A stretch of DNA of 64,000 nucleotides. It comes from Octopus sinensis. Lineage: Eukaryota. The position numbers and the translations under genes are program-made. Under the pieces are notes generated by a model. The model worked only from the letters and a program-made list of their open reading frames with translations, was not told the origin of the DNA and did no database searches. The stretch covers positions 47,194,464 to 47,258,463 of the forward strand of contig NC_043011.1 in the NCBI RefSeq assembly GCF_006345805.1, read 5' to 3'. Within the stretch, counting starts at the first letter, position 1; each line of letters starts with the position of its first letter. Positions 1-64,000 of the stretch are shown here, piece after piece.

Positions 1-651
1 TGTACATTTAAATTCAACCTACCTAAACCAGGTCCTTTTTATCTTTTGAATGTTTTGTCATATAACTTAGTTTGGCTTCAGGTGAAACATTTTGAAAATT
101 TCGTGCTGTGAACTTACCTAAAAAGAAAAAAAATGATAATAATAATAATGAAAAATGGAAATAAGAAAATCAATAGATATACAAATAATATTAATGACAA
201 AAACACCAACAAAAGTCAAATATACAAGTCAATGTTACCATTAAGGATTGAAAGACAAAATCCAGTCCTAAAGTTATATAAACATATAATTGTATACATA
301 CTAATAAATGTTAATCTTTTATCTAAATCATAAAATATGCTACATTTACATTTTAGTATCCAGTCAAATGCAAGATCAAGAACAGTGAACCCTCGCCTGC
401 AAAAAAAGTCTCTTAAAGATGAAATTTAAACTTCAAGACCAAAACAGTAATTTATTATAAGCTATACAGCAATGAGTTTGTAAAATTAACCTACTAGCAT
501 ATAAACCAGTCACATCCAGCACTAATATTCTATATGCTTTGTATTATAAAAATAGCCAGATCTAGCATCTCATACCTACCCTAGGGTGTCAGTTTAACCC
601 TAATGTTACCTAGGATATGGTAACAAAAGGGTTACCCTAGAAATATGGTAA

Positions 652-859
652 CCCTTTTGTTACCATATTTCTGGTGAGATACTCTGTGTTTCTTTCAATT
701 AATTTTAAATATAACAAAGAAATTTAGTAAAATAACTTATGTTACGAACCATAAATTGTGACTAAGGTTTGGTGGAAGATTTTAATTAAGAACTTTTGAA
801 AATGAGACACTTGTACCATGGAGCCAGATGTGGTTTCAGGCAGGTTGGTATCAAGAGGG
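652..859. mobile_element. piggyBac-type MITE, family P1
   Basis: CCCTT...AGAGGG termini with TTAA at 860-863; internal sequence matches the P1 copies at 27063, 36145 and 59011. Confidence 0.75.
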
Positions 860-924
860 TTAAGATAATATCCCAGTCTATGAGAAAAAGGAGCTGAATC
901 ACTTGCCCTTTTCTTTCTCTGTTT

Positions 925-1255
925 CATCATCACCGTCATTTAACACCTGTTTCTGTGCTGGCATGGTTTGGATAGTTTCATAGGAGTTGGTAAGGCCAGG
1001 AGCCTTACCAGGTTCCAAAGTCTGTTTAGGCATGGTTTCTGAAGCCATATGCCATTCCTAATGCCAGCCATTTTACAGAATGTGTTGGGTGCTTTTTACA
1101 TGGCACTAGCACAACCGCTCTTCATGGGCAAGCATTACCAAGGTGGGTTTAGGATACCAATTCTGTTCTATTCTGTTGTGGAGGGTGGGTCATCTTGAGT
1201 ACAGCAACTGTGCCAGATACTTTGGTCCTTTGTCATCCTCCTCATAAAGCTCAAT
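925..1255 (-). mobile_element. Degraded SINE family C (LINE-tail type ending in (GAT)n)
   Basis: Weak match to the reverse complement of family C (catcatc...ttaac...gcatgg...cattcctaatgcca). Confidence 0.5.
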
Positions 1256-1684
1256 GTTTCTGGCACAAATATGTCTTCTAACCAATCAATTTAGTTTACT
1301 AGCTATATACAACATTTGAAGATTTCAATGTGGTACTGCAATCCTGATATTCGTTCGCAGTTTCCTCCACCATTTTAATAATTTTGCCTCTCCACCGAAA
1401 ATTTGTTTACTATGCCACCACTTTGCTTGTTCTACTCCTCCAGTCACTCATTTATCTTTATCAATGAGAGAAGGTGAAAAAATGGTGGGCGTGGTGGATG
1501 AGCATACAATTCCTCAAACTGCCCTCTGTACTAGATTGGTTGTTTGTTTATTAACCTTTCAAGGTGAAAGATGGTATTGATCTCAACAAGATTTCACCTG
1601 AGAAGGTAAAACAGGTGAAATTGTAAACTCTGAAGCACCATTGGGTGGTCCATGGATTCCGACACAAACTCTCTTGTCATCTAC

Positions 1685-1717
<33 letters not shown>

Positions 1718-1834
1718 TTATATTATTTGTCACAAAGGTCTAAGATGTTGGGTATAATACAACAGTAAAATACCAAACAAAAAAAAAAAGAAACAGTTGG
1801 GGATTTACAATGATTAAAGGGCGAAATCAATAAC

Positions 1835-1840
<6 letters not shown>

Positions 1841-1873
<33 letters not shown>

Positions 1874-1893
1874 TATTATTATTATTATTATTA
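1841..1893. repeat. (AAT)n/(ATT)n head-to-head palindromic microsatellite
   Basis: AAT run switches to ATT run near 1872. Confidence 0.85.
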
Positions 1894-2330
1894 CAACAAA
1901 ACAACAGAAAATGGATAGAAAAAACAATGTTGCCTATGGCTGATACAAATGTAGATTATACTTAGACTCTAGATGTGAAAAATATATCATGAAACAATAT
2001 CAGTTATGTCAACAATTCAATCACTCTAGTCTTAGTGTGTGTAAGAAAAAGAAACTGTGGTAGAGGGGAAAATAGAGAAGAAAATTACATGCACACAAAC
2101 ATACATACATCCATACACACACATATATTCATACGTACATATATGCCTGTGCGTCAAAGATCAATTCTGTATTCATTTTATCATAGTAAACATCGTATAC
2201 ATTTGACACCATAATTCAAAAATGGCTCACCAGTGGCTTGGTTAATGAAATATAATTCGATATTTTCTTATAAATGTCAATTATAAAAACAAAAGGTTTA
2301 CATCTACCCATCTGCCTGCCTGTCCGCCTG

Positions 2331-2361
<31 letters not shown>

Positions 2362-2362
<1 letters not shown>

Positions 2363-2811
2363 GGCATGGCTCGAGAAACACGGGGCCGACCTGCCTGAGA
2401 TGCGGGCAGAGCGACGAAACCGCTCTGCACGCAATCGTGCAGTGTCCAGCAATTTCCCACCTGTGGGCTTATGTCGAACGACTACTGTCACGTGTGGGAC
2501 GAGTCGGTTTATCAGCCGAGTCTATCGTTAATATCGTCACGCCTCCTTCCTTCAAACGGGAATGAAGAGCTATTTTTATCATACTTGTGGCTATGTCGAA
2601 AGAATGTATCTGGTGGACGCGCCTGAAAGGATTAGAGACAAACACTTTCCTCTCTGGTCAATCTCTCATCAACTTCTTCAAGTATCACTTGAAGAAAAAA
2701 GTGAGAGTAGAGAGGCAAGTTTTGTCTAGTGAATGTTTTAAAAAAAGATGGGTGAATGTAGCAAGGATGGCACGTATGAATGACGAAGCCACCTTGACTA
2801 TGATTCTATGA
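2362..2811 (+). pseudogene. 5'-truncated L1/Tx1-clade LINE ORF2 C-terminus (zf-RVT-like CCHC finger)
   Basis: Frame 1 reads RHGSRNTGPTCLRCGQSDETALHAIVQCPAISHLWAYVERLL...KRE*RAIFIILVAMSKECIWWTRL...RWVNVARM; the CxxC-x3-ET-x2-H-x4-C-x6-W pattern is typical of the L1/Tx1 ORF2 end; one in-frame TGA at 2563-2565. Confidence 0.85.
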
Positions 2812-3165
2812 ACCGTAAAAATTAATACAGAGAGTTGCTTATTTGCAAAATTACCTTGTAATTTGTTCTATCTGTGTGCAGCCCTATGTGGCTAATAAAG
2901 AAACATATCTATCTATCTTTTCCTCTTCCCCTTTTTACCCCACCCTCCTTTTTTTTTCATTTCTCTTTTCTTTTGTTCCTTTTCCATTTTTTATTTTTTG
3001 TTCTTTTTTCCCCTTTTACGATCCCTTTTGATCAAAAACCTATGCCACCTTTTTTTTTGTTTCCTTTGATTTTTTGTTTTTTGTTTTTTTTCATCCACCA
3101 AAAGAAAAGCTCTACCTTGTAACTTGTCCCATCTGTGTGCAGCCCTGTGTGGCCAATAAAGAAAC
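2362..3165 (+). mobile_element. Two tandem 3' ends of a Tx1-like LINE inside a (TATC)n array
   Basis: Tail ccttgtaa...agccct.tgtggc.aataaagaaac occurs at 2854-2904 and 3115-3165, each followed by TATC repeats; (CTAT)n also precedes at 2331-2362. Confidence 0.75.
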
Positions 3166-3166
<1 letters not shown>

Positions 3167-3239
<73 letters not shown>

Positions 3240-3244
3240 GTCTG

Positions 3245-3285
<41 letters not shown>

Positions 3286-3294
3286 GTATCTATG

Positions 3295-3327
<33 letters not shown>

Positions 3328-3388
3328 ATCTATCTATCTATCTATCTCTATCTGTCTATCTATCTATCTATCTATCTATCTCTATCTG

Positions 3389-3450
<62 letters not shown>

Positions 3451-3452
3451 CA
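3167..3452. repeat. (TATC)n / (GATA)n microsatellite
   Basis: About 70 tandem tetramers. Confidence 0.95.
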
Positions 3453-3954
3453 TCCATTTGTCTGTGTCATCACTGTAACTGTTTTTAATGTTGAGGTTTC
3501 CATACCTGCACAGATCAGATGAAATTCTTCAAGGCAGGTTTTTCTACCACTGGATACCCTTCCTGTTGGCAACCCTTATCTATTTTTCTCATTATTGATC
3601 AGATTTCATTGTGTTGTGGAAGGATTCTGACCACCACCAAGTGACTAATGTGGACTGACTCATTGTTATAAAACAGACAACTGTCAGCAATTGACAGCTC
3701 ATGCTGGTAGCAGTTCACTGAACTGTTGATAGAGAGCGTTGAGTCTCATGTAATAGTAATAGTAGTGCATCGTGAATATACTTCCTTCCACCTGCTTCGT
3801 TAAATTATATTTCCAATACAAGGATATAAAACATAGGAAGATTGGAAATGAATGATACTGACTGCATAATGGTGACACTTGTTTACAGCTATTTAACAAT
3901 GTCAAGACAGGGAGGAACCATCACATACATGTATGCATACATGCATATATAACA

Positions 3955-4092
3955 GAAGGTTTACGAAAATAAACAAAAGACGAAGGCAGGTGGAGTACAA
4001 ACAAATAATGTATTAGTATGGCGCTCAGGAATATAAATAAAACAAGTCTTTTACGTTTCGAGCCTACGCTCTTTGACAGAAAGATACACGAG
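3955..4092 (-). mobile_element. Short Penelope-like repeat carrying a hammerhead-like motif (same family as 30908-31085)
   Basis: Shares gaagagcgtaggctcgaaacgtaaaa and attcctgagcg...taatac blocks with 30908-31085. Confidence 0.6.
4047..4084 (-). ncRNA. Minimal type-I hammerhead-like motif, variant core
   Basis: UCUUU-CUGUCAA-A-GAGC(GUAG)GCUC-GAAAC-GUA-AAAGA: 5-bp stem I and 4-bp stem II, but the core deviates from CUGANGA. Confidence 0.5.
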
Positions 4093-4146
4093 TTTTCATT
4101 AAAATTGTCCGACGAACAGGATTTGCGATAATTTTGTAGCTGTAAT

Positions 4147-4189
<43 letters not shown>

Positions 4190-4222
4190 CATAAAGGATG
4201 ATGATGATGATGATATATATGT

Positions 4223-4518
4223 GGAGGCGCAATGGCCCAGTGGCTAGAGCAGCGGACTTGTGGTCGGAGGATCACAGTTTCAATTCCCAGACTGGGCGTT
4301 GTGTGTGTTTATCGAGCAAAAACACCTAAAGCTCCACGAGGCTCCAGCAGGGGGTGGTGGCGACCCTTGTTGTACTCTTTCACTCCAACTTTCTCTCACT
4401 CTTTCTTCCTGTTTCTTGAGAAACGCTGTGATGCACTGGCATCCTATAGAGCTGGTGGGGAACACATACGCCACAGAAACCGGGCCCATGAGCCTGGCTA
4501 GGTTTGAAAAGGGCGCAT
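4223..4518 (+). mobile_element. tRNA-derived SINE family E with a V-domain-like segment
   Basis: A box (tggcccagtgg) and B-box-like ggtttcaattcc; ctgtgatgcactggcatcc resembles the V-SINE core ctgcgatggactggcg; (AT)n tail. Confidence 0.8.
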
Positions 4519-4539
4519 AAATAATATATATATATATAT

Positions 4540-4780
4540 ATTCAGTTTTATGTATTGCTAAATGTCCGTCAACTTTGGGAATAAGTAAAATACAGAGAAA
4601 AGTTTTAATCCGAAAAATTCAAATATGATCGAGAAAATTTTAGTTTACAGAAAATGACGTAATGAGCCATTGCTGTTTTAACTCTTGAGAAAGAAAAGGA
4701 AGTAGAAAGGAAGTAAATACTTATATGAAAAACTTTTTTGTATCCATGCTTGTATGCACATATACATACACAGATGCACA
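4540..4780 (-). mobile_element. Older copy of a ~230-bp repeat, inverted relative to 5750-5994
   Basis: Aligns to the reverse complement of 5750-5990 (gctaaatgtccgtcaactttgggaat...). Confidence 0.75.
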
Positions 4781-5097
4781 CACACATATATATATACATA
4801 TATATATATATGTATGTATCTGTGTATGTATATGTGCATACGAGCATGAATACAATATATATATATATATATACATATGCACTTATACATATGTGCTCAC
4901 ACATGCACATCCAAGGATGTGGGTATATACGTGTAACTAGATACATGTTCATACACATGCAAATATTGATGAATACATACATATATGTATACAGACTCAT
5001 ATATATATTGGCACACACACACATGTATACATAAATATATGCACATAGCATAGATAAATAAGTGCATATATTCGTAAGTAAAGCGAAGTTTGACATA

Positions 5098-5137
<40 letters not shown>

Positions 5138-5525
5138 AAGTAAATTTATACACGCACATACATATACACACATACAGATACATATATGTGTGCATACACA
5201 CATATAAACATACACCCTTATACACGTATACACAAATTCACATTAATATATACATACACCTATAAAAAAATAAAAAAACACAAAAAATGCAAATGCACGC
5301 TGATAGAGATATAGACATATGTATATCTCTACGCATATATACATATACACACATGCACATACATGTGCATGTGTGCATATATATATAAGTTGCTATACAT
5401 ATATGTATGTATTCATCAATACGTGTACATATGCGCATGTATTTAGTTCATTTATATACTCACATACTTGGATGTGCATGTGTGAGCGTGTATAAGTGTA
5501 TATATATGTGTATATATATATATAT

Positions 5526-5589
<64 letters not shown>

Positions 5590-5641
5590 ACATATGTGTA
5601 TATATATATATATATATATATGTATACATATATATGTATAC

Positions 5642-5688
<47 letters not shown>

Positions 5689-5749
5689 ATATATATTATA
5701 TATATGTATATATATATGTATTTATATATATATGTATATACATACACAT

Positions 5750-5994
5750 GTGTATCTGTATATGTATATGTGTGTATGAGTGCGAATACAAAAAACTTTT
5801 CGTCTAAGTATCACCTTCCTTTCTACTTCCGTTTCTTTCTCAACAGTTAAAACAGTAATGGCTCCTTACGTCATTTTCTCTAAGCAAGAATTTTCACGTT
5901 CGTATTTGAAATTTTCGCGTTTCAACTTTTCTCTGTTTTTTTACTCATTCCCAAAGTTGACGGACATTTAGCGAACGTAAAACTGAATTTCTAG
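5750..5994 (+). mobile_element. Younger copy of the ~230-bp repeat, ending ...aactgaatttCTAG|T (Helitron-like 3' end)
   Basis: CpG-rich version of 4540-4780; 3' CTAG followed by T. Confidence 0.55.
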
Positions 5995-6027
5995 TGAAAC
6001 TTTTTATGTTTTTTTTTATTTCTTTAT

Positions 6028-6069
6028 GTACCCGAAGAGACCCAGAATGGGTTGAAACATGTGTCATAC
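6028..6069 (+). ncRNA. Degenerate hammerhead relic
   Basis: CCGAAGA-GACCC(AGAAU)GGGUU-GAAAC-AUGU-GUC; U4 to C change and imperfect stem I. Confidence 0.35.
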
Positions 6070-6378
6070 TAAATAAAATCTTTTAATCCCATCTATTTAA
6101 TAGACATAATGTTATATGAAAGGACAAATAAAAATGATGATAAATGAGGGAAACAAGCAACACCTGCTGATTGCTGGTCACCCGAGAACATTGATGGGTT
6201 TCTTTCAGTTTCCATCCAGCACATCCATTCACAAAGCTTTGCTTGATACAGGGCCATAGTTACAAAACAATTGTCCAAGGTGATTTGTAGTGGGACTGAA
6301 TTTAGAACTTCATAGTGAGGGAGCAAGTCCCTTTACTCTACAGCTATGCATGAAGTTACATATATATATATATATATA

Positions 6379-6671
6379 TATACTCAAAATAAGCAACAAG
6401 GATATCCATGGTAGTGAAGGACCTTCTACTACCATGTTCTTAATGATGAAATTAACCTCTCTGTCTATATATCTACCCTCTTTGTAATGTTGGCAAATGG
6501 AATAAGTATAAAAATGAACTTTGTCTATTTAATTAAAAAATTCTCTATCTGGCTGAAGAGTGATCTGCATTTTAAAACTGATGTAATACTTACATTGTTT
6601 AATAAAATGAAGTAGCATGAAACGATTGTACTACACTTCCTTGGATATCCTTGTTGCTTATTTTGATTATA
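6379..6671. mobile_element. MITE with 38-bp terminal inverted repeats
   Basis: 6379-6416 vs reverse complement of 6634-6671: 35/38 identical; TA context. Confidence 0.8.
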
Positions 6672-6769
6672 ATCACTCCATTTGATTTATATGGATAGTA
6701 CCATACCAAATTCTGGTGCCTTTAACTTAAGTACCATATTCATCTGAATCTAAATTTTGCTGAACTTAT

Positions 6770-7170
6770 ATATATAAATGCTGGTGGCACACAATAAGTG
6801 CCATGCATGCATGGGTTGTTGCCAATGCTGCCTGACTGGCTCCCCATGCTGGTGGCATGTAAAATGTACCATCTGAACATGGTCGATGCCATTTTCCCTG
6901 CCCCAGTTGGCTCCTGTGCCTATATCATGTAAAAAGCACCATCTCAATGTGGCCGATGCCAGTGCTGCCTGACTGGCTCCTATGCTGGTGGCACGTAAAA
7001 TGTACCCACTACACTCTCGGAGTGGTTGGCTTTAGGAAGGGCATCCAGCTGTAGAAACACTGCCAGATCAGATTGGAGTCTGATGTGGCCACCTGGCTTG
7101 CCGATCCCCAGTCAAACCGTCCAACCCATGCCAGCATGGAAAACAGACGTTAAACGATGATGATGATGAT
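6770..7170 (+). mobile_element. SINE family C
   Basis: gctggtggcacgtaaaa repeats, ggctttaggaagggcatccagctgtagaaac, (GAT)n tail. Confidence 0.8.
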
Positions 7171-7436
7171 GTGTGTTTGTGTGTGTGTACATATTTTGAC
7201 ACACACATACAAACTGATATATGTTTGAAGGTGTGCAAAAGCATGTGTATACTTCCGGCTTTCAGTGTTTCAGCTAATTGAGATGAATAATTAAATTACA
7301 CAATTTAATTCATCTTCCCCTCTTTAATTATAATGTGTCATTAATAAATATGACATACAGATCACAGTGAATTTAATAAAAATGTATATATCTTTTATAA
7401 AACTAACATAAAACAAAATGTAAATACACATTTTAT

Positions 7437-7920
7437 CTTTTACTTGTTTCAGTCGTTAGACTGGGGCATCCTTTGATGAATTTTGGTCAAATGAATTGCC
7501 CCAATATCAATAATTTTGTCTTAAGCCTTGTACTTATTCTATCAGTCTCTTTTGCTGAACTGTTATGATAGAGGGATGTAAACACATCCCTCTATCATAG
7601 AAGGTGGTGAGCTGGCAGAAACGTTAGCGTACCAGGAGAAATGCTTAGAGGTATTTCGTCTGCCACTACGTTATGAGTTCAAATTCCGCAGAGGTCGACT
7701 TTGCCTTTCACCCTTTTGGGGGGGGGGGTCAATTAAATAAGTACCAGTTACGTACTGGGGTCGATATAAACGACTTAATCAGTTTGTCTGTCTTTGTTTG
7801 TCCCCTCTGTATGTAGCCCCTTGTGGGCAGTAAAGAAATAAGAGGGATGTAAACACATCAACTTCAGTTTTCAAGCAGTTTTGGGAAGAAACACAGACAC
7901 AAAGATAAACACACATGTAG
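7437..7920 (-). mobile_element. SINE family A 3' half, interrupted by a family B copy
   Basis: cttttacttgtttcagtc...gggatgtaaacacatc...tttgggaagaaacacagacac. Confidence 0.7.
7602..7840 (+). mobile_element. SINE family B (tRNA-like head, gtcgactttgcctttca core, Tx1-like tail)
   Basis: Full length; 19-bp TSD agagggatgtaaacacatc at 7570-7588 and 7841-7859. Confidence 0.9.
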
Positions 7921-8015
7921 ATATATATATGTGTGTGTGCGTTCATCCATCCATCCATCCATCCATATATATGTATATATATATCTGTAATATGTGATAG
8001 TTATTCAGTAGCCAT

Positions 8016-8076
8016 GATAAAAGTCCGACTTTCGGATGTCAGGGTGGAAATCCACACCGCCATATCTTCAGTTATC
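8016..8076 (-). ncRNA. Type-I hammerhead-like motif with long stem II
   Basis: GAUAA-CUGAAGA-[31-nt imperfect hairpin, 11/13 pairs]-GAAA-GUC-G-GAC-U-U-UUAUC: perfect 5-bp stem I and palindromic stem III; base of stem II mispaired. Confidence 0.55.
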
Positions 8077-8315
8077 CGGACATCGGAAAAGATGCTATGA
8101 AAATGACCGTTAAACAAAGGGAAATTACTGTATGATTGACCGTTATTAAGACAAAAGAGCTATTTGAATGACCCCAAAGTGAGGGGAGGAAGTAAAAGTA
8201 AGGGAGTTCATAGTATTCGCATAAGCAAGCATGTCCATACCAACACATGCACACCCGCACATCCATGTATATGTGCCTATAAGTATAATTGTCACATATT
8301 ACAGATAAATTCCTC

Positions 8316-8372
8316 TATTTACATAATACCAAGGTCTCTTTCATTCTTTTGTTGTCTTACCATTTCTATCAA
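8316..8372 (+). repeat. Short dispersed repeat; inverted partner at 9471-9527
   Basis: tatttacataat..aggtctcttt..ttcttttgtt.tcttacc. Confidence 0.65.
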
Positions 8373-8605
8373 AAACAAAAAATAATATATATATATATAT
8401 TATATATATATATATATATAAGAACACGACTTTTTCGTTGTTTAAGAAAAAAATCCATTTCCTTGTTTTGTGTTTATGTTTTCATTTCTCATTGTGTTCG
8501 ACGTTTTTTTGGTGTCCTTTACCCATATATGCATGTATATATACATGTAGAGGTAGGTACGTACATATATGTATGTATATATGCATATGTTTTATTTATT
8601 TATTA

Positions 8606-8639
<34 letters not shown>

Positions 8640-8643
<4 letters not shown>

Positions 8644-8810
8644 CACGCTTCTTTCAGCTTCAATCTATCAAATCCACTCACAAGGCTTAGGTCAGCCCGA
8701 GGCTATAGTAGAAGACATTTGCCCAAGGTGGAATGCCATGTATCTGAACCCCAGACCATGTGGTTGGGAAGCAAACACCTTACCACACAGCTATGCCTGG
8801 GCCATATATA
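8640..8810 (-). mobile_element. SINE family A 5' half (tRNA head plus CORE-like ccttgggcaa segment)
   Basis: Reverse complement of gctgtgtggtaag...ccttgggcaaatgtcttctactatagcc. Confidence 0.8.
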
Positions 8811-9079
8811 TTAGATGATGTTTTTTCTATGCTGCCCATTTAGCAACATTTACATATTATATAGTTCATGAATTTAACGATTATGAATGTCTTGCCAATT
8901 TTCCATGCCTACATCTCTCTTTCCTCTTTCCTTCTTCCACTCTCTCTTTCTATATATGTAAGCTCAGTTTCTGAGAAATTGTAGATTCATTTCACTCAAT
9001 AAAAACTGAAAATCCTGTGAAAAATTAGATTGAATTGAATACCTACGAAATGTATTTTTTCTTACTTTTTTAAGTTAAA

Positions 9080-9256
9080 TTTTATATTTACACACAGACA
9101 CACATGTGTCTATGTATGTATCTATGTATGTGTGTTTATGTACATGTGTGTATGTATATATGTATGTATGCATATATATAGAGAGAGAGATAGACAGACA
9201 GAGGCACACATGCATGTGTATAAATATATATATGCATATGTATCTATATGTAAATA

Positions 9257-9320
<64 letters not shown>

Positions 9321-9386
9321 TATACATATGTGTGTATATATACATATGCAAATACATTTATATAAATATACAAATATGTATGTATG

Positions 9387-9440
<54 letters not shown>

Positions 9441-9660
9441 CATACAAATATATATATATATATATATATATTGGTAAAAACGGTAAGATAACAAAAGAAA
9501 GAAAGAGACCTCAATATTATGTAAATACACACATATATCTATACATATATATATCTACACATACATATGTATATCTATATATATGTATATCTACACATAC
9601 ATATGTGTGTGTATATATATATGTATATATATATGTATGTATACATATACATATAAGAAA
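9080..9660. repeat. Compound (TA)/(CA)/(TATG) microsatellite field
   Basis: Direct inspection; source of the YI/HT-repeat ORFs. Confidence 0.9.
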
Positions 9661-9856
9661 TGAAAAGAAAATTCTTTTCAGTAAATACTTTTAAAGCATT
9701 AATTTTATTGAAACCATCATACACGCTACTACTACTGCTTCCTACCACCACCACTACCATCTTTCTTTGATTACGATTTCTTTTTGTACAAATCTTTTTG
9801 CAAATGTCGCATATTTATCGAAAAGGAGTAAAAACAAATACACAAAAGACATGCAG

Positions 9857-9897
<41 letters not shown>

Positions 9898-10257
9898 TTC
9901 TGGGTATGCTGGTTTTTGTGAACAAGCTTTACTTGGCCATAAATGGAATGCAATCTAAATGTAAGTTGTGCAGTGTGTGGCAAATTTTAACTATTTATAT
10001 GTGTTTTTTTAAAATGCATGAGCTGCATCAGTACAGCAAATTCTAGTCCAATACAGGAAATGAAAAAAGTTCACTTCACTTGAGGATCTGTAAGAAGCTA
10101 TCCATGTAAACTTAGAAATCACCACGTTCTTGAGCAAAGCTGGTTCCTTTATATTCAAGGATGGGAAAGAAGTGAAAACTTTTGGGCAAGAAGTGTCGTC
10201 AGTGATCAAGAGAAAGAAACCTTTTTAGTAATCACAGCAGCATCCCTGCCTTCCTGA

Positions 10258-10650
10258 GCTAGTTTTCCACCACATTTCTTAAAAATCGTGGTAGAGGCCT
10301 TGGTTTGGGGGTCACTCATGTCTAGAAACTGAGGTTGGGGGTAAGCAAGGGCATGCTCCCCAAAGAAAAGCCAGCTTCACAAAAGCCTCATGATAGCAAA
10401 GGAGCTAGCTCAAAGGTTGGGGTGGGCTGCACGTACCTTCATCAGTTGCTATGGTATTGAGGTAGATCCAAGAACATGTTCCCCAAAGAAAAGCCAGCTT
10501 CACAAAAGCCTCATGATAGCAAAGGAGCCAGCTCAAAGGTTGGGGTGGGCTGCACCTGTCTACATCAGTTGCTATGGTATTGAGGTAGATTTGACCACCC
10601 CCATTAACGGGGGCAAAACCTGGAATTGAAACACTGGATGATGATGATGA
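10258..10650 (+). mobile_element. Retroposon 3' fragment with (GAT)n tail and an internal 123-bp-period tandem duplication
   Basis: 10352-10467 repeated at 10475-10590; ends ggatgatgatgatga. Confidence 0.6.
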
Positions 10651-11074
10651 GTAGCAATGTTCATCAAGCAGAACCAGGGCATTCTGTTAACATTCCCAGG
10701 TGATTGATTGATGAATGTTATCACTTTGTTGATCAAGGCAATGGGAACTACAATCTGAAATGTGGTGCATGAGGATATAATGTAGGTCTATTTCACATCT
10801 AGTTAGATATGAGAGAACTGTTTGATTATGTGGCCCCTCTAACATCGCATACGTGGCCTCCTAATTATTTTGATTTGAAATATCCTGGAATGCTACATCT
10901 AAGGTATCATTTGGAAGGTGGAGTTGGATGGTTCCCAGGGCTATTGTTGAAGGAATTTACCCAAGCTGCAACAAAGTGGGATCGAACCTGAAACCATGCA
11001 GTTGGGAAGAAAACCACACAGCCATGCCTACACTGTGTGTGTGTGCATGTGTGTGTGTGTGTGTGCATGCTTCT

Positions 11075-11470
11075 TTAATCTTATACTTGTTCCAGTTATT
11101 AGACTGTGGTCATGCTGGGGCATTGCCTTGAAGAGTACTTAGTCAACTGAATGAATTGGCCTAGTGTGTTTTTTTAAAGCCTGGTAAATGCTGTATTGGT
11201 CTCTTTTACTGAACTGCTAAGTTACAGTGATGTAAGCAAGCCAACACTGGATGTCAAGCAATGGTAAGGGACAACCATACACACACACAAACATACACGT
11301 ATATATTTGATGGGCTTCTTCCAGTTTCCGTCAACCAAATACACTCACAAAGCTTTGGTCAGTGCAAGGTTATAGTAGAAGACACTTGCCTAAGGTGCCA
11401 TGGAATGAGACTGAACCAGGAACCATTTGGTTGACAAGCAAACTTCTTACCACACAGATAAGCCTCTGCC
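11075..11470 (-). mobile_element. SINE family A (degraded, full length)
   Basis: Both halves plus the internal (CA)n are recognisable. Confidence 0.7.
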
Positions 11471-12127
11471 CGCATTTTATATATATTTGTATATTATATA
11501 TATGTATGTATATAGACACGAGCTCTACAACATATATCAGTTACATTATTCCTGTGTTATAAATATTATATACTTACACATTTTCTTAAAATATGTGTTT
11601 TTGTGTGTTTATGTAGGAATGATAAATTTACAAAAATTAATATCAAAATTTGAAGAAACAACAGACAATAAAATGACTCAAACTTTCGGTAAATTCAAAT
11701 TTATTATACATATCATGTATTGGGATAACTGGGGCTATAAATTTCATTTCTTGAAGCTTATTCAACCGGTTATTAAGATAGAAGGATTCACAGATATTTA
11801 TACCAGAAGATTTGTTCATAAAAGTGGGTGGGAATCAGAGGGTTCATTTATGTAAGAGGATATTGGTATAAATATTTTTTATCTTGAGAAGGAGTGGGAG
11901 GTTACATTTTAAGGATGACTGTATATGTTATAGCAAAATAGAAAGGAAACAGAAAGGAGTAGAAGAAGAAAAATAGTGGGATAAATGGGATTCACTTCTG
12001 TGGATGGAAAAGAAAGAAAAAAGGAGGGTACGATAAAGAGGGAAAATAAAGGAAAAGCAAAAACGAAGCAAACATGGAAAAAAAAAGATGAGGGGTGAGC
12101 AGGAAATAAAACGATAAACGTTGTCCT

Positions 12128-12255
12128 TTTCAAGCCTAGCCAAGCTCATGGGCCCGGTTTCCTGGTTTCTGTGGCGTATGTGTTCCCCCCAGCTGGATGG
12201 GATGCCAGTCCATCGCAGCGTTACTCAAGAAACAGGAAGAGAGAGAGAGTGAGAG
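12128..12255 (-). mobile_element. SINE family E 3' part
   Basis: Reverse complement of gtaacgctgcgatggactggcatcccatccagctgg...gggcccatgagcttggctaggctt. Confidence 0.8.
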
Positions 12256-12274
12256 AATGTTGTGGCAAAAGAGT

Positions 12275-12431
12275 ACAGGATTTATTCTTTGTAAGCCTAG
12301 TATTTATTCTATCAGTCTCTTTTGCCGAACCGCTAAGTTACAGGAACATAAACACACCAACATCAGTTGTCAAGTGAAAGTGGAGGGACAAACACAGCAA
12401 ACACAGACACACAAGTACACACACACACATA

Positions 12432-12476
<45 letters not shown>

Positions 12477-12640
12477 GATGAGATTCTTTCAGTTTCTGTC
12501 TACCAAATCAAATCCACTCACTTAGTTGGCCCTAGGCTATAGTAGAAGATGCTTGCCCAATGTGCCACATAGTGAAACTGAATACAGAACTATGTGGTTG
12601 GGAAGCAAGCTTCTTACCACACAGCCACTCCTAGGCCTAT
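12275..12640 (-). mobile_element. SINE family A
   Basis: Matches the consensus of the other A copies. Confidence 0.8.
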
Positions 12641-12855
12641 ATACAGGCATACCTCACCCGATGTCATTAATTGGTTCCAGGAGAACTAACTTGTCTCTAG
12701 GCTAGTCTAGGCTGAATTTACTTTACTCTAGGCTAAACCAATAATAACCATTCCCATTTCTGTACTTTATGAAAGCATTTTCAATAATACATTGTTAATG
12801 AAAAGCGATTATAAGCTTACAAACAAATGATTTTTATTTTTTAATACAGTACATC

Positions 12856-13290
12856 ATCATCATCATCATCATCATCGTTTAGCATCCGTTTTCCATGCTA
12901 GCATGGGTTGGACGGTTCAACTGGGGTCTGTGAAGCCAGAAGGCTTCATCAGGCCCAGTCAGATCTGGCAGTGTTTCTACGGCTGGATGCCCTTCCTAAC
13001 GCCAACCACTCCGTGAGTGTAGTGGGTGCTTTTTACGTGCCACCCGCACAGGTGCCAGACAGAGCTGGCAAACGGCTACGAACGGATGGTGCTTTTTATG
13101 TGCCACCGGCACGGGGGCCAGGCGAGGCTGGCAACGGACACGAATGGATGGTGCTTTTTACGTGCCACCGGCACGAGGCCAGTCGGGGCGGCACTGGCAA
13201 CGGTCGCGAACGGATGGTTCTCTTACATGCCACCGGATCTGGTAACACATCTGCAACTTCCATTGATCGATTTCGATTCTGATCCTCACT
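12856..13290 (-). mobile_element. SINE family C with ~58-bp internal tandem repeats
   Basis: ggtgctttttacgtgccacc...ggcaacgg..acgaacggat about four times in 13025-13235. Confidence 0.85.
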
Positions 13291-13978
13291 TGCCTCAACA
13301 GAAAAAAAAAAACAGCAATCTAAATTTACGAATACAGTTTGGTAGTGCTTACCGTACATCGCGAATGCTTTATTTATGAATGCAGTTTGCAATAAGACAT
13401 GGTAAAATAAAAGCCTTTTTGAAACTTAAAAAAACAAATTCAGTAATCTTTATTATTTCACAATAGTAAAAAAATTAATTATTTTTAATTTACTAATATG
13501 ACCATACAATTTGGTGATTCCATGACTTCTTGATTTCGTTCACTAAGCTACACTACTTTATGGTGTGTATCTTAACATTTACTGTACATATTTTAATATG
13601 ATTGTATGTGCTTTTATTCTTATTTGTCGTACAGTAACATGATTTTATGCACTTTTAACGGTTTTCTGGTGATTTTACACTACCAATATTCGTGGTGGAC
13701 AGAGGTAAAGTTGAGTAAAGTGACTAAATTTATTTTAATTTTTCCGTATATTATTTTTGAAAACTAATGTATAATTGAAACGACTTAAGCTGAGGTATGC
13801 CTGTATATATATTATGTATATGTACTCTGCATTGCATTAGTATGTGAGTTTTGTGTATGTGTTTGTGCATGTGAATAGTAGATGTAGGTGAGTTAATATA
13901 TATATGGAAGGTGTGTGAAGTTAATAAAGCTGTATAAGCATATTTGTGTAGTATCTGTATGGTTGTTGCATGTATATA

Positions 13979-14358
13979 CACTTGCGTCAGAAATTAATTA
14001 GCACTTCTCAAATTTCTACATTAAATAGGTTAAATCAATTAACCTATGAGCTGTTCAAAACGTCTTACGCGATGAGAAAACTTAGTATGGTGTGATTTCG
14101 GTCCTTGCGAGGCACTACCTATATCTATTAAACAAAGGAAGATTTGTCTGCATCCGCACTCCAAGTTGTTGTTGCACTGCTATGTCAACATCATAAGGCT
14201 GTAGACTCTCAAACTGCTCTGCAAACAAAGTTACATCATCGTTCTGCGCAACAGTGAACTCGCAACAAAGCAATAGTTCGAGATATGGCCACTAGGTGAC
14301 AGCACATACCTTGAGTGAAGAGCAAATCAAGGGTGCTAATTAATTTCTGACGGTAGTG
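13979..14358. mobile_element. Non-autonomous Tc1-like element
   Basis: 26-bp TIR cact..cgtcagaaattaattagcac (24/26); TA at 13977-13978 and 14359-14360. Confidence 0.85.
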
Positions 14359-14830
14359 TATATGCATGTATTTGTATGTGTTCTATACATGCATGGCTTG
14401 TAGTAATAGCATATACACTGCATATTTATGACAATATAGTTGCATGGGTGTCTATGTATGCATGTATTTATGTAAGTATGAAGGTATATATATATATATA
14501 TATAAATTTAAACATACATGAATGTTGAGTGCTGTAGATATAAATATGCATGTGTAATTTCGTATGTATGTGCATACGTGTATATATGTATGCATGCTTG
14601 CATGTATGCCTGAATGTGTGTGTGTTTACATGTATGAATGTATGTATGTTTGCATGTATGTCTGTATGTTTGCATGTATCTATGTATTTATGAATGTATG
14701 TATGTTTGCATGCATGTATGTATGCATACATGTATGTATGTATGCATGTGTGATGTTTGCATGTATGTATCTATGTATTTATGAATGTATGTATGTATGT
14801 TTGCATGCATGTATTTATGTTTGTTTGCAT

Positions 14831-14934
14831 GTATATATGTTTGCATGTATGTATGCATTTATGAATGTATGTATATATGTTTGCATGTATGTATGCATTT
14901 ATGAATGTATGTATATATGTTTGCATGTATGTAT
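14831..14934. repeat. 40-bp minisatellite (about 2.6 units) within a degenerate (TATG)n field
   Basis: gtatatatgtttgcatgtatgtatgcatttatgaatgtat repeated exactly. Confidence 0.85.
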
Positions 14935-15167
14935 CTTATTTCTTTATTGCCCACAAGGGGCTAAACATAGAGGGGACAAACAAGGACAGACAAGGAGATT
15001 AAGTCGATTACATCGACCCCAGTGCATAACTGGTACTTAACATATCGACCCCGAAAGGATGAAATGCAAAGTCAACTTCGGCCGAATTTGAACTCAGAAC
15101 CTAACAGCAGTAGAAATACCACTAAGCATTTTGCCAGTGTGCTAACGCTTCTGCCAGCTCACCGCCT
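14935..15167 (-). mobile_element. SINE family B
   Basis: Full length; probable 10-bp TSD catgtatgta (14924-14933, 15170-15179). Confidence 0.9.
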
Positions 15168-15613
15168 TTCATGTATGTAAGCACGCATATATATTTGCAT
15201 GCATGTATATATGTATGTATCACCCTATTTATTTTTATTTTTCTCTCTGTATTTACCTGAGTGTGATGGAGCTGAAATAACAAATACTAAAGTAACTGTC
15301 AATTAGTTTCAATATGTCGATATTAAACTTATATTTCTAAGGTCAGTGGTTATTACTATAAATAATACCATTTCCAGACTGTTAACCTCATCTTATCTGA
15401 GGTACTATCATTATTAGGAAGCAAAAAACAAACAAAAAAAAGAAAAATGCTTTACTGTATTTGTTTCATTTAGCTTTTTATATTCTGATTTGAAATCCAA
15501 CTAATTTTAGTTTCCTTTTTAATCCTTTCAGGGTCAGTGAAATAAAGTACCAGTCAAATACTAGGTTTTTTTTGCCATTAATTAACCCCACCGCCACTTT
15601 TAAAATTGCTCAC

Positions 15614-16010
15614 AAGTGGCTGGGTGGTAAAGTAGCTTGCTTACGAACCACATGGTTCTGGGTTCAGTCCCACTGCGTGGTACCTTGGGCAAGTGTCTTC
15701 TACTATAGCCTCGGGACGACCAAAGCCTTGTGAGTGGATTTGGTAGAGGGAAACTGAAAGAAGCCCGTCGTATATATGTATATATATACATATATATCTG
15801 TGTGTGTGTTTGTGTTTGTCTCCCCAGCATCGCTTGACAACCGATGCTGGTGTGTTTATGTCCCTGTAACTTAGCAGTTTGGCAAAAGAGACTGATAGAA
15901 TAAGTACTAGGCTTACAAAGAATAAGTCCTGGGGTCAATTTGCTTGGCTAAAGGCGGTGCTCCGGCATGGCCACAGTCAAATGATTGAAACAAGTAAAAG
16001 AATAAAAGAA
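15614..16010 (+). mobile_element. SINE family A
   Basis: tRNA-like head, internal (TA)(TG)n, gtaaaaga tail. Confidence 0.9.
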
Positions 16011-16034
16011 TTATTATCATTATTATATTAGGGT

Positions 16035-16250
16035 GGTAAGGTGGACAAAATGCTAAGTGGTGGTGAGCATGTTGGCATTTCATCCACCTTTGCATTCTGA
16101 GTTCAAATTCCACTAAGGTTGACTTTGCCTTTCATCCTTTTGGGTTTGATATATTATGTACCAGCTGAACACTGGGAATTGATGCAGTCGACTCGAGCCC
16201 ACTCCAAAATTTCTGGCCATGTGCCTTTAGTATAAAGGCTTATTATTATT
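16035..16250 (+). mobile_element. SINE family B variant (B2 tail ...aaaatttctggccatgtgcc)
   Basis: ctgagttcaaattcc...gactttgcctttcatccttt core. Confidence 0.7.
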
Positions 16251-16635
16251 AGGGGTTAGCCATATTTAAATGGCAAATATACATCACGATGTGTTGCAGC
16301 TACTGTTTATAACTCGCTCTAAGATTTATTATTGCTTGCTTACACTTTTTCGATATCAGTGTCTGTACGATACTGGAAAAAGGATATGTATTTGTGAAGG
16401 GAACCTACTTTTCATTGACAACTGTGATTGTCACATGCTGATGACAGGTCAATAATCAGAAACTCGAGTCCGTGTGTATCATAAGTTGAAGATGGGAAGG
16501 ATGGCTTCCCTTTGCAAATACTGATAGGGCACAGTAATTGTGTCTATAGCCAGCTGGAGGAGGTGTCCTCCTGGGGCTACAAACTACAGTAGCATCCACC
16601 CTTAGGGGTAAGCCATATTTAAATGGCAAATATAC
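16249..16635 (+). mobile_element. 353-bp-period unit with 34-bp terminal direct repeat and internal hammerhead (Penelope pLTR/retrozyme-like)
   Basis: ttaggggt.agccatatttaaatggcaaatatac at 16249-16282 and 16602-16635 (33/34); same family at 24563-25095. Confidence 0.7.
16432..16476 (+). ncRNA. Type-I hammerhead motif
   Basis: CACAUG-CUGAUGA-cagguc aauaauca-GAAAC-UCGA-GUC-CGUGUG: 6-bp stem I, palindromic ACUCGAGU stem III, GUC site; stem II weak. Confidence 0.65.
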
Positions 16636-16792
16636 GCCTTATTATAATTATTATTATTAGTAATAGTAAGGCTGTGAGCCAGTGGAATCGTTTGCACACT
16701 GGATGAAATGCTTAGCAGTATTTCATCCGTTGCTATTATCTGAGTACAAATTTTGCTGATTTCAACTTTGCTTTTATCTTTAAAAAGCAAGG

Positions 16793-17110
16793 TGAAGGCA
16801 CATGGCTCAGTGGTTAGAGCATTAGGCTCACAACTACGAGGTAGTGAGTTCGAATCCCAGAGTAGGCCGTGTTGTTTTCTTGAGCAAGTCACTTTATTTC
16901 ATGTTGCTCCAGTTCACTCAGCTGTAGAAATGAGTTGCAATATCACTGGTGCCAAGCTGTATTGGCCTTTCCTTTGCTTTGGGTAACATTGGGGGAGTGG
17001 GTGACTGCTGGTCTTCCATAAACAACTTTGCCTGGACTTTTGCCTTGGAGGGGAAGTTTGTAAGGGCAATCGCCCCATGATCGTTCATGGCTGAAAGGGA
17101 TCATTATCTT
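16793..17110 (+). mobile_element. SINE family D (tRNA head, cttgagcaag core), tail type 1
   Basis: tggctcagtggttag A box, gttcgaatcc B box. Confidence 0.75.
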
Positions 17111-17425
17111 TTACTCTTTGAGGGTAGACAAAACGTTGCTGTATTGCATTTCAGTAAATTTTATGAAAAAAGAGTGAAACTGGTATGGCTAAATGTGCCT
17201 ACACTGACTCCATGGTTGTAGATTGATGTAAGAACTAAGAGAAGATATTTGTCTTTGGTACATTATGATCATCTGAGGTTTTGTGTGCAGGGTTATGCAT
17301 AGCCCTGTATAGATGCTTCTTATTTTGGGAAGTGCCTCATGGGTCAATTTAGAGCCCCACACACAAGTTAATAATTAAAGCTTTATGATAATCTCAATTT
17401 GGCAAATTATATAATAATTATAATG

Positions 17426-17468
<43 letters not shown>

Positions 17469-17873
17469 AATTATTGTATACAGTGCGCAGGTATGATTTT
17501 TGAAGTTTTGATTAATGTTAATTAAACACAGTATATAATTTTGGACATTTTATAATCTCAGTTGAATAATATATAAAATTAAATTGCTGATAATCTCAGT
17601 TAAATGTTTATATTATAATACTAATCAAAGAGTTGAGAAATAATAGAATAAACAAAATAGAAATATCTAGAGATGGCTTTTTTTCCCCCCTCCACTCTTG
17701 TCTTATGTTTTATTGCCAAACATGAAAGGAACATTTATCATGTTGAAATGTTTGTTATGGAATCACAGGATTGGTGAACAAAGAAACATCTCAGTTGGAA
17801 ATCATCGAATCATATTGGCATTATCCGCTTCACTTGTCAAAAACTGTAAACTGTAATCAACACACACACATAC

Positions 17874-17960
17874 TAATAAATAATAATAATAATAATAACA
17901 ATAATAATAATAATAATAATATTAATAATAATAATATTAATAATAATAATAATAATGATG

Positions 17961-18010
<50 letters not shown>
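17874..18010. repeat. (AAT)n microsatellite
   Basis: Direct inspection. Confidence 0.95.
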
Positions 18011-18012
<2 letters not shown>

Positions 18013-18073
18013 ACCTGATATGTTGGGTTTTTGATATTTGTTGCCACTGAGCAAACTTGCAGCGCAAAGGGAG

Positions 18074-18085
18074 TATGACGTCATA
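18074..18085. promoter_or_regulatory. Full CRE (TGACGTCA) within the 12-bp palindrome TATGACGTCATA
   Basis: Motif match only. Confidence 0.2.
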
Positions 18086-18436
18086 ACATCTAAGGGAAAT
18101 AATTCATGGAAGCAGCAGTTTTTGTTTAATGAACTAAATGATTCTGCAAAAACAGTGGAATCCTACCCGCAAGTCTTGTGATGGGCTGTGTTTGCAAGCA
18201 GTACTACAAAAAAATTCAAACTGTGAAATAAATAAATTGTATGCTGTGAGGAAAAGAGAAATTTAATATTTCAGCCAGAACCCTATATCAGCGAGAGGGG
18301 TGAGTGTTTACTAAAGATATTCATGGATAAACAATTTATTTTGAAAATGACAACATTTACTACAAACAAATTCCTCAAAATGATTTCATGTGTTCCATCA
18401 CCATAACATGAAAATATAACCATACAATTCAAACCA

Positions 18437-18760
18437 ACATTATTTACGTTATTTACATTTGACGGATATTTGTCCTCATCTTGTTTGTTGTTAACATGTT
18501 TCGGCTGACATATTCTCCAGCCTTCATCAGGTGTCTTGGGGAAATTTCGAACCTGGGTTTTCATTCCTAAAGTATTTTTCAATTTTATTATTATTATTAT
18601 TATTTAGGTCACTGCCTGGAATCGAGCTCGAAATCTTGGGGTTAGCCTGCGCCCTTAACCACTACGGCATGTGCCTGTGGGCATATGAATGCCGGAGGGT
18701 ATATGAGCCGAAACGTTGTGTTAATAACAAACAAGATGAGGACAAATAATTCCTCATCTC
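18437..18760 (-). mobile_element. tRNA-headed, hammerhead-bearing short retroposon with an inverted partial copy at its 5' end
   Basis: Minus strand: A/B-box head (18606-18670), (AAT)n, hammerhead core (18490-18537), aaatgtaaataa tail; plus-strand partial repeat 18691-18760. Confidence 0.75.
18490..18537 (-). ncRNA. Hammerhead core (3' end damaged in this copy)
   Basis: GACAC-CUGAUGA-A-GGCUG(10 nt)CAGCC-GAAAC; the missing GUU-GUGUU end is present in the inverted copy at 18710-18722. Confidence 0.65.
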
Positions 18761-18765
18761 TTAAA

Positions 18766-19028
18766 TCTATCTATCCTTTCAGTCGAAATCGACTCTCGGT
18801 TACTTGATGGATCAGTATTCTCCAGCCAGCTCTATCCTGGGTCACCTTTTACAGATTGGCTATGGCCATACACATGTTACTCTTGATGGTATCAAGCCAG
18901 CGGGTTCTTGGTCGGCCTTTTCCTCTCTTGCCACTGACCATTTCGAGCATGATGTCTTTCTAAAGGGTTTTTCTCCGCATAATATGACCAAAATATGCCA
19001 ATCTATGCTTGGTGATCCTAGCTTCTAG
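18766..19028 (-). pseudogene. RTE-clade (BovB-like) LINE 3' fragment
   Basis: LEARITKHRLAYFGHIMRRKTL*KDIMLEMVSGKRGKGRPRTRWLDTIKSNMCMAIANL*KVTQDRAGWRILIHQVTESRFRLKG*; YFGH...GRPR.RWLD...DR..WR motifs; (GATA) tail. Confidence 0.9.
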
Positions 19029-19156
19029 CATTCACATCAAAGCCAAACCCAACAATATCACATTGTTACAAATCTCTTAAATATAGAACTGAATTCAAAC
19101 TAAGTTTAATAAGGGCGACTTGCTGTAGATTCTTACTGTAGTAAAACATGAATGTG

Positions 19157-19430
19157 AAGGCATGTGGCCTAGTGGTTAATGTATACAGCTCATGATCATA
19201 AGGTTATGAGTTCAATTTCTAGCAGCATTCTGTGTCCTTGAGCAAGACTCTTTATTTCACATTGCTCCAGTGCACTCATCTGGCAAAAATGAGTTGTCAC
19301 ACTCTGTGTCATTCTGAATCTCCTCGGGAACTATGTAAAGGGTATATATGTCTGTGGAATACTCAGCCACTTGCATGTTAATTTCAACTGGAATCCTTGT
19401 CATCATAACTGATGCTGTGTCAGTTATTAA
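19157..19430 (+). mobile_element. SINE family D, tail type 2
   Basis: Matches 56946-57270. Confidence 0.75.
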
Positions 19431-20037
19431 ACATGATGTTTATGGGGGGTTTGTTTCTATTATTTTAGAGAAGAGGTAGAATGGTCAAGTAAGTGAACCA
19501 CTGAAATACTAACTCATAATTTGTTTCTTTCATACTATAGATTTAAGCAACTGGTTAAGATGTTCAGTCTCTAACCATGTGGTTTCAGGTTCAGTCCAAC
19601 TGCAAGGCACCTTCAGCAAGTTTCTTCTGCGAGGCTGAGCAAAACCTTGTGAGTGAATTTGGTGGACAGAAATTCAAAGAAGTCCCCTGTATGTATGTGA
19701 ATGCATGCATATGTCTGTACTTGTGTCTCACTGTCTTGACATCTCATGATAGGTGTAAATTTGCATTCCTATCATACAGGTGTATCTTTCATTTCTTATT
19801 TCCTGTGTAATTACGTCTGGAAATATTAACCTGCTTTGAAACAGGTGGATGCTGCTAACAGAATGGCATCTGTCCATACAAAATCTGCCTCAACCAATTC
19901 CATCTGACCCATGCAAGTATTGGAGAGTGAAAGTTAAAATAACGATGGTGATAATGATATCTGATACACACACACATATACCTACCTACCTACCTCCCCC
20001 TCTCTCTATGCTTACATACATACATACATACATACAT

Positions 20038-20074
<37 letters not shown>

Positions 20075-20169
20075 TGCTCTACAAGAGTGTAGTTCTCCGG
20101 ATTTATGTTTTCTACAAATGATATATATGTATATATATATATATATATAATATCTGATATATGATTTTA

Positions 20170-20445
20170 TATTTTTCACTGGCTCTTGTGCAGGTGGCAC
20201 ATAAAAAGCACCATTTGAGCATGGCTGTTGCCAGTACCACCTAACTGGCCCTCGTGCCGGTGGCACATAAAAGCACCCACTACATTCTCGGAGTGGTTGG
20301 CATTAGGAAGGGCATCTAGCTGTAGAAACTTTGCCAGATCAGATTGGAGTCTGGTGCAGCCATCAGGTTTGCCAGACCCCAGTCAAATCGTCCAACCCAT
20401 GCTAGCATGGAAAGCGGACATTAAACGATGATGACGATGATGATT
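20170..20445 (+). mobile_element. SINE family C
   Basis: ggcattaggaagggcatctagctgtagaaac...aaacgatgatg. Confidence 0.85.
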
Positions 20446-21005
20446 TTTCATATGTATCTGACTATTATATCATATATATTTTTATATATCACATATATGT
20501 CCGAAAAAACAATGAATTCTGTATTATTCTGTTCATTTAATTAGGGGGGATAACCTCTAATCTTTATTGCAATGTGATAGTCTCATGTCCTCACCACAGA
20601 AAACTTTTTATCATTGATATAAGAGATTTTGTGAGGATTGTATACTGTAAAGCTAATGAATGATTAATTGAAAGACGGCAGACTTGCCTAGACAATACCA
20701 TTTTATGGTCAGAAAGTTTAATTTTGACTGAGAATGTTAGACATGCTGTGAGAATATAAATATATCACAGCCCAAATATTTGAATCATGTGCGGAAAAAA
20801 AAAAGAAAGAAAGATCGATCTACACAGCTTAATTGTGTCAAAAGAGCATTTGGAATATGGAATATGTTACTGGTCAGTCTTCTAAATCCCCCAAATTAGC
20901 TATATGGCCTCGTAGTGTTGCTGGAGCTTCATGATGTCTGAATATAGCAACAATCATTCTTTTGAATGGCAATGAGCAATCTAAGTAGTCTTTAATGTGT
21001 TACAG

Positions 21006-21154
21006 AAGCTTTGCAAAAATTTATTCCCGAAGTGGATGGAAATCTCATCAGATGTAATATTAGATCCACTGAAGTTGCTAATCTTGTCACTGTTAGAGGA
21101 GACCAGTGGCAAAGGTGAACAGACTTATATTGGAAGTAGTATAGCACATGTATT
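21006..21154 (+). other. Candidate coding exon of an unidentified gene
   Basis: tgttacag acceptor; donors AAG|GTGAAC (21114) or ATT|GTGAGT (21154); two plus frames open (..ALQKFIPEVDGNLIRCNIRSTEVANLVTVRGDQWQ.. or KLCKNLFPKW...IAHV). Confidence 0.25.
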
Positions 21155-21729
21155 GTGAGTCAAATGTTATGTGTGTGTGTGTGTGTGTGTACATATACAT
21201 AATAATAATGATATTCAGTCACTTCTCAAAACAGAGGTAGTTCACTTGACTGAGCAGCTGAAATACCACAAACGATGATGATATATATATATATATATGT
21301 ATATAAAAGTAACATCGAAGGATCAAGGTATAGGAAGAAGGCTATTTTCAAGTAAATCGTAGAAAATATAATAAAATAACTTTCAGGAAAAATAGCAGTT
21401 TATAGAGGTGGAAGGTTGCAGATTTTTTTCATATCAAATTATTGTAAGGTGAAAAAAATTGTTTTATATTTCACAGTAGGCAGCCAGGAGACTTGTAAGT
21501 AAAATTCAAGAATTAAGGAATGGAGTAGATAATATCTGGGCTACACATGTTTCATACACACACAAATGCTACTGTGTGTATATATATATATAAACAAAAT
21601 ACAGTAAATGAATTGATTGCATCGCAATCCTTAACATTTATATATTAACTTTGTTGGGTACTTCACTAGAAGGTATATTGGATATATGTTATCCCATGGA
21701 GGGTTGCATTTACAACCCCTATCTCAATT

Positions 21730-21777
<48 letters not shown>

Positions 21778-21779
21778 TA

Positions 21780-21990
21780 TAAAGTTAATCCAAACATGAA
21801 AACACAGAGAAAACACAACAACGCGAGGACGTGGAACAAATATAGTATTATTGGACGCTCAGGAAGGAAGGGAAGAAGGAGGGTTTTACGTTTCGAGCGG
21901 AGCTCTTCGTCAGAAACATAGGAGAAGGAAAGATCCAGAGAAGGGAAAACGGAGGGGAAAAAAATCGCCAATGGTACACACGCGGTCGTG
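21780..21990 (-). mobile_element. Short Penelope-like repeat with an intact hammerhead
   Basis: Related to the 3955/30908 family by the shared cctgagcg...taatac block. Confidence 0.6.
21883..21917 (-). ncRNA. Minimal type-I hammerhead ribozyme motif (best preserved in the window)
   Basis: GUUU-CUGACGA-A-GAGC(UCC)GCUC-GAAAC-GUA-AAAC: all core nucleotides present, perfect stems I and II, palindromic ACGU stem III. Confidence 0.75.
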
Positions 21991-22244
21991 CGCACGTGTG
22001 TGTGTGTGAGATATGTAAATACACTAACATATATGCAATACATGGTATATGTATGCTCACATGTTTGTATGTATGTAACACACTCCTTGCTCACTTCTCT
22101 CCCCAAACCCAGCCACAAATAATCATTGAATATTTTAGAGGATCAATTTTTACGGAACCAACCAAAGTCATATGAAGAGATACAAACAGTTATCAACAAC
22201 ACAGAAATTCATAAAATTTGTCATATATATATATATATATTAAG

Positions 22245-22387
22245 GTGTAAGTAGCTTGCTAACCAACCACATGGTTCCGGGTTCAGACCCACTGCGTGGC
22301 ATCTTGGGCAAGTGTCTTCTGCTATAGCCCCAGGCTGACCAATGCCTTGTGAGTGGATTTGGTAGACGGAAACTGAAAGAAGCCTGT

Positions 22388-22438
<51 letters not shown>

Positions 22439-22657
22439 TTGTGTGTCTGTGTTTGTCCCCCTAGCATTGCTTGACAACCGATACTGGTGTGTTTACGTCC
22501 CTGTCACTTAGCGGCTCGGCATAAGAGACCGACAGAATAAGTACTGGGCTTAGAAAGAATAAGTCCCGGGGTCGATTTGCTCGACTAAAAGGCGGTGCTC
22601 CAGCATGGCCGCAGTCAAATGACTGAAACAAGTAAAAGAGTAAAAGAGTAAAAGAGT
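22245..22657 (+). mobile_element. SINE family A
   Basis: Full body, (TA)n insert, (gtaaaaga)3 tail. Confidence 0.9.
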
Positions 22658-22666
22658 AATACATAT

Positions 22667-22711
<45 letters not shown>

Positions 22712-22949
22712 ATACACACACACAGAGATATTCAAAGACACACACACACATAAGATAATATATAAATGGTATATTGAAATAACAGGAATAGAACAATAAA
22801 TAAAGAAGAATTATGAATAACTTTCAGAAATAATAAAGTAGAAATACTTGACTGTGTCTATGAAAATGGAAAATTCATTGAACAATCTCAAGTCTAGTGA
22901 GGAAATTGACAATTTCTGTGATGTATGTTTATATGTATGGAGTTAAGTG

Positions 22950-22978
22950 TGTATATGTGTATATCTATCTATCTATAT

Positions 22979-23075
<97 letters not shown>

Positions 23076-23095
23076 TATATACCCATATATATCCT

Positions 23096-23131
<36 letters not shown>

Positions 23132-23530
23132 ATATACCCATATATATATCCTTATATATATACATACCCTTGTATGTAAATGGACATCCATATATATATA
23201 TACACCCATGTATATAAATGTATATCCATATATATATATATACATATATCCATATGTCCATATATATATATTTACACGTGTATATATATATCCATAAAGG
23301 TAAATGTATGTTTATATATATTTATACACATACATACATATATATACATATAGACACATGCATATATAATCCATATGTACATATTCATATATATATATAC
23401 ACACACTCACACATATATACACACACATATGTGCAAAGTTTATATACACATGTTTATGATTACATGTACTCACACACAAACTTAACCACATGCACACACA
23501 TGGGTGCTCAAACTTACACACACAAACAAA
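22950..23530. repeat. Compound (TA)/(CA) microsatellite field
   Basis: Direct inspection. Confidence 0.9.
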
Positions 23531-23984
23531 ACGCACGCATCACATTACACAATTTTTTATATATACATACAAATACACAGATGAAACAAATTCATGTTTT
23601 TATTTGTCAGATAGCAAAGAAAAACGGAATTGCTTTAAAACTATTTCCTATTAGTTTTATTGTTTTATCCCATTTTAATTATTATTTATATTTATTATTA
23701 TATTTGTCTGAGACACTTCAATGGTGAATCTTAATGGCACCACACACATTCTCTCTCTCTCGCTCTCTCTCTGTCTCTCTCTGTCTCTCTCTCTCTTCGA
23801 CCATTTCATTTTGTCTTATATTTACTCTATTTAATCCAGTCGCAATTCTATAAGTTTTCTATTCACATTTCTTATTAAATATAAACATCCAGAATAGTTA
23901 AGTGGAATTCTAGTAATATCATAGTTGCAAATCATTAACTGACTTTGTGTTAAATTTTCAAACCGATTTATGGTTATATATGTG

Positions 23985-24545
23985 CAAACATAGCTGGGTG
24001 GTAAGAAGTTTACCTCCCAGTTACATCACTCCAGGTTCAATCCTACTGTGTGGCACCTTGAGTAAGTGTGTTCTTCTATAGCCTTGAGGCTACCAAAGCC
24101 TTGTGAGTGGATTTGGTAGTCAGAAACTGAAAGAAGCCTATGATAAATTTTTTGTGTTTGTGACTGTGTTTGTCACCCACCGCCACTTGAATAAGTCCTG
24201 GGTTGATTTGCTCGACTAAAAGCAGTGCTCCAGTATGGCCACAGTCAAATGACTGAAAAGAGTAAAAGAGCATATTATAATGACCTGCATGTATTTCTGC
24301 TGCTGTGACTGTGTGGCACCTTGAATAAGTGTGTTCTTCTATAGCCTTGAGGCTACCAAAGCCTTGTGAGTGGATTTGGTGGTCAGAAACTGAAAGAAGC
24401 CTATGGTATATATGATGAATTTGTTTGTGTTTGTGACTGTGTTTGTCATCCACTGCCACTTGAGAACTAGTGTTGGTGTGTTTATGTCCCTGTAGATTAG
24501 TGGTTTGGCAAAAGTGACTGATAGAATAAGTACCTGTCTTTCCAA
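23985..24545 (+). mobile_element. Rearranged SINE family A with internal duplication
   Basis: 24046-24190 repeated at 24309-24463 with shared private variants. Confidence 0.75.
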
Positions 24546-24562
24546 GAAATAGAAAAAAATAA

Positions 24563-25095
24563 GTGAAGTATATTTACCACTTAAATGTGGCTAACCACTA
24601 AGGGTGGATGCTACTGTAGCTTGTAGTCCCAGGAGGACATCTCCTCCAGCTGGCTATTCACACACTTTCTGTGCCCTATCAGTATTTGCAAAAAAAAAAT
24701 AAAGTGCAAATACTTATAGGGCACAGAAAATGTATCAATAACCAGCTAGAGAAGGTGTTCTCCTGGGGCTACAAGCTTCAGTAGCATCCACCCTTAGTGG
24801 TTAGCCATATTTAAGTGGCAAATATATATTTTTCTTTATTGCCCACAAGGAGCTAAACATAGAGGGGACAAACAAGGACAGACAAGGGATTAAGTCGGTT
24901 ACATCGACCCCAGTGCGTAACTGGTACTTTGTTTATCGACCCCGAAAGAATGAAAGGCAAAGTCGACCTCGGCGGAATCTGAACTCAGGATGTAACAGCA
25001 GATGAAATACCACTAAGCATTTCACCCAGCATGCTAATGTTTCTGCCAGCTCGCCTTTAAGTGGCAAATATACTTCACATTGTCATGCAGCTACT
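24563..25095. mobile_element. Inverted pair of the 16249-family unit, right arm interrupted by SINE B
   Basis: 24563-24690 (minus) and 24706-24826 plus 25056-25095 (plus). Confidence 0.7.
24827..25055 (-). mobile_element. SINE family B
   Basis: 17-bp perfect TSD tttaagtggcaaatata (24810-24826, 25056-25072). Confidence 0.92.
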
Positions 25096-26554
25096 GTTTA
25101 TACTTCATTCAGAAAAAGTAAGCACTGGGTTCTATTTGTCTGACTAAAATTCTTCAAGGCAGTATCCCAGCATGGCTGCAGTCTAATGACTGAAACAAGT
25201 TAAAGACGAAAGGTGTATATTGCTGTTTACATTAGTATTACTTACAGTGTCGTATATTTGTGTGTGAGAGTGTAAATGTTTGTTCTTAACTATCTTTGCT
25301 CAGGTATTTGTTCATGAAATAAAGTGCAAAAGAGTTATTGAATCAATATATAATATTGATTTCTAATATTGGGAGATGGAATGGTAGTGGAGTGGGTTAG
25401 TCGATTCAATCAACCTGTGTACGTGATTGATATTTTATTTTATTGATCCCAGAAGGATGAAAGCCAAAGTTGACCTCGACAGGATTTGAACTCAGAACAA
25501 AGGGTTTGTAACTAAATATTAAAAGTTGTTTTGCACGATGCTCTAACGATTCTTCCAGCCCACTGCCTTGAAAATCAATTTATAATATTGAAGAGAAACT
25601 TCTACAATTTTCTTTGTTGTGAAACTGAAAAATATGGCTCTTGTTGTTGTTTAGCCCCAGGTCAGACCTGTTTGAGCAAACCTATGATTGTTCTCACAAT
25701 GATCATCTCGTAATTTTCCGAACATCATATTATTTGCTGTATCCTTCTCTTCTAAGATGATAGAATGTGATTTTAGTGCTATTTCCAGCAGGCTAAGTGA
25801 CCATGAAAAGGTTCTTGCATTGGCTCGTATTTTGATTATTCGTTTCATGTGTATGTGAGAAAGAGAGAAAGGGGAGAGAGAGGGAGAGACAGAGAAAGAA
25901 AGACAGAACACTTTTCTTTTATAACTATCAGTAATCAAGTATTTATTCATAAAATAAATTGCAAAAGTGCTTTTGGAATTGATATAAAATATTATAGAAA
26001 AACATGTAATTTTTGCTATGAAACTAAAGAATTTTTGGTTGTGTCTCTAACATAAATATTTGAAGGAATTTTATTTAAGGTAGTCTTTGGCATTCTTGTT
26101 CTACAATTCTGTTTCAAATGTTAAAATTAGATCTCTGCTAAAGGCAACTTATCGGTCTTGAAATCTCTTGTCCATTGTTTCTGGTTGTAGGCTTCATTCC
26201 AGATATATTCTTTCATTCTTTTACAAGTTTTGGACTTTGGCAATGTTAGAACACTACCTTTGAGGTTACTGTTGATTTAACAGACAAGCTAACACTACTT
26301 GCAGACCACTTACTTATTTTAGAGACCCTGGAAATATAAAAGTCAACTTCGGCAGTATCTGAAGCAACTCAGAATGTAAAATGAAGCGGCCAATTATGAA
26401 ATATCAATTCCATCAATAGCATTTACCAATTAAAAAAGTCTCTACATAGTTCTTCTATGTGTTAGAAATATCAGCCAAATTATCCTCAAATTGCACACTG
26501 CTGTTTTTAAAAGACCAGGATAGATTAGATAATGTAACCTTAGATATATAAAGC

Positions 26555-26955
26555 ACAAGTGTGGATGCATGGTAGAAAGCTTGCTTTCCAACCACATGGT
26601 TCTGGGTTCAGTCCCACTGCATATCACCTTGGGCAAATATCTTCTACTAAAGCTGACCAAAGCCTTGTGAAGAGATCTGGTTGACGGAAACTGAAGGAAG
26701 CCTGTTGTGTGTGTATGTGTGTGTATGTGTGTTTATGTGTGTGTATATTTGTCCCCCCACTACTGCTTGACAACCAGTGTTGGCAGGTTTATATCCCTGT
26801 AAGTTTGCAGTTCAGCAAGAGAAACTGATAGAATAAGTACCAGGCTTAAAAAGAAATAAGTATTAGGGTTGATTCATTTCGCTAAAAATTCTTCAAGGCA
26901 GTGCCCCAGCATGGCCATGGTCTAGTGACCAAAATAAGTAAAAGATAAAAAGATC
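26555..26955 (+). mobile_element. SINE family A
   Basis: Head, (TG)n, tail gtaaaagataaaaga. Confidence 0.8.
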
Positions 26956-27062
26956 GAAGATACAAGGCTTGGAAAGACAGAATAGTCATGGCTAGAATGC
27001 CTTTTAGCATACACATCTAAGGCACATATAAACAATAATAGGGGACATCATAAAGCCTTTAA

Positions 27063-27284
27063 CCCTTTCGATACCAACCCAGCTGAAAACACCTCTGGGT
27101 CTGAAATACAAATGACTTGTTTTCATAAGTTCTGAATTAAAATCTTCCACCAAACCTTGGTCACAATTCATGTTCCTAACACAAGCTTAATGATAACTAA
27201 GTTATTTTACTAAATTCTTTGTTAAATTTTAAATTAATTGAAAGAAACACAGAGCATCTCAAAGTAAATACGATAATGAAAGGG
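27063..27284. mobile_element. piggyBac-type MITE P1
   Basis: TTAA|CCCTTTCG...TGAAAGGG|TTAA. Confidence 0.88.
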
Positions 27285-27515
27285 TTAATGATTATTGGGC
27301 ACCTGACACACAATATATTATCTTTATTAATCAGTGGAGATATACAGACAGACAAATATTGAATATAAATTTTAACTGATTTGTGCATGATTTTCTCCCC
27401 TCCATACACACGCAAGCATGTATCTGACTCATACACTGTTCACTTCTCAGACATTTCTAAATTACTGCATATGCTTTATACGCTCTTTTGACAAGTTGTA
27501 GTGCACCTGAGCACT

Positions 27516-27926
27516 ACTCTTTTTTTACTCTTTTTACTTGTTTCAGTCATATGACTGTGGCCATGCTGGAGCAACGCCTTTAGTTGAGTAACTCAACCCT
27601 GGGACTTATTCTTTGTAAGCCCTGTACTTATTCTATCGGTCTCTTTTGCCGAACCGCTAAGTAACGGGGACATAAACACACCAGCATCGGTTGTCAAGCA
27701 ATGCTAGGGGACAAACACAGACACACAAACATACACGCACATATATATATATACATATATACAATGGGCTTCTTTCAGTTTCCGTCTACCAAATCCACTC
27801 ACAAGGCTTTGGTCGGCCCGAGGCTATAGTAGAAGACACTTGCCCAAGATGCCATGCAGTGGGACTGAACCCGGAACCATGTGGTTGGTAGGCAAGCTAC
27901 TTACCACACAGCCACTCCTGCGCCTA
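27516..27926 (-). mobile_element. SINE family A (young, near consensus)
   Basis: Full length. Confidence 0.92.
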
Positions 27927-27950
27927 TACAATAATTTGTATACAATAATT

Positions 27951-27981
<31 letters not shown>

Positions 27982-28191
27982 AAATAAATGTCCTTAAAAT
28001 GATGAAGTGGAATTATTGAAAACTTTTGGCTTTCTTTGAAAACTACAGGTTAGTCTACCTGTCTGTCTCTCTCTCTCTCTTCCTTCCTTTCTTTCTCACT
28101 GTTTGTGCCTTTCTTTTGTCCTCTTCTTCATTCTATTTCTCACTTTCTCTCTCACCCTCTATTTCTATTTTTTTTTCACATACCTAATTTT

Positions 28192-28405
28192 TAGGGAGTG
28201 CTGAAAAGTTCCTGACTTTGGATAAAGAAAATATATCAAAATCAGTTAATTATGATTTTATTCAACATATTCTCCTCTCAGATTCACACATTTATTACAG
28301 TGGTCCTTCAGTTTTTCTAAGCCCTGTAAAAGAACTTGGAAGGTTGGGCCGAGCAGACCTTTCATGATACCCTTAAAGCCAGGACCTTTTCAGCCCCCAC
28401 CCATA
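28192..28405. mobile_element. mariner-type MITE (same family as 51657-51873)
   Basis: TIR gtgctgaaaagttcctg.cttt and its complement. Confidence 0.75.
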
Positions 28406-28661
28406 CATTGGAATGTTCTGGAGGAAGTGGGCTGTGTTTCTGACATTCATTGTCCCTCTGATCAGTGAGATCAACATAATATTTTCAGGTATATCATTCA
28501 GAAAGTCCTGCAGGCCAAAGGCTGCCTTTATCTGGTTTAGGTGGTCACTTGATCTGGGAGAAATAGCAACCAAATTTCCTTTAAATCTCTAATACAACAT
28601 TTGAAAATGAAGAAACTAGATACAAATTTTGTGGTGTTCAACACTGAGATGGTGTTGTAAC

Positions 28662-28709
<48 letters not shown>

Positions 28710-29203
28710 CGAAGTAAGTTCAAGTTCAGGTATCAAAATGCCAGGTAATTAAATTGGCAAAAATCTAAGTAAACGAAGTAACAGACAGAATTCTATTAAT
28801 TTTGACATTACCAACATTGCAGAGTGCATAGTGTTTTAGCTTGCTTTTCGACTTTTTATTTGCATTGTTCTTTCTTATTCCCTATTTTATGCGTAGAATT
28901 CTTTACCAAAAAATCAAATTAAAAATTTTCCTTCCCACACACACACTCATACATACACGAATATATACATATGTGTATGTGTGTATGAGTAAGTAAATGT
29001 GTGAGTGAGTCTATGTGTATGTGTGTGTGTGTATATATATATATTTATATATATATATATATAGACACTTACAGGTACATATATGCATAGACATAGCTAT
29101 GCATATATAACTAATTTAAAAGAAACTAACAAAATAAGTAACTCTCAATATAAGAACAAATACTACAAAACGAATTATTTTTTTCCTATTTAAACTATCT
29201 TGT

Positions 29204-29376
29204 TTGAATTTGAGAAAATTAATTAACTATATATAGTTTACAGGTCAAGAACTTTTATCTGATATTGAAACAAGGTACCGGCTAAACAAGAGAGAGCCAG
29301 TTAAATCTACCGATTTCTTCTTGTATTTTCTATTTTCCCTTTCGTTTGTATTTTTCTTGTTCTATGGTTAATGATA
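29204..29376 (+). repeat. Donor copy of a 173-bp local duplication
   Basis: 172/173 identical to 34474-34646. Confidence 0.95.
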
Positions 29377-29703
29377 TTGGCTTGATTTACTGTATGTAGA
29401 AGTCGGTGAGTGTTTATTAGCTTAGTGTATATGGAGAAACAATTTGGAAAGCTAATACAATATTTTTTTCAAAAGCATTCAAGGGTATGTGAATGACTTT
29501 ATAATGATAGTCTGTTTGTGTGTAGTATCATGCATACAATGTCTGTACGACTATAAGCATGTGTGTATGTGTGTATTTGTTGTATGCATGTGTAATGGTG
29601 TGTTTGTGAGTGCATGCTCATGTTATAGCCTGTATGCAATCTTTGTTTCTGTAAGCATATTTGTTTATTTGCATGTATTTCCACATTTACAATACTTGCA
29701 TAA

Positions 29704-29870
29704 ATGTGTGTGTGTTTGTACACGTAGTATCTTGTATACTATGTTCGAATATTTGTAAGCATGAGGGTGCATGAATGCATACATGCATGTTTGCATGTGT
29801 GTGTTTGTGCATGTAGTATCTTGTATACTATGTTCGAATATTTGTAAGTGTGAGGGTGCATGCATGCATG
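29704..29870. repeat. 89-bp-period tandem duplication
   Basis: gtagtatcttgtatactatgttcgaatatttgtaag at 29724 and 29813. Confidence 0.85.
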
Positions 29871-30839
29871 CACGCATAAATGTATACATGTGTTCATGCA
29901 AGTATGTGGTTAAGAAATTCGTTTTTAAAAGCACAGGATTATTCAGGTTCGGTTCCACCGTGTAACCCCATGAGCAAAAGCCTTCTATTGTCACCTCAGA
30001 TTGACCAAAACCTTGCAAGAAAATTCGTTGGAAGGAAACTGTATAAAAGACCATTTGCACCATATTTTTCTCGCATACAAGTTGAAGTAAGATTATAAAC
30101 ACATAAAAAAACTTCATCACTATCTTTTCAAACCCTGCTGTATTTAACATGAAATTTTTGGTCCTCCAGCGTTGTTTTTGGTGTGTAAGTCGACCTACCA
30201 TTTTTGGCTGAAAATATTCAGACAAAATCGACTTGTATACTGGAAAAAAATATTCTTTTATTCTTTCACTTGTTTCACTCATTTGACTACAAACAAATTA
30301 AATTCAGGACTTATTTCTAAGCCTAGTACTTATACTATTGGTCCCTTTTGCCAAACTGCTAAGTTATGGGGATGTAAACACACCAACACCGGTTGTCAAA
30401 TTGTGATGCGAGACAAGCACTGACACAAAGACATATATATGACAGTTCCTGTCGACGAAATCCTCTCACAAGGCTTTGGTCAGTCAGAGGCTATGGTGGA
30501 ACCATGTGGTTAGGAAGCCTGGAACCATGTGGTTGGGAAGCAATGTGCGTGTGTGTGTGTGTGTGTGTGTATAAACATATGCTAATATTGACATTCCTTC
30601 ACTTGTCACTGCCTGAGTGAAGCTTCAATCTGTTTACATATTTTGTGAACATTACAACTGGATGGTTAGTGCTTTTGAAGTTCTGAGGAATTAAAAAAAT
30701 CCCTTACTTGAGAAACAGGTAAGGATTGGTGATACAAAGGTCACCTGGCCTTAAAATACTGTTCAATGTAAGTCTGCGTTCTTCCCATGTATACATGTGC
30801 ATGTGTGTCTGTATGCTTGTGTATCTAACTATTTATCTG

Positions 30840-30875
<36 letters not shown>

Positions 30876-30907
30876 CATATATATACATATATACATATAT
30901 ATATATG

Positions 30908-31085
30908 ATAGATCGTTAGCCACTACACACATTTTTTTCTCTCCTTGTTTCCGACCTTGTTTTTTTCTGTGTCCCTTTCTGTGGAAGAGCGTAGGCTCAA
31001 AACGTAAAATACTTTTTTCTATTCCTGAGCGTTATACTAATACATCTGTTTGTTTTGTACACCACCTGTCTTCGTCTTTTGTTTT
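30908..31085 (+). mobile_element. Short Penelope-like repeat (3955 family)
   Basis: Contains CUUU-CUGUGGA-AGAGC(GUAG)GCUC-AAAAC-GUA at 30975-31010. Confidence 0.6.
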
Positions 31086-31095
31086 TTTTTGTAAA

Positions 31096-31126
<31 letters not shown>

Positions 31127-31459
31127 ATATATATATATATCTTTGTACCTGTGTATATTTGTTCATCAAATACACATGCGTCACAAAAGATTTTACAGGT
31201 AAACACAAAGGAAAACTGTAACCTTTAAATGAGCAGCATTCAATTTTGGGTAGATTATCCCTGAATCATATCATTACCATCAACACTTTTACATCTAATT
31301 TTCCATGACAGCATGGATTGGACAGAATATTCCAAAGGATTGTTTCATGGTTAGGCACCCTTCCTGACTCCAGTCTTCTCTGTTGTTTCTGACAATACAC
31401 AGGGATACAGATTACCTATTCTAAAAACCAGAGTACACAGGTTTATGTCATATATTTGC

Positions 31460-32105
31460 ATGTAAAGTGAGTAAGCTTTGTGAGTGGATTTGGTAGATGG
31501 AAACTGAAAGAAGCCCATCGCATATATATCATTATCATCATCATTTAACATGTGCTTTCCATCTGGCATGGGTAAAATGGTTTAACATGGAGCTGGCAAG
31601 CTGGGGAATATCCAGACTCCAACTGTCTGTTGTGACATGGTTTCTATGGCTGGATGCCCTTCCTAATGCCAACCACTTAACAAAGGGTGCTATGTACGTT
31701 TTACATGCCACTGGCATGAGTGCATTTATGCAGCCCCAGCACAGATGTGTTAACGCAGTAACAGCACAGGTGCTTTCTAATTGGCACCAGCACCTGAGAG
31801 AACAAACCTGTATGTGTAAAAGACAGTGATTTTTCTTAGCTTGATGTGTCTCATCAAGTACAGCAAATCGCTACATCTTTCAGTCCCTTGTGGTATATAC
31901 AGTGTATGATTTTTTGTCTGTGTTTGTCCCCCACCACAGTTTGACAACTAGTGTTGCTGTGTAACTTAGCAGTTTGGCAAAATAAACCGATAGAATAAGT
32001 ACCAGGTTTAAAAATAATGTATTGGGGTTGATTCATTCAACTAAAATTCTTCGAAGTGGTGCTCCAGCACGGTCACACTTGAATTACTGAAACAAATAAA
32101 AGATA
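31460..32105. mobile_element. SINE family A (plus) with a family C copy (minus, ~31530-31880) nested in it
   Basis: A head at 31460-31520 resumes at ~31900. Confidence 0.65.
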
Positions 32106-32116
32106 TATATATATTT

Positions 32117-32490
32117 AAGGTGGCGAGCTGGCAGATACGTTAGCATGCCAGGCGAAATGCATAGCCGTATTTTGTCTGCCGTTACGTTCTGAGTTCAAAT
32201 TCCACCGCGGTTGACTTTGCCTTTCATCCTTTTGGGGTCGATAAATTAAGTACCAGTTATGCATTGGGATCAATATAATCGACTTGATCCCTTCGTCTGT
32301 CCTTGTTTGTCCCCTCTGTGTTTAGCCCCTTGTGGGTAGTAAAGAAATAGGCATTTCATTTGTCTTTACGTTCTGAGTTCAAATTCAGACAAGGTCGACT
32401 TTGCCCTTCATCCTTTCAGGGTCAAAACATTATGTACCAGTTCCATCCCAAAATTTCGGGCCTTGTACCTAGAGTAGAAAAGGATATATA
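32117..32490 (+). mobile_element. SINE B / B2 head-to-tail dimer
   Basis: B tail aaagaaatag joined at 32350/32351 to gcatttc...ttacgttctgag of a second unit. Confidence 0.8.
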
Positions 32491-33276
32491 TATCTATCTC
32501 TATATAATATAAATAAATATATTTAAGTGAAAAAATTGGTGGATTTTTTTCTCTTATGAGGTTTTTCCCGCTAACTATTTGATAAATTCTTATAAAGATC
32601 TTATTCTATTTTTAAATTATATATACATATATATATAAACGTATATGTGTGTGTGAATCTCTGTGTGTGTTTGTGTGTCTGTAGACATACATAAATGCCA
32701 CACATTTATACAGGCTCATATTCAACAGGTTAAGAGACATCCAAATACACACACACACAGATAAATTACCACATTACAAACTGTTGCAGCAAAAGTCATG
32801 AACTTATTTGAGAAAGCAAGTAGCAAACTCATTTACATCATTCCAGTCGACATTCTGTTAATGAGAAAAGTTAACTTTTGTTGTTATTGTTGAGGAAGTA
32901 AATAATATAACATAGCTTATTAGCAGTTTTTATTCAGCCTAATTAGATTTTCAATTAATTATTTACTTGAAATCAATAAAATTATACAGCAAATTCAAGT
33001 CAGAATCAGTTTGTTACTAGTTATCTAAAATGTCCTTTAGATGTTGTTATACAACACCAGGTCAAAACTTGATCCAGTTGATCTATGATCAAACTGGTTT
33101 TATTCTTACTTTTATTTTTGACAAAGTCTATCTACAATCACATTCCCAAAGGGGTTACATTTTGGTTTCCTGTTTTTAAGGGAGTCAAATGTGATTTGAG
33201 GGACTTTGGGTAAATAATCTCTAATTAGTCAAGGGTCTGTACAGATACTCGTTTGTGGCCTCCTCCTCCTCCTCTT

Positions 33277-33380
33277 TCTTCTTCTTCTTCTTCTTCTTCT
33301 TCTTCTTCTTCTTCTTCTTCTTCTTCTTCTTCTTCTTCTTCTTCTTCTTCTTCTTCTTCTTCTTCTTCTCCTTCTTCTTC
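33277..33380. repeat. (TTC)n homopyrimidine microsatellite
   Basis: About 30 units. Confidence 0.95.
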
Positions 33381-33674
33381 TACTGTGTTTCTAATCCCTC
33401 TGAAAGAACTTTTGTGACACCCTTAAAACCAGGAATTCTTCAGCACCCCATTGCATGCCAGAGAAACCATGAAACTGGCCCTATACTCCTTACACAGCAA
33501 TGTGGACTAACCATTTCAAGACTGGGCAGATGAACCAGCTATGTGGAACCTCCCTCACTTTTTGAGCTACTAAACTATGTCACTGGAGCCACATGTTTAT
33601 ATACAACTGCTTGTTCAAATAGTAATTGTTTGTTTTTTTTGTTTGAGAGTGTGTTTTTTATTTTTTATTTTTAG

Positions 33675-33743
33675 CCTTTTTCAAAAAGAAACAGCTGAAT
33701 GTGCTATTTGAGAAGTTCATAGCGTTCTTTAGATCGGATTAAA
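33675..33743 (+). other. Candidate 69-nt exon with strong splice sites
   Basis: Long T-tract ttttattttag acceptor and AAA|GTAAGT donor; stop codons in all three frames (best frame AFFKKKQLNVLFEKFIAFFRSD*). Confidence 0.3.
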
Positions 33744-33891
33744 GTAAGTTGAAATCAATATAAAGGAAATATTAAGATGGAATCACAGGGGAGGAAATCT
33801 TCAAGATTAACTCAATAAACTACCGAGAAAAATTGTCTTCGTTTCAGCTACTAATCTGATTTCCATAACAATTGAATTCAATTATATATAT

Positions 33892-33968
<77 letters not shown>

Positions 33969-34260
33969 TATGTATATATATATGTGTGTGTGTGCGTATA
34001 TATATCTATATAAATATACATATATACACATATATATATATGCATACATATACATATATATATGCATATATACATATATACATATATATATATGCATATA
34101 TACATAAATATATATATGCATATGTATATATATATACATAAATATATACATACGCATATATATGAATATATATATATATATGTAATTTTGGGGGGCTGGG
34201 TAGAAAATTATAAAAACAAAGCATAACCTAAATGACTTAGAGCAATTGGTGATGATGGTG

Positions 34261-34324
<64 letters not shown>

Positions 34325-34473
34325 CAACAACATCAGAAAATAGTGTTGCTAGGTTCCGCACACATTTTATACCATGTACTCTCCATGAAATGAGGACCTG
34401 CTGTGATGACTCTGGTTCAGCAGAAGACAACGGACCATATTTTGATTTACAATGATAATAATTATAATAATCC

Positions 34474-34646
34474 TTGAATTTGAGAAAATTAATTAACTAT
34501 ATATAGTTTACAGGTCAAGAACTTTTATCTGATATTGAAACAAGGTACCGGCTAAACAAGAGAGAGCCAGTTAAATCTACCGATTTCTTCTTGTATTTTC
34601 TATTTTCACTTTCGTTTGTATTTTTCTTGTTCTATGGTTAATGATA
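34474..34646 (+). repeat. Recipient copy of the 173-bp duplication, inserted in a SINE B2 tail
   Basis: Flanked by aataatcc and gcacaaggcc, normally near-adjacent in the B2 tail. Confidence 0.9.
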
Positions 34647-35067
34647 GCACAAGGCCTGGAATTTTGGAGGAGGAGGAAAGTTGATTACATCGACCCCAGT
34701 GCTTGACTGGTACTTGTTTATCAACCCCAAAAAGATGAAAGGCAAAGTCAATCTTGGCAGAATTTGAACTCAGAACATAAGAATGGGTGAATAATAGTAG
34801 CAATAATAAACTATGTAAAGATCAAGTTCTGTTTGTTGTTAATATTGCCAAAATTACTAAATAGTAGAATAGGTAAACAATCACAGGAAAATATGATATG
34901 TTATTTAGTTACAGCTTTTTATGAGTGAAGTTCAAAACCTGATTATGTTCGTATTTTGCCTTATATTTTGTGCAGAGTCAAACAATCCCTTCATTCAAAA
35001 TCTATGACCCAGTGTCTTGCAAGCTGGCAGAATCATTTGAGTGTTGGACAATATGCCTTGCAGTATC

Positions 35068-35474
35068 TATTTCTTTATTGCCCACAGGGAGGTCTAAAAC
35101 ATAGATAGGACAAACAAAGGGATTAAGTCAATTACATCGACCCCAGTGCGTAACTGGTATTTATTTAATCGACCCCGAAAAGGATGAAAGGCAAAGTCAA
35201 CCTCGGTGGAATTTGAACTCAGAACGTAGCGGCAGACGAAATACCTATTTCTTTAGTACCCACAAGGGGCTAAACACAGAGAGGACAAACAAGGACAGAA
35301 AAGTGGATTAAGTCGATTATATCGACCCCAGTGTGTAACTGGTATTTATTTAATCGACCCTGAAAAGGATGAAAGGCAAAGTTGACCTCAGCAGAATTTG
35401 AACTCAGAATGTTGCGGCAGACGAAATACCACGAAGCATTTCGCCCGGTGTGCTAACGTTTCTGCCAGCTCGCC
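35068..35474 (-). mobile_element. SINE B head-to-tail dimer
   Basis: Junction at 35244/35245; one 13-bp TSD gccttg(c/t)agtatc (35055-35067, 35475-35487) flanks the whole dimer. Confidence 0.88.
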
Positions 35475-35889
35475 GCCTTGTAGTATCACTTCCAACTCAT
35501 TATATTCTGTGTTCAGATTCCACTGACATCAACTTGGTCTATTGTATCTTAAAATTGACAAAAGTACCAATCATATACTGAGTGGATTGCACCAACTAAT
35601 CCTCTCCCATCAAAATTGCTGGCCTCTGAGTTCAAATTCCACATGAAATTGTGGGAACTGAAATCTGAATGTGAGGAGCCAGAACGAATTCTGCAAGGAG
35701 TCTAGCTGACTACATTGACCTTGGTGCTCTGCTGGCATCTGTTCTATCCATCTCAAAATGGAAAAAGTCAAAGTTGATCTCAATGGAATATAAATGCAGA
35801 ATTTGAAGCTGGAAGAAATGCTGCTAAGCATTTTGTCTGATGTGCTAACGAAACTGCCAGCTATACTTCAAAATACACTCAACCATCTT

Positions 35890-36108
35890 AACTCACTAAC
35901 ATTCAGATTACTCTGTCAAATGTAATGTTTATCTTTTCAGATTTTTAAAAATATTATCATACACTCTGTTGCAGCTTTGATATTTGAATAATGTAATTGT
36001 TTAGTACGATTGTAGGGTAGGTATGAGAAGCCTGATTTGGTCGGTTTGAACATAAAACTGGTAGAATATCTGGGCAGGATATGGCAAGTTTGAATACTAA
36101 AAGGTTAA
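35890..36108. mobile_element. piggyBac-type MITE P2 (degraded)
   Basis: Matches 45149-45369; ends aaaggttaa. Confidence 0.6.
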
Positions 36109-36144
36109 AGAAAAGGCATATTAGTCAATGTGATCCTACATTAA

Positions 36145-36756
36145 CCCTTTCGTTATCAACCCTGCTGAAATCGGCTCTGGCTCTGTAGTACAAATGTCTT
36201 GCTTTCAAAAGTTCTGAATTGAAATCTTCTACCAAACTTTAGTCACAATTTATGTTCCTAACACTAGCTTCATGATAACTTAAGTTATTTTACTAAATTC
36301 TTTGTTATCTATATATATAAAGCTGAAGTTGTCTGTGTATGGCAGGTTTGGTAGCCTCCAACTAACACTATCTCCTCCAAGACCCTGTGGCGCAAGTTGA
36401 CCAAAACTGAGTGTATGATATAAGAAGGCTTGCTCTTCATTCCGTAGAAGATAAAATTCAAATCGGACCACGTTAAGACCAAAAATTGTTTACATCAAAA
36501 AGGTGCTTTTCTTCTATGAAAATCCCTATTTTGTACGATTTTTTGACTGCTTTGTCGCCATTTTTCGGTGTATTTCAACCAGAAAAATGTTCACTTAAAG
36601 AGAATAACAAGCTACACAATGCAAAGTTTTTACTTTTCAAAAATTCCAATTCTAAAGGGTCATAACAAGCCTGAGCAACGCCAGGCGATACTGCTAGTAT
36701 TTAAAATAATTGAAAGAAACACAGAGCATCTCCAAATAAATTCAGTAATGAAAGGG
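36145..36756. mobile_element. piggyBac-type MITE P1 interrupted by a Helitron
   Basis: TTAA at 36141-36144 and 36757-36760; tttgtta|tatttaaa rejoins when the insert is removed. Confidence 0.9.
36308..36697 (+). mobile_element. Non-autonomous Helitron
   Basis: 5' TC, 3' hairpin cctgagcaacgccagg then CTAG, A|T target, no TSD; second copy at 48265. Confidence 0.88.
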
Positions 36757-38276
36757 TTAAACCAAAACAAGATCAACCTATTACTATATACAACAGTATG
36801 TAGTATATATTACAAGAGCATATTTTAGTCTGGTATACATTCAGTGAGTTAAATCAATAGATTATCACCAAATATGTATTTCATAACTTTTGCTAAATAA
36901 ATGTTGAAGCACAAACACAATTGTGAGGAGTTACTTGAGTATTTTTCCAATGTTTTGCAGTGACAATACCTTCCACAACTTTTCATTGAACAGCTTAGTT
37001 TGTGGAACACTTTAATTTTATTTTAATGTTAAAAATCATTTTATTTAAAATGATAGCAGACGTGATAAGCACCAATTTGAAACAGAAATGAGAAATATAT
37101 TTCATATTATATCTATGTCTTGGTCATTGACACAGTTCCATTGCATTATGGTAATGACGATAATTACGCGTAAGCAGCTTTCTATACATTCTACATTATG
37201 AAATCTCTCATTTAAATGAATACATGAAACAAAGACTAAACGCTGTATGTGCTTGAAACACATTAGTTTTGGTATTGCAACAGAACACATTAATTGAGGG
37301 AGAGATCATAAAAATAACGATGATAATGATGAAGGGGATGATGGTATCGTCATTGAAGAAATTATTCAAACATAGAGATTAGGAAATAGAGATAAAAACA
37401 AAGTTTGAAATAGTCCTTATAATGGAAATGATAATAAAACACTTGGATTAATATGTAACTTAAACCCCCAGGACTTGTAGACAGACTCTAAATACATAAT
37501 ATAACATCTCTAAGGATTTCGTATATTTTATGCAGAGTACTTTCATCAACATCATTTTCATCATCGTCACTGTGTGTACATTTTCTGTACTAACATGGCT
37601 TGGAAGGGTCACCACTGTCTAATTCAGTTCCTGTTCAGTTACTAACCTCTTAGATTTGTCAGAGAACCACACCTCACTCTTACAATCCATTTCAGACATG
37701 GCTTCTATGACTGGATGTCTTTCCAAGCGCCAACCACTCTACAGAGAGCCACGAAATTTCATTCTGCAATTCATTGCACCAAAGGTAAATTCAATATTGG
37801 GTTGGTTTCAAACTTTGGCACAAGGCCAGCAATTTTGAGGGTAGGGTTAAATTGATTACATCGACCCAGTACTCAACTGGTACTTTTTTTACTGACCCTG
37901 GAAGGATAACTCACAAAGTTGACCTCGGTGGAGTTTGAACTCAGAATATAAAAGACAGACAAAATGCCGCTTAGTATTTTGCCCAGCACGAGCTAAATTC
38001 ATTATTACCACAGAATAATGTGTGTGTGTGTGTGCATGCATGTACATGTACACATATACACACACACAAAAAAACATTCAGTGGGGATCTGGACATGGCA
38101 GCTCTTTTACATAAAATATAAGTTTCTTCAGAAATATTTGTTGTTGATTTTGAAGGATGTGAGTTGTCAAAGACATCTGTAGAGACTCTTCAAGTACAAC
38201 AACAACAACATCCCCACCACCGTAACAACACAAATAACTACAACAAAAGCAAAAAAAATAACAAAAATTACTGATA

Positions 38277-38334
<58 letters not shown>

Positions 38335-39337
38335 GTAATAATAATAATGACTATGATGACAATGATATAATAATTATTTTTTTTAAATATCTTTTGCTAA
38401 TAATAATGCTGTCTTTGGAATTCCTGCCTTGCTTAATTTTAATACTATTTAATCTATTCATTTTTATGATTAGTGTCTCCGAATTATGAGTCCGGAGATT
38501 AAAAGACTCTAAGACAATGTTCATTTTATAATGCTAAGCTGCCAGAAATTCCATCAGTTGAACAATGTGAAACTGGATGCATGCATGCGTGTGCATATGT
38601 ATGTGTGTGTGTGTGTGAGAGAGTGAGAGAGGCGTGATGAAAGAATTTGTGTGTATGTGTGTATATCTGTCCCTGTGTTTTGTATAATTCAACTAAATGG
38701 AAATAGGTGTGACAGTACAATGCAACTGACAGATATAATTAACAAGGTTACATACACAAACATTCCTGAATACACACACACACACACACACATGTATGTA
38801 TATATATATATATATATATATATAATTTGGATTACAAACCCTTACTAAAATATACTATATAGCCAACCTTTTCTGAGTGATTGTACTCATCAGTAGGGGA
38901 TTAGTAGGGGATTAAAGTTAGCTATACCATTAGGCTATGTAAGCCTAGTTACCATACATACATACATATATATACACATACTGTATGGATGCTAAGTGAG
39001 GATACTTGACTCCACAGATTAAGTGAAATAGGGCTAAGGAAAATGTAATACTGTAAAACTTCTTCAATCCATTTCCACATTGAGAAAAGATTTCCTGATG
39101 TTAATGGTGATGATGATGCTGACAATGATGATGAGAATTAGCAAGTCTTTAAGTAGCCAAATTAATAAGTATACTGACACTGCTTATTACACAGTGTAAC
39201 AAAATTTTAATGTCTTTTGTCTTTTGTTACACTGGGTCCATTATAACCAAGAAGGCTTAACTCTTAAAGTTTAAAAGGCTGTAACCAAGAGGGCTTAACC
39301 CTTAAAGGCCGGTTCACTGAGCTGTAAAATAGATATT

Positions 39338-39569
39338 TATTTTTTTATTGCCCACAGGGGGTGAAACATAGAGGGGACAAACAAGGACAGACAAAGGGAT
39401 TAAGCCAATTACATTGACCCCGTGCATAACTGGTACTTATTTAATCAACTCCAAAAGGATGAAAGGCAAATTCGACCTCAGCAGAATTTGAACTCAGAAT
39501 GCAATGGCAGGAAAAATACCACTAAGCATTTCACCCGGTGTGCTAATGATTCTGTCAGTTCGCCGCCCT
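39338..39569 (-). mobile_element. SINE family B
   Basis: 13-bp TSD taaaatagatatt (39325-39337, 39570-39582). Confidence 0.9.
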
Positions 39570-40433
39570 TAAAATAGATATTATGTAGCAGTCTTAGTTC
39601 ATTATTGTTAATGACAAATGTCCTTTGTTATATGTTAATTTGTAGTCTTAAAATCAACTCCAGACAAGTTCCTGTTTTGGCCTAGCTGGAGTTACTCCTT
39701 CACTACTTCAGTCAATCTAGCTACCGGGAGAGAAATGTTATTGGCGAAAGAAGGGAATTATATTCAGGGAAAGAGTTATATTTCATTTACTGAATCAGAG
39801 GAAACCAAAATACAATATCAATGCCAGCCATTTAAGATTGTCTTTATTCAGTAGAATAAAAAACCCATTTATATTAATTATTGACAGGTAAAATATTCAC
39901 AACTTAAAATACTGCAAATATTTGTCAAGAGAAAAACTCTCTTGTGGTTATATGGTGCATAAAAGCACATCATAGCTATCATTAGTGGCAGACAATCACT
40001 GCTACTTCTGCCACTTGGACTACCAAATCATGTGACTTCAGCCTGATTTGGCTTTTTCAATGACAGACACCAAACAACTGAAAATAACAATAACTAGCGA
40101 TATACATAGAAATATAGAGCCAAAGCAGGTGTTAAGGTTACTAAAGGCTAAAGGGCTTATTTATTTATTAATTATTTAAATTTAAATGTTAAATCATAAT
40201 TAGACTTAAGAACCTTTTGCTATGTTCCAGACACCAGCTTAATAATGATAAAAGTCAATTATTTTATGAAAGCCTTCAAAAATTTTTGATTTCCAGTATT
40301 TCATTACAAATGTGGTTATGAAAGGATTCAATATCCTTCCATTCTTAGGGAACATTTACTTATCAATCTCAGTTCCTTGAATATTTTCTTTTCTATAGTA
40401 TTCTCTTCTTTCCACTCTTTGTCTCTCAGACAT

Positions 40434-40473
<40 letters not shown>

Positions 40474-41052
40474 CCCATCCTGTCCTCCCTTCCTTTGTCC
40501 TCTCTGCATCATTATTCTTTCTTTTCCTGTCAATATTCTGAACAAATTTTGCATTCTCACTGTTGGATAAAACATTTTATTTATTAAACCTTCGCCACCA
40601 CCACCACCACCACTGCCCTGCATGCACATACGCATAATAACAATAATATTATATAAAACAGAGAAAGAAAAATATTAAAAACAGTCTGAAATTCTAAATA
40701 ACCAAGTAGAAAAGCATAATAAAAAATGAATTCATTCTGGACATTTCTTTCTTCTCTACTATTTCCTTTCTCTTTGCAAAATATTAAAACCATTAAAACA
40801 ACAACACCACCAATAACATCTCACTAAACTCAGCAAAGATCTATTATATTTACTTCCTACAGTAGTTCGCAGAATTTATTGAGTTAGATTATTTGCAAAA
40901 AGAAAAGAAAAAATAATCAATGTTGTGACACATTCTTTCTGTAGTCATTTTCATTATTTCCTGTCATTTTGGAAATGTGAAGTTTAAAATATTTCAAAAT
41001 TCATAAGGATTCATTGTGTTTGTTTTTAGCTTCCCAATTTCTTTAGCATTAA

Positions 41053-41813
41053 CCCTTTTGATAGCAACCTGCCTGAAATTGCACCTGATCCTGTTTTAAA
41101 GTCATCTAGATAAAAGCTTTCCAACAAAATTTTATGTTACAAACACTAGCTTAATAACGATAAGTTATTCTATTGGGTTGTCTGGAAAGTTCGTGCCGAT
41201 TTATAGTAGCTTACCATTTGACTTATTTCAGAACATGGTTGAGTCCATAAAACAGGATTTGACTACATCTCCATTTAGAGCACAGTTTAAGCTATCTTTT
41301 CATGGAAGAAGGTTTATGTTCCTATAACCTGTGTTAATTATGTAACCCTTTGAAATAGAAGATAAAAAAGTTCATTTTCAGCACTTGATGCTTTGGGAAC
41401 CAGACAAAAATTGCTGAAGCTCAGCTGGGATGTGTTACCCCACCCTCCATATTCACCAGATATTCCTCCTTCGGATTTCCACTTATTTAGGTCTCTGCAG
41501 AATAGTCTTAATGGTAAAAATTTCAATTCCTTGGATGACATAAAAAGATACTTTGATGAATTCTTTGCCATTAAACCACCTCAATTCTGGGAAGTGGATA
41601 TTTTCAAGTTAAGGGAAAGAAGGAGATGCATTGTGAAACAAAATGGTTCATATTTGGTTGATTAAAAATGTAATGGCAAATATTTATTAACCTTTTTCCA
41701 TTAAAAATCAGCACAAACTTTCTGGACAACCCAATACTTAACTCTTTGTTATATTCAAAATTAACAGAAACAGGGATAGTGTACTTTAAGAGAAATATGG
41801 CAACAGAAAAGTG
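41053..41813. mobile_element. piggyBac-type MITE P1 (degraded) interrupted by a mariner
   Basis: ttaacccttttgatagcaacc...aagttattc|TA|cttaactctttgttatatt. Confidence 0.7.
41173..41734 (+). mobile_element. Internally deleted mariner (DD34D) transposon
   Basis: 30-bp TIRs (26/30), TA TSD; N-terminal relic (I)EDKKVHFQHLMLWE fused to the C-terminus TRQKLLKLSWDVLPHPPYSPDIPPSDFHLFRSLQN...IVKQNGSYLVD*. Confidence 0.95.
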
Positions 41814-44485
41814 AAGGGAACAAGAAATAAATGCAACCAATGTCAAGCCAGGATGAGGATAATAATGACGATGTTATTTAGCTCAATGTCAGCCCTGATC
41901 AAGGAGAGCTATATTATCAATTGTATTATAACCATGGTCATCATTACTTTTTTGTATATCTCAGACTACATTGTCTATTGTGTTCTTTTTTTTATATAAG
42001 ACAATACGGTGTAATTTAAGAGGTATTTGATTGCTATTTTAACTGGCTCAGCTACCTTGCAGAAGCTTCCTTGTCTGTTCAGGTGTTACATATTTTAATG
42101 GTGTAATTTCCTAAATTCTAAATTACATGAGAGTAGTATCTTTATCAGTTTCATATGAAGTCAGACCTCATTGTAGTGATCTATTATATCTGTCTCTCTA
42201 AACTCAACGAAGAAGTCTTAATGAGAGCAAGTGACCACACAGAAAATGAAAGAGCACAGCTTTTTCACTGAATATTCTAGAGAATTGAAATGGCACTGCT
42301 TCTGAAATTGAATACCTATCATTTACACATAGAACCAAATGTCTAGATAATCAGACATAAAAATCTTCCTTTAGCAGGTCTGTTAGATCAGTATCATAGC
42401 TCTAACCTCTGTATATTTACCAAAGACCATGTTGTTCAGACAAGTTCATGCATAATACTTAAGAAATTTGTTTCACAGTCATGTAGATCTGAGTTACATC
42501 AGACCACACTGCAGCTCAAGCAAGTGTATTCTACATTAAGTTGTATTAGCCCTTAAACCTTGAGAATTAAACGGGTTTAACAAAATCTTTGGGAAAACTC
42601 ACTCAAAAGATTACATTGGTTCTTTGGTAATAGAGTTGACCCTGATTTAACACTATCTCTGGGATCTTGGGTACTTCTAGCAAAATCCATTCTATTATAA
42701 ACATATGGAATAGCTATCTGGTCTGAAGGCAACATAATATTTGAGTGCATTACTTCATATTGTAGAAACTCTAGGATTTCTGGCTTTCATTCGGGTGACA
42801 CAGGCTAGGTTTGCAGTGTGGAAACTTTATTAGGCAATGAATTAGCAGTCACTAAATCAGCATTTATAGTGACTTCATAGAAAGGCAGTGACCTGACAGA
42901 ATCATTAACATGTCAGACAAGATGCTTTGTGGCATTTATTCCATGCTCCTATTTGGAGTTCAAATGTCACCAAGGTTAATTTTGCATTTCATCTTTTCAG
43001 GGTTAATAAAATAAGATCTACTCAGCCTGTCATTCTCTTGGGTTCAATAAATGTATTACTATCAAGAGGAATCTAGCGGAATCCTGAAGATGTTTTGTAT
43101 TGTTTGTTTTGGCATTTTGTGTTTTAAGTTGAAACTCCACCATGATCTACCAGGATGGTAGACTTAACTGATCGCTCAGTTTAACCATTAGCACACTTAA
43201 ACACATTGTGACACCACACAGTTTGTACCCTTGTAGCTTCAGGCACATTGTGTCACACTGAGAGAGAGGTAAGCTTGTATGGCAACATAGTGCATCTACA
43301 GCATGCTAAAGGTAAATACCAGTGCATGGTCCTTGGGCACCTTTAACAGAGTCCACTCTGTTATTATTATTCATATCAGCTCTCCAGTTTGAGGATAACT
43401 TTCTTCCTTGGGGGCTCTACAAAGAGTCATTCCACCTTACTAAGTAATTTTGGGAAGAAAAAAAACAGAATAAAGATGAATTGTGATTTATTTCACTCTT
43501 TCTTCCACCAGCCTTTGAGGCTCTGCAAAAGCTAGCGAGGGAGCATCTTCTCACCATCTATAAAAGTTATTAAAAACGAACTAAACCCCTATAAAAAAAA
43601 ACATGTGAACTCTCTTTGAAATGGAATAAAACGTTATTTGGGGGAACATTGTTTTTGTCAATAGGAAGAGTAGTTCAAGCGACTGCAGAGGTGTTGCTCT
43701 TATTCATTGAAGAGATATTACCCTGGAGAAGAAACAGATTATAGAGGAACCGCATAATGGATAAGTGTATCATTTAGATAGCAGTACAGAGTTAAAATCT
43801 ATCACTAGGTATGGACTATGTAACAGAAGTCTATTCCAGAGTGTCATCGCTTGTATGATCACAATAAGCAAGTCTTCAGTGATCACTAAATAAAATAAAA
43901 GTCAATAGGTTATGGAACTATTGATTTAAAGAACTATATGAACACCTAAGATCATCTGATAGCTTCATTGATTATTTAGATTTTTTTTTTAAACTTCTAA
44001 AATTTTCTTTTTATTAATTAAAATATTTCAGCATTGGTTTGATGTTAACTTCCAATAAAGAGAAAAGCGTGAGTTCAATATTGATTTCATACATAGATAT
44101 AGTGGCTGAAGGTGGAGGAGAAAGAGAGAAAGAAGGCAGTGAGAGAGTAAAAAGAAAAGCAGAGAAAAAGAAGAGAAGTTGGATGGATGAGGATGATGGC
44201 AATGATAATGGTGATTGTAAAGGAGGATCAGATAAAGAGAGACAGAAGTGAAGTAATAAAAAGAGAGAGAGAGAGAGAGAAAATTATGAGATAGACTGCA
44301 GAGAAGAGCCTAACTGGGAGAGGAAGAAAGGTGTGTTATGTATTACAAGTAGAAAAAAAATGCATCAAAGGTCAAAGGTTAAACATCAAACAAAAGTTGT
44401 GAGTGACATCAAATAACAACTGGGAGATATATACATATATCGATAATTCAGTTAAGAAAGAAAATATCATTAGTATTATCATCAA

Positions 44486-44598
<113 letters not shown>

Positions 44599-45148
44599 TT
44601 AATATCATTATTCTTAAAAAGAGTGATGGATGAGATAAAATGCTGTGCGGTATTTAGTTCTGGTGTGAGTTCAAATTCCATCGAGATTAACTTTTCCTTT
44701 TATCCTGCTAGAAAAGGAAGCTATAATATACAGTACCAGTCATGTACTGGGGTAGATTTAATAAACTATACTTGGAAATATAAACTTTCTGGTTTTATAT
44801 CAATGTTAGAACACAATGTTGTTATTATTATTATTATAAGTTTTTCTTCTTTTAGTTTTGTTTCCATTTCTTGCCGAGTGTCTCCCCGTCTCCTAGGGCA
44901 AAGAAACTCACTGTATGCATTGGTAGGCCATAAAACAAGATGGGGTACTGTGGATGGTGGAATGCATAAGCTACCACAAGACAAATTGTCTTGTGGTAGC
45001 TTACATTCTGAGTTCAAATCCTGCCAGAGTTGACTTTATCTTTCATCCTTTCAAGATTGAAAAGAACTGAAACAGCAGTCAAGTATTTTGATTGAATGAT
45101 TCTTCTCTACTTAAATATTCCAAATTTGCAGCTAGGTGTCTACTTTAA

Positions 45149-45369
45149 CCCTTTAGTGTTCGCATTATTCTGCCAAAATTAATCATTTTTTATCCACATT
45201 GTTTTGAACTAATCATGCATTATCTTGTAGCTATGAGATTTTGATGAGGTAGCTGTTAATTTTTAAAACAGTATTGTAGGGTTGGTGTGAGAGACCAGAT
45301 CTGGCCAGTTTGAACATAAAACAGGCAGAATACTTTTGGCCGGATATGGCCGGTTTAAATGCTAAAGGG
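45149..45369. mobile_element. piggyBac-type MITE P2
   Basis: TTAA|CCCTTTAG...CTAAAGGG|TTAA. Confidence 0.88.
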
Positions 45370-45693
45370 TTAAAAATCATTATTATCACGAAAACAATGG
45401 ATTGCTGTATTTGTTGAGAGCTACACAAAATAGTATATTCAGGTGGAGTTCAGTTTGTATCAGGTATGCCTCTTGGTTTCCACTTTCCATTGTTGTTATA
45501 AAGAAACACCAGGTTTGTAATACGGTAAATTACCTTGATGTTGTGGGGTTGTCAATATTAAATATCATTTACAACAGTCACCATCATCATTACCATAACT
45601 GCTTCAGCACGAATAATAAATATATATATATATACATATATATTTCACATATATATATATATTTATACATACACACACCTCACACTGATATAT

Positions 45694-45737
<44 letters not shown>

Positions 45738-45777
45738 TCATACATACATATATGTGTATGGATGTGTACATGGATAT

Positions 45778-46208
45778 ACTCTTTTACTCTTTTAATTGTT
45801 TCAGTCATGTGACTGCGGCCATGCTGGAGCACTGCCTTTTAGTTGAGCAAATCGACCCCGGGACTTATTCTTTGTAAGCCTAGAACTTATTCTATCGGTC
45901 TGTTTTGCCGAATCGCTAAGTTATGGGGACGTAAACACACCAGCATCGGTTGTCAAGCGATGTTGAGGGGACAAACACTGACACACAAACACATGCACAC
46001 ATAAAGATATATACAACGGGCTTCTTTCAGCCTCCATCTACCAAATCCACTCACAAGGCTTTGGTCGGCCCGAGGCTATAGTAGAAGACACTTGCCTAAG
46101 GTGCCATGCAGTGGGACTGAACCTGGAACCATGTGGTTGGTAAGCAAGCTACTTACCACACAGCCACTCCTACACCTATATACTTACCACACAGCCACTC
46201 CTACACCA
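45778..46208 (-). mobile_element. SINE family A with a 32-bp duplicated 5' end
   Basis: tacttaccacacagccactcctacacc twice. Confidence 0.9.
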
Positions 46209-46800
46209 ATATAGCAAAAATAATACATACATATATATAAAAGTTTACTATAATTATTGACATTAGCCTTTTTATGTGATTAAAGACTCAGTGTCATTGG
46301 ATATTTTTATTCACTTCTTGGCAATGAAGTGTTAATCCTCTCTAAGGGTTCTTTAAATTACACACAAGCCTCATGGAGTACCAACAAAGGTTTTTATTTC
46401 CTGTCAGAGTAAGTAAACATAATGGAACATGTCAACAGTTTCACAGAACCATTGAGAGTAAATATATTGGCTTTATAAATGATTTTATTGAAGCTTAGAT
46501 TAATTCAAAGAAACTAGATCATCTGTGCAGCTAACAAATATTTATATTTGGTAAATAAATTAAGATTTGCTGCAGACTTATTGACATTACTCTAAATTAT
46601 GGACAAGGGGTGGAACTGGCTGCAAATCTAGCAATTTCAAGCTAATTGGCCATCAGTTTAAAACTAGTTCATTCCACCAGTTTTAAGCTGGCTGACATAA
46701 CCAGTTTCCAGATAGCTGATTCCTAACAATTTCAATATACATTTCGGTTTTTGGATTTGGTTTGCAAGATTCTTTATATGAGTTCGTGTGTTCAAGCATA

Positions 46801-47046
46801 TTCTGTTGTGTCTGGGGAGAATCATTTTCTTTTTGTGCCTTATTATGTAACATACACACCGGTAAAATTTCCACTTTTTTTTCTTATTTTTATTGTTTTA
46901 AAATTTTCGTTGCGTCTTGCAACCTTTTCAATAGTTTTGACTGTCATTTACACTGCGTTCCCTAAGAAAAAAGGGGAAATTTTACTGGTGAGTGTGTTAC
47001 ATGATAAGGCACAAAAAGAAAATGACTCTCCCCAGACACAACAGAA
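46801..47046. mobile_element. Foldback MITE with 80-bp inverted arms
   Basis: 46801-46880 vs reverse complement of 46967-47046: 74/80. Confidence 0.85.
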
Positions 47047-47164
47047 CTTCAAAATACATGTTTCAAGTTAATTCATTCCACAAGTTTCAATTTAGTCAAC
47101 TCTACTAATTCCAAGCTGTTTGATTATACCAGCTTCTCATATTGTTTGACTCAACCAGTTTCAA

Positions 47165-47366
47165 ACTCTTTTACTTGTTTCAGTCATTTGACTGTGGCCA
47201 TGCTGGAGCACCATCTTTAGTCAAGCAAATTGACCCCAGGACTTATTCTTTGTGAGCCAAGTACTTATTCTATCAGTCTCTTTTACCGAACCGCTAAGTT
47301 ACGGGGATGTAAACACACCAGCATCGGTTGTCAAGCGATGTTGGGGTAACAAACACAGACACACAG

Positions 47367-47417
<51 letters not shown>

Positions 47418-47604
47418 CATATATATATATACACATATAAAATGGGCTTCTTTCAGTTTCCGTCTACCAAATCAACTCACAAGGCTTTGGTCGGCCTGAG
47501 GCTATAGTAATAGACACTTGCCCAAGGTACCACACAGTGGGGCTGAATCTGGAACCATGTGGTTCGTTAGCAAGCTACTTACCACACAGCCACTCCTGTG
47601 CCTA
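47165..47604 (-). mobile_element. SINE family A
   Basis: Full length with internal (CA)n(TA)n. Confidence 0.9.
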
Positions 47605-48264
47605 GTTGGGATTTTTGTTTTTTCCAAGTTTCAAGCTAGTTGATTCTGCCACTTCGAGCCTATTTGATTCTCAATAAGAAAATAATTTAGCCAGGAATAC
47701 TAAGGAATACTCACTAATAGTATACCGACAAGTAGTGAACATAATTACACATTACTTATTTTTTAGTTTTATCATATTTTATATTCATTTATCTATCCTT
47801 GCATAGATGTGGGGGTTTACTTAATAGAGAAATTGTTCTTATAACTGGTCACCCTTGCTGCTGCTAATAACTCAACAATGAAATCAAAGTGGAGCCTACT
47901 TCTTTGTTCAGTGAGGCAGATTGGAGACAGTGTCTGGAGAAACTAGTTTCTAAGATCTTAATGTAAAGAGTTCCAAAGCGAGATAGATATTAAACTTATC
48001 TTCTCCATAGCAAACTAATTTATTTCATTTTTGAACTGGAACAAATACTGTTAGTTGCTTTACTCAGGGGTACAACCTAATGACAACAGTAAAATCTGAA
48101 CTTATGACAAAGTGTTCTATGCAACTAATTTTACCTTACACAATGAACCATGTTCAACTTTGGGCCAATTATAGAATAATACCTCAGAAGTTGCTGATTG
48201 TTATCTGTTGCCTGGGGATGAACGGCATCCTAGTCAATAATGATTCACTCCACCTAGATGTAAA

Positions 48265-48646
48265 TCTCTCTCTATGTATAAAGCTGAAGTTGTCTGTGTA
48301 TGGCAGGTTTGGTAGCCTTCAACTAAAACTATCTCCTCCGAGACCTTGCGGTGCAAGTTGACCAAAATTAAGAGTATGATAGAAGAAGGTTTACACTTCC
48401 TTCCATAGAAAAAAAAAATCAAATCAGACCATATTAACACCAAAAATTATTTACATCAAAAAGGTGCTTTTCTTCCTACGATTTTTTTACTGATGTGTCG
48501 CCATTTTTCGGTGTATTTCAACCAGAAAAAGGTTCAGTTAAAGAGAATAACAAGCTACATAATGCAAATGTTTTACTTTTCAAAAATTCCAATTCTAAAG
48601 GGTCGAAAATAAAACAAACCTGAGCAACGCTGGACGATACTGCTAG
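48265..48646 (+). mobile_element. Non-autonomous Helitron (second copy)
   Basis: aa|TCtctc...aagctgaagttgtctgtgtatgg...gatactgCTAG|t. Confidence 0.85.
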
Positions 48647-50498
48647 TAAGTATTAAATATAGGTACAATTGATTCATTAGGAGTTGGAGTACTATGAAGT
48701 TAAAACATTTGTTGCATTAACTTCCATTTCAAATCATCTAGTAAGGCAAACGTAGATATGGGGGTGACTTATGTCAGCCTATTCTTCTCAAGAGATCACG
48801 AAAGCGTTCAATGTCTGCAGCCAGCTATATCAGATTAATGACATAAAAATTGTTGAAACCAACAGCAATAACATCTCTGAGCCTCACTTGTATAAGACAG
48901 ATTAGCCAGGTCAGAAAGACTACAAAGTTGAAAGAAGAGGAATCCTATGAGCCGTCAGTCCTTTGTAGCTGCAATGGTCAGTACTATTATATTTCATAAT
49001 AATCAAATGCCATAACTCTCTTTGGGTTTTATCTGATGTTTTCTTTAATCACTATATCTAATAATTACTCCGAAGTTTGAGACCAGCCGACATTATACGT
49101 TGCGAGTTAATCAAATTTAACGCAGACACAAAACATTATCTAAGATCTTTCAGCAAATAAAATATCAAAGCTAACATTTGATCTCGGATACTTTCCTATC
49201 TTCGCATATCACAAAGATTTTTAGAACATTGAAGGTTCCAGCTGAATATCATTATTACTTACTCTCCATATCTGTTAAGTGTTCTACAAGATAAGTATAC
49301 TCGCAGATCAGTTCAACTATCGGACAATTTCCAAAACTCTTCTGAGTGATTAAGGCTTTGCTTCATACGATGATAGAAATTTCTTTCATGTTATATTCAC
49401 AAAAGCCATTGCAGTGTGTCTCTGTATTTATTAATGCATAAAGCCATTAGCACAAATGTTGCAATACATGCTTTCACATCTACTTATTCACTCTGCAATT
49501 TCATTTGTTATTATTATTATTATCATGCCTATCTGGAGAAGAAAATAATCTTAAAATCAGCCATATGTAAGAGAACAATGCATGCTCTTGGGAAAAGATT
49601 TGTCACTATACTTCCACTCTCTAGAGGTCTGGAAAAGGTGTCAATAACTGATTAAGAAGGCTTCAATGTCTAGGGTAGGAGAAATGAAAGCTGTGATAAA
49701 TATATTTATATTACTTCACCTGAACAATGTAGAGTTGCCTGATTAAGAAAAAAAAATATTCTGAACAATTCTTAACTTTTGTTGACATAGCTGAGCCCTA
49801 CAACCCGTCCTGAAATCCCATTCAATTCTGAAAAAACCATTTCGATAAAAAATACAGCTTTTCAGTTCAAGCTGACTGTCAACCACATTAGACATTATTC
49901 CTAAAGTGAGGAAGGACCTGTAAAAGCTATGAGTACTGACTCCAATCTCTAATAATGAAAAATGGTTTCTAATTTACACATGTGGCTACAGATTTTGGGA
50001 GAGGGAACTGTTGATTAAATCAGCTTCAGTGGTTGACAGATGCTTATTTTACTAACTCCTGGCAAGAGTCAACTTAGAATGTTGAGAGACAAAACTAACA
50101 GCAACTAAACATTTATTCTAATTAAAGTCTACCAAACCACACTTTCGCTAAATGATACCATACCACCAAACCCTGAGATTCACTGGTACTTTATTTTTAC
50201 CTACCCAGTACTTTATTTTATTGATCCACTTACACTAGATAATACTTTCTAATTTTGGCACAGGGCCAGCAGTTTTGGGGTTTTTTTTACATTAGAGGGG
50301 CAAGTTGATTACATTGGCCCTAGTGCTTGACTTGTATTTGTTTCATTGACCCTGAAAGGACAAAAGGCAAAGTCAATGTTGCTGGAATCTGAATGCAGAA
50401 CAAAACCAAAAGAAATGCTGTCGAGCATTTTGTCTGGCATGCAAGTTCATTGCTTTACACTAAATAAGTGTTTCAGATTTTAGCACAAGGCCCGAATT

Positions 50499-50885
50499 TT
50501 ACCACACAGCCACTCCTATAGCTATGTATGTATGTATTTTAAGAATAACATTGTAGGTAGGTGTGAGAGACAGGATCTGACTTGTTTAAACATAAAACAG
50601 GTCAGATATTTGGGATTGGCATGGCCGGTTTAAATGCAAAATGTTCGTCAAAAGAGACCGATAGAATAAGTACTAGGCTTACAAAGAATAAGCCTTGGGG
50701 TCGGTTTGCTCGACTAAAGGCAGTGCTCCAGCATGGCCACAGTCAAATGACTGAAACAAGTAAAAAGAGTAAGAGTATACATCATCAAAATCTCAAAGCT
50801 ATTTAAATAATGCATAATTAATTCAAAATCATGCAAATAAATAAGCATTACATTTGGCAGAGAAATCTGAACGCTAAAGGGTTAA
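50499..50885. mobile_element. Rearranged P2 MITE / SINE A nest
   Basis: SINE head (minus), MITE right half (plus), SINE tail (plus), MITE left half (minus) ending GGG|TTAA. Confidence 0.7.
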
Positions 50886-51254
50886 ACGTTTGAATATTCA
50901 CAATCAGTAGCTCATTCCTTCTTTCCCAGGTCTTTATAAGGCAGATAATTTACAAACAGCCATATTGTTTCCACCACAAATGTTCGCAAATACTTTACTT
51001 CAGAATAGGTAGTAACAGCTTCAAAAACAATGTTTCTTCTGCATTTATTATTTCATTTCATATCACAATTCGTGATCAATACTATTGATGGTTCTAGCTT
51101 TCCAATAGACCAATCATTGGCTTACTATATTTTCGATGATGCGAGAGACAAAGGAGTGTCGAACCTGATATATAGAACTTTGCTCATAAAGCTTAATGCT
51201 TTTATTTTTTTTTTATTTCTGAAGTTGCAGCAGTGATTTCTGATATATACATAC

Positions 51255-51304
<50 letters not shown>

Positions 51305-51371
51305 TATGCTGATGTAAGTCAACAAAAGTTTGAGATGTAAATAAATATATCTCTGTGTCTGTCTGTCTCTA

Positions 51372-51408
<37 letters not shown>

Positions 51409-51656
51409 ATAATAAATATTAGGGAATAAATCCAAACTTACAGGGAAAAATCAGATTTAGGATTGGATCCAATTTTATAGTAAAATATTATATTACAATT
51501 TTATAGTAAAATATTAATAATTATTAATAATTGTTAAATTCTAAATAATATAAATTAATTTATGTATTAGATTAAGTCTTTCTTTGTTTGATTTGCATAA
51601 TAGTGGTTTTGTCTCTAATTTAATATAATATATATATATATATATATTTATATATA

Positions 51657-51873
51657 CATGAAGGGTACTGTAAAGTTCCTGGTTTTAAGGGCATCACAAA
51701 AGGCCTGGTTAGAGGCCCAACTTTCCAGGTTCTTTTTTAGGGCTTAGAAAACCTGAAGAAATACTGCAATAAGTGTGTGAATCTGTGAGGGGAATATGTT
51801 GAATAAGATCATAACTAACTGATCCATTTGTATCTTCTTTAAGCTAAAGTCAGGAACTTTTCAGCACCACTTG
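51657..51873. mobile_element. mariner-type MITE
   Basis: TA-flanked; TIR ...ctgtaaagttcctggtttt / aaagtcaggaacttttcagcacc. Confidence 0.78.
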
Positions 51874-51943
51874 TATATATATATATACACACACATATAT
51901 ATATATACAAATGTACAAATGTGCGTGTATGTGTGTGTGTGTA

Positions 51944-51987
<44 letters not shown>

Positions 51988-52479
51988 GTAGATGTATATA
52001 TATACACATGCACACAGACATACATGCACACATATATGTATATATGCATGTATTCATATATATATGTATGTGTGTATACATAGATATGTATAATTTATAT
52101 ATTTATGTAAGAATTATGTATAAAATTCTCTGGTGAATTGTGTCCAAAATCTCATGAATAAATTGTTGTGTATAAATTTGCATAATATAACAATATTCAT
52201 GAGATTGAATTTCAATGAAACAATTGTAAATGAATATAATAGAAGGGCTTTCTCACTACTCACTACTCACTACTCACACATGAATGCCACAGTTTCCATC
52301 TGTCGAAAATTGAAAGAGAGAGGAACAACATGTGTGCTGCCTATGTACAAAACCTAATACTGCCTCCAGGAAATGATGATGTTTGAGGCTTTCTCAAGAC
52401 CATTTGCAGTTCCACATTAAAATAATATCAACAATATAGAATTATCAATAAATTAATGCTTGTCATCATCATCATCATC

Positions 52480-52644
52480 TGGCTGTGTGGTAAGTAGCTT
52501 GCTTACTAACCACATGGTTCCAAGTTCAGTCTCACTGCGTGGCACCTTGAGCAAGTGTCTTCTACTATAGCCTAGGGCCGACCAAAGCCTTGCGAGTGGA
52601 TTTCGTAGATGGAAACTGAAAGAAGCCCATCATATATATGTATG

Positions 52645-52675
<31 letters not shown>

Positions 52676-52877
52676 GTTTGTGTGTCTGTTTGTACCCCCA
52701 ACATCGATTAACAACCGATGCTGGTGTGTTTACCTCCCTGTAACTTAGCGGTTCAGCAAAAGAGACCGATAGAATAAGTACTAAATTTACAAAGAATAAG
52801 TCCTGGGGTCGATTTGCTTGACTAAATGCAGTGCTCCAGCATGACCACAGTCACATGACTGAAACAAGTAAAAGAGT
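52480..52877 (+). mobile_element. SINE family A
   Basis: Full length. Confidence 0.9.
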
Positions 52878-53037
52878 CGTAATCGTCATTTTATATTAGT
52901 TTTACATGTTGGAATGAATCGGATGATGAGACAGTTTGACAGAGGCCCCTTCACCCTAACTGAAGAAGAACAGTAGAAAGTGTGTGCAACGATTCAAGAG
53001 AAGGTGATGAAAGGGGTTGAAGTACATTTTCAAGCGT

Positions 53038-53268
53038 GGCCATTGCCAGTACCGCCAGACTGGCCTTCGTGCTGGTGGCACTTTAAAAGCACCCACTACA
53101 CTCTCGTAGTGGTTGGCATTATGAAAGGCATCCAGCTGTAGAAGCTCTGCCTGATCAGATTGGAGCCTGGCGCAGCCATCTGGTTCACCAGTCCTCAGTC
53201 AAATCGTCCAGTCCATGCTAGCATGGAAAGTGGATGTTAAACGATGATTATGATGATGATGATGATGA
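53038..53268 (+). mobile_element. SINE family C
   Basis: gctggtggcac...ggcatccagctgtagaag...aaacgatg tail. Confidence 0.85.
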
Positions 53269-55097
53269 TAGAGATATTATAAATAGTCCTTATGATAAAG
53301 CACCAAGCTAACTGAAATATAGCATAGATATAGATATTAGTCCCTACAATAAGACGTCAAGCCAATTGCAATATAGCAGAGATGTGAATATGCTCAGTCT
53401 ATATACTGAAGATGTGGTTGATAGTTCTCAAAAATTATCATCTTGAGACTATAATTCAAGAACTTTGTTAAAAACAGAAAGACTGATTGCTTACAATATT
53501 TCATAGTTTAATTACATAATTAAAGAAACAATTTCAATTCTATGACATTTTGAAAGAAAAACATTTAAAAAAATACATAACAATAATAATAATAATAATT
53601 ATTATTATTATCATCAGATAAAACAAATATGATCAACAACTGAATCTATAATAATCATATTTCGTAAAACAATATTCCGATCTTTCGATAAATATTTCAA
53701 AGAAAAATAATTAAAAATTGATGAAATATTAACCTTTACTTTGCTATCTTATTACATCATATCCCATGTTGTGTTATATTACAATATATCATATAGCTAA
53801 CAATCACCCATGGTAACAATACTATATTGTTTCTAGATCTGTGGTGCATTACGAATGAATACCTAAATTATTTGATTGCTTAAACATTTGAAGTTACATG
53901 AGAGAACAGGGAAAAGGGCAAAAATCACAAATCACTTATGAATGAACAACAACAATAATAAAGAGAGAGACTATGAATAATATAATAGGCATAACAACAA
54001 ATCAGAGAATAACATAAGACATTATAGAAAGCCCGGTGTTGCTGGTAGCATATTAAAAGGTTAAATAGGCTTTGTAAAGGAAACATATTCATTGTTTTGC
54101 ATTGGAAATTTTTCTAAGAGATAATAATCAAATGGTGTCTTTTTGACATTGCCAACAATTTCAAAACAAAAAAAAAAATAAAACAAATGAAATTTGTCTG
54201 ACATTTGTTGGTTGGATAATAAGCTTTGTTCTATAATAATAATTATAATAATAATAACAATAATAACGATAATAATAATATCAAAAATATTACTGCTAAT
54301 AATAATAAAATATATAATAATAATAATAATATCAATAATATTACTAATAATAATAATAATAAATAATAATGATGATGATAATCACATTCATAAAGAATTG
54401 TAAGAGTAAAAATATAGCATTTATCTTTTGTTTATTTATATTCAGAGCAACATTCTAGTTTATAAACAGTGATCTCTGTTCATTAAGCTTGATGCAGTCA
54501 ATTAGACAATAATGATGACTTAATTGCACACTTGATGTTTTTATTTTGTATAAATTTATATTTAATAGCTGCATAAATGATAATGAAATGAGGAGAAACA
54601 TTACAATATGATACTTTGAATAATATTAATATAGCATGTTAGTACTGTGTTCACTAGAAAGGCAGTAAATTGGCAGAATTGTTTGCAAACCAGGCAAAAT
54701 GCTCAGAGGCAATTTGTTTGTCTTTATGTTATGAGTTCAAATTCTGCCAGGGTCGCTTTTGCCTTTTATCTTTCTGGGGTCAATAAAATAAGTACCAGCT
54801 GAACACTGGGGTTGATGTAATCAACTTAGTCCCTCCACCAAAGCTGCTGGACTTGTTCCAAAATTTGAGGCCAATTTTCTGTTCAGGAGAGTGTTAGACA
54901 AAATGCCATTTTTGAGTTCAAATCCTGTCAATGGGACAATGTGTGTATGGGCATGTGTGTTTACATATGAATAATTTGTTACTGAAGTATCATTTTACAG
55001 CCAGATGCTCACCCTGTCACTAACCTTCGACTGCTTTTCAAGCAAGGGGTCTTTTATTTCACATGTCTTTGAAAGTACGAAGCAAGAAAATGGTTTG

Positions 55098-55510
55098 CTC
55101 TTTACTCTCTTTTACTCTTTTTATTTGTTTCAGTCATTTGACTGTGGCTATGCTGGAGCACTGCCTTCAGTCAACCAAATCGACCCCAGGACTTATTCTT
55201 TGTAAGCCTAGTACTTATTTTATCGGTCTCTTTTGCCGAACCGCTAACTTACGGGGACGTAAACACACCAGCATCGGTTGTCAAGCGATGTTGGGGGGAC
55301 AAACACAGACACACAAACATACACACACACACACACACATATATACGATGGTCTTCTTTCAGTTTCCGACTACCAAATCCACTCACAAGGCTTTGGTCAG
55401 CCTGAGGCTATAGTAGAAGACACTTGCCCAAGATGCCATGCAGTGGAACTGAACCCAGAACCATGTGGCTCATTAGCAAGCTACTTACCACACAGCCACT
55501 CCTACGCCTA
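55098..55510 (-). mobile_element. SINE family A
   Basis: Full length. Confidence 0.9.
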
Positions 55511-55853
55511 ACGCTGCTTGTATCAGTTTACATAGTAACACACACACACACACACACACATGCACGCACATTACCTATAACAAAACAGGAAGTTTGAAAA
55601 TTCTGTGGCATTATTTATTCACAGTTGCAGATGTTTCATTTGCAAATAAGAATCACAAGGTTGTACATGTCGGATAAACATGTGCTTCAATTGGATTCAG
55701 CTTGGAGTTTACCCTGCCTTCATTATATATAACCAATGCAGCAGATATAAGCAGGGCAAATTTAACAATTCTCTAAAGCTTGAGACAGCCTTAATTGATA
55801 TTCAAACCTTATTGAATGCTCACAACTGTACATGATGGGCTTTAAGAGTTTCT

Positions 55854-56082
55854 TATTTCTTTATCACCCACAAGGGGCTAAACATAGAGGAGACAAACAA
55901 GGACAGACAAAGGGATTAAGTCGATTACATCGACCCCAGTGCATAACTTGTACTTAATTTATCGACCCCGACAGGATGAAAGACAAAGTCGACCTCAGTG
56001 GAATTTGAACTCACAATGTAACGGCAGACGAAATACCGCTAAGCATTTCGGCTGGCGCGCTAACGTTTTGCCAGCTCGCCGC
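55854..56082 (-). mobile_element. SINE family B
   Basis: 14-bp TSD ctttaag(a/g)gtttct (55840-55853, 56083-56096). Confidence 0.9.
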
Positions 56083-56349
56083 CTTTAAGGGTTTCTGTCC
56101 ACCAAATTCACTTTCTATGCTTTTATGGTCAGGAAGCAAATTTCTTAACTACACATCCTTACCTAACAGTATAACTTATGAGATCTAACTGTGGTCTAAA
56201 ATGGTAGAAGTGACATGCTCTGACAAAGTAACTGGTGAACAAGCTTGGTGTTTGTGTGGTGGTGAAAATATCAATGTGACTATGTTGATTGGCCTTGACT
56301 GGTTTTAATTTGCAACATTAGAAATTACAATCATTCAGAAGTTGTTGTC

Positions 56350-56897
56350 TGTTCCTTCTCGAGTCATGCCTGGCTCATAAGGGCCAGTTTCCCGGTTTCT
56401 TGGTGTATAGGTTCCCCACCTGGACGGGACACCTGCCTGTCGCAGGTGAGCTGCAAGATGCAGGAAGAAAATGTGAGAGAAAGTTATGGCAAAAGAGTCA
56501 GCAGAAGTTTGCCATTACCTTCTGCCGGAGCAGTGTGGAACTTAGGTGTTTTGCTCATAAACACCCATCACCCAGTCTGAGATTCGAATCTGCGATCCCT
56601 CGGCCATGACTCCGCTGCTCTATCCACTAGGCCATGTCCCCAACAAAATGTTTCTTCTCGAGCCATGCCAGGCTCATAAGGGCCAGTTTTCCAGGTTTAG
56701 TGGCATAGAAATTCCCCACCTGAACAGGCCGCTGGTTCGTCTCAGGATTACTCATTTTTGCCGGCTGAGTAGACTGGAGCAACATGAAAATGAAGTGTTT
56801 TGCTCAAGAACACAACGCATTGCCCAATCCAGGAATTGAAACCACAACCTTAGGACCATGAGTTCAACACCCTAACCACTAAGCCACGTGCCTCCGC
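56350..56897 (-). mobile_element. Two head-to-tail V-domain-like SINEs (family E, and D head with E tail)
   Basis: Both end ...ggcccttatgagcc.ggcatg.ctcgagaag; tRNA heads at ~56638 and ~56890. Confidence 0.8.
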
Positions 56898-56945
56898 TCA
56901 TTCAGAAGTAACTACTATTATTATCTATGTGAGTACTAATAACAT

Positions 56946-57270
56946 GAAGGCACATGGCTTAGTAGTTAGGGCATTCAGTTCACGATCATAAGGTTGTGAG
57001 TTCAATTCCCAGTGACGTGTTGTGTCCTTGAGCAAGACACTTTATTTCACATTGCTCCAGTCCATTCAGCTGGCAAAAATGAGTAGTACCTGTATTTCAA
57101 AAGGGCCAGCCTTGTCATATTCTATGTCATGCTGAAGTTCCCAGGGAACTACATTAAGGGTACGTGCGTCTGTGGAGTACTCAGCCACATGTATGCTAAT
57201 TTCACGAGCAAGCTGTTCCGTTGATCAGATCAACTGGAACCCTCATCATCATAACCAACAGCGTGCCAGT
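56946..57270 (+). mobile_element. SINE family D, tail type 2
   Basis: Full length. Confidence 0.85.
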
Positions 57271-57964
57271 ACTAGTCCAACAAACCTACGGTCAAAGTTC
57301 TAGCTATCAACAGGCCATCGTTTATTTAGTCACACTGTATCAAGTTTGTATCATACAATGCTAATTTCAAATCAGCTGACCAACGAAGCAGAATAATCCT
57401 ACATGTGGATTTCTTTCTGGCACCATAAATCTGTGGCTTCATGGTTGGTTGGTGTGAGATGTGGATGGTTTAAAGTACATTCTTAATGAGCAAAATTAAT
57501 GACACTGTCTTCTAACCTAATTCAAATCAATCATAGCTTATAGGTGATGACAAACGATGTGTCAGCTGTGAAGAGGAGTGGCAGGAGTAGTGGTAGGCGT
57601 GATGGTGGTGATTACAACTGTGGAAGTAAGGATTGTTGTTGTAGCAGTGATATGGTCAAGGGGGGTGATAGGAGTGGTGCTGGTAAGGGTTTGTAAAGGC
57701 ACATGGCTTAGTGGTGAGGATTTTGGGCGCTATACTGTATCCTTGAGCAATGTGGTTATTTCATATAAGTCCAAATCCACTCAGGTGAAATCTGTAGTGG
57801 TACCGGCAAATGCTGGCACTGAATTAGGTGTCTACTCTTAGAAGGAGCTTTCAGGGAGAGGTACAAATGACTAACCAATGCTAGGAAATACTTTACCTAC
57901 ATGTAAGAAATTTTTCTCATATATATATATGTGTGTGTGTGTATACATATATATGTATATATAT

Positions 57965-58350
57965 ATTTTCTTTTACTTTCTTTTAATCTGTTATTTGTTT
58001 CAGTCATTTGCTATTGCACTGCCTGCGGTCAAACAAATTGACCCTGGAACTTATTCGTTTTAAGCCTAGTACTTATTTTATTGGTTTCTTTTGCCAAACT
58101 ACAAAATTACGGGGGACATAAACACACCAACATCAGTTGTCAAGTGATAGTGTGTGGAGAAACACAGTCATGCACATATAAATATATACGATGGCTTATT
58201 TCAGTTTCCATCTACCAAATCCAGTCACAAGCCTTTGATCGGCCCGAGGCTATAGTGGAAGACACTTGCCCAAGGTGCCACGCAGTGGGACTGAACCTGG
58301 AGCCATGTGGTTGGGAAGCAAGCTTCTTACCACACAGCCACTCCTGTGCC
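57965..58350 (-). mobile_element. SINE family A
   Basis: Full length, moderately diverged. Confidence 0.82.
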
Positions 58351-58379
58351 TATATATATATGTTAATATATATTATAGA

Positions 58380-58797
58380 TGGACACCTGTTTCTGCCTCT
58401 CTGTCACACTCTAACTTTTCATCCTCTGACACAAGTTTCCCTCCTTAAATGCTCCTGCCCCTCTCACAGATTCCTTGTCTTACAAGTTACTTGGTGACCC
58501 TTCCAGTGCTGATGCCCCATAAAGAGCATCCAGTCCCTACTGTAAAGTGGTTGGCATTTAGTAGGGCATCCAGCTGTAAAAATCCTGCCAAAACTAACCT
58601 CACCTGTGCTGGTGCCATGTAAAAAGCACAGAATTCATTCTGTGGAGTGGTTGGTAATTAGCAAGGGCATCCAGCTGTAAAAACCATGCCAAAACAGACA
58701 CAGTAGCCTAAGGTAATCGTCTACCTGGCTGGCTCCTGTCAACCATCTTACCCATGCATGTATGGAAGATGGATGTTAAACGATGATGATGATGATA
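58380..58797 (+). mobile_element. SINE family C with 5' extension
   Basis: ttacttggtgacc...gggcatccagctgtaaaa twice...aaacgatgatg. Confidence 0.75.
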
Positions 58798-59010
58798 TAT
58801 CAGATGGTGAACTATTTTCTCTCTTCTCTGTAATTTCATAGAAGGTTGAATTTAGCCTGGTTAGTCTAAGTCTCAAGTGATGCTGTGCTGAAGATTCCAA
58901 GGGAGAGTGAAATGGTACCATACATGACTACCAACAACTACTAAAAACTTTAAGAACTTTATTATATGGAAGAAGAAAAAAGTTAAAAATCAAATTTGCA
59001 CGTTCTTTAA

Positions 59011-59712
59011 CCCTTTCGTTACTGTATTTATTTTGAGATGCTCTGTGTTTCTTTCAATTACTTTAAATATAACAAAGAATTTACTAAAATAACTTAGTTA
59101 TCATTAAGCTAGTGTTAGGAACATAAATTGTGACTAAGGTTTAGTGGAAGATTTTAATTCAAAACTTATGAAAACAAAACATTTGTACTCAGAGCCAGAG
59201 CCAGTTTCAGCCGGGTTGGTATTGAAAGGGTTAAATTAATCATTTGTTAACCCTTTTGTTATCATATTTCTGTTGAGATGCTCTGTGTTTATTTCAATTG
59301 ATTTTAAATATAGCAAAGAATTTACTAAAATAACTTAGTTATCATTAAGCTAGTGTTAGGAACATAAATTGTGACTAAGGTTTAGTGGAAGATTTTAATT
59401 CAAAACTTATGAAAACAAAACATTTGTACTCAGAGCCAGAGCCGGTTTCAGCCGGGTTGTCAACGAAAGGGTTAAATTAATCATTTGTTAACCCTTTTGT
59501 TATCATATTTCTGTTGAGATGCTCTGTGTTTATTTCAATTGATTTTAAATATAGCAAAGAATTTACTAAAATAACTTAGTTATCATTAAGCTAGTGTTAG
59601 GAATATAAATTGTGACTAAGGTTTGGTGGAAGATTTTAATTAAAAACTCATGAAAACAAAACATTTGTACTCAGAGCCAGAGCCGGTTTCAGCCGGGTTG
59701 TCAACGAAAGGG
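59011..59712. mobile_element. Three tandem piggyBac-type P1 MITEs separated by an identical 12-bp spacer
   Basis: 59011-59230, 59251-59471, 59492-59712; each TTAA-flanked; spacer attaatcatttg twice. Confidence 0.93.
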
Positions 59713-59979
59713 TTAATTTAATCTAGATGTGATTCTCTCTCCGTTAATGGTAAATTCACCAGAAGCAAAGCTTGTGGTGAAAAGGAAGGATACTGTCATA
59801 GCTTGAGTTGGATCATTGACATGAACTTAATAAGATTGATGATGATGATCACAAAGGTGATGGTGTTGATGGTGGTGGTGGTGGTGGTGGTGGAATTGGT
59901 GATGCTGGAATTGATATTAGTGCTTTGTGAAAGTGCTGTAGGCAGAGTGGCTTTGGATATGATATTTCCCATGATGAGT

Positions 59980-60226
59980 GGAGGCGTATGGCTTAGTGGT
60001 TAGGGTGTCAGCATCATGATCGTAAGATTGTGGTTTCGATTCCTGGACCAGGCGACGCGTTGTGTTCTTGAGCAAAACACTTCATTTCACGTTGCTCCAG
60101 TCCACTCAGCTGGCAAAAATGAGTAATGCTGCGATAGACTGGCGTCCCATCCAGCTGGGTAACACATACGCCATTGAAACCGGGAAACCAGGCCCATGAG
60201 CCTGGCTAGGCTTTAAAAGGGTGCAT
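59980..60226 (+). mobile_element. SINE with family D head and family E (V-like) tail
   Basis: gctgcgatagactggcgtcccatccagctgg...ggcccatgagcctggctaggctttaaaaggg. Confidence 0.88.
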
Positions 60227-60249
60227 TTATTATTTTTCTTATTACCCAT

Positions 60250-60258
60250 GATGAAGGT

Positions 60259-60301
<43 letters not shown>

Positions 60302-60800
60302 CAGCAGCAGCAGCAACAGCAATAGTAGTGGTGGTGATGGTGTTGGCAGTGATTTGAAGAAGTGTTGTACTTGACATATGGTTATAGCAGATTTGATATT
60401 GTTTACATGATATTGTGGTAAGGCTGTATTCAACACCTGAGTGGTTGTTGTAAAGCTTGAACTGGTGAACTTCTGGACAACAGACAAGGTTATGTGAAGA
60501 AGAATTACTCAAGTGATGGCAATGGTGGCCATGGTTGTGATGTCGGTGGCAGTGGTGACAGCAGTGGTGGTGGGGAAGAGAAGTAGTTAAGGTAACGATG
60601 ATAATGAAGAGAAAAATGATAAAGATGATAACGATGATGGCGACAGCAAAGATGATGATGATAATGATGAAAGTGAGGATTCTGGTGATAGTGGTAAAGA
60701 TAATCGTGGTGATGATGATGACGATGGTGCTGCTGCTGCTCATGGTGATGACGGTAACGATGATAATGACAATGAGAAGTGATACTGTGGATGATAGTGT
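60250..60800. repeat. Compound trinucleotide low-complexity region (TAG/CAG/GGT/GAT)
   Basis: Direct inspection. Confidence 0.85.
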
Positions 60801-61739
60801 TTTCAAAGAAAAACAAAATTAAATATGTTCTTTTATGTAGCATCTAGGTTTCCAGCGAGAAAGCCAAGATATTTTGTTTGAATCTCTATCAAAATGCAAG
60901 GTGATGCAGAGATTTCAATGTGCACGTGTACAGAAATGTGTGGGTGGCAGGGACTTGTTAAACTTGTATGTTTTCACCTACAGAGATATTCCATAGACTT
61001 CCATAGTAATAGTAGTAGTAGTACTAGTATTAGTAGTTATAGTAGCAGTAGTTGTAGTAGTAATAGCAACAGCAATGACGGTAGCTTTATTGTTCTGAGA
61101 TGCGCAAGCAAGTTCCTATTCTGTGCAATGTAAGTTGTATATCGTGGAAACATTTAAGATTCTTGGAAATTTCAGGATTTAAAACTAGAACCACGTCTTG
61201 GATGTCATTGAATGCAATGTGTGTTGTCACCTAGTGATAATTTCCCTGGAAATGAAGTAGTTGTTATAAAGCAATGCTCTGCAACACTTCTGTTTTTTTT
61301 TCAATGTAAACCTCTAAGTAGTAGTAGTAGTAGTAGTAGTTACCGTAATATTCTGGAAAGCTCAGACTCAACAACAACAAGCTAGATTTTGAAATCGTAT
61401 GAGCGTGCAAAGATAATTAAGACAGAAAAAAAAAAAAAAACGGAAGTAAAATAGATATATTTTTAAAAAAGAAATTTTTTTTCTAGATGTGATGGAATTC
61501 AAGAATATAGAAATAAAAAAAGGTAAAAATTGATGGAGAAAAAATGAATATTTTCAAAGAAAAAATCAGATGACTTAACATGTACTGGGGTTAAAAAAAA
61601 AAATAGAAAAAGAAATTATAAGTTTGGATAAAAACCTTACAAGCAAATGATCGAAAATATTTAATATGTTCAGTTTTGCAATTTCTGAATAAGGAAACCA
61701 AAATTTAAGACAATGCGTACTTGTCCCAAGGTCGTACGC

Positions 61740-61801
<62 letters not shown>

Positions 61802-61860
61802 CAGCAGCAGGTTAGTAAAGTTTTGAATTTGTGAAGTTTTGAAATCGCAGGTGTAGGATT

Positions 61861-62020
61861 GACTGTGTGGTAAGTAGCTTGCTTACGAACCACATGGTTC
61901 CGGGTTCAGTCCCACTGTGTGGTACCTTGGGCAAGTGTCTTCTACTATAACCTCGGGCCGAGCAAAGCCATGTGAGTGGATTTGGTAGACGGAAACTGAA
62001 AGAAGCCTGTCGTATATATG

Positions 62021-62083
<63 letters not shown>

Positions 62084-62098
62084 GTGTGTGTGTGTGAT
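61861..62098 (+). mobile_element. SINE family A 5' half ending in (CA)n
   Basis: Head and CORE-like part intact. Confidence 0.85.
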
Positions 62099-63419
62099 AT
62101 CAGCACCCACACCATTGATTTTTACATGCCACCTTGTTTTGAGGATATCAATTCTGTTGTGGCAGGTGGGTTTTCTCAAGTCCATCAATGCGCCACGTAT
62201 CTCTCTCCTCAGACACCTCCTTCATAAGGCTTATATAAACACATACAGTGAGACTTTTCACTTTCCATCTACCAATCCCACTCACAAGGCTTTTTGTCAA
62301 CCTAAGGCAACACAGTGGGGACTGAGTCCGGAACCATGTGGGTGAGAAGCCAAATTTTTACCACATAGTCACATCTGCACCTATGACTTATTGTATGATA
62401 TATTCATGGGTATTTTACATTGTAACAATATATCAGAAAGTAAACTATTTTGTCTCTGCAGCATCTTTCTGAATTACACAATGACTCAGAACTACATCAT
62501 GTCAACAATTGCCAAAATAAAACAGGATAAATAAAAGAGCAACAGCAACAAAGACAATAATGATAACCTTTTATTTGCCATAGAGGTGATAAAGACACAA
62601 CAATACAATTAAAATTAAATTAATCCAATAGTTAATTAGAATAACTTACATTTTAAAAAAATTGGGTAACAGCCCTCCCTACATACAAACACAGAATACA
62701 AATAATATGGATGAAATATACAATGGTCTTGTACAAGTGATTTTGATTAAGGCACAAGGACAGCTATTTTGAGGGGAGGGGGAATGAGTTGATACCACTG
62801 ACCCCAGTACTTGACTGGTATTTCATTGGTAGAATTGGAATTCAGAATGTAAAACATTGGAAGAGTTCGAGCAAAGATCGCTTGCTAACGTAACATAGCA
62901 GTCCTGCTTTATGGCAAATGTTGCTGAAATTCAGCCCCAAGAGACATTGTCTCCGGCTGGCTATATTACACAGTCTGTGTCCTTATGCTTTCGAACAGGG
63001 GAATGATCTGATAGAATGATCTGATAAGGTGGTGATCTGATAGAATCCTTAGTGTACTGGAGGAAACAGTTAATGGCATTTCAACCATTTTTGCATTCTG
63101 GGTCCAAATGGCACTGAGGTTCAACTTTGCCTTCCATTCATTCATAATCAATAAAATAAGTACCAGTTTCATACTGAGGTCAATGTACTCAACTTTCTCC
63201 TTCCCACAAAATTTCAGTGTCCTTATTCCATGCTTGCATTGTTCAATTAAATGGAGCCACTTGAAATGGTCGTATTCCACTAATACTTGACCTCCTGTTA
63301 CTTATTTTGATTTTATTCGCCTCACTTCGAGCTGTGCAGATAATACCAAACTGACTTGGTGCCTCAACTCATGTACCTAATTCAACTGAATCTTAATTAT
63401 TTCATATATATATATATAT

Positions 63420-63768
63420 TTATAAACAAGAAAAAGGCAACAAGAATGGATTAGTTGTTCAGTACAATTGTTTCATATGAAGAACAGCTTTATTAAAAGC
63501 TGCAAATATTGCAACAAATACAAGTGTCCCGTATTCATCAGCCAAAACACATATGAGTTTTCCAAACATCCTAGGGGGGTGAGGCTACACTCATGAAGTA
63601 TCGAAGAGAGTTCTATGAAAAGCAAAGTTAGATTGTAAGCAGAACTTTTGAAGTCTGTATTTGCTTGTATTTGCTGCAATATTTGCAGCTTTTAATAAAG
63701 CTGTTCTTCGTATGAAACAATTGTACTAAACAACTAATCCATTCTTGTTGCTTTTTTCTTGTTTATAA
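63420..63768. mobile_element. Foldback MITE with 105-bp inverted arms
   Basis: 63420-63524 vs reverse complement of 63664-63768: 101/105, 139-bp spacer. Confidence 0.9.
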
Positions 63769-64000
63769 TCACCCCACATTATTTTATGGTTAATACCATA
63801 TAGATTTCTGGTGCATCTAAGTTAAGTACTGCATTCATGTGAATTCATTGGAACTCACTTGAATCTTAATTGTTTTTACTGAAATTATACATATTCATAT
63901 ATATGTATATACAACAGGCTTCTTTCAGTTTCCCCCCATACCAAATCCACTCACAAGGCTTTGGTTGGCCTGAAGCCATAGCAGAAGACACTTACTCAAA

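What the first reader, a model, noticed from the sequence alone, without database searches (positions are those of the whole stretch)
3115..3164. SINE family B tail matches the 3' end of the Tx1-like LINE in the same window (candidate SINE-LINE partnership)
Seen: LINE tail ccttgtaacttgtcccatctgtgtgcagccctgtgtggccaataaagaaa (3115-3164) aligns to the family B tail ccttgt---ttgtcccctctatgtttagccccttgtgggcaataaagaaa (reverse complement of 14939-14985) at 40/50 positions, right up to the element end. B copies have 10-19-bp TSDs, as expected for TPRT. Established: stringent SINEs share the 3' terminus of the LINE that mobilises them; known partners are mostly CR1/L2/RTE, and L1/Tx1-tail SINEs are uncommon. 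Inference: this Tx1/L1-clade family drives one of the most abundant SINEs in the region.
Basis: partly seen in the sequence, partly recalled or inferred. Interest (0 to 1): 0.8.

Follow-up and report, generated by a model that had tools for sequence, protein, structure and literature searches.

The report
SINE borrows an L1-type LINE tail
A short mobile element (SINE B) that is common in this octopus-like sequence ends in the same ~50 bases as a nearby L1/Tx1-type LINE, and an intact relative shows those bases are the LINE's real 3' end, so this is a credible but unproven case of a known kind of parasite-of-a-parasite partnership.

Summary
Window 3115-3164 aligns with the 3' end of SINE B at 40/50 positions, right up to the element end (z = 16.7 against shuffles; BLAST E about 1e-7). 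A related element from another sample (L006) has an intact 1148-aa ORF2 (endonuclease, reverse transcriptase, zinc knuckle). Its 316-nt 3'UTR ends in the same tail, so the block is the LINE's own terminus and not a SINE fragment. The last 35 nt are as conserved between LINE lineages (83%) as the coding sequence (80%), while the rest of the UTR is 55-63%. SINE B copies carry 13-19-bp target-site duplications.

Three caveats:
- Every LINE 3' end seen (three lineages) abuts a (TATC)n microsatellite. No SINE B copy does, so the driver may be a sister lineage rather than this family.
- "Tx1" could not be tested. Only L1-group membership is supported.

Verdict: a new member of a known kind, namely a stringent SINE/LINE tail pair, which is rare for L1-group LINEs. 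Mobilisation is inferred, not shown. Interest is moderate.

The parts
2307..2361 (+). Degenerate then pure (CTAT/TATC)n tract that directly abuts the 5' truncation point of the LINE fragment; pure (TATC)7 at 2333-2360
   Evidence: Read from the sequence and regex scan. No LINE tail lies upstream of it.
2362..2811 (+). 5'-truncated LINE ORF2 C-terminus: 149 codons, CX2CX8HX4C zinc knuckle, in-frame TGA at 2563-2565, natural stop at 2809-2811
   Evidence: Translation. Pfam zf-RVT E = 0.001, below the Pfam cut-off. 74% aa identity to P0006/P0172 residues 1000-1148. tblastn with P0172 gives E = 3.6e-67.
2812..2851 (+). Start of the LINE 3'UTR, homologous to L006 UTR positions about 1-43
   Evidence: Alignment read by eye plus (59-66% identity).
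2852..2904 (+).
   Evidence: 90.6% identical to 3113-3165. Aligns to the SINE B consensus with score 22.5, z = 10.6.
2906..2917 (+). (TATC)3 separating the two tail-bearing segments
2918..3112 (+). T/C-rich body of the LINE 3'UTR, probably a second LINE copy 5'-truncated within the UTR
   Evidence: Aligns with L006 UTR positions about 89-262, ending in the shared AAAAGAAAAgCTCT motif. 55-63% identity.
3113..3165 (+). Terminal LINE tail, the genuine 3' end of the LINE; the finding covers 3115-3164
   Evidence: Co-linear with the 3' terminus of the intact element L006. Last 35 nt 83% identical to L006. 40/50 to the SINE B tail.
3166..3450 (+). About 285-bp (TATC)n microsatellite starting immediately after the LINE tail; the only (TATC)n>=4 locus in the window
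   Evidence: The same junction is seen in L006 and L014.
14936..15170 (-).
   Evidence: 92.3% identical to the window consensus.
24831..25055 (-). SINE B copy with 17-bp TSD
55853..56086 (-). SINE B copy with about 14-bp TSD
39337..39570 (-). SINE B copy with 13-bp TSD
7601..7841 (+). SINE B copy with 19-bp TSD and 12 extra snap-back nucleotides at its 5' junction
35068..35479 (-). SINE B-B dimer: full unit 35246-35479 plus a unit truncated at position about 51 (35068-35245); outer TSD GATACTaC
32117..32482 (+). SINE B (32117-32349) fused at the same junction to a 5'-truncated unit with an A-type tail; outer TSD GATATATATAT

Best explanation
Window 2362-3165 holds the 3' part of an L1-group LINE (AP-endonuclease, reverse transcriptase, C-terminal CCHC knuckle) embedded in a (TATC)n microsatellite. 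It is probably two tandem 5'-truncated insertions. The block at 3115-3164 is the LINE's true 3' terminus.

SINE B has a Pol III-type head with A- and B-box-like motifs and a body shared with the window's other SINE family. It carries a ~50-nt 3' module that is homologous to, and co-terminal with, the tail of this LINE group.

The most likely mechanism is the classical 'stringent' one. The ORF2 protein of a LINE of this group recognises the last ~35-50 nt of the RNA, a short G+C hairpin followed by AAUAAAGAAA. It starts target-primed reverse transcription right after that element, and so also copies SINE B RNA in trans, producing 13-19-bp target-site duplications.

Shown: the homology, the co-terminality, that the tail is the LINE's own and is conserved, and the TSDs. 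Inferred: recognition of the tail by the LINE protein, trans-mobilisation, and the direction of transfer (LINE to SINE). The driver is probably a member of this LINE group. Whether it is the particular family in the window is open.
For: (1) Tail match: 40/50, z = 16.7, E about 1e-7, always at the SINE 3' end.
(2) L006 carries an intact 1148-aa ORF2 (Exo_endo_phos + RVT_1 + zf-RVT). Its C-terminus is 74% identical to the window fragment, and its 316-nt UTR ends ...TTGTTTAGCCCTGCGTGGCCAATAAAGAAAT followed by (CTAT)n. Window 2918-3165 is co-linear with that UTR.
(3) A third lineage (L014-16) ends ...AGCACACTGTTGCTAATAC followed by (CTAT)n.
(4) Constraint: between the window LINE and L006, ORF nucleotide identity is 80%, the T/C-rich UTR 55-63%, and the last 35 nt 83%.
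(5) The SINE B tail is as close to the LINE tails (28-29/36) as two LINE lineages are to each other (29/36).
(6) Direction: the GTGGCCAAT motif also ends the more distant LINE L003. The other SINE family shares SINE B's head and body but has an unrelated tail (z <= 1.6). The tail is therefore the swapped-in module.
(7) TSDs of 13-19 bp.
(8) A 3-4-bp hairpin is kept in all tails: AGCC..GGCT in the LINE, GCCC..GGGC in the SINE, and AGCA..TGCT in L014, which is one compensatory C-G to A-T change.
(9) Best solved-structure relative is human L1 ORF2p at E = 1.5e-53, against R2 at about 1e-19.
Against: (a) All four LINE 3' ends (three independent lineages) abut (TATC)n in a fixed phase, and the one 5' junction is also in (CTAT)n. 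None of 8 SINE B copies ends in or sits in (TATC)n. In validated stringent pairs such as UnaL2/UnaSINE1 the terminal repeats are shared, and in SINEU/Tx1-Mar the target preference is shared (PMC4494074).
(b) Identity is only 80%, and the SINE tail mixes states from different LINE lineages.
(c) RNAalifold finds only a 3-bp stem with no covariation across the 11 tails.
(d) Only one LINE locus of this group is in the window, it carries a premature stop, and no age comparison was possible.
(e) The supporting LINE copies come from other samples whose organism is unknown.
Confidence: 0.62

Rival explanations
1. Historical relic. SINE B once acquired its tail from a LINE of this group, but its amplification was driven by an unrelated LINE (RTE, CR1 or Dong/R4, all abundant in octopus genomes) or in a relaxed, tail-independent way. 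The shared tail then has no role in mobilisation.
For: SINE B does not share the LINE's (TATC)n association. Identity is only 80%. Octopus genomes hold far more RTE, CR1 and Dong-R4 than L1-Tx1 sequence (PMC13282606, PMC8967140). In one dimer, SINE B is fused to a unit with a different (A-type) tail within a single TSD pair, which suggests one reverse transcriptase can copy both tail types.
Against: The shared block reaches exactly to the SINE 3' end, where a stringent reverse transcriptase must start. It is also the most conserved part of the LINE UTR. SINE B has no poly(A) or other generic 3' repeat that a relaxed LINE could use.
Confidence: 0.2
2. The 50-nt block is a SINE B fragment that landed behind the LINE, so the LINE's real 3' end is different.
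For: Before outside data were examined, a T/C-rich 200-nt spacer lay between the ORF and the block at 3115-3164, which could have been non-LINE sequence.
Against: The spacer and the block are co-linear with the 3'UTR of an intact ORF2 element from another sample (L006). Two further LINE lineages end in the same motif. The two LINE tails in the window are 90.6% identical to each other but only 76-80% to SINE B, and they share diagnostic states: the AAC/AAT insert and GTGTGCAGCCCT. No SINE body sequence precedes either block.
Confidence: 0.02
3. Reverse direction: the LINE lineage captured its 3' end from SINE B, for example by template switching, rather than the SINE from the LINE.
For: Template switching onto SINE B 3' ends does occur at this locus type, as the dimers with identical junctions show.
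Against: The tail motif is present in LINE lineages that differ by 26-39% at the protein level, and in L003. SINE B's head and body occur with a different tail in the other SINE family. The simplest history is therefore an old LINE tail and a modular SINE.
Confidence: 0.05
4. Chance resemblance of two A/T- and pyrimidine-rich ends.
For: Both ends contain the common AATAAA motif. An 18-mer from the tail finds more than 120 chance matches in 596 Gb of prokaryotic DNA.
Against: z = 16.7 against shuffles. The only matches in 64 kb are SINE B 3' ends and the two LINE tails.
Confidence: 0.01

Closest known systems
UnaL2 / UnaSINE1 of the eel (L2 clade), the experimentally validated 'stringent' SINE/LINE pair (Kajikawa and Okada 2002, as reviewed in PMC3747384)
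   Same: The SINE and LINE share a co-terminal 3' block of tens of nucleotides with a small stem-loop. There is no poly(A). The LINE ends in a short tandem repeat.
   Different: In the eel pair the SINE also carries the LINE's terminal repeat (TGTAA)n, whereas SINE B lacks (TATC)n. The LINE clade differs (L2 versus L1 group). Nothing has been tested experimentally here.
SINEU / Tx1-Mar of crocodilians (PMC4494074)
   Same: A SINE attributed to a LINE of the Tx1 clade. The LINE has a marked target preference.
   Different: That partnership was argued mainly from a shared target preference (Mariner-N4_AMi). Here the tail is shared but the target or terminal-repeat association is not. SINEU heads are derived from snRNA genes.
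L1-clade tail SINEs, e.g. SINEX-3_CR / L1-1_CR of Chlamydomonas and the maize/sorghum pair (PMC3747384, PMC3472496)
   Same: A SINE with an L1-group LINE tail. [quoted passage not shown]
   Different: Those are plant or algal elements and mostly end in poly(A). This one would be an animal (mollusc-like) case ending without poly(A).
Kibi / Koshi and crocodilian Tx1 families that insert into (TC)n, (TTC)n and (TTCC)n microsatellites (Kojima and Fujiwara 2004, via PMC4494074)
   Same: An L1/Tx1-group LINE found inside a simple tetranucleotide repeat, with the repeat on both sides of the copy.
   Different: The repeat unit here is TATC. There are only one 5' junction and four 3' junctions, so target specificity cannot be separated from an RNA-templated terminal repeat. 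Clade membership is untested.
Octopus tRNA-CORE SINEs (OR1/OR2/OK, Ohshima and Okada 1994; 'tRNA-Core' in PMC8967140)
   Same: An abundant octopus-type SINE of about 235 bp with Pol III box-like motifs and a conserved central body.
   Different: Identity with a named family could not be checked because no reference sequence was reachable. I found no published LINE partner for these SINEs in the searchable literature.

Membership tests
Stringent-type SINE/LINE pair (shared 3' tail) | Co-terminal 3' sequence similarity between SINE and LINE beyond chance | tested here: met
   40/50, z = 16.7, E about 1e-7; hits only SINE B 3' ends.
Stringent-type SINE/LINE pair (shared 3' tail) | The shared block is the 3' terminus of full-length, coding-competent LINE copies | tested here: met
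   L006 has an intact 1148-aa ORF2 and a 316-nt UTR ending in the tail. L014 and L003 end in related motifs.
Stringent-type SINE/LINE pair (shared 3' tail) | SINE and LINE share the same terminal short tandem repeat, if the LINE has one | tested here: not met
   The LINE tail is followed by (TATC)n in 4 of 4 ends. This is seen in 0 of 8 SINE B copies.
Stringent-type SINE/LINE pair (shared 3' tail) | Conserved 3' stem-loop supported by compensatory changes | tested here: inconclusive
   A 3-4-bp G+C hairpin is kept in all tails, with one compensatory pair in L014. RNAalifold gives only 3 pairs and no covariation.
Stringent-type SINE/LINE pair (shared 3' tail) | The SINE shows hallmarks of target-primed reverse transcription (TSDs, 5' truncation) | tested here: met
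   TSDs of 13-19 bp in four copies; a slightly 5'-truncated copy and a strongly truncated one.
Stringent-type SINE/LINE pair (shared 3' tail) | Overlapping periods of activity, and trans-mobilisation that depends on the tail | not testable with these tools
   SINE copies are 89-93% identical to a small-sample consensus. There is a single LINE locus in the window.
L1-group LINE (L1 plus Tx1 clades) | ORF2 with an N-terminal AP-type endonuclease, a reverse transcriptase and a C-terminal Cys-His knuckle | tested here: met
   For the relatives P0172, P0025, P0104, P0116 and P0125: Exo_endo_phos + RVT_1 + zf-RVT. The window fragment has the knuckle (E = 0.001, below the Pfam cut-off). The best solved-structure hit is human L1 ORF2p at E = 1.5e-53. 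CR1, L2 and RTE references are absent from the PDB, so this is supportive but not exclusive.
Tx1 clade | RT-domain phylogeny groups it with Tx1L, Keno, Kibi and Koshi rather than with L1 proper | not testable with these tools
   None of the about 270 relatives fetched carries an informative name. No Tx1 reference sequence was available.
Tx1 clade | Target-specific insertion into a repeated sequence | tested here: inconclusive
   The LINE lies inside (TATC)n at one 5' junction and four 3' junctions in a fixed phase. The sample is too small, and the pattern is equally explained by an RNA-templated terminal repeat.
tRNA-derived CORE-SINE | The head is recognisably a tRNA | tested here: not met
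   ARAGORN finds no tRNA in the window. Rfam finds nothing at gathering or E <= 1 thresholds. Only A-box-like (GCTTAGTGG) and B-box-like (GAGTTCAAATTCC) motifs are visible by eye.
tRNA-derived CORE-SINE | A central CORE domain | not tested
   The resemblance of GGGGTCGATAAAATAAGTACC to the MIR core is recalled from memory only. The literature says octopus SINEs are mainly tRNA-Core and tRNA-Deu (PMC8967140).

The most novel reading that the evidence does not exclude
An octopus L1/Tx1-group LINE uses stringent recognition of a ~35-50-nt 3' element and is the driver of a major CORE-type SINE. The LINE itself is confined to (TATC)n microsatellites because its RNA ends in (UAUC)n, which anneals to the nicked target. 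The SINE RNA lacks those repeats and so integrates genome-wide. This would be the first stringent L1-group SINE/LINE pair in a mollusc. It would also be a natural experiment separating template recognition (the tail) from target choice (the terminal repeat).
Probability: 0.25. Interest if true: 0.6.

Novelty: new member of a known kind. Interest (0 to 1): 0.4.

Why it matters
SINEs make up more than 10% of octopus genomes (PMC13282606), and their expansion is an octopus-specific feature. I found no named LINE partner for them in the literature I could search. SINEs with L1-group tails are very rare (3 among more than 800 L1-clade LINEs surveyed, PMC3747384). A validated pair would bear on whether stringent 3'-end recognition is ancestral in the L1 group. 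The mismatch between a microsatellite-bound LINE and a dispersed SINE with the same tail, if confirmed genome-wide, would offer a way to separate template recognition from target choice. It remains a candidate partnership of a well-known type, based on one LINE locus and eight SINE copies.

Tried and rejected
- **More LINE 3' ends from public collections.** None was informative: the search for related loci on metagenome, viral and genome contigs, and DNA-pattern scans for the LINE or SINE tail.
- **18-mer scan of prokaryotic genomes.** It returned only chance matches. The best one, in L044, lies in a bacterial gene.
- **Naming the LINE clade from database names.** None of the relatives carries an informative name.
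- **L007.** Its contig ends 113 nt into the UTR.
- **Structure and tRNA checks.** Rfam and ARAGORN do not recognise the SINE head as a tRNA. RNAalifold on 11 tails gives no convincing structure.
- **Does the other SINE family (A-type tail) also derive from this LINE tail?** Rejected (z <= 1.6).
- **Is the 5' (CTAT)7 the terminal repeat of a further upstream LINE copy?** No tail was found there.
- **Searching papers for SINE or LINE tail strings.** No hits.
- **Other LINE fragments of this group in the window.** None besides 2362-2811.

Full report
**1. What is at the coordinates**

Window 2362-2811 (+) is the last 149 codons of a LINE ORF2. It has a CX2CX8HX4C knuckle, one in-frame TGA at 2563-2565 and a natural stop at 2809-2811. 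Pfam gives only zf-RVT, at E = 0.001 and below the curated cut-off.

The flagged block at 3115-3164 lies 300 nt further downstream, after a T/C-rich stretch. It is followed by about 285 bp of (TATC)n (3166-3450).

That copy starts 41 nt after the stop codon, is 90.6% identical to the terminal one, and is itself followed by (TATC)3. The 5' truncation point of the ORF fragment also abuts (CTAT)7 (2333-2360). This is the only (TATC)n locus with four or more units in the 64 kb.

**2.

SINE B occurs as seven full-length copies and one truncated unit. Together they cover 1.8 kb, or 2.8% of the window, and are 89-93% identical to their consensus.

Its last 50 nt align with 3115-3164 at 40/50 with one 3-nt gap. 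The score is 28.5, against 8.1 +/- 1.2 (maximum 14.5) for 2000 shuffles, so z = 16.7. The BLAST E-value within the window is about 1e-7. In the whole window the LINE tail finds only the other LINE tail and the 3' ends of SINE B copies.

The match runs to within 1-3 nt of the element ends. The SINE ends ...GGGCAATAAAGAAATAA and then the TSD begins. The LINE ends ...GGCCAATAAAGAAAC(T/A) and then TATC repeats begin. TSDs of 17, about 14, 13 and 19 bp were verified.

**3. Is the block the LINE's own end?**

Protein searches with the window fragment and a longer relative found related ORF2 C-termini on short contigs of metagenome and sequencing-run assemblies. These contigs are evidently animal DNA. 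One carries a SINE-like head next to the LINE (L001), and one is labelled as a bacterial MAG.

A member of the closest cluster, P0172, is an intact 1148-aa ORF2 on L006. It contains Exo_endo_phos, RVT_1 and zf-RVT domains and is 74% identical to the window fragment over the last 149 residues. Its 316-nt 3'UTR ends ...CATCGAAAAGAAAAACTCTGCAGTTGTATTTGTTCAGTTCTTTGTTTAGCCCTGCGTGGCCAATAAAGAAAT, followed by (CTAT)n to the contig end.

Window 2918-3165 is co-linear with positions about 89-316 of that UTR, including the AAAAGAAAAgCTCT motif just before the tail. So the T/C-rich stretch and the block together are LINE 3'UTR. The block is the LINE terminus, and a coding-competent copy ends the same way.

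A third lineage (L014-16, one locus in three runs, 61% aa identity) ends ...AGCACACTGTTGCTAATAC followed by (CTAT)n. A fourth (L003) ends ...CCTCTTGTGGCCAATCAAC.... The 'SINE fragment behind the LINE' scenario is rejected.

**4. Signs that the tail matters to the LINE**

Between the window copy and L006, ORF nucleotide identity is 80%, the T/C-rich UTR is 55-63%, and the last 35 nt are 83%. The terminus is therefore conserved like coding sequence.

All tails keep a small G+C hairpin 5-10 nt before the end:
- AGCC[CTATGT]GGCT in the window's proximal copy.
- GCC/GGC in the terminal copy and in L006.
- GCCC[CTTGT]GGGC in SINE B.
- AGCA[CACTGT]TGCT in L014, where one C-G pair has become A-T.

The stem is too short for statistics. 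RNAalifold returns only three pairs and no covariation. I count structure as suggestive only.

**5. Relation of the SINE tail to the LINE tails**

Over the last 36 nt, SINE B matches the window LINE at 28/36 and L006 at 29/36. The two LINE lineages match each other at 29/36. SINE B shares TGTTTAGCCC with L006 and CTTGTGG with L003, and neither state is present in the window LINE. The SINE tail is thus one more member of this LINE group's tail family, not a copy of the window family's tail.

The direction LINE to SINE is favoured for two reasons. The motif is spread over LINE lineages that differ by 26-39% in protein sequence. And the window's other SINE family shares SINE B's head and body (70-74% identity over positions 1-175) but ends in an unrelated tail (...AAAATTTCGGGCCTTGTGCCAAAATTTGAAA; z <= 1.6 against the LINE tail).

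**6. What kind of LINE**

Full-length relatives all have an AP-endonuclease, an RT and a C-terminal knuckle in ORF2s of about 1130-1150 aa. The best solved-structure match is human L1 ORF2p (E = 1.5e-53 over residues 5-883), well ahead of R2 proteins at about 1e-19. That supports the L1 group.

'Tx1' could not be tested. No relative has an informative name and no Tx1 reference was reachable.

Location inside a microsatellite is a habit of Tx1-clade families such as Kibi and Koshi (PMC4494074). The 'Tx group' is defined as target-specific (PMC3747384). L1-Tx1 LINEs are annotated and recently active in Octopus vulgaris (PMC13282606). The label is therefore plausible but unproven.

**7. The main difficulty: (TATC)n**

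All four LINE 3' ends, from three independent lineages, run into TATC repeats in the same phase (tail, one variable base, then TATC...). The only 5' junction is in (CTAT)n, with no further LINE tail upstream. None of the eight SINE B units is in or next to (TATC)n. Their TSDs are ordinary unique sequence.

If the endonuclease were (TATC)n-specific, a SINE it mobilises should share the preference, as SINEU does with Tx1-Mar (PMC4494074). If (UAUC)n were a required part of the template, the SINE should carry it, as UnaSINE1 carries UnaL2's repeats.

Two readings remain:
- SINE B is driven by a sister lineage without this habit.
- Recognition resides in the 35-50-nt element, and the LINE's terminal (UAUC)n merely steers its own cDNA priming to complementary microsatellites, so that a SINE RNA lacking the repeat lands anywhere.

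The second reading is attractive but is pure inference.

**8. Structure of the locus**

Two readings fit.

(a) Two tandem insertions into one microsatellite. The first is 2362-2904, a copy with a short UTR in which about 220 nt between two TTGTAAT/TTGTAAC-type repeats have been lost. L006 has the corresponding short repeat at UTR positions 28-43. The second is 2918-3165, a copy 5'-truncated inside the UTR.

(b) One copy from a master whose UTR carries an internal duplicate of tail plus (TATC)3.

I favour (a), at roughly 2:1, because each tail is followed by TATC repeats exactly as at every other LINE end. Either way the conclusion about 3113-3165 stands.

**9. Comparison with what is known, and novelty**

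SINE/LINE tail sharing is textbook. Most pairs involve CR1, L2 or RTE, and L1-clade pairs are rare: 3 among more than 800 L1-clade LINEs (PMC3747384). SINEU/Tx1-Mar has been added since (PMC4494074).

I found no paper naming a LINE partner for octopus SINEs. Repbase annotations and the closed literature (Ohshima and Okada 1994, 2005) could not be consulted.

I file this as a new member of a known kind. The homology and the 'own terminus' point are solid. The partnership is a reasonable inference at the level of the LINE group (about 0.6) and weak for this particular family (about 0.3). Interest is 0.4.

Noticed in passing
window 2852-2917 versus 3113-3178: The LINE tail plus its TATC repeats occurs twice 260 nt apart (90.6% identity). 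This is either two tandem LINE insertions into one microsatellite, the first with a UTR shortened by about 220 nt, or an internal duplication in the master element.
   Followed up: partly
window 35068-35479 (-) and 32117-32482 (+): Two SINE dimers share the identical junction ...AAAGAAATA|GG(T/C)ATTTC, where a full SINE B is followed by a unit starting at position about 51. One second unit has a B-type tail and the other an A-type tail, and each dimer has a single outer TSD (GATACTaC; GATATATATAT). This suggests template switching onto a SINE B 3' end at a preferred point, or a dimeric source gene.
   Followed up: partly
window 7560-7600: At the 5' junction of the SINE B copy at 7601, 12 extra nucleotides (CCTCTATCATAG) sit between the 19-bp TSD and the SINE. 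They are the exact reverse complement of the target sequence just upstream (CTATGATAGAGG). This is a snap-back or fold-back filler at the second-strand junction.
   Followed up: partly
window 16095-16260, 34678-34780, 37760-37983, 50240-50500, 54657-54880, 63026-63230 and others: A second, older SINE family ('A') shares head and body with SINE B at 68-85% identity. It ends in ...CCCAAAATTTC(G/T)GGCCTTGTGCC(A/T)AAATTTGAAA, which is unrelated to this LINE's tail.
   Followed up: partly
L008 14160-14230: The 3' region of a distant LINE relative (38% aa identity to the window fragment) contains ...TTCGGCCTTGTGCCACATTTGTACTCCCGGTACAATAAATAATA. Its GGCCTTGTGCCA.A.TTTG core resembles the A-type SINE tail (z up to 5). 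It is a weak hint that the A tail also comes from this LINE group.
   Followed up: partly
L008 (period about 7 kb) and L010-L013 (period 6.84 kb): Distant relatives of the LINE (34-41% aa identity) sit in head-to-tail tandem arrays on long contigs of unknown eukaryotic origin, with no microsatellite at the junction. Their 3' ends also show a small hairpin followed by AATAAA (CCTGTA..TACAGGAAATAAA; GTAC..GGTACAATAAATA).
   Followed up: no
P0004; L001-L007, L014-L016: Animal LINE fragments of this group occur in public metagenome assemblies and in a genome bin labelled 'MAG: Herbaspirillum sp.'. This is eukaryotic DNA carried into prokaryote-labelled records.
   Followed up: no
window 14500-14935 and 15171-15220: The SINE B copy at 14936-15170 is inserted into a long imperfect (ATGT/ATGC/ATAC)-rich satellite with a ~60-bp higher-order repeat, which makes its TSD ambiguous.
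   Followed up: no
window 1684-1716 and 1838-1895: (TAG)11 and (ATA/ATT)n trinucleotide runs lie just upstream of the LINE locus. The region around the LINE is unusually rich in simple repeats.
   Followed up: no
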